Shown here: positions 1-64,000 of the stretch, piece after piece
Position numbering within the stretch: position 1 is the first letter of the stretch
Layout: every line of letters starts with the position of its first letter
Assembly: GCA_002269645.1 (NCBI GenBank)
Contig: NIVC01002168.1
Location: 1 to 64,000 of the forward strand
Length of the DNA stretch: 64,000 nucleotides
Direction of reading: 5' to 3'
DNA from: Macrostomum lignano
Lineage: Eukaryota
Translations under genes and position numbers: made by a program
The notes under the pieces: generated by a model
Seen by the model: the letters and a program-made list of their open reading frames with translations, nothing else
What the model was told of the DNA's origin: nothing
Databases searched by the model: none

Positions 1-590
1 ACTAAAACTAGTATGATTGATGACTTGTGGCGATCATGGACTAATTTGTCAATATTAATAAATTGCTCTAATGTTTTAATTTTGTTCTTCATAGGCGTTT
101 GAGGACTTTTTGTTACTGTTTTAATAATCACTACTTTAATATTTAAAATACAAAACCATTATTATTATTTGCATAAGTTATGCGAAGTGTATCCTAAGAA
201 CGGATTTTAAGGAGCTGTTATCTTTTTTAATTTTTATAATTAATTTTCATTATAGCAATTTTGATTTACGTGAATTAAATTTAACTTTGTGTAATGGAAG
301 CTGTCCTTGACCAATTTTTAGAGTTCCTGCGAGAGCCTATTTGACCATACGCTTCACTCAGTGTGGGTTTCGCACGACGTTAAAGCTGAGTCACAATATA
401 AAAATTGCTTTGAGGAGAATTTCTCCTGCTATTTGTTCCATTTTTAAGATACATAATTTAGAAAAGGGTTAGTGAAATCGTCCGTAGGTAGGGTCGCGAG
501 CATTGTTCGTTTGTAACTTGCGTGGCCCACTTCATGTCTTTTTTTACAGCTAGATAGAGGGTGAACACAAAAGATTTGCACGAGCCACTC

Positions 591-673
591 CTATTGGATG
601 CCAAAACCAAACACTTTTTGGCAGAAATTTTGGCAAAAATTTTGGTTTTGGCAGAAATTTTGGCAGCCAATAG
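591..673. mobile_element. Small foldback/MITE-like element
   Basis: CTATTGGATGCCAAAA (591-606) is near-complementary to TTTTGGCAGCCAATAG (658-673); inner GCCAAAACCAAA/TTTGGTTTTGGC pair. Confidence 0.4.
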
Positions 674-1238
674 AAATGTTGAGTGCTGCGGTTAGTGCTC
701 TAGTAGTCGAGTATGCATGCCACGAAAAATTTAAATTAGCGCTCCATGTTCTTGAATGTCTTCTATTATCTTTAAGTACAAATCTAGAACAACATTAAAG
801 CCATTTCAAAGCCTCGGGACAAAGCGAATGTGCAGGAGCAAATTATTGACTTTTGTAAAAGCATTGTATGCCTCGAGTGGACAATTTTTATGCATAGATG
901 GTAGCTGACTGATCGTTAAAAGCAAAGCTAGTAAGATTGGCTTATTGAAGGGCGTTATGCAATGGGAGAAAAGACTATTATTAAATTTGATGCTAGTTTT
1001 GAAATGATGAAACATGAAAATAGGTTATTTTAACCCACGAATCAAAAATTTCTTGTGGTTTTACTCACGAAATCGCGCAAAAAGCAATTTTTCGAAACTT
1101 TTGAAAAATCACTAAAATCACTGTTTTCAGACAATTTTCACCTGTTTTTAGTCGATTTTTATCTGTTTTTTGTGATTTTTCAAAATGAGTTGCGCTCAAA
1201 CCTACTTTTCCTATACTACTTTTGGCGTTGCACACTTT

Positions 1239-1620
1239 CCACCAACCCCAATCATATCGCTCACCCCTGCCTGCCCCCACCAACCCCAATCATATCGCTC
1301 ACCCCTGCCTGCCCCCACCAACCCCAATCATATCGCTCACCCCTGCCTGCCCCCACCAACCCCAATCATATCGCTCACCCCTGCCTGCCCCCAAAAACCC
1401 CAATCAATGTACATCGCTCACTCCCTGCCCGTCCCTACCAACCCCAATCAATGTACATCGCTCACTCCCTGCCCGTCCCTACCAACCCCAATGAATGGAC
1501 ATCGCTCAGTCCCTGCACATCGCTCACTCCCTGCTTTTCCCTGCCAACCCCAATCAATGTACATCGCTCACTCCCTACCCGTTTCTACCAACCCCAATCA
1601 ATGTACATCGCTCATCCAAC
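1239..1620. repeat. Minisatellite, 38/44-bp units (ACCAACCCCAATCATATCGCTCACCCCTGCCTGCCCCC)
   Basis: Tandem units read directly; the unit changes form along the array. Confidence 0.9.
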
Positions 1621-2769
1621 CTTGTCACCAGCAACCCTAATGAATGTACATGAATGTTACATGACATCGCTTACTTTTTTGTCAATCAATTCCGCAGTTT
1701 ACCATTTGGTTTATGTTCTACGCGCCTATCACGGCCACGAAGGCTACTCATTCCAGGACCTGCCAATCATGGATTAGTGATAGAATAAATGCTTGCAATC
1801 TCCTACTCGTACTGCAAATCCTCATTTGGTGTGATTCAGTTTCATGTATTTATAAATAAAAAACTTTCATATTTTAATTCGTATAAAAATCTAGTCGCTA
1901 ATTGGTGTGTATATTCTTGTACATACATTGTCACTCAATATATGCCTGCAATTTTTGTTATTTTATAAATTACCCAGCGTTTATGCTATTTTAACTTGCT
2001 TCACGTACTTTCTTCTATCGTTTGTGTTGTGAATTTTCTATTTGAAGTTGACTTAAGTCTGGCAACAGTTGCTGATAAGAACTGTTTTTTGCTGCAAGTC
2101 GGCTGACTTTACATGAAAATATTTTTTAACTACGCCTCAATATTAAAAAAAATATGTTTATTACGCGAGTAACATTGTGCGTTGCGGTTTATGACAGATT
2201 ATTTATGGCAGGCTGCATCTACCATATTTGGTTCTGGCTAATGGGACGTTATTAGTTTTTAAAAAAAAGAAATTAAATTAGTGACTAGCTATCCATTAAT
2301 CAGTGATACGAGCGTAATTGGCATTATGCGTTCCTGTCATTACATTTTTGCGAATAAAATTTTGATAGTTTTTGAGCACTTTGCTAACAGATATTTTTAA
2401 TACTTCGTTTGCTTCTGGTCTGCCTTAATTATATTTTCCTTCAGAAGTTTCTTGTCTTTTTGCTGCTTTTTATATGGCAAGCTGTTTTAATCGTTAATTG
2501 TACCAGTAAGCTTAAAACGTACTAGCTTTGCTGTTTTGACTTTCGACTCCGTGTTATAGATGTTTCGTACAGTTGTTTTGTGACACCGAAAGAAAAGTAA
2601 AAATGAATGTTGTTATATGCTGATCCGACTAGGATTCATCGCATAAATTACGTAACTTTTTGTAACATAAAGTTACTTTTTGTTGAATTAATGGTCTTAT
2701 TCTATCCTCATACGTCACTCAGAAAGACCGCTCGCTAACCGAGAGCAGTATGTGTACGGGCTACGGGTA

Positions 2770-3216
2770 CTGTGGAAAGAAAATAGGGTGGGGGTTGAAT
2801 GGTCAGTTATGGCTTTACGCACTCCACGCGTGGACACTGATAAGGACCGCTAGCCAAGAGCAATGAAGTAAGAGCATTGGCTGGGCCTGGGGAAGGGAAG
2901 TGAGGGTGTGGATTGAATAGTCAGTCATGGATTTACGCACTCCACGCGTGGACACTGATAGGCTAGCCAAGAGCAATAAAGTGTAGGCATTGGCTGGGCC
3001 TGGGGAAGGGAAGTGAGGGTGTGGGCTGAATGGTCAGTCGTGGCTTTACGCACTCCACGCGTGGACACTGATAAGGACCGCTAGCCAAGAGCAATGAAGT
3101 AAGAGCATTGGCTGGGCCTGGGGAAGGGAAGTGAGGGTGTGGGCTGAGTGGTCAGTCGTGGCTTTACTCACTCCACGCGTGGACACTGATAAGGACCGCT
3201 AGCCAAGAGCATTGGC
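2770..3216. repeat. About 115-120-bp tandem repeat, ~4 copies
   Basis: Recurring CACTCCACGCGTGGACACTGATA..GCTAGCCAAGAGCA..CATTGGCTGGGCCTGGGGAAGGGAAGTGAGGGTGTGG. Confidence 0.9.
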
Positions 3217-4262
3217 TCAATATGGCTGGGCAAGGAAAATGGGGGTGGTTGAATAGTCAGCTTCAAGCACTCTCCAAGCTAACGCGTGTAACGCTTCTAG
3301 CCAATAGTAATAAGGGGTTGAAAGATGTCGAAAGATTGTACTATGTGACGTCGTAGTAACTAATTTTTTTTTTCGGCGCGCCAGCTTTTTTTCGTAAAGT
3401 ATCGCATGTGTGTGTTTATTTTTTACTTCATTATATTTCTGCTTCTGCTTGCTTGCGAAGTTAATCAATTGTTGGCAACTTAAATCGAATGAATCTCAGA
3501 AATATACCATATACGCTTTGGCACATTACCGTAAACGCCCAACAAGAACGCCATTATTGAAAGGCAGTGTTTTAAGTCACTGCTACTTTTCTCCCCGGAA
3601 GCAATTCCTGGAAATTTATTAAAACAAGTTCTTTGTTTTATTATTATTTAATTTTAAGTACATTGGTAAAAACCCAATAGTTTTGCTATTGTCGCAATGA
3701 ACTGCGGCCAAAAACCTGTTGGTTTTTCTTTGCCTGAAAGGATATAAAGTTCAAGGATACAAGCTTGCAAAATCATTCTGTATATTTGGATTGAGAACTA
3801 AAAATAAGAATTTTTAGTGCCAAATGCCAAATGCCAAACCCCCGTATTTCTAAAGTTTTTGAATCAGTCGCTGGAGCCTTGCGGGTTGCCCCTCGTGGGT
3901 GTGAATTTCGCGACGACCCCGGCATAAGTCGAATACGTATTTCTTGTTTATAGGCTTGGACTCAAAACGTCCAGCAGTTCAAATCACAGACTGTCAATGG
4001 TATAATCTATTATAAAATATGAATATATGTTTGAATTGCGTGCATAATTAATAAGGACTGAGCAAATAAGTAAAATGGTCTGAACAAGAATGCAAATCAT
4101 TAACGTAGCAAAACAACTCGCTGACAAATCAACAGTTAGAATTACATGTGTAAACAAAAACATTTCAATTGTAATAATAGAAATTTTTTGACGTTGTCAT
4201 GCTCTAACTGCACTACTGACTGTTCACTAAGTAGTGTAGTAAGAACTAGAAAAAATTACTAG

Positions 4263-4992
4263 CTACTCGCGGGCGCCAATACGACCACCATTTGGCTTGA
4301 ACTTCACGCCCGGGAAGCAGTCGGGATGCTCGCCTCTCAGCAGCACCCGGTCCTCCTCCGTCAGATCAACTCGACCTGATGGAGAAATGTCCGAGTTTTC
4401 AATGACGCGCCATGATAACCAATTGCATCCATTTATACCTAGGAAGCTTTGGTCCAAAATAACATTAGGACTTTTAGGGTCTTCCCATTATTACAATCTA
4501 ATCTAGCATTAGATTCTAAGAGTGAGTGATTCTTTGAGTGAGAGCGTGATTCTTAGGGCGATAGAGTGATTCTTAGGGCGATAGAGTGATTCTTAGGGCG
4601 AGAGAGTGGTTCTTAGGGCTATAGAGTTATTCTTAAGGCGAGTGAGTGATTCCTAAGGTAAGAGAGTGACATGAGAGTGAAAGGCGAGTGAGTGATTGGT
4701 ATTCACCGTTTGGGAATCGATAAACCCAGAATATGATTTGCTCAAGCGGTTTTCCCTCTGTGACTCCGGTCCCCTCTCACCCTCGTGTCGGGCGATGAAG
4801 GCCAGGCAGATGCGGGCGGTGAGCAGAACAGCGTCGCGCGGGTGCAGCGAGTCGGCGAGACCGATCCGCCTGGACAGCCAGGCAGACAGGTACAGCCCTG
4901 CGTCCGTCTGCGCCGCGTGGTTCGCGCCTCTGCGGGGTTTAGGGCGGAGTGAGCATTAGGATTCTTAGAGTGATTCTTAAGAGAGGGAGAGG

Positions 4993-5027
<35 letters not shown>

Positions 5028-7413
5028 GAGAAGGAGAGAGGAGAGAGAGGGGGAAGGAGAGAGAAGAGAGGAGAGAGAAGAGAGAGAGAGAGATAGAGGG
5101 AGAAGGAGAGAGGAGAGGTAGAAATGGATGCAGATAAAATCGGAGAGTGAGACGGGTATAGATTTGAAGGGCAGCAGAAGCTGAGGAAATTCTGCATGCT
5201 AAGATTCTTAGAGTGATTCTTAGAGAGTGATTGTGGTAGGGTGAGGGTGGGTTTTTAGGGTTAGAGTGATTCTGGTAGGGTGAGGGTGGGTTTTTAGGGT
5301 GAGAGTGATTCTGGTAGGGCGAGGGTGGTTCTTAGGGTGAGAGTGATTCTTTGGGTGATAGTGATTCTCGTAGAGTGAGGGTGATTTTTGTAGGGTGAGA
5401 ATGATCCTTGTAGGGTTAGGGTGATTCTCGTAGGGTTAGGGTGATTCTCGTAGGGTGAGAGTGATCCTCGTAGGGTGAGAGTGCTTCTCGTATGGTGAGG
5501 GCGATTCTCGTAGGGTGAGGGTGATTCTTGTAGGATTAGGGCGATTTCTAGGGTGTGAGAGCGTGATTCTTACGGTGTGAATGATTCTTTGGGTGAGAGA
5601 GTCATTCGTAGTGTGAGAGTGATTGAGAATGAGAGTGACAGGAATTATTCAGATTCTTAGGGTGACAGAGTGGTTCTTTGGGTGAGAGGTTATTATTTTG
5701 GTGAGAGAGTGATTCTTAGTTTAAGAGAGAGCGATTCTTAGTTGCGAGTGTTTGAAGCTCACTATGCCACATTTTACCTGATGCTCAGGTTGGCCTTCAT
5801 CTCCTCGCTCTCGATGGCATCCAGCACCGCCTGCACCCGCTGGGCGTTGGCCTCCCAGTGAAAAATTTCGTTGCTAAGAAACAGCACGGGGATCTTCACG
5901 TTGTTGTAGTGCTCGGGGTCAACCGGGTGCATCCAGATGTCCAGCAGGCTGCAAGTTCTGTGGTTAGATGGTAGCGAGCGGTTATAGGGATAGTCGCAGC
6001 GGCTACCCACTCCCCACCCACCCCACTCCTCACCGACCCCCCTCCCCACCCACCCCACTCCTCACCGACCCCACTCCTCACCCACCCCACTCCTTACCCA
6101 CCCCACTCCTCACACCCCACTCCTCACCGACCCCACTCCTCACCCACCCCAATGCTCACCCACCACTGCTTACCCACCCCACTCCTCACCCACCCTATTT
6201 TTCCCAATATTTATAATATTCTTACTTGTACACTGCCTCAGGCGTTGTGGCAAGCGTCGTTAATGCGGTGGCGGCGCCGAAGGAGTGGCCCATCAGATGA
6301 ACTCGATTCGGGTCGATCAGGCCCTGTGCAGTGATAAAAGAAAGAAAAGTATAGAAACTGGAAAGTTTTTCTTTAGACCCAAAAGCCTCCAGTCTGGGAG
6401 ATGAAGAGCGCCCGTGTCGGAGAGTGAAAGCCGCAATAATGACTATTGAAGTGGACAGACGCCAAAACTAAACCCGTAGCAACTAAAACGACCTCCAAGG
6501 TGCTTGAATTGGCACACCAATCATCTGAACTGGCACACCTAGCATCTGAACTGGCACATCTAGAACCTGAACTGGCACACTTAGCAGCTGAACTGGCACA
6601 CCTAGCATCTGAACTGGCACATCTAGAACCTGAACTGGCACACTTAGCAGCTGAACTGGCACATCTAGCACCTGAACTGGCACACTTAGCAGCTGAACTG
6701 GCACATCTAGCACCTGAACTGGCACATCTAGCACCTGAACTGGCACCTCGCGAAGCTGAGCACCCAGAAGCGCCCCCAGCAGGACTCACCCGGAAGCTGG
6801 CCAGCCGGCTGTCGGGGCAGCCGCCCAGCTCCTCGGGCAAGCGATTGGCCACCGGCGGCTGCCCCCTGCCCAGCGCCAAGACGGCCTCCGTCAGCTGAAG
6901 GCACTCGCCGGCCCGCCACCGAGCCTGCGCGTGCCGCCGAGGAAAGTCGTTCAACTGGCCCGCCTCCATAGGCAGCCAGCGGCGTTGCCCGTCGACAACG
7001 TCGAAGGACATCGATGCGGAGCCGTCGCGGTGTTCAACGGCAGCCACTAGGAAGCCGCGCGAGGCCAGCTCCAGGCACAGCGACGAATAGATGTGACGCT
7101 GAGCGCCCAGGCCGTGCGAGAAGATGATGACTGGCAGAGGCTGCGCGGGCCGCAGCGGCTCGGCCTGCCAAGCGCAGTTCAGGCGCAGCCGGCCGAAGCC
7201 CCAGCAGAGGAAGGCGGACAGCCAGGAGCCCCAGTTGGAGAAAGCCAGCAGGCCGCGCACGTACTCCGGCTCCGTGTAGGGGTGCCCGGCGCCTGGCGCG
7301 GCTAGCGCGGGGTAGAATAGGCGCGCCAACACGCCGCCGCCATTGTCGGAGGCGGGCCCGGTCAGCAGGTCGAGCGCTCCGACCGGGTGCGGGCCGCAGG
7401 GCTCGAACACGAA
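4263..7413 (-). CDS. PAFAH2: Platelet-activating factor acetylhydrolase (PAFAH2/PLA2G7 family), 5 exons; start codon not found
   Basis: Exons 7413-6790, 6323-6226, 5957-5778, 4929-4781, 4375-4263 join in phase at GT-AG sites to give about 387 aa. Motifs: GPHPVG..LARLFYP, PVIIFSHGLG, VAAVEHRDGSAS, nucleophile elbow GHSFG, LDIWMHP (Asp) and GANH (His). No signal peptide is seen, favouring PAFAH2-like, but orthology to PLA2G7 is not excluded. Confidence 0.92.
4520..5750. repeat. Degenerate GTGATTCTTAGGG-type minisatellites plus AG-rich tract in PAFAH introns (interrupted by exon 4781-4929)
   Basis: About 20-bp degenerate units at 4520-4700 and 5200-5750; (GA)n-rich at 4980-5110. Confidence 0.8.
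6005..6195. repeat. C-rich CACCCACCCCACTCCT repeat in a PAFAH intron
   Basis: Read directly. Confidence 0.85.
6505..6745. repeat. 21-bp minisatellite GAACTGGCACATCTAGCACCT in PAFAH intron 1
   Basis: About 11 units, read directly. Confidence 0.9.
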
Positions 7414-7990
7414 CTGGAATGATTGGCGTTGATTCCAGTTGAGGGTGAAGAACTCTTGCGAAAGGAGTTTTAAAAGCTTGGAATTACACTTCTAATAACA
7501 CTTTTAAATCAATAACATTTCAATAGACATTGTCTAGCTGCTTTCAGAAGAATATTCAAGCAATGATTTTTGAAAAAATGATCCTGTAAGTTATTTCGCC
7601 TTTCATGGATTTTTATAGAGCTATACAAGTATGGAACATGCCTAACCTGCTTACTCTGAAAGTTTGCCTTGGATTAATCTGTGCCGAGCCCGTGAAAATG
7701 CATGCACATGTACACGAAAAGTGCAGTAAAGTTACGCGAAGCGAGAGTTAGGAGAGTATAGTTGTGTGGATATTGCGACAGCAAACCTCGGCAGGAATCG
7801 TGCAGGGTGAGGGAGAAATGTCAGAAAAGCGCACAAGGGTTTTTATGCACTCAATAAAAAATCTGCCTGAAAACCTTGATCCCTAAGGTAGGAAGTATTG
7901 GGCGGCAAGGAAATTTCTCCCTAAAAACTCGCAACGGAAGTATGGGTGGGGAATTTGAACTGAGGCAATCGATAACCGCCATTTGTTACC

Positions 7991-8375
7991 TTGCCGCCGC
8001 CCCCCGCCGCCGCTGTCCCACTTTGCAGACTTAAGCCCCAACCTTGCCAAGCGCAGACCGAGTTTCTCCTGCAGCGCGCAGTCAAGGCAATGAGCTGCAG
8101 TGTTGGCTCTCAAGAAGCTCGGCGAGTCGAGCAGCGGGATGAACACCCAGGAGCAGATGACACAGCGTCCAACGAGGCGAGGCGGAATCCCAAGGAAGAT
8201 GAGCCGTCAACTCGCTGGCTGCGACTGCGGCGGCTGCAGGTGCTGCTGCTCGAGCTGGAGCGGCGCGCCAGGGCAGCTCGGACGCTGCCCAGAGCAACGC
8301 AGGGTTGCTAGAGTGGCTCAAGAATGAGTTCGAGTGACCAGCCTGCCTGGCATTATTTTCTGCCAAAGTTTGCAC
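7991..8375. other. Unassigned GC-rich coding-like island
   Basis: About 380 bp GC-rich island in AT-rich DNA with open frames on both strands (8082-8375 minus, Ala-rich; 7991-8311 plus). Strand and identity are unresolved. Confidence 0.3.
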
Positions 8376-10263
8376 TCCTCTCGTGTAAAGTTAGTGGACA
8401 GTTGAATACGGGTTTCACAGACTTCAATTTGATCTTGGATTTCTATTTCTTTTATCTTAGAGCTGAGAAAAACACCACTTGTGAATATTTTAACCGCTTT
8501 TCTAACTTTATTACAAGTACAATAGCACAAAGTATAGCTAATCCAAATATTTATGGTATGGTGCAGTACAAAAATTTAGGTCAAACTCTTTTTAGCACCT
8601 ATTCTTCGAGTCTTGGCTCAAAGCGCAAAAAATTAAAATTATACATTTCACAAGTCGATATTGCTATCTTAGCTGCTTTTATTGCGCATAATCCAAAACG
8701 TTAAACATTAATACTTGACATACTTTTATTGACTCGTAGCTTATTCCACCAACAAAACAGAATCCTCTGTTACTTATTTAATTATCCTAAACTCTTGCTG
8801 CTGCATATTTTTTCGTTCGAATGAACCGATATCTGGAATTAAAAGTTTTTTTAGAAGTCTAAGTTGTATCATTAAAAAGGAAATATAATATTTGATATAG
8901 CCACGAAGTCCCCACACCCAATCGACTCAAGGTTTTTTGATACCTCATGCCGCATGCCAGCAGCTTTGGCGACACTGGCGCTGAAGAAATAATCAAGGGC
9001 CTCAAAAATCATACCTAACCTACGTATGATTTTTACGTATGATAAAAATCCTACCTACGTCCCAGACTCCCAGCAAAATAATTCTTAATAAGCAGCTATT
9101 TTAATAAAATTGAATAATTCTTATCTTCGAAATTCGTATAAATAATAGAAAATATCTATGCCAAAGAAAAATTTTTCATTTAAAAATAAAATAAAATTTT
9201 CACTAAAAGTTATTTAGAATAGTATACAAAACTATATAACCCTATTCTGCAGAAACTTTTAGTTATAACTATTAAAAGCCGATTAAATTTTCTAAGAAAT
9301 TTTTGAGACGTTTTTTGAGGCCTTGCGAATTAAAACCGTTACCTGAGCCTTATTTATTTAATCACGCGCGACATTAGGCTTTCTTCGAAACTACCTCGTT
9401 TAGAGACTATCAGTATATTTTAATGTGTGATGTGTCGGATTTTACTATAGCGGGTATGTATGATATATACTAAATAAAATACAAAGAAGAGTCAAATAAA
9501 AATATAAGTCTCGTCATAACCTTAAAACCTTATCATGCAATTTCTATTATTATAGACGTATTCTATAGATAGGCTAGTAGACATAGCCCATGGCCATACT
9601 GCTCTACTCAGTATACACTGTAGGCCTGTAGCCTAGGCCCATTGGCCGTGTAGGTTAATCAATAGTCCTACTCCTAGAGTCCTATTGGATGTGAATGCTA
9701 TCAATATTAGGCCTAGGCATTATGAAACATAGTCCCATGCTTACTATTTAATCAGCCTAGTTGTTCAACCATCCCCATAGTGGTACCATGCCTAGGCTGC
9801 CTACTGCTAGGCTAAGAGAAAGACTAGCACTAGCAGACTAGGTCTAGGTCCTAGGAATATGATGACTTAGAAAGAAGCTACCCATAGGCCATAGCCCATA
9901 GCATGCCATTAGCACTTGTCAATTAGGCCTAGTTTTAGGCCTAGACTAGATGGCCACATACCAAGATGGCCACAACATTAAATCTTTATTACAAGCTAGG
10001 GCCTATATCTAACTTTCTCTTTTTACCATTGACATTGTTTTGTAACTTGATAACTAATGTTATATTAATTATTATGTTTAATTAATCATCATCGTCAAAG
10101 ATTAATCCAATACAATAGGCCTAGGCCTAATATTAGATTTGAAACTAGGCCTAATTATCTATAATACAACTGAAATCATTTTGACTTTAGTTTTTGTTTA
10201 GCCTCCCTAGTCTAGTTCTATTTATAATTTATATATATAAATATAAATGGAATATATAATATA

Positions 10264-10341
10264 TGGCAGTGCTTATCCCCACGGTACCGTAGGAATAATT
10301 TCTGTCTTATTCCAACGGTACCATGGGAATAAGCACTGCCA
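10264..10341. mobile_element. 78-bp foldback element (tiny MITE or RNA hairpin)
   Basis: 35-bp arms at 10264-10298 and 10307-10341 are 32/35 complementary with an 8-nt loop; TAATATA lies directly on both flanks. Confidence 0.6.
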
Positions 10342-12261
10342 TAATATATATATAATATATTTATCTCTTTAAGACTTGAAGATTTATTCCCAAGACTAAT
10401 TATGACTAATTAGTAATAAAGAAATATATAAACATTATTTAGGTCTATCTATTTAGACATTTTAACTATGGAGTATGGCCATCTTGTTCTTGGTATGTAG
10501 CCATCTTGGTCATCTACCATTAAGGCCTAGGTATACACTAGGCCTAGGCTATTGCCAAATGCCTATTTATTATAATAGGCCTAACAAAATGGCCCCATTG
10601 GCATAATAAAATATTAAGCCTATAATTTAATAAAATCTGTGGCTGTGGCTAGGGTTGGGATGCCTATAATGTAAAAATAAAAATATAGGGCCTAAAGTAG
10701 AAAATAATATAAGAATAAGCCTATTTTATTAATAATATTAATATAGGCCCCTATTATTTGAGAGATATTACAATTTTTTGTATTATTCAGTCTATTGTTT
10801 GCCTTGATTAAAAACTGTATTGATTAGGCCTATCCTACCTAACCTAGGCAAAAACTTAAATCATATCAAATATTATGAAAAAGAAAACAAACATTAACTT
10901 ATATTTATTTTCTTATATATTATGGCCAATATATTTTGACCCTTGTAGGTCATCATCAGGGTAGTAATGAAAATTGAAAATTGAATAAACAGTTAAATAA
11001 ATATATATGTATTAATATATATTAAATAAATATAACATGTTTATTCAATTTTAAGTGGTGATTATAAACTGAAAGATAAACTGAAAGATAATGATAGCTA
11101 TTTGCTAAGCAAGCAATGAATTTAGATTTATGATGACTCAATTTAAATAAAATGATTAATTATAAATGTTGCCACTTAAATCAGGCAAAATAGAAAGATT
11201 TTAATCAATTCTGCTACATATCATCTTTACCCTCTTGCTGCTATTTTGGTTATGCATAAATATGGCTAAAGGCCCAAAGAAATATGGCAATCAACAACTA
11301 TGTGCCCTCTCCCAGGTATTGGTAGAATGTCTCAAACCTAATATTCACTTGCATTTACCTAGGATACATTTGCTAGTAATGCCTGATAGTGTGGCCTTGG
11401 TGAACTTGCTATAGCAGACACTGCACCTGTTGTATGTTATACTAAAGTAGGGCTAGTAGAAAATACAAATTCAGCACTTTTTTCTACTCTTGTTGAGCTA
11501 TGTGTGCCAAGCTGAAGCCTCCATGGTATTTTTCATCCTTGTGAACCACTCAAAGATGAAAATGGTATCTCAGTCCCATATAAGGTGCTATAGCCAAGTT
11601 GCACACACATTCTATTAGCTCTAGAAAGTGCTAATTTGCTCTTGCCATTGCAGTGCAGGCTGCAAGACCATCTAGCATACAAAGAAATGGCAGACAAGAA
11701 ATCAAAAGTAGCATACATTCTAATAACTTTACTATCAGGGAAGTTAAATACTGCATCTGCAATCCAAAAGACTGGACTTGCCTGAAAATAGCCTGGTAAT
11801 AATGAAAAAAGCAACCACATTCCACAAACTTAGGCTGCTAGATAAACTAGCCAAATGGCTTGCTAGGTGGCCAACTCAAAGTTGCAGATAAATTGGATTG
11901 GTGCATTATTAGTTAACTCTCATACCTGCTAGAAGTAGGCCTGGTATTCAGCCTGAACCTTACCTGATATTAGAAAGAATACCAGTGGTACCAGATTTTC
12001 TCAATTGTCATAGCAAATGACTCTATGAAGGCTGTGCAGCTGCATATAAGGTGCCTTGACAATGCCAAATGTGCCATTATAGTGCAGAATATGTTGGGTA
12101 GATAGGATCTCCCATTATATTGTAGACATAAAAACAAAGTGCTATCTATTTGTCTCTTGGACAATAATGTCTTGCAATCAAAATCTGGGGGCACACCATA
12201 CATGTGCAACAGTTGGCCAAGTCAGCTGATCGGGCCAACCGATTTGGCGGCCAATCAAGGA

Positions 12262-12491
12262 AGTCGCAAAAATTCCCACCCAAAAAATACTAAAATAGTA
12301 GTACTAAGTAGCTGATGAGGCATTTTGACCTAATAAGAAAGTCATAGTTACTCCTGCCGTTTACCCAAAGTTGCGTTAATTTTGCTTTAGGGTTTTTTAC
12401 ATGTAAGTCGCATTTTTTGCCAAAAACTATGTCGCATTTTTGTTAAAACTAAGTTGCATGGCCGACTGAATGTTGGAGGTTGCGCATGTAT
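12262..12491 (-). mobile_element. Dispersed repeat containing a 28S rRNA-derived segment, copy A
   Basis: The reverse complement aligns with 41714-41917. 12366-12303 matches the remembered eukaryotic 28S H69-H71 sequence at 52/64 ungapped. Confidence 0.75.
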
Positions 12492-12868
12492 ATGGCACAC
12501 ACTTAGGATCAACCTGAAAATGGATATTAACTAGCTCTGTGGAATGGCTTTTTATAAGAATAATTAGCATTGCAACTTTAGGAATCTATATTAATCAGTC
12601 TATACTTCTTTTAAGAGCTCTCTTACTTTCTCCTTAACAAAAATGCAAGCAGATTTGAATGGCACTCACTTTGTTTCTGTTTTTACCTGAGCTATAATAA
12701 ATCTTTTTTTCAACTGGCTGATCAACTGAATTGTAGGTATGCTCTTTCAAGGCGTGATTTGTTCTGTCTTGATGCTTGACATATGAGCCTAGACATTTTG
12801 GTGTAGTTTTATTGCAACAATAGTAAGTGTTGCTGTTTTGCCAGCTCTTGACATGCAGCAAGCAGTCA

Positions 12869-13552
12869 AGATCATGCCTGATATACTGCACTAGCAAAGT
12901 CTTTGTTGTGGCTAAATCTAGCACTTGGAATATGCTCAAAAGCCTGCAGGGATAGGCTAAAAGGTGGTGCCAACATTGGAGGCTTGTGAATAGATTCTTT
13001 GAGCACAAGTTCAGCATCAGAAAATTGAAATAATGAAATAAAAACCTCTCTTCCACTTCTATATGAAAGACTAAAAGCAATGGCTCCTCTTGGTCAATTA
13101 GCTTACTACCTAGTCTTGATCCTAGAAAGGTTGGCTGCATAGTAGCAACTGGAGCAGCTTAGGGTGCAGATGAAGGCATACCTGCAATTAGCCTAAGGCA
13201 TCGATTGCATAGATCATGCCTGATATACTGCACTAGCAAAGTCTTTGTTGTGGCTAAATCAAGCACTTGGAATATGCTCAAAAGCCTGCAGGGATAGGCT
13301 AAAAGGTGGTGCCAACATTGGAGGCTTGTGAATAGATTCTTTGAGCACAAGTTCAGCATCAGAAAATTGAAATAATGAAATAAAAACCTCTCTTCCACTT
13401 CTATATGAAAGACTAAAAGCAATGGCTCCTCTTGGTCAATTAGCTTACTACCTAGTCTTGATCCTAGAAAGGTTGGCTGCATAGTAGCAACTGGAGCAGC
13501 TTAGGGTGCAGATGAAGGCATACCTGCAATTAGCCTAAGGCATCGATTGCAT
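12869..13552. repeat. Near-exact 342-bp tandem duplication
   Basis: 12869-13210 is repeated at 13211-13552; the two minus-strand ORFs share an identical N-terminal translation. Confidence 0.92.
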
Positions 13553-13869
13553 AGCAAGAAAAACTCATTTTATTGCAGCATACTATAGCGTAATGCAACT
13601 ATTGTATGCACAATGCTGTCTTTTGCAACACTATAAGCATTTAATAGCTTCTTTTCCATTGATAACAGACTATATGCACACAACACATGGGTATACACCT
13701 GCCATTTTAATGGTTTTTCTTTATCAAAAACTATTTAGGCTCCAATGCAGGGACCAATGCAGGATAACTGCTATTTGATAAGTGTCCAGCCAATAAAAGT
13801 TATATCCTTTTTGGAAGAGCAATCAATCCCACTGTCAAAAATGAATTTTATGGTCAAAAAATCACTCTC

Positions 13870-14310
13870 ACCCACTGTTTCTTAGAGAGTAGAGAAAAGG
13901 TGAGAGTGGAGAGAGGCTGCATAAGAGTGAAGAGATTTTGAGAGTAGAAAGAGAGTGAGAGTAGAGAGATGTTGAAAGTGGAAAGGAGCTGAGAATAGAA
14001 AGATGCTAAGAGTGGAATGAGCCTAAAAGTAGAGAAAGGGGAGAGTAGATAGAGACTACAAAAGAGTAGAGAGATGCTAAGAGTAGAGGGTGAGAATGGA
14101 AAGACACTGAGAGTAGAAAAAGGGTAAGATTTGAAAATGCTAAGAGCAGAGAGATATTGAGAATAGAGAAATGCTAAGTGTAGAGAAAGCCTGAATATAA
14201 AGAGGGTGAGAGTAGAAAGAGGCTGCATGAAAGTAGAAAGAGGCTACACAAGAGTAGAGAGATGCTGAGAGTGAAGAGAGACTAAGAGTGGACAAAGGCT
14301 TAAGAGTGAA
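13870..14310. repeat. Degenerate purine-rich AGAGTAGAGA repeat
   Basis: Read directly. Confidence 0.75.
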
Positions 14311-15959
14311 TTATTATTATGAGTGAGTGTATTATTAAAGCTAAATGCCTCATTATCTAATTAATACCATGTGCATTTTTGTGACTGCAACATTTTTACA
14401 ACTTACCTTGGCAGTTAAAAACATCCATTGGAGGCACAAAGGCCAAAGATATTAGACAACAGACCCATAAGGCAAACCTACCATTTGTCTCATTTTACCT
14501 TGACTTTGATCTAAAACTAATAACTCTTATATATATAGTGGCAAAGATGAAGCAACCAATTGTTACTATATAAAAACTCTATTAATATCATTTTGTGCCG
14601 CTTAAAAATCTGTCATCTATTCCTATAGACTCAAGTATAGACATACACATTAGCTTAGGATTAAGGATAGGATCTCTTAAAATAGAAATACACTTTTTAT
14701 CTTGTTTGAGGGCAATGCATAGACAAGTGGATAAATGAATCCATGTGTGCATTGTATGAAACTGATAGAAAATGTAAGAGCTATATCAAATATGTCATTA
14801 TTGAAAAAGCATGTTGCATCATTCATTAGCTCTAGATAATTGACACTTTTAGGCTTGTGGGCTAAACTAGAAATCCCTGCTCTGAAATTTAACTTTTTGA
14901 ACCATGGTTTTTAGTGTCAAATATATTCTACCTCAATCCAAATCTAAATATAATCAAATATTCTAAAATAATCTAATATATATTCGATAATACACATATA
15001 TCTATATAATACTATTTTTGATAAGCTTAACAATATCATAATATAAAAACTTGTTTTTGTAGATCTAAATATTTAATATATAGGAACTAGAAGTCATTGA
15101 TAGATAGTCAACCAAGAATATTATATAAAGTCAGGAACTTTGTAATTTATAAAGATTATTAAGATTAATATTAGTGATTATACACTAGATTCTTAAGAGG
15201 GACCTGCCATATTTGGTTGCATGACAGTACTAGTCCTATAGGGCTATATAGAAACTATTAAAAAAGCTGATTTATTTAGCATACACTCCAGATATAAATC
15301 AATGTGACCCTAACCTGTTACTGCTATTGCCTAAAGATAAGCTTTTTAGTATAGTTTTCTAAGCTATATAACAAACATGTGATTCTGGCACTGCCATTAG
15401 AATTTGGAAGCAGCAATATGTAATATATTATGTAGCAATATGTATTTATTGTAAACAAATGCTATCTCAAAGGACTATTGAGAGCTGTAACTTTCCTATA
15501 GTTTGTTTTAATTTAATATAGTTATTAAACAAACATTGGATATGCCCCTTATATTATAACTGATTTGTCTGGAAGTATTTTATATTGCTGATAAATTGAT
15601 TATTATCTTTTAGTTTGATCTTGATCTCTGATGAAACCATAAGTAATTAAAACTTTATATACAGTTATTTGGAAGTTAAATGATAAAGAAAATGAAAGCA
15701 AGGATATAGCAATCAAAAAAACTTTTAAAAATGATTGAATTCCAACTTAAAGGTTCAATTGATTGCTTTGGCCTTTGGTCAATAAGTATTAAAAATAGAA
15801 TTTAACATGCAACAAAAGAATTTAGAAATAATATATGCATTATGTATCTTAAGCATATTGACTAGCAATCTTGTGCCCCCCTTTGGGGCGGCCAATAAGC
15901 AAGGGACGAAAATAATTTGTGTATCCTATTTGCCTTGACATCTTAGCGATTCCTCCATA

Positions 15960-16295
15960 AGACTTGACATCTCAGCAGTTCCCCAGTAAGCCCTGACATC
16001 CCAGCAATTCCCCCAGTAAGCCTTGACATCCCAGCAATTCCTCCAGTAAGCCTTGACATCCCAGCAATTCCTCCAGTAAGCCTTGACATCCCAGCAATTC
16101 CCCCAGTAAGCCTTGACATCCCAGCAATTACCCCAGTAAGCCTTGACATCCCAGCAATTACCCCAGTAAGCCTTGACATCCCAGCAGTTTCCCAGGAAGC
16201 CTTGACATCTCAGCAGTTTCCCAGGAAGCCTTACATCTCAGTATCCCCCAGTAAGCCTTGACATCTCAGCAGTTCCCCAGTAAGCCTCAGCAGTT
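15960..16295. repeat. 30-bp minisatellite CCTTGACATCCCAGCAATTCCCCCAGTAAG
   Basis: About 11 units upstream of CCDC6. Confidence 0.9.
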
Positions 16296-16551
16296 CCCTT
16301 ATCAAGAAGTAGTTTGATTCTCATGTCTCATTCTCATTCTCATTCTATCCAAGCTGAGTCTATGGAATAAAAAGAATTTCAACTTAAAGAGAATAGATTC
16401 ATTGCAACTTAGACAAATAATATGTGTCTCTATCAAAGCAACAAAAACCTATGAAAACATTTTCATTAAGTTTTTTGACCAAATATTTTTAACGACTTTG
16501 TCATGAAATCCAACTCATGCTCTTGCCTAGCAACAGATTATTTAGCCAAAA

Positions 16552-19160
16552 ATGTCATCAATGCAGTGCGACAGCGCGTCCGAGTCTGATGCTTCGTCAG
16601 TTGATGGCTCAGTGTCTGCCGGCATGGGCATGGAGTCACTGCGGCGGCGTATTGACTCTCTGCTGCAGGTAGTGCCAGGGCAATCTCCCCTGTCTAACCC
16701 GCTGTACTTTAGTGAGCCATCCCTACCCCATTCACTGTACTTTAGTGAGCCACCCCTACCCCATTCACTGTACTTTAGTGAGCCACCCCTATCTCATCCA
16801 CTGTACTTTAGTGAGCCACCCCTATCTCATCCGTTGTACTTTAGTGAGCCATCCCTATCCATCCACTGTACTTTAGTGAATCACCCCTACCCCACCCATC
16901 CACTGTACTTTAGTGAATCACCCCTACCACACCCATCCACTGTACTTTAGTGAATCACCCCTACCACACCCATCCACTGTACTTTAGTGAGCCACCCCTA
17001 CCCATCTGTTGTGCTTTAGTGAGCCACCCCTACCCAATCCGTTGTACTTTAGTGAGTCACCAAATCCATTGTACTTTAGTGAGCCACCCCTCCAAGTTGT
17101 CTTTAGGAAGCCATCTCTACTCCACCACTTCACCACCTCTACCCAGCCTTCTAAACAGAGACTTCTATCTACCCCTGTACATTGCCGCCTCAATTCATTC
17201 CACAGGAGAAGCGCGTCCTACGCATGGAGGTTGAAACTTTGAAGCTGCGCGTGAAAGCTCTACAGCAGGAGAACCTGGAACTGCGCCGGAATAGCGTGAG
17301 CATTCAGGCCAAGGCCGAGCAGGAAGAGGAGTACATTACCAACACAATGCTGAAGAAGATTCAGAATCTTCAGAAGGAGAAGGAGCGCCTGGCCCAGAGC
17401 TACGAGCAGGAGGAGGAGCATCTCACTAACGATCTCACCAGGCGTCTTTTCCGGCTTAAGCAGGTTTGCGCTAATTAGCTAGCTCATAGCTCCCATCAAA
17501 TAAACTATTCATAGATCAGAACACGATTGTTATGTCCTTAGAATTTGGCTGAGTATTATATATTATCGATACATATCGGTTCTATTATAGAAAAAACTTT
17601 AAACATCAATTGTTCAACGCAGGAAAAGGTGGACCTCGAGATGGAGCTAGAACGCGAACAGGAGGCCCAGGTGAACAAGCTGCTCAAACGGATTGAAAAA
17701 TTGGAGAATGACGTGTGTGCTAAGCAGGCCTCGCTGGACCAGCTTCGCCAGGAGAAGGTGTCACTTGAGAACGCGCTGGAGCAGGAGCAGGTGAGACGCT
17801 ATGTTGCTGCCGTGTGTTGCCTGGCTTTGACATACCTGGGGGTGACAGCCCAGTGCAGACTTGAGCTTAAATGTTTTGACATCAATCCCGAACGCCAGGA
17901 ATCGCTGGTGAACCGGTTGTGGAAGCGGATGGAGAAACTCGAGGCGGAGAAAAAGAGTCTCCAGCGTCGGCTTGAAGGCAGTCTCGCCGCTGCTGCTGTC
18001 GCCGCTGCCACCTCCAGCGGGGAGGGTCCCGAAACGTCAAGGCGAAGTCGCCAATCGTCTAGCACCTCTGATATGCAGGTGAGCAGGTTACCCACGGAGT
18101 AGTAGAGAGATTTAGATAGGCAGGTAGATTGGTGATAGGTATGTAGAGATTGGTGACAGGCATGTAGAGATTGGTGACAGGCATGTAGAGATTAAAGAAA
18201 GGCATGTAGAGATTGGTGACAGGCATGTAGAGATTGGTGATAGGCATGTATGTAGAGATTAGTGACAGGCATGTAGAGATTGGTGATAGGCATGTAGAGA
18301 TTAGTGACAGGCATGTAGAGATTGGTGACAGGCATGTAGAGATTGGTGATAGGCATGTATGTAGAGATTAGTGACAGGCATGTAGAGATTGGTGATAGGC
18401 ATGTAGAGATTAGTGACAGGCATGTAGAGATTGGTGATAGGCTTGTAGAGATTGGTGATAGGCATGTAGAGATTAAAGAAAGGCATGTAGAGATTGGTGA
18501 CAGGGATGTAGAGATTGGTGACAGGCATGTAGAGATTGGTGATAGGCATGTATGTAGAGATTAGTGACAGGCATGTAGAGATTGGTGATAGGCATGTAGA
18601 GATTAGTGACAGGCATGTAGAGATTAGTGACAGGCATGTGGAGATTGGTGATAGTCATGTAGAGATCGGTGATTACACTGTTTCTTCTAACGCTCCCGCA
18701 GGTGGAGTGCAGCCTCACGGATCCCGAAGCCATGGCCAGCCACATCAACCAGCTGAAGTCGGACCTGGAGAACCTTCGCCAGCAGTTGGACCAGAGCCAG
18801 GCTGAGCACCAGCTCAAGATGAGCAAGCTGGAGCAGGAGGAGCGCTGCCTGGTGCAGGAGAACACCAGGCTGAAGCGGCGCCTTCAGACGGAGTCGGACA
18901 AGCGGGACCGGCTGACCCGCAACCTGTCCGAATCCGATGCCGGCTCGGACATGGAGCTGCCGGCCACCGAGCCGCAGGCGCAGCAGCACCGCTGTCGGGA
19001 ATGCCGCCAGCCAATCACCGCTGGCGCGGCTGCCGCTCCGCAGGGCGCCATGGCGCCGCCGCCGCCGCCACCTCCGCCTCCGCCATCTTCCACAAATCAT
19101 CCTTCGACTTCTTCGTCGTCGGCGGCTACAACTGCGGCACCGCTGCAGCAGGCCCAGTGA
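16552..19160 (+). CDS. CCDC6: Coiled-coil domain-containing protein 6 homolog, 5 exons
   Basis: Exons 16552-16668, 17206-17463, 17623-17790, 17899-18078, 18702-19160, all phase-0 GT-AG junctions. [55 protein letters not shown] and RNLSES match remembered CCDC6 sequence. Confidence 0.93.
16695..17095. repeat. About 30-bp minisatellite CTGTACTTTAGTGAGCCACCCCTACCC.. in CCDC6 intron 1
   Basis: Read directly. Confidence 0.9.
18120..18670. repeat. About 21-bp minisatellite (core GGCATGTAGAGATTGGTGA) in CCDC6 intron 4
   Basis: Read directly. Confidence 0.9.
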
Positions 19161-19642
19161 CAGTACTAATAGTAGTGTATTTACTATGAGCTGGAATCAA
19201 GCTAGCAATTCTGGATATTAATTTAATCAATGGAGGACTGCAGAATTTGTGGCGTCTAAAAGAGCATCAAGTACTTCAATTGTGTTTGATTATAGATATC
19301 GAGCAGCGTTATGTCTGTGTTGTGCCCCAATCGACTTATTCAGTTTGTTCCCGATTCCAAAATGCTGGCCCCGAATTGTTTCCACACCGAGTAGCGGTTT
19401 TAGCTGCTTCATCAGCTCGGCCTATTTTTTTTAAATATCCACACTGTAATTTACTCTCATTTATGCTTATATTTTCTACTGAATTCAAAATACTAAGATA
19501 TCTATTCAGCTCGAACCTGCTAACAGGCTGGTTCCAATATTTTTCGAGACTAATTTTCCAGTTTCCCCCCCAAAGCACTGAAAAATTATCGCCAATTTTA
19601 AATTTGCGCCAAAATTAGACAGCGTCTCAGGGGCCTTTTCAT

Positions 19643-21930
19643 AGCTCGAAAATTCCTAAGCTCGAAACTTCACAAGTTCGAAACTTCACAAGCTCGTAAC
19701 TTCATGAGTTCGAAACTTCTTGAGCTCGGAGCTTCACAAGCTCGAAGCTTCACAAGCTCGAAGCTTCACAAGCTCGAAGCTTCACAAGCTCGAAGCTTCA
19801 CAAGCTCGAAACTTCATGAGTTCGAAACTTCATGAGCTCGGAGCTTCACAAGCTCGAAGCTTCACAAGCTCGAAGCTTCACAAGCTCGAAGCTTCACAAG
19901 CTCGAAGCTTCACAAGCTCGAAACTTCATGAGTTCGAAACTTCATGAGCTCGGAGCTTCACAAGCTCGAAGCTTCACAAGCTCGAAGCTTCACAAGCTCG
20001 AAGCTTCACAAGCTCGAAGCTTCACAAGCTCGAAGCTTCGCAAGCTCGAAACTTGACAAGCTCGAAACTTGACAAGCTCGAAACTTCACAAGCTCGAAAC
20101 TTCATGAGCTCGAAACTTCATAAGCTCGAAGCTTCACAAGCTCGAAACTTCATGAGCTCGAAACTTCACAAGCTCGAAACTTGACAAGTTCGAAACTTCA
20201 TAAGCTCGAAACTTCATGAGCTCGAAACTTCATGAGCTCGGAGCTTCACAAGCTCGAAGCTTCACAAGCTCGAAGCTTCACAAGCTCGAAGCTTCACAAG
20301 CTCGAAGCTTCACAAGCTCGAAACTTCATGAGTTCGAAACTTCATGAGCTCGGAGCTTCACAAGCTCGAAGCTTCACAAGCTCGAAGCTTCACAAGCTCG
20401 AAGCTTCACAAGCTCGAAACTTCATGAGTTCGAAACTTCATGAGCTCGGAGCTTCACAAGCTCGAAGCTTCACAAGCTCGAAGCTTCACAAGCTCGAAAC
20501 TTCATGAGCTCGAAACTTCACAAGCTCGAAGCTTCGCAAGCTCGAAACTTGACAAGCTCGAAACTTGACAAGCTCGAAACTTCACAAGCTCGAAACTTCA
20601 TGAGCTCGAAACTTCATAAGCTCGAAGCTTCACAAGCTCGAAACTTCATGAGCTCGAAACTTCACAAGCTCGAAACTTGACAAGTTCGAAACTTCATAAG
20701 CTCGAAACTTCATGAGCTCGAAACTTCACAAGCTCGAAACTTGACAAGTTCGAAGCTTCGCAAGCTCGAAACTTGACAAGCTCGAAACTTGACAAGCTCG
20801 AAACTTGACAAGTTCGAAGCTTCGCAAGCTCGAAACTTGACAAGCTCGAAACTTGACAAGCTCGAAACTTCACAAGCTCGAAACTTCATGAGCTCGAAAC
20901 TTCACAAGCTCGAAGCTTCGCAAGCTCGAAACTTGACAAGCTCGAAACTTGACAAGCTCGAAACTTCACAAGCTCGAAACTTCATGAGCTCGAAACTTCA
21001 TAAGCTCGAAGCTTCACAAGCTCGAAACTTCATGAGCTCGAAACTTCACAAGCTCGAAACTTGACAAGTTCGAAACTTCATAAGCTCGAAACTTCATGAG
21101 CTCGAAACTTGACAAGCTCGAAACTTGACAAGTTCGAAGCTTCGCAAGCTCGAAACTTGACAAGCTCGAAACTTGACAAGCTCGAAACTTGACAAGTTCG
21201 AAGCTTCGCAAGCTCGAAACTTGACAAGCTCGAAACTTGACAAGCTCGAAACTTCACAAGCTCGAAACTTCATGAGCTCGAAACTTCACAAGCTCGAAGC
21301 TTCGCAAGCTCGAAACTTGACAAGCTCGAAACTTGACAAGCTCGAAACTTCACAAGCTCGAAACTTCATGAGCTCGAAACTTCATAAGCTCGAAGCTTCA
21401 CAAGCTCGAAACTTCATGAGCTCGAAACTTCACAAGCTCGAAACTTGACAAGTTCGAAACTTCATAAGCTCGAAACTTCATGAGCTCGAAACTTCACAAG
21501 CTCGAAACTTGACAAGTTCGAAGCTTCGCAAGCTCGAAACTTGACAAGCTCGAAACTTGACAAGCTCGAAACTTCACAAGCTCGAAACTTCATGAGCTCG
21601 AAACTTCACAAGCTCGAAACTTGACAAGTTCGAAACTTCATAAGCTCGAAACTTCATGAGCTCGAAACTTCACAAGCTCGAAACTTGACAAGTTCGAAGC
21701 TTCGCAAGCTCGAAACTTGACAAGCTCGAAACTTGACAAGCTCGAAACTTCACAAGCTCGAAACTTCATGAGCTCGAAACTTCACAAGCTCGAAACTTCA
21801 CAAGCTCGAAACTTCACAAGCTCGAAACTTCACAAGCTCGAAACTTGACAAGCTCGAAACTTCATGAGCTCGAAGCTTCACAAGCTCGAAACTTCATGAG
21901 CTCGAAACTTCATGAGCTCAAAATTTCTCA
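19643..21930. repeat. 2.3-kb 16-bp satellite (AAGCTCGAAACTTCAC and variants) with higher-order repeats
   Basis: Identical ORF starts are offset by 112, 384 and 512 bp, all multiples of 16. Confidence 0.95.
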
Positions 21931-22599
21931 AGCTAGTCTAACCGGTTTGTTTTACTGTCTTACTTATTTGGCGCTAATTTAGATTTACGATAGTTTATTG
22001 ACAGTTTCACCTCTACTGGAAGATTGTCTGTGACTATTTTTTTCTGACATCATCTTTGTGCAATAATGTCTAGCTGACTATAAATGAAGTTCGCTATTGC
22101 CCCTGCCCTTCTCTATAGTAATACTGATGACCGTGTATTTTTCTACATCATCAAACAGTACGACATTAAAATTCTAGACATATAAGTGTCTGATAGGTTA
22201 TCTCTCTGAGTGTAAGGGGCATTCATTGAAAATTAAAGTACAGATGGACGTTTTGAGTCAAGCGTTTTCAAGTTTTCCAACGTTCTTTTAGCGGTAACAG
22301 GGCTTGCATTTATCCGCTAATTAGTTTGGGTGTTCGCCTGTTCTGTCTCCCTTCACAACATCATTAATGTTCTAATACGGTCTTGCTTTGCCGCTTGAGT
22401 GCAAATCTTATAACAAACTGCTAAATTTGTTGTGCACGTGTCCTTGAATTTCGTTTATAACTAAATTGTGTCTGTGTCTCTGTGACTTTGTTCTCTTTTT
22501 ATGTACGCTCGTAACATAGTGCTATTACCATTTTTAGTAAGCCTCAGATAAGCTCAGATTAGATTGCGTATATTCTAACATTGGATTGGGGTCCCCCGT

Positions 22600-22900
22600 T
22601 TGAATTTCTCAGCTGGGGATTCCCTCATGTTTGAATTCCTCAGCTGGGGATTCTCTAATGTTTGAATTCCTCAGCTGGGGATTCCCTCATGTTTGAATTC
22701 CTCAGCTGGGGATTCCCTCATGTTTGAATTCCTCAGCTGGGGATTCCCTCATGTCTGAATTTCTTCAGCTGGGGATTCCCTCATGTTTGAATTCCTCAGC
22801 TGGGGATTCTCTAATGTTTGAATTCCTCAGCTGGGGATTCTCTAATGTTTGAATTCCTCAGCTGGGGATTCCCTCATGTTTGAATTCTCAGCTTGGGATT
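22600..22900. repeat. 31-bp minisatellite TTTGAATTCCTCAGCTGGGGATTCCCTCATG
   Basis: About 9 units upstream of CEP57. Confidence 0.9.
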
Positions 22901-23077
22901 GCCCATATTTGTATTTTGAGCTTGGGATTCCCCAAATGAAATCCCCAACTTTAGATCCCTCCAAATCTGAAATCCTAGATAGGAATTTCCTAATTTGAAT
23001 TTCTTTTTTCCCCTATATTGCGTATCGTATCACTGATTCATTCAACACCCCAGCCCGACCAGCTGCCGTCGCAAGTC

Positions 23078-24692
23078 ATGACGACGCGAGCGCCAGTCGC
23101 GCCGGCCTGGAGCGGAGCCAACACCGACGCATCCCCCAGCAGCCCCAAGCTGGCCGTGGCCTCGTCGTTAAGCCGCCTATTGGACAAAATTCGCCGATTA
23201 GAAAGCGAGAGAAACTCGGCTGAGGCCGACATGCGCCAGCTGGCCAGCGAGACCGCCCGGTTCCGGCACCTGCTGACCACCAGCCCGCCCGCCGCGCCTC
23301 CTTCCATGCCGCCGCCGCCGCCCCCTCCAGCTGAAGTCTTCAGCCGGCAATCAGCCGACATCGAGGCCCGCTGTCGCAGCCTGGAGCAGCAGCTCGAAGC
23401 GCTTCGCCTAGAAATTCTATCATCGAAATCTGATGGCGCGTCGAAGCCCAACAGCGATGCCAACGGTCAGAGTCGGCGGCGCCGGCCGCAGCCGCAGCGG
23501 CCGAAACCGCCTGGCTTCCTGGCCGGCCGGCCGGGCACCTCGCACAACCTGCCGGCCAACCTGCAGACTGTGCTGGGCCTGCTCAAAACCCAGCCAGCCG
23601 CTGCGCCCATTGCGAAGAGCGCCAGCAGCAAAGCGTCGCCTCGATCGACGGCGTCGACTTCGTCTGGCGCAGACACCGCTGCATCTGCCGCTGCCGCCGT
23701 CACTCTGTCCAGCGACAGGCTGCGCGCCTGTGAGCTGCTGCACGAGATGCACCGGGAGCTGCTCGAGCTGACCAGACGATACGCCGAGCTGGCCCGTCGA
23801 ATTCGAGACGTCGGCGACTGTGAAAACGACGGTGCAGGCGGCGGCGAGTCGGGCGAGAAAGCGCGGGAGCGGCGGGACCGGCTGTGCCGCAAGCTGGAGC
23901 ACCTGGCCCAGCGAGTGCAGGTAGTTATTCATTTACCAGTACAGCTGCAATGCCTTCTTCGTCAATTTTTGCGGAGTTATAATTAGAAGATCAAGGTACC
24001 CGTTCCGGACCCCTGAGCACTGTGAGCACCGCTCAGCGTGTGGGTCATGACTGCCTAATTATCCGTTGAAAATGTGGGCGTGACAAGCATCGCTACAAAG
24101 TGAAGTCATTGTAAACAACTCGCTGGCGACTCTTGTGACTGGTTAACAACTCAACGCGTCCCTCGAGTTGTAGAATCGTAAAAAGAGTTGCGAAAGAGTC
24201 GTTTAGGAATCGTTGTGCTAGCGACGCAAATGCGCTTAAAACACATTTCGGCGACTCAAGCACGCCTCAAATCGACTCTACCGCCAAGAGTTGTCATACC
24301 GTTACGTCAGAGTCACGTGTATCGCCTTAGAGTCGTTTCAGAGTCTCTTTGGCGACTTTTATCATGACATCTCGTTCGTTTACCTACTTTCGCAGGCCAA
24401 GAGCGCCCAGATTGCTCAGTTTGAGTCGCTGCGGTCACGTCTGGAAGCTGCCGAGGCTGCAGCCGCCACCGCCGCCGTTTCTCCCGCCTCGCTGACGCCT
24501 CCTCCTCCAACGACGGTGGTCGCCGCCGCTAAGGAGAATCGCCGACCGACGTCTGCTCGACGCGCCAAGTCTGTGGTTGCCTGCGGCGCCTCCTCAGCTG
24601 CTGCCGCTGCCGAGGACAAGCGAGAGCTGCTCAGATCTGCCAGGACCTGTCAGAGGCGTCTACTGACTCGGGAGGACATCAGCTGGGTGTGA
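23078..24692 (+). CDS. CEP57: CEP57/CEP57L1 (translokin) family centrosomal protein, 2 exons
   Basis: Exons 23078-23920 and 24396-24692 (phase 0). LLDKIRRLESERNSAE, ARCRSLEQQLE, GFLAGRPGTSHNLPANLQTVLGLLK, a C-terminal coiled coil and the terminal REDISW resemble CEP57/CEP57L1. The start could lie slightly upstream (phase-0 acceptor at 23053). Confidence 0.8.
24100..24360. mobile_element. GACTC/GAGTC-rich dispersed repeat in the CEP57 intron, related to 41540-41710
   Basis: 24251-24281 GCGACTCAAGCACGCCTCAAATCGACTCTAC resembles 41578-41609; TAGAGTCGT..AGAGTC is also shared. Boundaries are approximate. Confidence 0.5.
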
Positions 24693-24694
24693 GG

Positions 24695-25150
24695 TGGCGT
24701 CAGTCCGTGTGTGAACTGGCGTCAGCCTGTGTGTGAACTGGCGTCAGCCTGTGTGTGAACTGGCGTCAGCCTGTGTGTGAACTGGCGTCAGTCTGTGTGT
24801 GAACTGGCGTCAGCCTGTGTGTGAGCCTGCGTCAGCCTGTGTGTGAACTGGCGTCAGCCTGTGTGTGAACTGGCGTCAGCCTGTGTGTGAACTGGCGTCA
24901 GCCTGTGTGTGAACTGGCGTCAGCCTGTGTGTGAACTGGCGTCAGCCTGTGTGTGAACTGGCGTCAGCCTGTGTGTGAGCCTGCGTCAGCCTGTGTGAAC
25001 TGGCGTCAGCCTGTGTGTGAGCCTGCGTCAGCCTGTGTGTGAACTGGCGTCAGCCTGTGTGTGAACTGGCGTCAGCCTGTGTGTGAGCCTGCGTCAGCCT
25101 GTGTGTGAACTGGCGTCAGCCTGTGTGTGAACTGGCGTCAGCCTGTGTGT
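24695..25150. repeat. 22-bp minisatellite GTGTGTGAACTGGCGTCAGCCT starting at the CEP57 stop
   Basis: About 20 units. Confidence 0.92.
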
Positions 25151-25719
25151 AAGTCGTGAAACGTCTTGTCAGTTATAATTCTAGATAGCAAAAACTTACT
25201 ATAGTACTGTAAGTAGTTTCATCCACATTACGTTTTTACATTCACGCTTTGCTCATCTTTTTTTTGCGCAGACTAAAAATTGCTACGAGCGTAGTTCAGC
25301 CACTTCATTCACTGCTGCGTAAAAAAACTATTTGACTCAGATAATCCAGTGCCTGATTGTCTACTAATTACTATAAGTAGTTGTTTCTCACATGGTCGCA
25401 ACTCTATTTGTATCTGCATTTAATAGGTTACCAAATTTTATTTTACTTTATTGTTAATTCATTTTGCACACGACAAACAGAGCTAACGGTGTATTTAACG
25501 CAGCCGCCGCTTATAACTGGCCCAGTAAACTGCTGACTTGGCTGACTATGTCCAACTAAATTACTCGCTAAGTTTGAAACAGAATGCTACAAAATATACA
25601 TTTTAGCCTTATGCGCAATTGTCAAAACACTTTTTTAGTTTTAAGTTGTACGTACCACACTTCTTCTGTAGCTTTCATTGTGGTTTTTAAACTCTTATGG
25701 TTAATGCCAGGTTCCTTTC

Positions 25720-26700
25720 CAAGGTTCCTCAGGTTCCTTTGATGTGCCGCCGCACCCTTCCCTTCCTACCTCAGGTTCCTTTGATGTGCCGCCGCACCCT
25801 TCCCTTCCTACCTCAGGTTCCTTTGATGTGCCGCCGCACCCTTCCCTCACTGCTTCAGGTTCCTTTGATGTACCGCCGCACCCTTCCCTTCCTACCTCAG
25901 GTTCCTTTGATGTGCCGCCGCACCCTTCCCTCACTGCCTCATAAACCTCAGGTTCCTTTGATGTGCCGCTGCACCCTTCCCTCACTGCCTCATAAACCTC
26001 AGGTTCCTTTGATGTGCCGCTGCACCCTTCCCTCACTGCCTCATAAACCTCAGGTTCCTTTGATGTGCCGCTGCACCCTTCCCTCACTGCCTCATAAACC
26101 TCAGGTTCCTTTGATGTGCCGCTGCACCCTTCCCTCACTGCCTCATAAACCTCAGGTTCCTTTGATGTGCCGCTGCACCCTTCCCTCACTGCCTCATAAA
26201 CCTCAGGTTCCTTTGATGTGCCGCTGCACCCTTCCCTCACTGCCTCATAAACCTCATGTTCCTTTGATGTGCCGCTGCACCCTTCCCTCACTGTCTCATA
26301 AACCTCAGGTTCCTTTGATGTGCCGCTGCACCCTTCCCTCACTGCCTCATAAACCTCAGGTTCCTTTGATGTGCCGCTGCACCCTTCCCTCACTGCCTCC
26401 GGCTCCTTTGATGTGCCGCCGCACCCTTCCCTTCCTACCTCAGGTTCCTTTGCTGTGCCGCCGCACCCTTCCCTCACTGCCTCATGAACCTCAGTTTCCT
26501 TTGATGTGCCGCTGCACCCTTCCCTCACTGCCTCCGGCTCCTTTGATGTGCCGCCGCACCCTTCCCTTCCTACCTCAGGTTCCTTTGCTGTGCCGCCGCA
26601 CCCTTCCCTCACTGCCTCATGAACCTCAGTTTCCTTTGATGTGCCGCTGCACCCTTCCCTCACTGCCTCCGGCTCCTTTGATGTGCCGCCGTACCCTTTT
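25720..26700. repeat. Minisatellite with ~48-60-bp units (CCTCAGGTTCCTTTGATGTGCCGCTGCACCCTTCCCTCACTGCCTCATAAA..)
   Basis: Read directly; produces spurious ORFs on both strands. Confidence 0.92.
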
Positions 26701-26804
26701 CTTGCCCCAGGCTTATACTTGCCCGAATTTCCTAGCCAAGCCCAGCTTATATCAGCAGCAAAGCTTGCCGAATTCGCCCCCGCAGCTGCGCCAGTTCGGC
26801 CGCC

Positions 26805-29283
26805 ATGCCCTCTGCAGCTCTGGCAGGCGTTCGCGTTGTTGAACTGGCCGGCCTGGCGCCGGCGCCCTTCTGCGGCCTGCTGCTCCGCGACCTCGGCGCC
26901 CGGGTTGTCCGCGTCGACCGGGCGGACGCCGCCTTCACGGTCGACCGGCTGGCCCGCGGCAAGGAGTCGCTGGCCCTCGACCTCAAATCTCCCAGCGGCG
27001 GCGCTGCATTTCGCCGGCTCTGCGCCGCCTCCGACGTCCTCATCGAGCCGTTCCGGCCCGGCGTCATGGAGAAGCTCGGCTTCGGGCCCGACCGCCTCCT
27101 GGCCGAGAATCCCCGCCTGGTATACAGCCGGCTCAGCGGCTACGGACAGTCCGGCCCGCTGGCCCAGCGTCCCGGACACGACATCAACTATCTGGCCGCG
27201 TCCGGCGTGCTGTCCCGCCTGGCCGATGGCGACTCGCCGCCCCGGCCGCCAGTCAATCTGTTGGCCGACTTTGCCGGCGGGGGCCTCCTGGCCGCGCTGG
27301 GTGCGTTGAATTCCCTGACACCCAGATCCCAACCCATTGTCACTGACACCCAGATCCCAACCCAGTGTCACTGACACCCAGATCCCAACCCATTGTCACT
27401 GACACCCAGATCCCAACCCATTGTCACTGACACCCAGATCCCAACCCATTGTCACTGACACCCAGATCCCAACCCATTGTCACTGACACCCAGATCCCAA
27501 CCCATTGTCACTGACACCCAGATCCCAACCCAGTGTCACTCACACCCAGATCCCAACCATTGTCCCTCACACCCAGATCCCAACCATTGTCCCTCACACC
27601 CAGATCCCGACCCATTGTCCCTCACACCCAGATCCCAACCATTGTCCCTCACACCCAGATCCCAACCCATTGTCCCTCACACCCAGATCCCAACCCATTG
27701 TCCCTGACACCCAGATACCAACCCTGACTCCCTGACACCCAGATACCAACCCTGACTCCCTGACACCCGTGCCTGACACCCAGATACCAACCCTGACTCC
27801 CTGACACCCAGTGCCTGACACCCAGATACCAACCCAGAGTCCCTGACACCCAGTCCCTGACACCCAGATACCAACCATAACCTTTTCACACAAATCCCAA
27901 CCCTGGAGTCCCTACATCAACACCCTGATTCCCAACCGTCAGCTCCCCAGATCCCAATTGAAAATCCTCTCCAACTCCGCAGGCATCGTGGCCGCCCTAT
28001 TCGAGCGCCAGGCCACCGGCCTCGGCCGAATCCTCGACGCCAACCTGACGGAGGGCGCCGCCTACCTGGCCAGCTGGCTGTTTGCCTCGCGCGATCTGTT
28101 CGTCTGGCGCGACGGCGCCAGGCCCGGCGAGAACATCCTGGACGGCGGCGCGCACTTCTACCGCTGCTACCGCTGCCTGGACGGCCGCCACCTGGCCGTT
28201 GGCGCGCTGGAGCCGCAGTTCTACGCCGCATTTGTGGCCGGACTTGGGCTCACCGAGGCGGAGCTGCCCCAGGCCACCGAGGATGCAGCCGGGGCCATCG
28301 CCACAGTGACTAAGATCATCGGCACCAAAACTAGGGACGACTGGCTGTCCAGGTGAGAGAGGAAGTTCGGAATCCCAATCCCGTATTCCCAACATCTGAA
28401 CTCGCAACATCCTAGATACCCACACCTGAATCCCCAATCTCCCAGATCCCCACACCTGAATCCCCTCCCTCCCAGATCCCCACACCTGAATCCCTACCCT
28501 CTCAATACCCACACCTGAAATCCCACCCTCTAAAATCCCCACGTCTGAATTCCCACCCTCTCAAATTCCTAGCACCTGAATCCCCACCCTTCCAGATCCC
28601 CACACCTGAATCCCCACCCTCGCAGATCCCCACACCGGAATCCCCACCCTCCCAGATCCCCACACCTGAATCCCCACCCTCGCAGATCCCCACACCGGAA
28701 TCCCTACCCTCTCAGACCCCACACCTGAATCCCCACCCTCTCCGATCCCCACACCTGAATCCCCACTCTCAAATCCCCAACACCTGAATCCCCACCCACT
28801 CAAATCACCAACACCTGAATCCCCACCCACTCAAATCACCAACACCTGAATCCCCACCCTCCCAGATCCCCACACCTGAATCCCTAAAAATTCCAGATCC
28901 ATTCCACCCGAGTCCTCACTTTTCGAATCCCTGGCGCCAAATCTACTCACAGATTCGGGCCGGACGCCTGCGTGAACGCAGTCGAAGAGCTGTCCGAGGC
29001 GCAGGCCAACCCGCACGCCGCTGTCCGGGCCTCGTTCTCCCCGTCGGCAGACACACCTGGCCACCACCTGCCCCGGCCGCCGCGCTTCGCCAGCGTCGCT
29101 CCCGACGGCTCCGGGGTCGGGCCGGACGAGCCGTTCCAGCCCGGCCGGTCGCCCCGGATTGGCGAGCACACCTGCAGCCTGCTGGCCGAGCTCGGCTACT
29201 CAGAGGCCGAGATTCGACAGCTGCTGGCCGAAGGTCGGGCTGTGCAGTGCAGCACCGGCGGTAGCCCGTCGGGGCGGCTTTGA
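26805..29283 (+). CDS. AMACR: Alpha-methylacyl-CoA racemase (class III CoA-transferase fold), 3 exons
   Basis: Exons 26805-27300, 27983-28352, 28953-29283 in phase. Motifs [71 protein letters not shown] and GEHT. Confidence 0.95.
27312..27910. repeat. About 28-bp minisatellite CACTGACACCCAGATCCCAACCCATTGT in AMACR intron 1
   Basis: Starts about 12 nt after the donor. Confidence 0.9.
28370..28890. repeat. About 30-bp minisatellite ATCCCCACACCTGAATCCCCACCCTCCCAG in AMACR intron 2
   Basis: Read directly. Confidence 0.9.
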
Positions 29284-29684
29284 TAATCTTTCTTTCTTCC
29301 AGTCTGCAGTGTTTGAAGCCTCTTTCATAGTCCGCTGCTACTCGTTTCAATATTAGAACATCAAAAACCATATCCCTGTTTATTGTAAACTACCAGTATA
29401 TAACGTAGGACTTTAACTTTCGGCTTCAGCTCATAATTAACTTCTCTTGCAAATTCATTTTATAACTATAGAGGTGCCTTAATTTGTACTTGTTTTCACA
29501 TTACTGAAGCAAGACCTTATTTGTTGATTTTTTAAATTCTGATTTTCCTGCTTGAAAGTTAAGAACATACAACCGAAAGTTATGCTCAGATTCCGGTCGA
29601 ATATTGTTAAAACAAGACGTCCTATGACTCAAACGTTTGACTATTTTGCCTTTTGTAGATTCGTGATTGTTAAGATCCGATGAC

Positions 29685-30062
29685 CCGATGTGATTGGGTA
29701 GGGAACAGCCTTCTGTAGGTCTGTGATTGGGTAGGGAACAGCCTTCTGTAGGTCTGTGATTGGATAGGGAACAGCCTTCTGTAGATCTGTGATTGGGTAG
29801 GGAACAGCCTTCTGTAGGTCTGTGATTGGATAGGGAACAGCCTTCTGTAGATCTGTGATTGGCTAGGGAACAGCCTTCTGTAGATCTGTGACTGTCTTGG
29901 GAACAGCCTTCTGTAGGTCTGTGACTGTCTTGGGAACAGCCTTCTGTAGATCTGTGATTGGCTAGGAAACTGCCTGCCGATCTGTGATTGGCTAGGGAAC
30001 AGCCTGCCGATCTGTGATTGACTAGGGAACAGATCGGTCGATTTTTGATTGGCTAGGGAACA
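29685..30062. repeat. About 33-bp minisatellite TCTGTGATTGGGTAGGGAACAGCCTTCTGTAGG between AMACR and APH1
   Basis: Read directly. Confidence 0.9.
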
Positions 30063-30133
30063 GATATATTTATTGATACGCAACTGCATCGATCGCTATG
30101 CATAAATGTTCCAGCCAACCAGCTTCAGCAGCC

Positions 30134-33100
30134 ATGACCCTGCTAGAGTTTTTCGGCTGCTCTCTGATCAGCTTCTCTCCAGCGCTAATTATGTTCATCT
30201 TCACCGTGGCCAATAATCCGCTTAAGATTATCATTTTAACTTGCAGGTAATTAATTATTTTGCACTTTTTGCTAGCCAGCTGTAGATAAAGTGTTATATC
30301 ATTGAATTTATGAATTTGTCATTTCAGCGCCTTTTTCTGGCTACTGTCATTGCTACTGTCGTCAATAGTATGGTTCGCAGTTGTGCCGCTCCGGAAACAG
30401 CTGGTGTTCAGCATGGTCGTGTCAATTTTGTTCCAGGAGGCTATCCGGATCGCCTTCTACTTTTTTATCAAGTAAATTGGCCTTCTTGTCCTTAGGATGT
30501 TCACCTGATGACTAACTTGGGAATCGATTGCATTCTAAGCCTAAGGGTTTTCTCTAATATTCATTCTTTTACTCCTTTTAAAATAGCCCTCCAACCCTAA
30601 AGAATCGCTTTCCAGCCCTTAAGGAATCGCCTCTCAGTCCAGAAAAATCGCCCTCCAGCCCTTAAGGAATCGCCTCTCAGTCCAGAAAAATCGCCCTCCA
30701 AGCCTAAAGAAACGCCCTCCATCCCTTAAGAAATCGCCTCTATGTTCAGAAAAATCGCCCTCCAACCCTAAAGAATCGCCCTCCAGCCCTTAAGAAATCG
30801 CCTCTCAGTCCAGAAAAATCGCCTCCAACCTTAAAGAATCGCCCTCCAGCCCTTAAGAAATCGCCTCTCAGTCCAGAAAAATCGCCTCCAACCTTAAAGA
30901 ATCGCCCTCCAGCCCTTAAGAAATCGTCTCTCAGTCCAGAAAAATCGCCTCCAACCTTAAAGAATCGCCCTCCAGCCCTTAAGAAATCGCCTCTATGTTC
31001 AGAAAAACCGCCCTCCAACCCTAAAGAATCGCCCTCCAGCCCTTAAGAAATCGCCTCTCAGTCCAGAAAAATCGCCTCCAACCTTAAAGAATCGCCCTCC
31101 AGCCCTTAAGAAATCGCCTCTCAGTCCAGAAAAATCGCCTCCAACCCTAAAGAATCGCCCTCCAGCCCTTAAGAAATCGCCTCTCTGTCCAGAAAAATCG
31201 CCCTCCAACCCTAAAGAATCGCCCTCCAGCCCTTAAGAAATCGCCTCTCTGTCCAGAAAAATCGCCTCCAACCCTAAAGAATCGCCCTCCAATTTCCCCT
31301 TCATTCGCTGTCCCATCCCCACAGGCGAGCCGAAGAAGGTCTGCAGAAAATCGCCCTGGCCGAGGACGCCTCAGCTGAGGAGACTTCGCAGCAGTCCATG
31401 TCCGATAACGCGACCGGCGGCAGCGGCGGCGGTGGCAGCAGCGGAGGCGGAGGCGGGGCCGCGGCTGCCTCCTCCGCTGGCGGCTCAGAGCCGCTGACGG
31501 ACGCTGACCAGGTCACTCTGACCGCCGGGACCGGCCGGCCCGTGAAGATTTTGCACCTGCACTCTCTGTCCTACGGTAAGAGCAGTCACACACTCAGGGC
31601 TTGCTTTGTCAGCTGATTCCCAATTCTGGCAGTTCCCTTCCCAATTCTTACAGTTCCCTTCCAAATTCTGACAGTTCCCTTCCCAATTCTGACAGTTCCC
31701 TTCCCAATTCTGGCAGTTCCCTTCCCAATTCTGGCAGTTCCCTTCCCAATTCTGGCAGTTCCCTTCCCAATTCTCACAGTTCCCTTCCCAATTCTGGCAG
31801 TTCCCTTCCCAATTCTTGCAGTTCCCTTCCCAATTCTCTCAGTTCCTTTCCCAATTCTCACAGTTCCCTTCCCAATTCTCACAGTTCCCTTCCCAATTCT
31901 GGCAGTTCCCTTCCCAATTCTCACAGTTCCCTTCCCAATTCTGGCAGTTCCCTTCCCAATTCTGGCAGTTCCCTTCCCAATTCTCACAGTTCCCTTCCCA
32001 ATTCTCACAGTTCCCTTCCCAATTCTCACAGTTCCTTTCCCAATTCTCACAGTTCCTTTCCCAATTCTCACAGTTCTTTTCCCAATTCTCACAGTTCCTT
32101 TCCCAATTCTCACAGTTCCTTCCCCAATTCTGACAGTTCCTTTCCCAATTCTCACAGTTCCCTTCCCAATTCTCACAGTTCCCTTCCCAATTCTCACAGT
32201 TCCTTTCCCAATTCTCACAGTTCCTTTCCCAATTCTCACAGTTCTTTTCCCAATTCTCACAGTTCCTTTCCCAATTCTCACAGTTCCTTCCCCAATTCTG
32301 GCAGTTCCCTTCCCAATTCTGGCAGTTCCCTTCCCAATTCTGGCAGTTCCCTTCCCAATTCTTGCAGTTCCCTTCCCAATTCTCTCAGTTCCTTTCCCAA
32401 TTCTCACAGTTCCCTTCCCAATTCTCACAGTTCCCTTCCCAATTCTGGCAGTTCCCTTCCCAATTCTCACAGTTCCCTTCCCAATTCTGGCAGTTCCCTT
32501 CCCAATTCTGGCAGTTCCCTTCCCAATTCTCACAGTTCCCTTCCCAATTCTCACAGTTCCCTTCCCAATTCTCACAGTTCCTTTCCCAATTCTCACAGTT
32601 CCCTTCCCAATTCTCACAGTTCCTTTCCCAATTCTCACAGTTCCTTTACCAATTCTCACAGTTCCTTCCCCAATTCTCACAGTTCCTTCCCCAATTCTGA
32701 CAGTTCCTTTCCCAATTCTGACAGTTCCTTTCCCAATTCTCACAGTTCCCTTCCCAATTCTGACAGTTCCTTTCCCAATTCTGGCAGTTCCCTTCCCAAT
32801 TCTGGCAGTTCCCTTCCCAATTCTGGCAGTTCCCTTCCCAATTCTCACAGTTCCTTTCCCAATTCTCACAGTTCCTTTACCAATTCTCACAGTTCCTTCC
32901 CCAATTCTCACAGTTCCTTCCCCAATTCTGACAGTTCCTTTCCCAATTCTGACAGTTCCTTTCCCAATTCTCACAGTTCCCTTCCCAATTCTGACAGTTC
33001 CCTTCCCAATTCTGGCAGTTCCCTTCCCAATTCTGGCAGTTCCCTTCCCAATTCTGGCAGTTCCCTTCCCAATTCTGGCAGTTCCCTTCCCAATTCTGGC

Positions 33101-33877
33101 AGTTCCCTTCCCAATTCTGGCAGTTCCCTTCCCTGGCTTCCCAACTCTGACAGTTCCCTTCCCAACTCTGACAGCTCCCTTCCCAATTCTGACAGCTCCC
33201 TTCCCAATTCTGACAGTTCCCTTCCCAATTCTGACAGTTCCCTTCTCAACTCTGACTCTGACAGCTCCCCTCAACTCTCCGTTCTCTCCATAGCCCTACA
33301 GCCTCCAGTTCCTTGCAATTTTTCAGAGCAGTACTCACTCGAACCCACCAATCCCACTCGCCCATCCGTCAGTTTGCGGCCTGGGCTTCGGCTTCATGGC
33401 TGGCGCCTTCTCCATGGTGAACCTGCTGGCCGATATTTCCGGCCCCGGCTCCGTCGGGCTCGGCGGAGAGCACGAGGGCTTCCTGCTGGTGTCCTCGGTG
33501 CTGGCGCTGATGTTTGTCTTTCTCAACATCTGCTGGACAGTCGTCACGTTTGTCTGCATTGAGGACCGTCGGCTGTACTTTTTAGCTTATGTGTGGGGCT
33601 CGCATCTTCTTTGCTCGCTACTGGTAAGTAGTGTCTGTAAAATATTGTCCAAGCTTCTGTTTTTGCCTAAAAATAAGTGAAAAATGCATTAAAAAACCCT
33701 CAGACTCTACTGAACAGTAGCGCATCGCCGCTACTCTCGCTGGTGCCCATTATGGTGTCGCTAACCTGCGCCCTGATTGGCCTGCTGCTGTCGCTTCACC
33801 TTGTCGAGGCCAACCTGGCCGGATTCTTCACTTCGCTGGTGTCGCCAGCCTGGATGCTGAGAGTCTGCAGGCGCTGA
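30134..33877 (+). CDS. APH1: Gamma-secretase subunit APH-1, 5 exons
   Basis: Exons 30134-30246, 30328-30471, 31325-31575, 33373-33623, 33704-33877 in phase (310 aa). Motifs FFGC..FSPA, AFFWLLSLL, FQEAIR, GLGFG (GxxxG), GPGSVG and SHLL; hydrophobic multi-pass profile. Confidence 0.93.
30585..31292. repeat. Composite minisatellite (AATCGCCCTCCAGCCCTTAAG-type subunits) in APH1 intron 2
   Basis: Read directly. Confidence 0.9.
31615..33250. repeat. 1.6-kb 21-bp minisatellite CCCAATTCTCACAGTTCCCTT in APH1 intron 3
   Basis: About 78 units; source of the spurious 562- and 653-aa ORFs. Confidence 0.95.
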
Positions 33878-35441
33878 TCGGAGCCCGACCTTCATGTGTT
33901 ATTTATGATAGAACTGTGAATGAACTGTGTTTACTTGACATAAGTCTGGCTGATTTTGATTAACTATTGGAATGCACTATACTCTCGCAACACTGGTATA
34001 CTGTGTTAGTTCTCTTTTATTTGAAAATTTCTTTTGAACTACTTATTATATGCTCCCAGATTGCAATGTAAACAAGATACTCGGAAGTTACAAATATTTT
34101 TGTAAATCGTGTCCAATATATGCCCTCAACACACTTTTATTTTGTCTCAGCGTTTTAATTGTTAAAATTGTTAATTTGAATTAATTATAAGTCTGTTTTA
34201 AATTTGCGATCAAAACTGCGTTCAGTATATCTAATATTTATCCGTGCTCCTTTGAATTGCAATGATAAATTATTGTGTTGACTATTGTGCATACAATATT
34301 TGTGTACACTATTCAGCTGAAATAAATTTTAATATTGATTAATTAGCCCCTTTTTTGTTGTCTCGTGCACAAAAGTGTTGTTTCTCTGCTATTGTTGTCC
34401 AAACTGAGCACTGTTACTTCTTTAATGAAATCATTATTTATTGCGTACATTATCCGCACTATTGCATGTGCTCATGCAGGAGTCGGCGGAATTGGCAGAA
34501 TTGCCGCACCGACGGCAGTGGGATGATGTCGCTGAGACCCTGAAGTTATTGCGCCACGATTGCCCACAGCTATCCTGCAAACATTTTTTCAAAAGAAAAC
34601 ACGTCGACTTTCACATATTTTCGAAATTCATGTATGGCATACTGTCTGTAAAGATACTCAATTTTAAGCTCAGATTTCTTCGCTTTCGTAGCTTTGGATG
34701 GGCCATAGAACAATGCTTTTAAACGAGCCTCATACTTTTTTTCGCCATGAATTGGCTCGTTTCCGGTCCTGAGTTATCAAGTTGTCCTTGGTTCTGGTTC
34801 TATTACCAATCCAATTTGTAAAGTATAACTTTTTGTCTCCAAAACTAGAAAGCTTTAATAGCTATAAAGTTGTAATTATTAAATGGCAATAGCCAAGAAA
34901 GTGAAAAATTGCGCAAAGTGAGGCTGCTATAAGGCATTCAAATTTCAAACAAAGTTAAATAGTTATACTACTACTACTATTTTCTTAGAAGACCCTAACC
35001 GATTCTTCAATGCACCTCGAATGCGTCTCAAATCTTATGGAATTGGTAATGCGAAAATCCTCTTTAAGCTCTCGTGTCCCTCGTGCCAAAATATAAAGCA
35101 GATCATCGGTTATTTTATTGATAAAGTGGTCCAATTTAAGTAGTTGTTTAATTTGTATATAATAATACAGTGACTCGAAGATGAAGTCCAACTTTGTTTA
35201 TTTGTTAAATCTAATTTAAAAATAGAAAAGTATTCAACTTTTGGCAGCAAAAATTTGAAACGCATGTTCAGTTCAAATAATTATCTTACAATTACATGAA
35301 TTAAGGCCTAACTAACCTAGTAACATCTTTGCCTCACAGCTGTTTATTATAATTCTCGCTCATCATAGTTATTATTTGTTAACTCTAGGCTATTTTTATA
35401 GTGAAAAACTAACCTTTTTAAACTCCAAAGCTAACTGAATA

Positions 35442-35603
35442 ATGAATTTCCTAATTCGCACACCAAGGTTTTCATCCCATTTCTATCGAACATCACAAGT
35501 ATTAATGCAGCAAAAGCTGAAGCCTATGCACACTTCCTCCATGTTTTTTTCCTCACAAATGACCAGCCCAATAAGCAGCATGCACCTCAAGTCTTATGGA
35601 ATG
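35442..35603 (+). CDS. Possible first exon (presequence) of NDUFAB1
   Basis: ATG-initiated 54 codons rich in R/S/K with no acidic residues, ending at a phase-0 GTAAGC donor compatible with the acceptor at 37901. The case is weakened because a similar ~30-nt motif recurs at 35021-35050, so it may be repeat-derived. Confidence 0.35.
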
Positions 35604-37122
35604 GTAAGCTATTGTAGATTTGTTGTATCAAAAGACAATCTACAATGTTGGATGTAGATAGCCAGTATCTACATCCGTCGTCCTAGACTTTGGCCAATTT
35701 TCAAAAATAATGTGTCTTTATACTTTGGCAAAAAAGATAAATATAAAACAATAAAATCAATCAATGACCCTATCCATGAACAATAAATAAGATAAAAATG
35801 TTAAATGTTAAATGTTATAATGAAAAACAACTTGTGTTTTACAAATTAAGTGGTAAAATACATGCACATCCTGGCTTACAAAATAGTAGCCTATAAATTA
35901 TAGAGTTTGTTGGATTTTCATATCTATATATTAAAAATCTACTATTATAAACCAATCTTAATCTGAAAAAAATGTCTTTCCTAGGATAGGATGGAATTCT
36001 TGTATTTCTTAAGTCAAACGGAATTATGCGATTTTTTTATGGCGCGCAAAATATTTTTTATTGGTCGCATTTTTTATTTTGGTACTTAGCACGTCGCAAA
36101 ATAACGAAATAATGAAAGACAATAACAAAAAATGCATTCTAAGAAAATGTAGTGATTTGAATTTTCGTCCAAATACATATGTTAGAGAATGTTACGAGTT
36201 TCTACTTTTTATAGAATTTTTTCAAATTTTTACTTTTGTGCCTTATTTAGTTTTTACTTTTTATTCTTTTTTTCTTTGTGATCTTAGCTAGTAGGATTAT
36301 CTTTTGCAAAATCCAATATCTCAAGCACACTTTTGCATATATTAAGAATTAGCAATTTTGTCTGAAATTCTGCAATACATTTTTCCAGATTTTTTGACGC
36401 AAAATCGCATTTTTTCTCGCAATCGCATAACGCGTTGTGATTTTTCTGCATGAATTCCATCCAGGTTCCTAGGAAAGAAAAGTGTTTTTTGATATATTGG
36501 CTCAATTGCTATATAGCATATATATGACAGCTTAATAAAATTAAGAGTGGTGCCAGTAGGATGTGTTTTATAGTTGATAATCAATAAAAAAATTCTTGGC
36601 AATGACAACTAAAAAATCTAACTCATAGGCCTAACCTTACGCATGTGACCCTAAGTATCACTTACTTTGTAATCTTTGTTACTTTGTATATGATACTTTT
36701 TTCAATTTAAGTTTTTAAAACTTATATAAATATAGATATGGTTATAGGAATATATATTTCCCATATCTAGTTCATGTTTTATTATATTGGCCACTCAATA
36801 GCTAAGACTTAAAATATCATTGGGGCCCTTTATATGTAGGGCCAAAGGCATAAAGTAATAGAAATGAATGAATGTTACTAGTTTCAAAGTTTCTGTGAAG
36901 GTAACTTTAGTCCTTGGGATTGGAGACTCAAGTTAACAGATTTTCAATACCATATGCATATTGTGTTATTGGGATGCTAGGGGGCTAAAGTTAAGATGAA
37001 TGCCTATTAATTAATGATTGGTTAAACTATTGCTGTCATTGTCTACTTTATTACTAATTTAATCATTGATATAAGAGTTGTTAACAATGGGTTTACCATT
37101 AATTAAAAGTTATGAGAAGTTA

Positions 37123-37794
37123 TAAGAGGTGTCCAAAAAGTCTTAGGACTTTTCACATGACTCTTTTTAATAGTCAGCAAGAGTTACAGCAACTGATTTA
37201 TTTCATTGTGGCTTAATTTAAAAATAACATAATGGAATAATTTTGAAAATATCATGAACTTTTTAAAATTTATGCCTTCTTAATTGCAGTGAGGTACTGC
37301 ATCTCAATACATGAACAAGAACTAGAATTGAACTACAATTTTGATGGCAGTCAAAGATGTTGCCAAGTGTTGGCTAGAATTTTTTCCCAATCTGTGGATC
37401 CATGGATGTCCATTCAAAGACAGCACAGCATTGCTTGGCCTACACCCTCTGGTGTATAGCATTGAATGGCATAATTCATGGGCCTGAAACAATATCCAGG
37501 ACTGACTGCCTTGACCATGAAGTGCAACAGGTTCTTGTCCACAAAATGCCAAAGCAGGCATACACAGATGCCATTGATGACATGCTTACCTGGTGGAAGA
37601 AATGCATCCAACTGAAGGATGAATATATTGAGAAGGTCTCAGTTGCCACTGAGAAAGAAATTTGAACTTTTTTGAAAGACACTGTTTCCTGGTGCTCCAT
37701 ATGCAGCATCCAAGTTCCTGTTTATGTATTGAGATGCAGTGCTGTTACTCTTGCTGACTGTTAAAAAAGTCATGTGAAAAGGGCACCCCTCGTA
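37123..37794 (+). mobile_element. Internally deleted mariner-type (Tc1/mariner) transposon remnant
   Basis: Inverted ends (left TAAGAGGTGTCC..TTTTCACATGAC..AGTCAGCAAGAGT, right ..GTCATGTGAAAA..CACCCCTCGTA) with TA termini. The internal frame AYTDAIDDMLTWWKKCIQLKDEYIEK resembles the mariner transposase C-terminal W-x-K-C..Y-x-E motif. Confidence 0.72.
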
Positions 37795-37901
37795 TTTAGC
37801 TACAGATTACCAAATTATAAGTATCAGTAATTATGGTTAATTATTATAAGAAAACTATGAAATATAAGAGCTGTAACAACATTCCTTTTACTGCATTTTA
37901 G

Positions 37902-38467
<566 letters not shown>

Positions 38468-38849
38468 GCAGCCACCGCTTTGCTGTTACTGTGCACTCTT
38501 AGTGAAGCTTATTGTAATTTAAACTGAGTCTGCCGCAGTTGGTATAAGAACATAAATAGGGTCGGTCTGTATAAACTCTTTGAAATCGATTTTCTTTCAC
38601 ATTTTGAGCACTTAGGTCTGCGACTGGCCCTTCTCTCCAAGTAGTTGAGTGCTTGAAGATGCACTGTAGCCTCGAATCCGTAGCTTTTAATTAAATAACA
38701 ATCAGTGAATTGCGTACCCGGCTCGCTGCCCCATGTGAGTCAGTTGTTTCGGCGTTACTAACCGACTATCTTCGTGTGTTTATTTATTTCATAGCTTTGG
38801 GTTTTGTCCCCAGATCCTCTCTTGCCAAGTTACCGCCACCCTCCCAAAT

Positions 38850-39572
38850 ACTTTGTTGCTAGGCCAGCCCCCCACATTCCAAGTTGCTGGGCCAACCTCC
38901 CAGATTCTCAGTTGCTGGGACAGCCTCCCAGATTTTCAGTTGCTGGGACAGCCTCCCAGATTTTCAGTTGCTGGGACAGCCTCCCAGATCCCCAGTTGCT
39001 GGGCTATCCTATGCTCCCAGATCCCCAGTTGCTGGGCTATCCTATGCTCCCAGATCCCCAGTTGCTGGGTTATCCTATGCTCCCAGATCCCCAGTTGCTG
39101 GGCTATCCCATGCTCCCAGATCCCCAGTTGCTGGGCTATCCCATGCTCCCAGATCCCCAGTTGCTGGGCTATCCCATGCTCCCAGATCCCCAGTTGCTGG
39201 GCTATCCCATGCTCCCAGATCCCCAGTTGCTGGGTTATCCTATGCTCCCAGATCCCCAGTTGCTGGGCTATCCCATGCTCCCAGATCCCCAGTTGCTGGG
39301 CTATCCCATGCTCCCAGATCCCCAGTTGCTGGGCTATCCTATGCTCCCAGATCCCCAGTTGCTGGGTTATCCTATGCTCCCAGATCCCCAGTTGCTGGGT
39401 TATCCTATGCTCCCAGATCCCCAGTTGCTGGGCTATCCCATGCTCCCAGATCCCCAGTTGCTGGGCTATCCCATGCTCCCAGATCCCCAGTTGCTGGGCT
39501 ATCCCATGCTCCCAGATCCCCAGTTGCTGGGCTATCCCATGCTCCCAGATCCCCAGTTGCTGGGCTATCCCA
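38850..39572. repeat. 33-bp minisatellite CCAGATCCCCAGTTGCTGGGCTATCCCATGCTC upstream of the ANKRD49 exon
   Basis: About 18 regular units plus a degenerate start. Confidence 0.93.
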
Positions 39573-39631
39573 TACCTTTCCAACTTAATGGGAAGTTGGC
39601 CGCTAGCCACGGACATCAACGAACCTCGCAG

Positions 39632-40739
39632 GACAGCGGCGAGGACGCGGACCGCGAGCTGGCCGCCGCGGTGGCCGCGGCAAAGGCAGCCTCGCCTGGC
39701 ATGTTCGTCAGCCGCTGGGAGGACGACGCCGAGGGCGTGGAGGAGTGGACCGAGGCCGAGATTGAGGCCGACCCGGCCAAGCAGCTCATCACGGCTGCTG
39801 AGAACGGCCGGCTGGACGAGGTAACCCGGCTGGTGCCTCTGCCGGATCCGCCGACTGCTGAGCCTCCGTCGCCTCTGCTGGCCGCCGCTGACAGTGACGG
39901 CTACAGGGCGCTGCACCGGGCTGCCTACAATGGCCACGTTGGCATCTGCCGGGTGAGAATGTGCCAAATTTTCTAACTTCACATGACTCTCTTCCATCGT
40001 CCATTATCTTCCCCTTATCTAAAGGCCAAGGGATTGTAGGTCTAGTGGTTAGAGCGTCGGACTCGCGACTAAAAGGTCGGAGGTTCGATTCCCAATTTGT
40101 GTCCTTGAGAAGGACACGTAAATCTGCATTGCTTCAGTTCACCCAGCTGTAAAATGGGTGCCAGCATTAGCCCCCCCCCCAGTCCTTGGACTGAACAGCA
40201 GCCGGACGCAGCCTTCAGTTGCGCCGCGCAATAGCTGCGGCTGAGCTGTCGGTTGCACATCTGCCCATTATGCCACTTAGAATCAGCCCAAAAAGTCGCT
40301 TGAAAGTATCCCCAGCCCCAACAGCATCCCAAGCACCCCCACCAGCATCCCCAGCATCGCCCCAATCCAAGCCAATCGCCTTGAATCGCCTCACTGCCAG
40401 CACCTGCTGATGTGCGGCGCCGACGTGTCAGCCGGCAGCGGCCAGGGCTGGACGGCGCTGCACAGCGCGGCATTCTGGAACCAGACTGCGGTGGTGGCGC
40501 TGCTACTGCGGGCTGGCGCCGACCCGAACGCTGCAACGGAGAGCGGCCAGACTCCCCTGCATCTGTGCTTAGGCGAGAACCGCGACCCCGCCACCGCCCA
40601 GCTGCTGCTGCTGCACCCTCGGCTGGACCCAAGCGCTGTGAATTCGTCCGGCGAGACTGCTCTCACCGTTGCTAAGCGGTGCACCCCCTATGCTCACCTG
40701 CTGGCATTTCTCGAGCCAGAGACTAGGCGCCTTAATTGA
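39632..40739 (+). CDS. ANKRD49: Ankyrin repeat domain protein 49-like, 2 exons; 5' end uncertain
   Basis: Exons 39632-39952 and 40401-40739 (phase 0). DGYRALHRAAYNGH, GWTALHSAAFWN, GQTPLHL and ETALTVAKR follow the remembered ANKRD49 repeat series. First in-frame ATG at 39701 (MFVSRW). Confidence 0.82.
40030..40166 (+). mobile_element. tRNA-derived SINE fragment in the ANKRD49 intron
   Basis: A-box-like TAGTGGTTAGAGC (40043), B-box GGTTCGATTCC (40082), followed by TGTGTCCTTGAG..CACCCAGCTGTAAAATGGG, typical of conserved SINE central domains. It lacks a proper acceptor stem, so it is not a tRNA gene. Confidence 0.7.
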
Positions 40740-40774
40740 GAAGCTTGGCTGTGAGTAGCTGGGAGAAAACTTTG

Positions 40775-41125
40775 CCAGTGTTTGGGATCTTTAACTGCCA
40801 TCAAATCCACCCTTGGGATCTTGAGATTGGGATCTTGAGATTGGGATCTTTTACTGCCATCAAATCCACTCATGGGATCTTGAGATTGGGATCTTTGACT
40901 GCCATCAAATCCACTCATGGGATCTTGAGATTGGGATCATTGACTACCATCAAATCCACTCATGGGATCTTGAGATTGGGATCTTGAGATTGGGATCTTG
41001 AGATTGGGATCTTTGACTGCCATCAAATCCACTCATGGGATCTTGAGATTGGGATCTTGAGATTGGGATCTTTGACTGCCATCAAATCCACCCGTGGGAT
41101 CTTGAGATTGGGATCTTTTACTGCC
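40775..41125. repeat. GGGATCTTGAGATT-based composite repeat 3' of ANKRD49
   Basis: Read directly. Confidence 0.85.
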
Positions 41126-41713
41126 GCATCTCCAGTTGTGTTTTTGCACTGATCTGAATTTGATATTTTTTTAAATTCCGTCTCCCCCTTTTAATTTCAG
41201 CTGAGCAGCCAGCCTAGGCCGATTGGTTAATATAGCGCGCCGGGCTCTTCTCGTGACAGACAATTGCGTCTAGACTTGAGGACAATTTTGTATTTTTGTG
41301 CCAAACTTGTAAATGTTGAACAATTGTATCATATACGTCAGATAAGCACATTCGAAAGCATCCTAAAAATGGCCTTTTCTTACTTTTTTGCCATATTTGT
41401 TCAGGCTTTAGGATTAGTTATTATTAAGTTATGGTGACAGGGGGTTTCAGGCGCTGCCACAAGTCAAGGCGGCAGTCGACCTTGATTTTATTGCTTTGCT
41501 ATCTACTACAAGTAGCACTGTCAAGCCCGTTTAAAAACGTTACCGTGACAAGAATCGCTAGTCATTCTGATTCTACAGCGACTCCAGCACGCCTCAAACA
41601 TGACTCTACGGCCCTGGAGTCGCAGGAAATGAAACACCTCTCGTCGTTCTAGAGTCGTCTAGGAGTCACTTCTTTGCCATTTGCACTTGTGTTACTTGCA
41701 ACGACTCCAGGGC

Positions 41714-41917
41714 ATACATGCGCAACCCCCCTGATTTACACTGGCCACGCGACTTACTTTTTGACCAAAAATGCGACTTACCTGTGAAAAAAACCCTAGA
41801 GCAAAATTAAACTTTGGGTAAACGGCAGGAGTAACTATAACTGTCTTATCAGGCGTAAATGCCTCGGCAGCTAATTAGTACTACGTCTGTATTCTTTGGG
41901 GTGGCATTTTTGCGACT
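41714..41917 (+). mobile_element. Dispersed repeat containing a 28S rRNA-derived segment, copy B
   Basis: Homologous to copy A; 41816-41879 matches remembered 28S at 51/64 ungapped. Confidence 0.75.
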
Positions 41918-42098
41918 CCGGGGCATATCTTGGCCGAAGGTAGACAGTCACGCAAGCAAAAGCTCACTCAGGGTGTACAGCGTCTCTGATACGGATATCC
42001 ATTAATTAGTCCGTCAATTGTCTTCCATGCTCACTGGCGAATCTCCGCTGTCAAACTGCACCAATTAACAATCTACTAGTGGAAGAAGAACAAGCAAA

Positions 42099-45000
42099 AT
42101 GGCCAGCAGCGCTGAGCAGCAGCAGAGCGGGCGCAGCTGCGTAGCCGCCCAGTCCATGCGCTGCCTGGCCGAGATGTGCGGCATCGCCAGCCTATCCGAG
42201 GAGGCCTGCCAGCTGCTGGCAGATCAGGCGGACTTCCGCCTGCGCACCCTCATCCAGCAGGGCCTGAAATTCGCCAGGCATGGCAAGCGGCGCCGGCTCC
42301 GGTCGGCCGATCTGGCGGCCGTGCTGCGGCAGCGGCGTATTGAGCCGCCCTACGCCTACGAGTACGCCGCCACCCTGCCTATGCAGAGCGTCCAGGTGAG
42401 ACCTGCCAGGGCTGCTGGTTGGAGATCCGGCATTTTTGCAGACCGCTGTGATGGGCTCTCATGCCTCGTATTCGTACTGTCTGATTATCATAATCATGAC
42501 TGATTGCTATTGCATACTGAGCGGATTCTTCTATACAACACCTCACTTGTTGTCCTGTACTAGAAATTCACCATCCTGTACCAGTCCCCCACTATCCTGT
42601 ACCAGTCTCACGCTATCCTGTACCAGTCTCCCACCATCCTGTACCAGTCTCACGCTATCCTGTACCAGTCTCCCACCATCCTGTACCAGTCTCACGCTAT
42701 CCTGTACCAGTCTCCCACCATCCTGTACCAGTCTCACGCTATCCTGTACCAGTCTCCCACCATCCTGTACCAGTCTCACGCTATCCTGTACCAGTCTCCC
42801 ACCATCCTGTACCAGTCTCACGCTATCCTGTTCAGTCTCCCACTATCCTGTGCCAGTCTCCCACAATCCTGTACCAGTCCCCCACCATCCTGTACCAGTC
42901 TCCCACTATCCTGTACCAGTCCCCCACTATCCTGTACCAGTCTCACGCTATCCTGTACCCGTCTCCCACCATCCTGTACCAGTCTCACGCTATCCTGTAC
43001 CAGTCTCCCACCATCCTGTACCAGTTTCCCACAATCCTGTTCAGTCTCCCACTATCCTGTGCCAGTCTCCCACAATCCTGTACCAGTCTCCCACCATCCT
43101 GTACCAGTCTCGCACTATCCTGTACCAGTCTCCCACAATCCTGTACCAGCCATCTGCTATCCTGTACCAACAATGCACCATCCTGTACAAGCCTCCCACC
43201 ATCATTTACCAACAATGCACCATCCTGTACCAGCCTCCCACCATCCTGTACCAGCCTCCCACCATCCTGTACCAGCCTCCCACCATCCTGTACCAGCCTC
43301 CCACCATCCTGTACCATTCTCCCACCATCCTGTACCATTCTCCCACCATCCTGTACCAGCCTCCCACCATCCTGTACCAGCCTCCCACCATCCTGTACCA
43401 GTTTCCCACCATCCTGTACCAGCAGTGCACCATCCTGTACCAGTCTTGCGCAATCCTGTATTTTGCATTCCGAAAGCAAATCCTATTCTGCTAGCGGTCG
43501 CTCTCACCCACCCTGTATCACCCGTCCTCCCGGATGCAGGCTCCCGGCGGCAAGCGGCTCTTCTTCCAGGAGTCGGAGGAGGTGGACCTCACCGAGCTGG
43601 CCTCGCAGCCGCTGCCCCGCCTGCCAGTCGGTGCCTGCCTCAAAGCGCACTGGCTCTGCATCGACGGCTGCCAACCCGCCATCGCTGAGAATCCGCCGCC
43701 AAGGCCTGCGACCTCCTCCGCTGCGGCAGCTGCACCGGCTGCTCCCGGCGCTGCCGCTGCCGCCGGCGCCGCGGCTTCATCCGCGTCGTTAGTCGAGCCA
43801 GGCGTCGGGTCGGCGGCGCTGGCCTCCTTGTCGACTTCCGCAGCCGCTGGGCCGATGCGGCCCCGCTCGCTGTGGGAGCTGACGGTCCTGGGCGGCCGGC
43901 AGTCAGCCAGATCGGCAGCCGCCGCGCCCAGGGAGCCGGAGGTGGCCCGGCTGCGCGATGTTGTCTGCCACGAGTTGAGCCGCGAGCAGCAGATGTTCTT
44001 CAGGGAGATCTCCGAGGCCTGCGTTGGCAGCCAGGTGAGGCCCTCAGTGCCTGTTGGTATCATCAGCTGGGGCAGGGGTGGGGAGATCAGCTGGGGCAGG
44101 GGTGGGGAAATTAGCTGGGGCAGGGGTGGGGAGATCAGCTGGGGCAGGGGTGGGGAGATCAGCTGGGGCAGGGGTGGGGAAATTAGCTGGGGCAGGGGTG
44201 GGGAAATTAGGTGGGGCAGGGGTGGGGAGATCAGCTGGGGCAGGGGTGGGGAGATCAGCTGGGGCAGGGGTGGGGAGATCAGCTGGGGCAGGGGTGGGGA
44301 AATCAGCTGGGGCAGGGGTGGGGAGATCAGCTGGGGCAGGGGTGGGGAGATCAGCTGGGGCAGGGGTGGGGAGATCAGCTGGGGCAGGGGTGGGGAGATC
44401 AGCTGGGGCAGGGGTGGGGAGATCAGCTGGGGCAGGGGTGGGGAGATCAGCTGGGGCAGGGGTGGGGAGATCAGCTGGGGCAGGGGTGGGGAGATCAGCT
44501 GGGGCAGGGGTGGGGAGATCAGCTGGGGCAGGGGTGGGGAGATCAGCTGGGGCAGGGGTGGGGAGATCAGCTGGGGCAGGGGTGGGGAGATCAGCTGGGG
44601 CAGGGGTGGGGAGATCAGCTGGGGCAGGGGTGGGGAGATCAGCTGGGGCAGGGGTGGGGAGATCAGCTGGGGCAGGGGTGGGATAATGATGGCTCCCGCA
44701 GCCAATCAGAGAGCTGCCAGAGAGCAATTGCGCTGGCTTTTTACTCGCCTGTCTATGGCTAAACCTGGCCCACCCCCACCCCAATGCGCAGGAGGACCGG
44801 CGGACCGAAGCCCTGCAGAGTCTGGCCACGGACAGCGGCCTGCAGCAGATCCTGCCTCGTCTCATCGTATTCGTGGCCGAAGGTGTCCGGGTGAACTCGC
44901 TCACTAACAACCTGGCCCTGCTCATCTACCTCATGCGCATCTTGCAGTTCCTGCTGCAGAATCCTCACCTGCAGTTGGAGCGCTACCTGCACCTCATCCT

Positions 45001-46527
45001 GCCCAGCATCCTCACCTGCGTGCTGGGCAAGCAGCTGTGCCAGCGGCCTGAGACCGACAATCACTGGGCGCTGAGGGACTTCTCGGCTAAGCAGCTGGGC
45101 GCCGTGTGCTCGAAATTCGCCTCGCCTAGCAACCAGCTCTATGCCAGGGTCTGTCGCTTGCTGGTGGATTATATGGCCCGGCCCAGGTGAGCTGGCTATC
45201 TTGTGTCTTTGTTTATTGTCTTTGGTATTCGTAGGTCTTGACTTTTTCCCGGTCTTTTAACTATACTATAGTCTTGGTTCAGTATGAGTCTTGGTTCAGT
45301 GTGGGTCTTGGTTCAGTGTAGGTCTCGGTTCAGTGTGGGTCTCGGTTCAGTGTGGGTCTTGGTTCAGTATGAGTCTTGGTTCAGTATGAGTCTTGGTTCA
45401 GTGTGGGTCTTGGTTCAGTGTAGGTCTTGGTTCAGTGTGGGTCTTGGTTCAGTATGAGTCTTGGTTCAGTGTGGGTCTTGGTTCAGTATGAGTCTTGGTT
45501 CAGTGTGGGTCTTGGTTCAGTGTAGGTCTTGGTTCAGTGTGGGTCTTGGTTCAGTGTAGGTCTTGGTTCAGTGTAGGTCTTGGTTCAGTGTGGGTCTTGG
45601 TTCAGTGTGGGTCTTGGTTCAGTGTGGGTCTTGGTTCAGTGTGGGTCTTGGTTCAGTGTGGGTCTTGGTTCAGTGTGGGTCTTGGTTCAGTGTGGGTCTT
45701 GGTTCAGTGTGGGTCTTGGTTCAGTGTGGGTCTTGGTTCAGTGTGGGTCTTGGTTCAGTGTGGGTCTTGGTTCAGTGTGGGTCTTGGTTCAGTGTGGGTC
45801 TTCGTTCAGTGTGGGTCTTGGTTCAGTGTGGGTCTTGGTTCAGTGTGGGTCTTCGTTCAGTGTGGGTCTTCGTTCAGTGTGGGTCTTGGTTCAGTATGAG
45901 TCTTGGCGGTTCAGTGCAGGTCTTGGTTCAGTGTAAGTCTTCGTTCACTATGGGTCTTGGTTCAGTATGAGTCTTGGTTTAGTATGGGTCTTGGTTCAGC
46001 ATGCGTTTTCGCTCAGTTTGAGTCTTCGTTCAGTATGGGTCTTGGTTCAGCGTGACTCATTGATCGATTTAGTTTTTAAGTAAAACTTATTTCAATATTT
46101 GGATATTTAAAGTCTTCCATTTCTGATTTAATCCGCATACGTTTGAGGTCTTGGTTCTATCTAAGTCTTTGTAAATTTTCTCGGCTCCAGGCCTCATCTG
46201 GCCTCTCTGTACGGCTGCATTGTCTGCACGCTGGAGCTCGGCCAGGACGCCGCCGCCAACCTTCTGCTGCCGGCCGTGCCCCGCCTCAGCCAGCGACTGG
46301 ACGCCGCCCACGGCCGTCTGGACAGCGTCAGCGCCAGCCACATCCGCCGGAAGCTGCTTGACCAGCTGCCTCCTTTGCTGCGCAGTCTGCGAGGCCCGCG
46401 GGACTCCCTCGATGAATACCTGCGCGACTACGGCTCCCTGGGCGGCGAGCTCTTCTCCGCCGTGCAGGCGCTGCACGCCAAGGCCAGGGGCTCCGCCGCT
46501 GCCGCCTCCTTGCAGCAGCACCACTGA
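42099..46527 (+). CDS. TAF6: TFIID subunit TAF6, 4 exons
   Basis: Exons 42099-42395, 43540-44034, 44792-45186, 46191-46527 in phase (507 aa). Histone fold (KFARHGKRRRL), LKAHWLCIDGCQPAIAENPPP, HELSREQQMFFREISEACVG, ALQSLATDSGLQQILPR, NLALLIYLMR and DNHWALRDF. Confidence 0.95.
42565..43445. repeat. 21-bp minisatellite CATCCTGTACCAGTCTCCCAC in TAF6 intron 1
   Basis: Read directly. Confidence 0.93.
44060..44682. repeat. 24-bp G-rich minisatellite GATCAGCTGGGGCAGGGGTGGGGA in TAF6 intron 2
   Basis: About 26 nearly identical units, each with three GGGG runs. Confidence 0.95.
45272..46052. repeat. 17-bp minisatellite GGTTCAGTGTGGGTCTT in TAF6 intron 3
   Basis: Read directly. Confidence 0.93.
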
Positions 46528-46569
46528 TGACCGCCTGCTGGCTGGGTGGCTAGCTGGCTTGTTGGAGAC

Positions 46570-46790
46570 AGATGGACAGGCAGGCAGGCAGACAGACAGA
46601 CAGACGGACAGACAGACGGACAGAGACTAAAGACAAACAATAAGACAGACAGACAGACAGACACATGGACAGACAGACGGACAGAGACTAAAGACAAACA
46701 ATAAGACAGACAGACAGACAGACAGACAGAGAGACACAAAGACAGACAGACGGACCGACACTAAAGAAAAACACTAAAACAGACAGACTA
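46570..46790. repeat. (GACA)n-rich microsatellite after the TAF6 stop
   Basis: Read directly. Confidence 0.9.
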
Positions 46791-47559
46791 GCTTGTCTAT
46801 CTGCTCTCCAGCGGCACCAATCTCATACTCGTACAGTGCTCCTGCTCAAAGTGGAATTAACAGTATCCAATCCAGCATTCCTATTGTTATGAACCAATAT
46901 GCCAATAGCTGTACAAATATATGCCCCGTCAACCAGGCAAGCATGTGGAAGTAGCCCAGTCGCTGTAAATTAATTGTTCTCCTAATTTTCTTACTTTAGA
47001 AATCGTCTAGCTGTTGTAACCGTTATTCGCGCAAGAACTACTTATAGTAATTGATAATAAATGCACGCAAGCCTGCTAACCCATTTCTATGCAAATATAG
47101 GTGCAATTGTTAGTTATAAAACATTTCGGCCGAGTAGCTTATACTTTTTTATTTTGTTTCAACGTAGATTTCTTCTACTTTAAGTAGAGTGTGTAGTTAA
47201 AAAACGCACGAATTTAAATGATTGCATTGTAAATTTTTCTCGAGGTGTTCCGCAGCTGCAAGTGCCAGGCGTTCACTAGCAAAGTAAATATGCATTTCTA
47301 GTGCTATTGCGCACAGATCGAAATGCGGGCTCCTTCCTGGGCGCGGAACGCGATGCTGCAGAACTTTGACAACAAGAAAAACGGCTGTTTTCTTGGGATT
47401 ACGAATGTAGATTACGACTTTGCCTTGCGGACGTGTCGCGTGTACTAGAGGCGTAAATACGGCGTTTTGGGAAATAGTAACAACAGGGAATTGCTTGATG
47501 AATTATTCATTGCGTCATGCACCATTAATGCAAATTTAATCAATTGATCAGCTCTTACC

Positions 47560-48068
47560 TACCAATCACAATAATTGATCAATATCAATCAATCATAGAT
47601 CAATGGATCAGCTCTATCAATCAATCATAGATCACTCAATCAGCTTTATCAATTAATCATAAATCAATCGATCAGCTCTATCAATCAATCATATATCAAT
47701 GGATCAGCTCTATCAATAAATCATAGTGATCAATGGATCAGCTCTATCAATCAATCATAGATCAATGGATCAGCTCTATCAATCAATCATAAATCAATGG
47801 ATCAGCTCTATCAATCAATCATAGAGATCAATAGATCAGCTCTATCAATCAATCCTACATCAATGGATCAGCTCTATCAATCAATCATAAATCAATGGAT
47901 CAGCTCTATCAATCAATCATATATCAATGGATCAGCTCTATCAATAAATCATAGTGATCAATGGATCAGCTCTATCAATCAATCAGATCAATGGATCAGC
48001 TCTATCAATCGATCATAGTGATCAATGGATCAGCTCTATCAATCGATCATAGAGATCAATGGATCATA
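47560..48068. repeat. About 32-bp minisatellite ATCAATGGATCAGCTCTATCAATCAATCATAG
   Basis: Read directly. Confidence 0.9.
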
Positions 48069-48273
48069 GCCCTTAGATATATATACGAGTCTGAGCAAAC
48101 AAGGTCATCTTGCTCGTGCCTTCAAAATCAGGGAGGCTGATCGAAAAAAATGGTGTTCAGCTTCAATGAATGCTGTATATAACTATGGACTTCCGGGTTG
48201 GTGATGCGCATCTCCATGGAAACCAGCCATGGTTGCTAGAGATGCGCATCCGGGGTCGGCCTCTGCCCGACAG

Positions 48274-49073
48274 TCAGACTGTGGTGGTGAACTGGGCGCA
48301 GTCCCACTGCGGCGACTCCGGTGACTCGAAAAAGTATTTGACGCCGTCGGCCTCCAGTCCGTTGTCGGCTTTGTTCCTTCTTGTCTCGGCCGACGTCCAC
48401 GGCGGCGGCGACTGCTGCCGGTGCAGCTGCATGGACGTTGATGTGCCAGCGTCGGTGAAGGACGCGTTTCTGTGCACCCGGCAGTCGCAGCCCGACTGCT
48501 GCTGCACGGTCTGCTTTCGGCGGCCGCTGCCTGGGTCCGAATTCTCGCGGCGGAGCTGCCTGCCGCCGTTGTCTCGACGTCTCGAACGGCCGGAGTCGCT
48601 GAGGCAGCGGACAGTGTCCGGAGATGCTGGGATCGTCGGGTCCACCGTGCTGGCAGCGTCGTGGGCGATGGAGCCTGCTCGGTTGGATGATGAAGGAGAT
48701 TGGCATTAACGATGCAGAATAATTAATCGATTTGGTGCTGTGTCATCCTAATTTCCATGTCTTTCCAAAAAATGAGGCAAGCAAACTCATCAAAAGGGCC
48801 ATGCGTGCCAGAATTCTCACTGAGGGAATTTCGAATCTCAGCCTGCGAGTATTTTGCATTGTTGAGCGTTCCCTGCGACCTTGCCCGGCACATGATGGCC
48901 TCCTTCGTGTTCTTCTCCGGCCGCGCGATCACGATGTAAATCCTGGGCAGGAACAGGCCGAGCAGCACCGCCGTGGCCGACAGCTGCATGCCGTAGCAGA
49001 TCACCACCCCGGTCTGCACCTTGGCGGGGGGAATCATGGTTTGGTTAGTCTTAGTCTTCGTTATGGCATTCTG

Positions 49074-49110
<37 letters not shown>

Positions 49111-49111
49111 A

Positions 49112-49177
<66 letters not shown>

Positions 49178-49186
49178 CCTATCTAT

Positions 49187-49224
<38 letters not shown>

Positions 49225-49245
49225 GTCTATCTATCTATCTATCTG

Positions 49246-49300
<55 letters not shown>

Positions 49301-49301
49301 C

Positions 49302-49332
<31 letters not shown>

Positions 49333-52300
49333 CTCTATCTATCTCTCTTATCTATCTATCTATCTATCTAATTGCATCATTAATCATGCATGTCTGCACC
49401 CCGGCTCCGCAATCTCTGTCTCAAGCTCGCAGACCCTCAACTGGAGATGCACTTTCGGGTCGGAAATGGAGGAGGGAATTTTTGACGGAATTCTGAGTAG
49501 AAAAAACTCTCGCAGAGTGAGGGCGAGTCTGTTGGCAGACGCAACTCAGCACTGGTGCCAGCAGCCAGCACTGGGTGAGGAGAGTGCTCGGCAAAGCTGG
49601 GGATTAACGGTGTGGGTAGCTAGGGCTCAGGAACAGGAAAAAGCCCATTTTCAGTCACCACATGTTGATCGGTCCATTAGTGCAGATTAGTCTGGCTGGC
49701 ATGCAGCTGAGCAATGGGTACTGTATCCTGCGTATGTATTCTATGCCTCTATGATCTGGGATCCGGGATCTGGGATCTGGGATCTGGGGTCTTGGATCTG
49801 GGATCTGGGATCTGGGGTCTGGGATCTGGGATCTGGGATCTGGGGTCTGGGATCCGGAATCTGGGATCTGGGGTCTGGGATCTTGGATCTGGGATCTGGG
49901 ATCTGGGGTCTGGGATCTGGGATCTGAGATCTGAGATCTGGGATCTGGGATCTGGGATCTAGGGTCGTGGAACTGGGATCTGGGATGTCTGGGGTCTGGG
50001 ATCTGGAATCTGGGATCTGGGGTCTGGGATCTGGGATCTGGGATCTGGGGTCTTGGATCTGGGGTCTGGGGTCTGGGATCTGAGATCTGGGATCTGGGAT
50101 CTGGGATCTAGGGTCGTGGATCTGGCTGGGATCTGGGATCTGGGATCTGAGATCTGGGATCTGGGATCTTGGATCTGGGGTCTGGGGTCTGGGATCTGGG
50201 ATCTGGGATCTGAGATCTGGGATCTGGGATCTGGGATCTGGGATCTGGGGTCGTGGATCTGGCTGGGATCTGGGATCTGGGATCTGAGATCTGGGATCTG
50301 GGATCTGGGATCTTGGATCTGGGATCTGGGGTCTGGGATCTGGAATCTGAGATCTGAGATCTGGGATCTGAGATCTGAGATCTGGGATCTAAGATCTGGG
50401 ATCTGAGATCTGGGATCCGAGATCTGATTTCTGGGATCTGGGATATGGGATCAAAGACATGGGATCAAAGACACGGGATCAAAGACACGGGATCAAAGAC
50501 ACGGGGTCAAAGACACGGGATCAAAGACACGGGGTCAAAGACACGGGATCAAAGACACGGGATCAATGACACGGGATCAAAGACACGGGATCAATGACAC
50601 GGGATCAAAGACACGGGATCAAAGACACGGGATCAAAGACACGGGATCAAAGACACGAGATCAAAGACATGGGATCAAAGACACGGGGTCAAAGACACGG
50701 GATCAAAGACACGCGATTAATTAGACTTGCCTCCTTGTCCAGCACGAACATGACGGGAATGAGGATGATCACCACGGTGCAGTTGGCGTAGTTCACGAAG
50801 GCCAGCATGCGGCTTTCGTTGAAGCCGTCCGGGACTTTGCGGATCTTGAAGGCGTAGAGGGTGGCCAGCAACAGCAGCACGATGGGGAAGGAGATGCCCG
50901 TGCTGAGGTGCGCGGCTCGAACCCCGCTGCACTCGAGCGCCCGGACTTCGTGCGACTCGCGCACCACGGCGCGTGGCGTGTCAACGACGAGGCCGACGGC
51001 CAGGATGAGCAGCTCGGCCACCACCATGGAGCCGATGATGTACAGCTGCGAAATCGGGCTGGTGAACTTCGTGCGCTTGGAGGAGCTGGCAGACACCTGG
51101 AAGATGCGGGCAATGCGGTTGGTCTTGGCCAGGATGGCCGCGTAGCACACGGTGAAGCAGAGGCCGGGGGCAAAGCGGGTCAGCGCGCAGACCATCAGGT
51201 GCGGCTTCAGCAGCATCAGGTAGGGGCACAGGTAGGACAGGAAAATCCCGGCCAGTAGCACCGCAGATGTCTCCCGGCCTGCGGTAAGTGGGTTGCTTGA
51301 GTTGCTTTTGATTGTTTGATCCCAGATCCTAGATCCCAGATCCTAGATCCCAGATCCTAGATCCCAGATCCTAGATCCCAGATCCTAGATCCCAGATCCT
51401 AGATCCCAGATCCTAGATCCCAGATCCTAGATCCCAGATCCTAGATCCCAGATCCTAGATCCCAGATCCTAGATCCCAGATCCTAGATCCCAGATCCTAG
51501 ATCCCAGATCCTAGATCCCAGATCCTAGATCCCAGATCCTAGATCCCAGATCCTAGATCCCAGATCCTAGATCCCAGATCCTAGATCCCAGATCCTAGAT
51601 CCCAGATCCTAGATCCCAGATCCTAGATCCCAGATCCTAGATCCCAGATCCTAGATCCCAGATCCTAGATCCCAGATCCTAGATCCCAGATCCTAGATCC
51701 CAGATCCTAGATCCCAGATCCTAGATCCCAGATCCTAGATCCCAGATCCTAGATCCCAGATCCTAGATCCCAGATCCTAGATCCCAGATCCTAGATCCCA
51801 GATCCTAGATCCCAGATCCTAGATCCCAGATCCTAGATCCCAGATCCTAGATCCCAGATCCTAGATCCCAGATCCTAGATCCCAGATCCTAGATCCCAGA
51901 TCCTAGATCCCAGATCCTAGATCCCAGATCCACATTCCAATCGATGGATGGTTGCCAATCCGAGTTGGCAGCCTCCCGCAAGCCCGAGCTCCCTGCCTGG
52001 CTGGCAGCGCGGCTGCATAAATCATGGCTCCGATATGGGTAAATCAGTGTTTGTCCGAGCTCAGCGGGGGTCCGCACCCACCCCAACTCCCCCTGTAAGT
52101 CCGTCAGGCTTGAGTCTAAATTATTTCATGAAATTGCTCCGTTCGGGTTTCGGCCAATCCCAATCTCAGAGAGAAAAAAATGCAGACTGGACGATAATTA
52201 ATTGATCAAAGCTTTGAGTCCATGAATAACATGCTTACTAATCGGTTGATTGGCTTTTTATATGACATCAATTTCAAACTAAATTTTAGTATTTGAAATG

Positions 52301-55300
52301 TCGTGATGTAGAGTCTTGTAGCTGTGACCCCCATCTGTACTTCTGTGCTCTGGGTGCATACCTACAGATCTAAGCATAGACGATAGTGCATGACGTCACA
52401 ACTGGTGATATCAGAGGTTAGATGACGTCACAACTAGTGATAGCTGAGGTGTATGACGTCACAACTTGTGATATCAGAGGTTAGATGACGTCACAACTAG
52501 TGATAGCTGAGGTGTATGACGTCACAACTGGTGATATCAGAGGTGAATGACGTCACAACTGGTGATATCAGAGGTGAATGACGTCACAACTGGTGATAGC
52601 AGAGGTGAATGACGTCACTAATAGATAATCTGGCATTCTGTCCAACCCCCAGCGACCCCCTACGGGCAGTGCTTTACCTGAAGCCTTAATGAGCGGCGTG
52701 TCCCTTTTGCTCAGGAACACCAGGCCGAAGGCTCCTGTAGTTGCCAGCCCAAGTGCCGAGATGACAGCCACTGGCACTGTGTGCGGATGGCTGTAGCCGC
52801 TCCAGGCCAGCGGCAGCTCCAGGCACCTGCGCCGCTCGGGGTCCGGCTGGCTGCCGTTCGGGCAGGTCTGGCAAAACTGCCGACCCGAGGCCGCGAAAGA
52901 CAGCGGCTGCGGCTGCGGCTGCGGCTGCGGCTCACCGTGCGTCGCTGAGTTCGGGCGCTGAGGCTGAGCCACAATGTCGTACCTGGCCACAGTGTTTGGT
53001 TGGATAGAATTCTAAGCGGTCATCTTTGTGGTCATTGGATAGGTTATGATCAGAGTCATGTAAGCGGTTGTGAAACCGTCATTGAAACAGGCATGACCAT
53101 CGTCATAAAAACAGACATGACCATCGTCATAAAAACAGGCATGACCATCGTCATAAAAACAGGCATGACCATAGTCATAAAAACAGGCATGACCATAGTC
53201 ATAAAAACAGGCATGACCATAGTCATAAAAACAGGCATGACCATAGTCATAAAAACAGGCATGACCATCGTCATAAAAACAGGCATGACCATCGTCATAA
53301 AAACAGGCATGACCATCGTCATAAAAACAGACATGACCATCGTCATAAAAACAGGCATGACCATCGTCATAAAAACAGGCATGACCATCGTCATAAAAAC
53401 AGGCATGACCATCGTCATAAAAACAGGCATGACCATCGTCATAAAAACAGGCATGACCATCGTCATAAAAACAGGCATGACCATCGTCATAAAAACAGGC
53501 ATGACCGCTGTCATGACCACCGAAGGCTCACCTGCCGCATTTGATGCAGATCCAACAGCAGCTGCTGGTGGGGAACTGTTTTGCTTCATCACTCTCACAA
53601 TCGTTGGCGCAACGGGACTCAGGGAAGCTGGAGATGACGGAGGCCAGCTGGTCCCCCACAACCAGGCGCTCAGTGTAATTCCTTGTGCCTGTTGGAAAGT
53701 TATTTTGGGAGAGAAATATGAAGAAAGAAGTTTGCTATCTGTGATTTGGGATCTCACACAGCTGAGATCGGGTTAGGGATTTATGAACTATTACGAGCGT
53801 AGATTTGAGATATGGAAATATGGAAATATTTGAATAATAATAGAATAATAATAGGAAATATTAGATTAGATTTGAAATATGTGATCTGAGATTGGCTATG
53901 GGATTTATGATTTTATGGGATCTGAAATTGGCTTTGGGATTCATGATTTATGGGATCTGAAATCAGCTTTGGGATTCATGATTTTTATGGGAACTGAGAT
54001 AGGCTTTGGGATTTATGATTTATGGGATCTGAAATCGGCTTTGGGATTTATGATTTATGGGATCTGAGATAGGCTTTGGGATTTATGATTTATGGGATCT
54101 GAAATTGGCTTTGGGATTCATGATTTATGGGATCTGAAATCAGCTTTGGGATTCATGATTTTTATGGGAACTGAGATAGGCTTTGGGATTTATGATTTAT
54201 GGGATCTGAAATCGGCTTTGGGATTTATGATTTATGGGATCTGAGATAGGCTTTGGGATTTATGATTTATGGGATCTGAGATTGGCTTTGGGATTTATGA
54301 TTTATGGGATCTGAGATTGGCTTTGGGATTTATGATTTATGGGATCTGAGATTGGCTTTGGGATTTATGATTTATGGGATCTGAAATCGGCTTTGGGATT
54401 TATGATTTATGGGATCTGAGATCGGCTTTGGGATTTATGATTTATGGGATCTGAGTTCGACTTTGGGATTTATGATTTATGGGATTTGAGTTCGACTTTG
54501 GGATTTATGATTTATGGGATCTGAGATTGGCTTTGGGATTTATGATTTATGGGATCTGAAATCGGCTTTGGGATTTATGATTTATGGGATCTGAGATTGG
54601 CTTTGGGATTTATGATTTATGGGATCTGAGATTGGCTTTGGGATTTATGATTTATGGGATCTGAAATCGGCTTTGGGATTTATGATTTATGGGATCTGAG
54701 ATAGGCTTTGGGATTTATGATTTATGGGATCTGAGATTGGCTTTGGGATTTATGATTTATGGGATCTGAGTTCGACTTTGGGATTTATGATTTATGGGAT
54801 TTGAGTTCGACTTTGGGATTTATGATTTATGGGATCTGAGATTGGCTTTGGGATTTATGATTTATGGGATCTGAGATTGGCTTTGGGATTTATGATTTAT
54901 GGGATCTGAGTTCGACTTTGGGATTTATGATTTATGGGATTTGAGTTCGACTTTGGGATTTATGATTTATGGGATCTGAGTTCGACTTTGGGATTTATGA
55001 TTTATGGGATCTGAGATTGGCTTTGGGATTTATGATTTATGGGATCTGAAATCGGCTTTGGGATTTATGATTTATGGGATCTGAGATTGGCTTTGGGATT
55101 TATGATTTATGGGATCTGAGATCGGCTTTGGGATTTATGATTTATGGGATCTGAGATCGGCTTTGGGATTTATGATTTATGGGATCTGAGATTGGCTTTG
55201 GGATTTATGATTTATGGGATCTGAAATCAGCTTTGGGATTTATGATTTATGGAATCTGAAATCAGCTTTGGGATTTATGATTTATGGGATCTGAGATTGG

Positions 55301-58300
55301 CTTTGGGATTTATGATTTTTCGGATCATCTCCTAGACGTATTTGGAAATTCTGCATGGAACAATCTATAGAAGGGATTAAGCATCCAAGCGGAACTCCAG
55401 AATTTCATTGCTCACCAATGTAAGTCCCATCAGTGATCCAGCGTTTGATGGAGGCGTTGTAATACTGGATCGAGTACTCTGGAGGCCCGTCCACACCGTT
55501 ATGAAACTTGAATCCTTCGCCTGTGCATTCTGTGAGGGATTTAAACAAAAGTTAAACAGCAATCTTGGCTTTTTTGTCTTATATTTTAGCATTGTCAGTT
55601 AGCCCAAATTTGAGCCTTCAAAAAACTTTCCATAGAAACGCAATGTTGAGGCAATTAAAATTCTGAAGAGCTGAAGCTACACATACTGCATTCAGTTTTT
55701 GAACCTTCTTGTCGAACAAGGCGAATAGAGGGAAAGATGGACAACATCGGGCCCAAGTGAAGTTACCATCGGGGACATGTCTGTCTCTTCTGAACCTGGT
55801 AGGTCAGCTGTTGCCATGCGGCGCCTTTGATGGAGGAGCCGGAGACTGCAGAGGGCGGGCTGGCTCTCGCGACCCCGCTGTCAATGGAAATATTGATGGA
55901 GTTGATGCGCCTTTCCAACTAGGCAATAAATATTAGGTATTTTTTAGTTTTTATGCTAGAGAGACACACGGGGCAAAGACTGTGTTGGCTTTAAAAAACT
56001 TTAAGCAGAAGATGCAGGGGAGTCATGGAAAGATGATTTTGCATGCAAGCTCGCCTGGCGAAAATGTAGCTGATGCGACTGTATAATAATTATATGCATA
56101 TGGTCGCTCTCTGGTGAACTGCTGTGTGAACGGACTGTTATAGGGATGGATATAAAATAATAGGTAGGGAGGAAGAGGGGGAGGGAGAGGGAGAGGCAGG
56201 GGAGTGAGAGCTGGAGTGGGAGAGGAGTGAGAGGGAGAGGCAGGGGAGCGGGAGGGAGAGGGAGGGGGAGTGAGAGCTGGAGAGGGAGAGGCAGGGGAGT
56301 GAGAGGGAGAGGGAGGGGGAGTGAGAGCTGGAGAGGGAGAGGAGTGAGAGGGAGAGGCAGGGGAGGGAGAGGGAGAGGCAGGGGAGTGAGAGGGAGAGGC
56401 AGGGGAGTGAGAGGGAGAGGCAGGGGAGTGAGAGGGAGAGGCAGGGGAGGGAGAGGGAGAGGCAGGGGAGTGAGAGGGAGAGGCAGGGGAGTGAGAGGGA
56501 GAGGCAGGGGAGTGAGAGAGAAAGGCAGGGGAGTGAGAGGGAGAGGCAGAGGAGTGAGAGGGAGAGGCAGAGGAGTGAGAGGGAGAGGCAGAGGAGTGAG
56601 AGGGAGAGGCAGAGGAGTGAGAGGGAGAGGCAGAGGAGTGAGAGGGAGAGGCAGGGGAGTGAGAGGGAGAGGCAGGGGAGTGAGAGGGAGAGGCAGGGGA
56701 GTGAGAGGGAGAGGCAGAGGAGTGAGAGAGAAAGGCAGGGGAGTGAGAGGGAGAGGCAGGGGAGTGAGAGGGAGAGGCAGGGGAGTGAGAGGGAGAGGCA
56801 GGGGAGTGAGAGGGAGAGGCAGAGGAGTGAGAGAGAAAGGCAGGGGAGTGAGAGGGAGAGGCAGAGGAGTGAGAGGGAGAGGCAGAGGAGTGAGAGGGAG
56901 AGGCAGGGGAGTGAGAGGGAGAGAGAAAGGCAGGGGAGTGAGAGGGAGAGGCAGAGGAGTGAGAGGGAGAGGCAGAGGAGTGAGAGGGAGAGGGAGGGGA
57001 GCGGGAGGGAGAGGGAGGGGTGAGATCAGCTGAAAGGTCACCTGCTCAGGGATGCCCCGATGTCGGTGATAAAAGCAAAAATAGTTGAGTAACGAAGATC
57101 AGAGGGAGGGGATGAGACTTGGACTGTATTTGAGGGCGGGGAGCAGGAGCTCTGTTAGCGAGAAACAGAGTATTGATATTCAAGACCCTGCAGGAACAAG
57201 CAGAGACAGAGGAGGGTAGATAAAATTCTGTCTGTAAAAAAAACTTCGAATGCCTCAAAAAAGCCGCGGCTCCGCAGCTCATCCGCATGCAGATGCTCGC
57301 ACGCAAGCTGGAGACTCAAAATGCCAAGTCAGCAAGAGTATTAGTTAGCTAATCTTGTCGATTTTTTGCTCAGTTGGCGACTTCTCGAGGCAAAATATGA
57401 TGACATCTAAAAGCAGAGATTTTAAATGTCATCAGTGCCCGAGGTCTGGTCAATAATGCAGCAGTTGATACCATTGCAGCAGACCAGATGATAGCTGGGA
57501 GCAGACCGCTGCGCAAAGCTGGAGACTGAAGTATCGAGTTTTTTAATAGCAAGAAAAATCTCTGTGGTGCTATCGCTATCCAATTGGCGCCATCGCTATC
57601 AAATTGGCGTCATCGCTATCAAATTGGCGCCATCGCTATCAAATTGGCGTCATCGCTATCAAATTGGCGCCATCGCTATCAAATTGGCGCCATCGCTATC
57701 CAATTGGCGCCATCGATATCCAATTGGCGCCATCGATATCCAATTGGCGCCATTGATATGCAATTGGCGCCATCGATATCCAATTGGCGCCATCGATATC
57801 CAATTGGCGCCATCGATATGCAATTGGCGCCATCGATACCCAATTGGCGCCATCGATATCCAATTGGCGCCATCGATATCCAATTGGCGCCATTGATATG
57901 CAATTGGCGCCATCGCTATCCAATTGGCGCCATCATTATCCAACTGGCACCATCGCTATCCAATTGGCGCCATCATTATCCAACTGGCACCATCGCTATC
58001 CAATTGGCGCCATCACTATCCAACTGGCGCCATCGCTATCCAACTGGCGCCATTCCATACCTCCCAATATACCTGCTTGCAATTCGCCAGAGGCAGATTA
58101 AAGTACAAAGTAGGACTTTATTGATTGGAAGAGCAATGGGCAAACAGCAGCTTGGCCCGAGAATAACGTACCGGATTTCTTTTAATAATGATTCAACGAG
58201 AAGCGCCGTTTTATTTGCTGAAATTCAATGCCATATTCCATTCAATATGGCAGGAGAATTTGCAAAGAATTGGAAATATTCTCTCACCCAGCTGGTTTCT

Positions 58301-60929
58301 GTCCTGTTATATTTGACATTTCCCTTGTCGCCAACCGGCTTGGCTCAATAACCCTATGTACACTCCCGAATGTACATTACGGCCTCCGCTAGTAGCACCC
58401 TGGCGCACTGCACTTTAAGCGACATTGTCAAACAAAAAGAGAGAGGCAATACTGCCCGTTCCGCTGGCTCCTCTGAGCGGGCACACAAGCGCGCGGATAC
58501 GTACGCAGTCATACGCACAGGCACACACTCACACAGGAGTGTACAGCGGCCCACACACACATGCATGTACAAGTTACATATTGAATAGCCGTGCCGTCGC
58601 AGATCCCTCTCTCAATGTACACCTCCCAATGTACACCTCCCAATGTACACTCTCCCAATCTACACTCTCCCAATGTACACTCTCCCAATGTACGCTCTCT
58701 CAATGTACACTCTCCCAATGTACACTCTCCCATTGTACACTCTCCCAATCTACACCCTCCCAATGTACACTCTCCCAATGTACACTCTCCCAATGTACAC
58801 TCTCCCAATGTACACTCTCCCAATGTACACTCTCCCAATGTACACTCTCCCAATGTACACTCTCCCAATGTACACTCTCCCATTGTACACTCTCCCAATG
58901 TACACTCTCCCAATGTACACTCTCCCAATGTACGCTCTCAATGTACACCTCCCAATGTACATTCTCCCATTGTACACTCTCCCAATCTACACCCTCCCAA
59001 TGTACACTTTCCCAATGTACACTCTCCCAATGTACACTCTCCCAATGTACACTCTCCCAATGTACACTCTCCCAATGTACACTCTCCCAATGTACACTCT
59101 CCCAATGTACACTCGCACAATTTACACTCTCCTAATGTACACTCTCCCAATGTACACTCTCCCATTGTACACTCTCCCAATGTACACTCTCCTAATGTAC
59201 ACTCTCCCAATGTACACCCTCCCTATGTACACTCCCAATGTACACTCTCCCAATGTACACTCTCCCATTGTACACTCTCCCAATGTACACTCTCCCAATG
59301 TACACTCTCCCAATGTACGCTCTCAATGTACACCTTCCAATGTACATTCTCCCATTGTACACTCTCCCAATGTACACTTTCCCAATGTACACTCTCCCAA
59401 TGTACACTCTCCCAATGTACACTCTCCCAATGTACACTCTCCCAATGTACACTCTCCCAATGTACACTCGCACAATTTACACTCTCCTAATGTACACTCT
59501 CCCAATGTACACTCTCCCATTGTACACTCTCCCAATGTACACTCTCCTAATGTACACTCTCCCAATGTACACCCTCCCTATGTACACTCCCAATGTACAC
59601 TCTCCCAATGTACACCCTCCCTATGTACACTCCCAATGTACACTCTCCCAATGCACACTCTCCCATGTCGAATTTTCATTGAAAACCCTATTTAGAATCC
59701 CAATTTTTAACCCAGGCTGAGAGAGGAACTCGCCAACGCCTCGCTTAAGTCGATGCTCACCCATCTTCTGGACTTTTAAGAAACAATAAAACCAACGGTC
59801 CTTGATAAGAATATTTTGATCTTTTATTAGAAAAGATCAATGCCTTCTTCATAGAAATGTGAAAGTTAGCCAAAGGCAAAAATAACTCACTAGTGAAGCT
59901 GACATTCCTCAGGTGGCTCATCAGCAGGTCTCCTGTGACCAGCTGGGCAGTGAGCGGTCTCGGCAGCACGGATGCCTGGATGGACTTCACCGCTTGGGCG
60001 AAGGCGTGCACCGCGTCAGACACGAAGTGCAGCGATGGCAGCTCCGTGAAACCTTGCGGTGTGTTGGGCGTATTAATTAAGCTGTTGGGTTTTTATGAGC
60101 ACTGTCCCATGGCAGCACAGACTGCACAGACAGAACCCACTACCGTGAGTACGAGTATATGAAAGACCTTGCGAATTGGCAGAGCAGCCCAGAGGTGAAC
60201 GCATCTGACTCTCGCGCCACACGAACCCTGGTTCGATTCCGCTACGTGGTTACATCCATTTGGAGGGCCAACCCCCAAGGCACAGAGAGTCTACATGCCT
60301 GACGGTAAGACAGGTCAGGCCTGCTGTACACCCTGTGTGAGCGAGTGTGTGAGTGCGTGCATGCGTACAGTATTGGCGCGCTTGCATCTGTGCTCAAGAG
60401 TCTGCGGAATGGGCAGAGCAGCCAATCTCACCAGCGAACACCCGCCCGCTGCACTCCTCCTCGATTGTCGCGCAGTCCAGCCCGCCGCCGCCGCGGCCGC
60501 CGTAGGTGCAGTCGCACTCCTCCTCGAACCACTCGCGCAGCCAGGGATTCTCCGGCCGGCTCGACGGTCTCAGACGGACCATGTGCTCAGCGAATCCGGG
60601 TATGTGAGCGGTCCGCGGCAGCAGCACGATGGAGCGGCTGAGAAAGCTGAGCTCCTCGTGCCTTTTAAGTCGTCGCATCGACCAGGTGTCCGTGCCGATC
60701 CAGGCCAGACGGTCGAGTTTGGCTACTCGGCTCCGCCATTCGGCCTCGTCCTCCGCTTTGGCCGTCTCGGCGCTAGCTTCCGCCTCATCGATGAGGATGT
60801 CCGCGTAGAATTCCGTCTCTGGCTCCGTCGCTAATGCCGTCGCCTCGGCAAGGGTTCCTCGTCGGCGACAAGCGATCAGCGCGTCGAAGAAGGCCGTGAG
60901 GGTTGGCTGCGAGAGCAGCACCAGGACGA
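48274..60929 (-). CDS. Class C GPCR, metabotropic glutamate receptor-like; 5'-partial, 8 exons seen
   Basis: Exons 60929-60432, 60052-59891 (AAG acceptor, less certain), 55520-55416, 53688-53532, 52982-52678, 51278-50731, 49019-48821, 48674-48274 are phase-consistent. VFT motifs [14 protein letters not shown] and [10 protein letters not shown]; 9-Cys CRD (CCWICIKC); 7TM motifs [49 protein letters not shown]; C-terminal TTTV is a PDZ-ligand-like end. Confidence 0.92.
49070..49368. repeat. (ATCT)n / GATA microsatellite
   Basis: Read directly. Confidence 0.95.
49750..50712. repeat. (GGGATCT)n 7-bp array (49750-50450) followed by a 14-bp GGGATCAAAGACAC array (50450-50712)
   Basis: Read directly. 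Confidence 0.93.
51318..51930. repeat. Perfect 14-bp array GATCCCAGATCCTA
   Basis: About 43 units with no visible variants. Confidence 0.95.
52391..52617. repeat. 31/32-bp repeat carrying 8 perfect TGACGTCA palindromes
   Basis: TGACGTCA at 52391, 52423, 52454, 52486, 52517, 52548, 52579 and 52610. Confidence 0.92.
53085..53520. repeat. 24-bp minisatellite GACCATCGTCATAAAAACAGGCAT
   Basis: Read directly. Confidence 0.93.
53885..55320. repeat. 35-bp minisatellite GGGATTTATGATTTATGGGATCTGAGATTGGCTTT
   Basis: About 40 units. Confidence 0.95.
55763..57151 (-). CDS. Candidate nested gene (3 exons) inside a GPCR intron
   Basis: Putative exons 57151-57042, 56078-56000, 55918-55763 are phase-compatible (2/2, 0/0) with pyrimidine-rich AG acceptors (one with CTAAC) and read open to TAA. 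One donor is weak (GTTTTT). No homolog recognised. Confidence 0.33.
56165..57020. repeat. Purine-rich 21-bp repeat GAGAGGGAGAGGCAGGGGAGT
   Basis: Read directly. Confidence 0.93.
57570..58052. repeat. 20-bp palindrome-dense minisatellite CAATTGGCGCCATCGATATC
   Basis: Read directly. Confidence 0.93.
58605..59665. repeat. 15-bp minisatellite AATGTACACTCTCCC
   Basis: About 70 units. Confidence 0.95.
60178..60245 (+). mobile_element. Possible second tRNA-derived SINE head
   Basis: B-box GGTTCGATTCC at 60230 preceded by degenerate A-box-like AGCCCAGAGGTGAACGC. Confidence 0.4.
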
Positions 60930-60944
60930 CTGTCGAGTATGGCG

Positions 60945-61145
60945 GGGTTTATCAGATCTATTTTTAGCTGAGATGCGCTGCAGCTTACGGCGGACGGGTG
61001 AGGGGTTTTCCCGGGTCTATTTTTAGCTGAGATGCGCTGCAGCTTACTGCGGACGGGTGAGGGGTTTTCCCGGGTCTATTTTTAGCTGAGATGCGCTGCA
61101 GCTTACGGCGGACGGGTGAGGGGTTTTTCGGGTCTATTTTTAGCT
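60945..61145. repeat. About 60-bp repeat x3 (TTTTTAGCTGAGATGCGCTGCAGCTTACGGCGGACGGGTGAGGGG..)
   Basis: Read directly. Confidence 0.88.
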
Positions 61146-61727
61146 TGGATGTGCTGTGGATTTTGTCGAGACTAACTTTATCTGAGATATGCCTTATCTA
61201 AGATGGAAGCTTCGAATTTAAATCACGAAGTTCTTCGATAGTAGGGGATTCTCCAAATCAACCAATTTTAGTTTTAACTCCGAGTAAACCTACTTATAAC
61301 GCACCAGACAGACTGGGCATGGCAGAAAGTACCCAGTCTAAAAAGCAGAAAAAGCAGAAAGCCTGCATCTTGACCTACGGCAGGGTTTGAACTGCGAAGT
61401 GCCCTAAGATTTTCTCACTTGTCCACTGGATCCTATCAGCCAGGATCTCTCTACTAGCATGCGCACTTTACTGTTTGATTAACTTTTCTTAACTCTGAGC
61501 TCAACTCTCGCCTCAGTAAAAATATCAATCAAGATTATCCAGAGATCCAGAAATCAATTTGCGAAACCTAACAAAAGCTACGAAGCAAGAAGCTTTTGTA
61601 AGTCTTCTTTCAATATTTTTTCTTTTACTTTCTAGTTCTTCTCTCAACAAATTGTCGCAATAATGTGTGCCGTCTTTAGGGATTCTGAAAATAGTTCTAG
61701 AGAAGTGGGTGACCTCTGCCATTTTTT

Positions 61728-63185
61728 ATCCTCTCTCTTCTCCCCTTGTCTACTTTCTCTCCTCTCCCCTTTTCTACTCTCTCCTCTCCCCTTGTCTACT
61801 CTCTCTCCTCCCCCTCGTCTACTCTCTCTCCTCTCCCTTTGTCTACTCTCTCTCCTCTCCCCTCGTCTACTCTCTCTTCTCCCCCTCGTCTACTCTCTCT
61901 CCTCTCCCTTTGTCTACCCTCTCTCATCTCCCTTTGTCTACTCTCTCCTCTCCCTTGTCTACTCTCTCTCCTCCCCCTTGTCTACTCTCTCTCCTCTCCC
62001 TTTGTCTACTCTCTCTCCTCTCCCTTTGTCTACTCTCTCTCCTCTCCCTCGTCTACTCTCTCTTCTCCCCCTCGTCTACTCTCTCTCCTCTCCCTTTGTC
62101 TACCCTCTCTCATCTCCCTTTGTCTACTCTCTCCTCTCCCCTTGTCTACTCTCTCTCCTCTCCCCTTGTCTACTCTCTCTCCTCTCCCTTTGTCTACTCT
62201 CTCCTCTCCCCTTGTCTACTCTCTCTCCTCTCCCTTTGTCTACTCTCTCTCCTCTCCCTTTGTCTACTCTCTCTCCTCTCCCTTTGTCTACTCTCTCTCC
62301 TCTCCCCTCGTCTACTCTCTCTCCTCTCCCTTTGTCTACCCTCTCTCATCTCCCTTTGTCTACTCTCTCCTCTCCCCTTGTCTACTCTCTCTCCTCCCCC
62401 TCGTCTACTCTCTCTCCTCTCCCTTTGTCTACTCTCTCCTCTCCCCTTGTCTACTCTCTCTCCTCCCCCTTGTCTACTCTCTCTCCTCTCCCTTTGTCTA
62501 CTCTCTCCTCTCCCTTTGTCTACTCTCTCCTCTCCCCTTGTCTACTCTCTCTCCTCTCCCCTTGTCTACTCTCTCTCCTCCCCCTCGTCTACTCTCTCTC
62601 TCCTCTCTCTTTGTCTACTCTCTTTTCTCCCCCTTGTCTACTCCCTCTCCTCTCCCTTTGTCTACTCTCTCCTCTCCCTTTGTCTACTCTCTCCTCTCCC
62701 CTTGTCTACTCTCTCTCCTCCCCCTTGTCTACTCTCTCTCCTCTCCTTTGTCTACTCTCTCTCCTCCCCCTTGTCTACTCTCTCTCCTCTCCCTTTGTCT
62801 ACTCTCTCTCCTCTCCCTTTGTCTACTCTCTCCTCTCCCCTTGTCTACTCTCTCTCCTCCCCCTCGTCTACTCTCTCTCCTCTCCCTTTGTCTACTCTCT
62901 CCTCTCCCCTTGTCTACTCTCTCTCCTCCCCCTCGTCTACTCTCTCTCTCCTCTCTCTTTGTCTACTCTCTCTCCTCTCCCTTTGTCTACCCTCTCTCCT
63001 CTCCCTTTGTCTACTCTCTCTCCTCCCCCTCGTCTACTCTCTCTCCTCCCCCTTGTCTACTCTCTCTCCTCCCCCTCGTCTACTCTCTCTCTCCTCTCTC
63101 TTTGTCTACTCTCTTTTCTCTCGTCTCTACTCTTATCTACCCTCTCCCCTAATCTACCCGAAATCCTCCCCTTTGTCTACCCCCT
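61728..63185. repeat. Pyrimidine-rich ~24-26-bp minisatellite TTGTCTACTCTCTCTCCTCTCCCCT
   Basis: Read directly; source of the spurious 468-600-aa ORFs. Confidence 0.93.
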
Positions 63186-63634
63186 GGTATCTAGCAGAGC
63201 CCCTTTCTCAGTATCGCGGTCTTCAAGCCCCATCCCAGCTCCTAATGAGGCTCCCCAGCTTCCAGCAGGCCGTTCGCACTCTACCAGTTCGCTCGTCTGC
63301 AAGATCTGGTCAGATAAGGATCGCATCCTTCCTCGAACACGCAGTCTGTTTGCTTCGATTGGCAGATCTTTACTTATTCTTCGAATTTATGGCACCCCGG
63401 CTGCCGCTTGTGGAAGACACGGGCTTGCTGGCTTGCAGTCAATGGTAATAACACCCAGGTACTAGCGTAATGAAAAAGTCAGACTGGGCCCAATATATCG
63501 GTGATTAGGGAGAGAGGTCGCGAGAGGTCACTGTAATCGCCCATATTCCCTGCCTTAATCTTATGCACTACTGACCTTAATATCCTAGATTCTACCCCAT
63601 AATCACCTGTTCTTCACCTCGATTCCATCGATTT

Positions 63635-64000
63635 CTTCATTCCTCGCCGCTTTCCCCATAGATTCCTCGCCGTGATCCCCATGGATTCATCGCCTTAACC
63701 CCTTGGAATCCTCGCCGTAATCCCCATAGATTTCTTGCCCTAATCCCTTGGTTTCCTCGCCGTAATCCCTGGATTCCTCGCCGTAATCCCTGGATTCCTC
63801 GCCGTAATCCCTGGATTCCTCGCCGTAATCCCCTAGATTCCTCGCCGTTATTCCCATAGATTCATCGCCATAATCCCCTGAATTCCAATTTAAATTCTCC
63901 CAGATTCCTCCCGTAATCACTAGGATTCCTCACCGTAATCTCTTGGACTCCTCGCCGTAATCACTTGGATTCATCGCCGTAATCCCTAGGATTTCTCGCC
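63635..64000. repeat. About 21-bp minisatellite TTCCTCGCCGTAATCCCTGGA (runs off the window)
   Basis: Read directly. Confidence 0.88.

Follow-up and report, generated by a model that had tools for sequence, protein, structure and literature searches.

Non-autonomous elements that are bounded by TIRs and TSDs and spread fragments of host genes are known as Pack-TYPE or transduplicating elements (PMC8903248, PMC6379663, PMC2572040). Transduplication itself is known in Pack-TYPE elements (PMC8903248, PMC6379663) and has rarely been described in animals (PMC2572040). Pokey/mPok, members of the piggyBac family in Daphnia, carry repeats derived from the rDNA IGS as well as subterminal repeats (PMC3849761, PMC10946416), SINE28 of mammals is a Pol III retroposon made out of the LSU's 3' end (PMC4994717), and 28S sequence forms part of some R2 RNAs or 3' UTRs (PMC5035012, PMC3414825). 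In a 2024 review of rDNA and transposable elements, the table of rDNA-derived element sequences lists only SINE28 for the 28S and Pokey for the IGS (PMC10946416).

In the 64-kb window, by which we mean the whole stretch of DNA that was analysed, we find three copies (A, B and C) of a repeat that contains a piece of the 28S rRNA gene. With a probability of roughly 0.6, we propose that these copies represent a small non-coding DNA transposon family of the TIR type (MITE-like, ~300 bp) that carries the H69-H71 region of the 28S as a passenger captured once, the captured fragment measuring about 65-80 bp and at most about 120 bp. Non-autonomous TIR elements capturing host DNA are already known as a kind (PMC8903248, PMC6379663, PMC2572040), and we regard the family as a genuine, though not very unusual, example of a DNA transposon with picked-up host DNA. 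Copy A resembles Pack-MULE, Pack-CACTA and Turmoil-1 of C. elegans in having TIRs, a TSD and an internal fragment of a host gene, its 28S segment being recognised with E ~1e-12 to 1e-13. Yet the cargo of Pack-TYPE elements consists of protein-coding exons, whereas here the cargo is a piece of an rRNA gene, the host looks animal-like and not like a plant, and the element is much smaller (about 300 bp).

Pokey/mPok likewise represent a DNA transposon or MITE with a link to rDNA and with subterminal repeats. However, Pokey inserts into the TTAA of the same 28S region and generates a TTAA TSD, whereas the present element contains this site and has a TSD of 8 bp; in addition, Pokey carries IGS rather than 28S sequence and its termini are unrelated. 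R2 and the R2-derived SIDEs involve the same 28S site as the module described here, but the present element shows no similarity to an RT, a ribozyme or the R2 3' UTR, and its 28S sequence runs uninterrupted across the insertion site, inside the element rather than at a junction. The continuous 28S, a TSD other than TTAA and a tblastn search with two R2-type RT sequences, which found no R2-like RT in the window, set the repeat apart from rDNA-specific elements such as R2 and Pokey, and having neither a Pol III head nor a 3' tail it also falls outside the SINEs in general. With SINE28 it has in common only that it contains 28S sequence. The first-pass annotation of this DNA had drawn an analogy to SINE28, which we abandon, as the module comes from the middle of the LSU (about 2230-2310, within ~2199/2228-2320, of the 3401 model positions) and makes up about a quarter of an element that has TIRs and a TSD and lacks a Pol III head and tail. 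Of the mobile family with an embedded rRNA module that had been suggested there, we retain the mobility and the single propagated 28S piece, but we do not regard the family as SINE28-like or wholly rRNA-derived.

The two copies that had been reported on opposite strands, A at 12491-12262 (minus) and B at 41714-41917 (plus), were located as claimed and are ~82% identical. When a 411-nt piece around A was compared with the 64-kb window by BLASTN, positions 12262-12435 aligned to 41917-41749 (E=1.5e-40; 176 columns, 82.4% identical). The window contains the 23-mer GGGTAAACGGCAGGAGTAACTAT at two places only, 12344-12366 (minus) and 41816-41838 (plus), and 0 occurrences are expected in shuffles. 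As to the extent and number of copies, A and B proved real, but A is larger than described, its full unit comprising 12197-12492, and a third copy has to be added. Copy B extends from 41713 to 41935 (plus), with an intact 5' end and a 3' end that is rearranged or truncated and has no TIR. Copy C (14324-14410, plus) is degraded, old and 5'-truncated, its 5' side running into a minisatellite; it was picked up with A and with B as queries, and likewise with the 28S consensus (E=0.002) and a real LSU gene (E=0.008), and its identity to A is ~56% in the 64-nt core and 70% in a local BLAST alignment. It retains the 3' half of the module as GCTAAATGCCTCATTATCTAATTA (28S: GCCAAATGCCTCGTCATCTAATTA) and, downstream, the non-rRNA element motifs TTTTTGTGACT and ACAACTTACCTTGG. 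An nhmmer profile built from A, B and C detected only these three copies in the window, matching A at 12197-12491, and the envelope obtained for C (14280-14450, E=1.6e-24) is circular, as C was in the profile. The copies show graded divergence and unrelated outside flanks, A and B are oppositely oriented, and three of them lie within 64 kb, all of which agrees with the dispersed mobile-type repeat family originally suspected. The boundaries, superfamily, abundance and age of this family rest on three copies in one window.

As a reference for the 28S we used positions 2199-2320 of the Rfam LSU_rRNA_eukarya consensus, read from the cmscan output. Over the 64-nt core the ungapped match to this consensus is 52/64 in A and 51/64 in B, reproducing exactly the counts given in the first-pass annotation, and gapped BLASTN against the consensus yields significant 28S matches for both copies (A 65/82, E=1e-13; B 54/66, E=4e-11). 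A second LSU query set that avoids the bias of hand-picked queries, made of nine metagenome rDNA contigs, some of them 8-12 kb long, matched A at E ~1e-12, B at 5e-9 to 5e-11 and also C, with no other match in the window. The module of A occupies 12302-12382 (minus), with the 64-nt core at 12303-12366, and corresponds to LSU-eukarya ~2228-2307; the core of B lies at 41816-41879 (plus). The module corresponds to H69, given by the structure line of Rfam as GGGAGU-AACUAUG-ACUCUC, together with H70 and H71, and covers the R2/TTAA insertion site, reaching from roughly -35 to +29 around the R2-type site. The LSU-gene match within A is limited to element positions 111-191, and the flanking parts of A have no similarity to genuine LSU genes or rDNA contigs. 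The 28S share of the element is 64-81 of 296 nt, about 22-27%; as a whole, the element is not derived from rRNA.

The module scores 11.2 bits in A and 9.7 bits in B by cmscan, compared with a gathering score of 50, and many base pairs are broken, the H69 stem having lost pairs in A as well as in B. These low scores and broken pairs indicate that the similarity is that of a decayed DNA copy and not of an RNA folding like rRNA. At the gathering threshold no Rfam family matched anywhere in the window; mir-5928, SAM-II and ST7-OT4, which came up around A and B in E-value searches of Rfam, were dismissed as chance noise.

These data also bear on a non-mobile origin, in which a scrap of rDNA (an orphon or pseudogene) was duplicated locally or the resemblance to the 28S arose by chance. 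All three copies seen lie within 30 kb and no copy turned up in external collections, as such an origin would predict, although these collections hold almost no animal genomes and absence from them is uninformative. The E-values of 1e-11 to 1e-13, the unrelated outside flanks, opposite orientations and graded divergence of the copies and the TIRs and TSD of A make this origin exceedingly unlikely, and in an orphon or rRNA pseudogene the rRNA homology would run through the whole repeat, whereas here it is confined to about 80 nt.

In 57 of the 64 core columns the 28S base survives in one or more of the three copies, so the progenitor lay closer to the 28S than any copy seen today. What is left are two differences, a G-to-A change in GGCAGG and a block of 8 nt at the TTAA/R2 site. 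That one captured fragment was propagated, as had been argued before from shared non-28S changes, is borne out by the non-rRNA sequence that borders the module, which shows homology on either side among A, B and C. We consider this homology a stronger argument for a single capture than the shared GGCAGG and CAGCTA. Indeed, GGCAGG can no longer count as a non-28S change: dozens of genuine metagenome LSU genes carry exactly GGCAGGAG, and GGCAGG is therefore possibly the state of the host's own rRNA. The CAGCTA change is present in A and B, as had been noted, but C retains the 28S-like T (TATCTA), and it follows that CAGCTA arose within the family after C had split off.

The most diverged part of the module compared with the 28S is the block of 8 nt exactly at the TTAA/R2 site, which reads AGGTAGCC in the 28S, TTAGGTCA in A, TCAGGCGT in B and TTAAAGCT in C. 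This block is curious, as simple neutral decay would not predict it, whereas paired small indels would produce it. A reading of the TTAA site as a "footprint" of a TTA duplication and an inverted 28S bit, GTGGGAAT, downstream of the module were both considered and set aside as unsupported speculation.

It is conceivable that the module is functional, standing in for R2/Pokey-type targets, on which rDNA-specific elements would land or be decoyed, or directing the MITE to rDNA as an arm of homology. The insertion hot spot used most heavily in the 28S (PMC3849761) lies at the centre of the module; over the initial 33 nt of the core, A agrees with the 28S at 31 positions, and strong alteration is limited to the 8 nt at the cleavage/TTAA site. 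We nevertheless hold a functional module to be very unlikely: its conservation does not significantly exceed that of the remaining sequence (A-B identity of 86% in the module core against 80% in the other parts, Fisher p=0.32), none of the three modules is interrupted, the window has no R2-like RT, the actual cleavage-site bases are the ones that were lost, and three copies are far too few for detecting selection. Highly improbable, too, is the specific version in which the module has been kept as a copy of an R2/Pokey-type site, serving as a pad, as a decoy that protects the rDNA or in homology steering, with the scrambled 8 nt being a footprint of the traffic. No sign of a function of the module was found.

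The evidence for a transposon of the TIR type comes from copy A. Its 296 bp run from TIR to TIR on the minus strand, the 5' TIR (12479-12492) being TATACATGCGCAAC and the 3' TIR (12197-12210) GTTGCACATGTATG; these terminal repeats are 14 nt long, match at 12/14 positions and form inverted-repeat arms at 12198-12210 and 12479-12491. Directly abutting the TIRs is an 8-bp TSD, 7/8 identical, that reads GTGTGCCA on the 5' side (12493-12500) and GTGTGCCC on the 3' side (12189-12196). When the whole window was scanned for 14-nt inverted repeats (at least 12/14) lying 100-800 bp apart and abutting an 8-bp direct repeat (at least 7/8), only A was recovered, besides two trivial hits inside an AGATCTG minisatellite, and 40 block-shuffled windows gave 0.125 cases per window. 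The start of the TIR coincides with the start of the A-B homology, B opening with the counterpart CATACATGCGCAAC at 41713, and the terminal 14-mer occurs in the window in A and B only, with no further TIR copies. No empty-site paralogue of the flanks of A was found in the window.

In the 5' half of the element, A carries three direct repeats of ~24 nt (12403-12461, minus; AATGCGACTTAC, AATGCGACATAG and CATGCAACTTAG) with a T/A-rich spacer, and B carries two such units (41746-41781, plus; CACGCGACTTAC and AAATGCGACTTAC). We regard the subterminal repeats of A as putative transposase-binding sites. On the 3' side the GCGACT-type motif is present once, as TTTTTGCGACT in the form TTTTTGCGACT(T)CC; in A this side holds the motif GTGGGAATTTTTGCGACTTCC (12256-12279, minus), the left half of which, together with the 5' repeats, forms an inner inverted repeat that brackets the module. 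The first-pass annotation had described flanks that are not rRNA-like and carry repeated GCGACT motifs, as in DNA transposons, and the 14-nt TIRs and 8-bp TSD of A fit this idea. The longest ORF lying mostly inside the element encodes 41 aa (12387-12512), and the longer ORFs listed (47-79 aa) have most of their length in the DNA around it. No special structure was apparent when A was folded (z=-0.87), and a scan for bacterial promoters and terminators was uninformative.

With 296 bp and a longest ORF of 41 aa, A has the size and coding content of a MITE. We propose that a transposase would be supplied in trans by an unseen autonomous relative and would bind at the 14-nt termini and at the repeated (A/T)5-TGCGACT subterminal motifs, followed by excision and by reinsertion with an 8-bp staggered cut. 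The 28S piece may have entered the progenitor by template switching or gap repair (transduplication), a capture that the high copy number of rDNA would help. Once inside, it presumably had no function in the element and would have been carried along, decaying with the rest.

TSDs of 8 bp are characteristic of hAT elements, and the pair GTGTGCCA / GTGTGCCC has this length, but TSDs of about 8 bp are also generated by P, Merlin, Novosib and some MULEs. The hAT elements have a terminal YARNG motif and a TSD consensus of nTnnnnAn, whereas the terminus here is CATAC and position 7 of the TSD is C. As CATAC is outside the usual hAT motif we assign no superfamily, hAT, P, Merlin and some MULEs all being compatible with a TSD of 8 bp.

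The TIR reading has against it that the window contains no transposase gene and no further TIR copies, and the ends of B and C fit it less well. Their similarity to A ends shortly past a common CTTGGCC, and the 55 nt that precede the 3' TIR of A are unique to A. A search for a 3' TIR or a TSD in B and C gave nothing convincing; B does have CTCCAGGG/CTCCGGGG as a candidate TSD, but it has no 3' TIR. TIRs are recognisable at both ends in A, at the 5' end only in B and at neither end in C, so TIRs and a TSD occur together in one of the three copies and the 3' boundary of the family rests on the single copy A. Copy B is bracketed instead by a direct repeat of 15 nt, CGACTCCRGGGCATA, at 41702-41716 and 41913-41927 (plus), which is not predicted by a cut-and-paste model. 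Its two copies, CGACTCCAGGGCATA at 41702 and CGACTCCGGGGCATA at 41913, match at 14/15 positions, and the repeat takes in both the putative 8-bp TSD and the initial 4 nt of the element. This repeat is possibly the result of a microhomology-mediated deletion between the GCGACT(T)CC motif of the element and the 3' TSD; a templated repair patch and a long TSD of the retroposition type are possible as well.

The last of these possibilities belongs to a different reading, namely that the family is a retroposon (SINE/SIDE-like) with a 28S body, mobilised by a LINE and possibly by one of the R2 type, whose target lies in the module. The direct repeat around B does resemble a LINE-type TSD, B and C have no 3' TIR, and the -35 to +29 interval covered by the module surrounds the insertion site of elements of the R2 type, which encode an RT. 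However, the GCGACT motif in the direct repeat is part of the element in A and C, and the repeat is therefore not a clean TSD. In addition, ARAGORN found 0 tRNA genes and Rfam no 5S, 7SL or snRNA match in the window, there is no visible A-rich, microsatellite or LINE-derived tail 3' of A, B or C, SINE28 was made out of the LSU's 3' end, a different region (PMC4994717), no RT of the R2 type was detected in the window and A has TIRs with an abutting 8-bp TSD. Taken together, we judge a retroposon to be quite improbable.

A further alternative is that the 28S segment is the cargo of a different or larger element, either composite or nested with a repeat rich in GCGACTC or obtained by a Helitron-like capture, with the TIRs and TSD of A reflecting a secondary rearrangement and not the boundary of the family. 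Consistent with this, B abuts a second repeat rich in GCGACTC/GAGTCGC (41512-41712, found also at 24040-24360), an alternative inverted repeat, GCCCYGGAGTCGCA, is present at 41611 and 41924, and B and C lack the 55 nt found beside the 3' TIR of A. Yet the homology of A and B starts exactly at the TIR in both copies, the inverted repeat at 41611/41924 is without a TSD, and A has no such second repeat upstream and nevertheless has a clean TSD. We therefore consider a larger element rather unlikely and retain the small TIR-type family as the preferred explanation.

The second repeat is a dispersed family of its own (family G), the copies of which, at 41512-41712 and 24040-24360, contain GCGACTC/GAGTCGC in both orientations and are colinear over about 200 bp. 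One of them lies immediately 5' of B, the other in an intron-like stretch that ends at a splice-acceptor-like site near 24395. As the motif of family G resembles the subterminal repeats of the 28S element, the two families may be related and may share a transposase.

Outside the window, a gapped element-specific pattern was found 0 times in metagenome and genome contigs and a second element-specific pattern 0 times in genome and viral contigs, collections that include few animal genomes; a 20-mer query gave 0 matches in viral contigs, and a literature search for the diagnostic strings of the element returned 0 papers. A scan of metagenomes with TAAACGGCAGGAGTAACTAT yielded 55 loci, most of them ordinary LSU genes with exactly GGCAGGAG. 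None of the 55 carries the flanks of the element, and as candidate copies they were rejected, being genuine LSU genes, insertion junctions or unrelated 28S scraps. The GCGACTCCAGGGC-like hits at 38.3 kb of the window were likewise rejected, as they lie in an unrelated acyl-carrier-protein exon.

Among these metagenome loci, R2-type insertions at the 28S site covered by the module are present in L002, L010, L034 and L053. In L010 (272-3499, minus), L034 (2845-3561, plus), L002, L053 and L023 the LSU is interrupted right after TTAAGG (or TTAAG), and the interrupting elements encode RVT_1 domains and N-termini with zinc fingers, which makes them R2-type retrotransposons of environmental eukaryotes; in L034 and in L010 (1076 aa, E=3e-33) RVT_1 ORFs follow the LSU break. 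In contigs of unrelated organisms, short pieces of this 28S region were seen in a non-rDNA context at L041 (128-172, minus), L044, L013, L040 and L001/L003/L025. The scrap in L041 is 45 nt long and agrees with copy A throughout its first 33 nt, down to the T in GACTTTCTTA. L044 has an array of four tandem units with a period of 51 nt that contains the fragment. Having no element flanks, these fragments were excluded as copies. Insertions at the R2 hot spot may have left them as side products, although the sample is biased by the search pattern.

If confirmed genome-wide, the family would document the transduplication of part of a 28S rRNA gene by a DNA-type (TIR) element, and the part taken covers the insertion hot spot of R2-type and Pokey elements. 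Elements of this type give false "LSU-rRNA" hits when repeats are masked or rDNA is mapped by FISH or BLAST, and can pass for dispersed rDNA.

The Pfam domains detected in the window point to ordinary eukaryotic genes and are PAF-AH, CCDC6-like DUF2046, CoA-transferase III (AMACR-like), acyl carrier protein, a TAF domain and 7tm_3 (class-C GPCR). For the AMACR exon the best match has 68% identity, the top matches with a name come from vertebrates (64-69%) and none is a close relative; the TAF ORF had no recorded counterpart, and the contigs that encode the best matches proved to be compact eukaryotic fragments unrelated to the window. The TAF domain (TAF6-like; PF02969, E=5e-18) is encoded by a first exon at 42099-42503 (plus), and B lies 180-390 bp upstream of its start codon at 42099. 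With its end ~180 bp 5' of this ATG, B probably lies in the promoter or the 5' UTR, but there is no indication that it regulates the TAF-domain gene. Adjoining copy A is a tandem duplication of about 525 bp (12634-13482, minus), in which the ORFs 12634-13140 and 13159-13482 have an identical N-terminus of 91 aa with no Pfam match. The C-terminus of an ORF at 37402-37665 (plus), ending in MLTWWKKCIQLKDEYIEKV, recalls the end of a mariner-type transposase, which is an impression, the ORF having no Pfam hit. Minisatellites with units of roughly 20-35 nt are very dense in the window, for example at 25.7-26.8, 31.6-33.3, 38.9-39.6, 43.6-44.7, 56.0-57.0, 58.5-59.7 and 61.7-63.4 kb, and contain long spurious ORFs in several frames. 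The exons are very GC-rich and adjoin AT-rich spacers of 31-33% GC.
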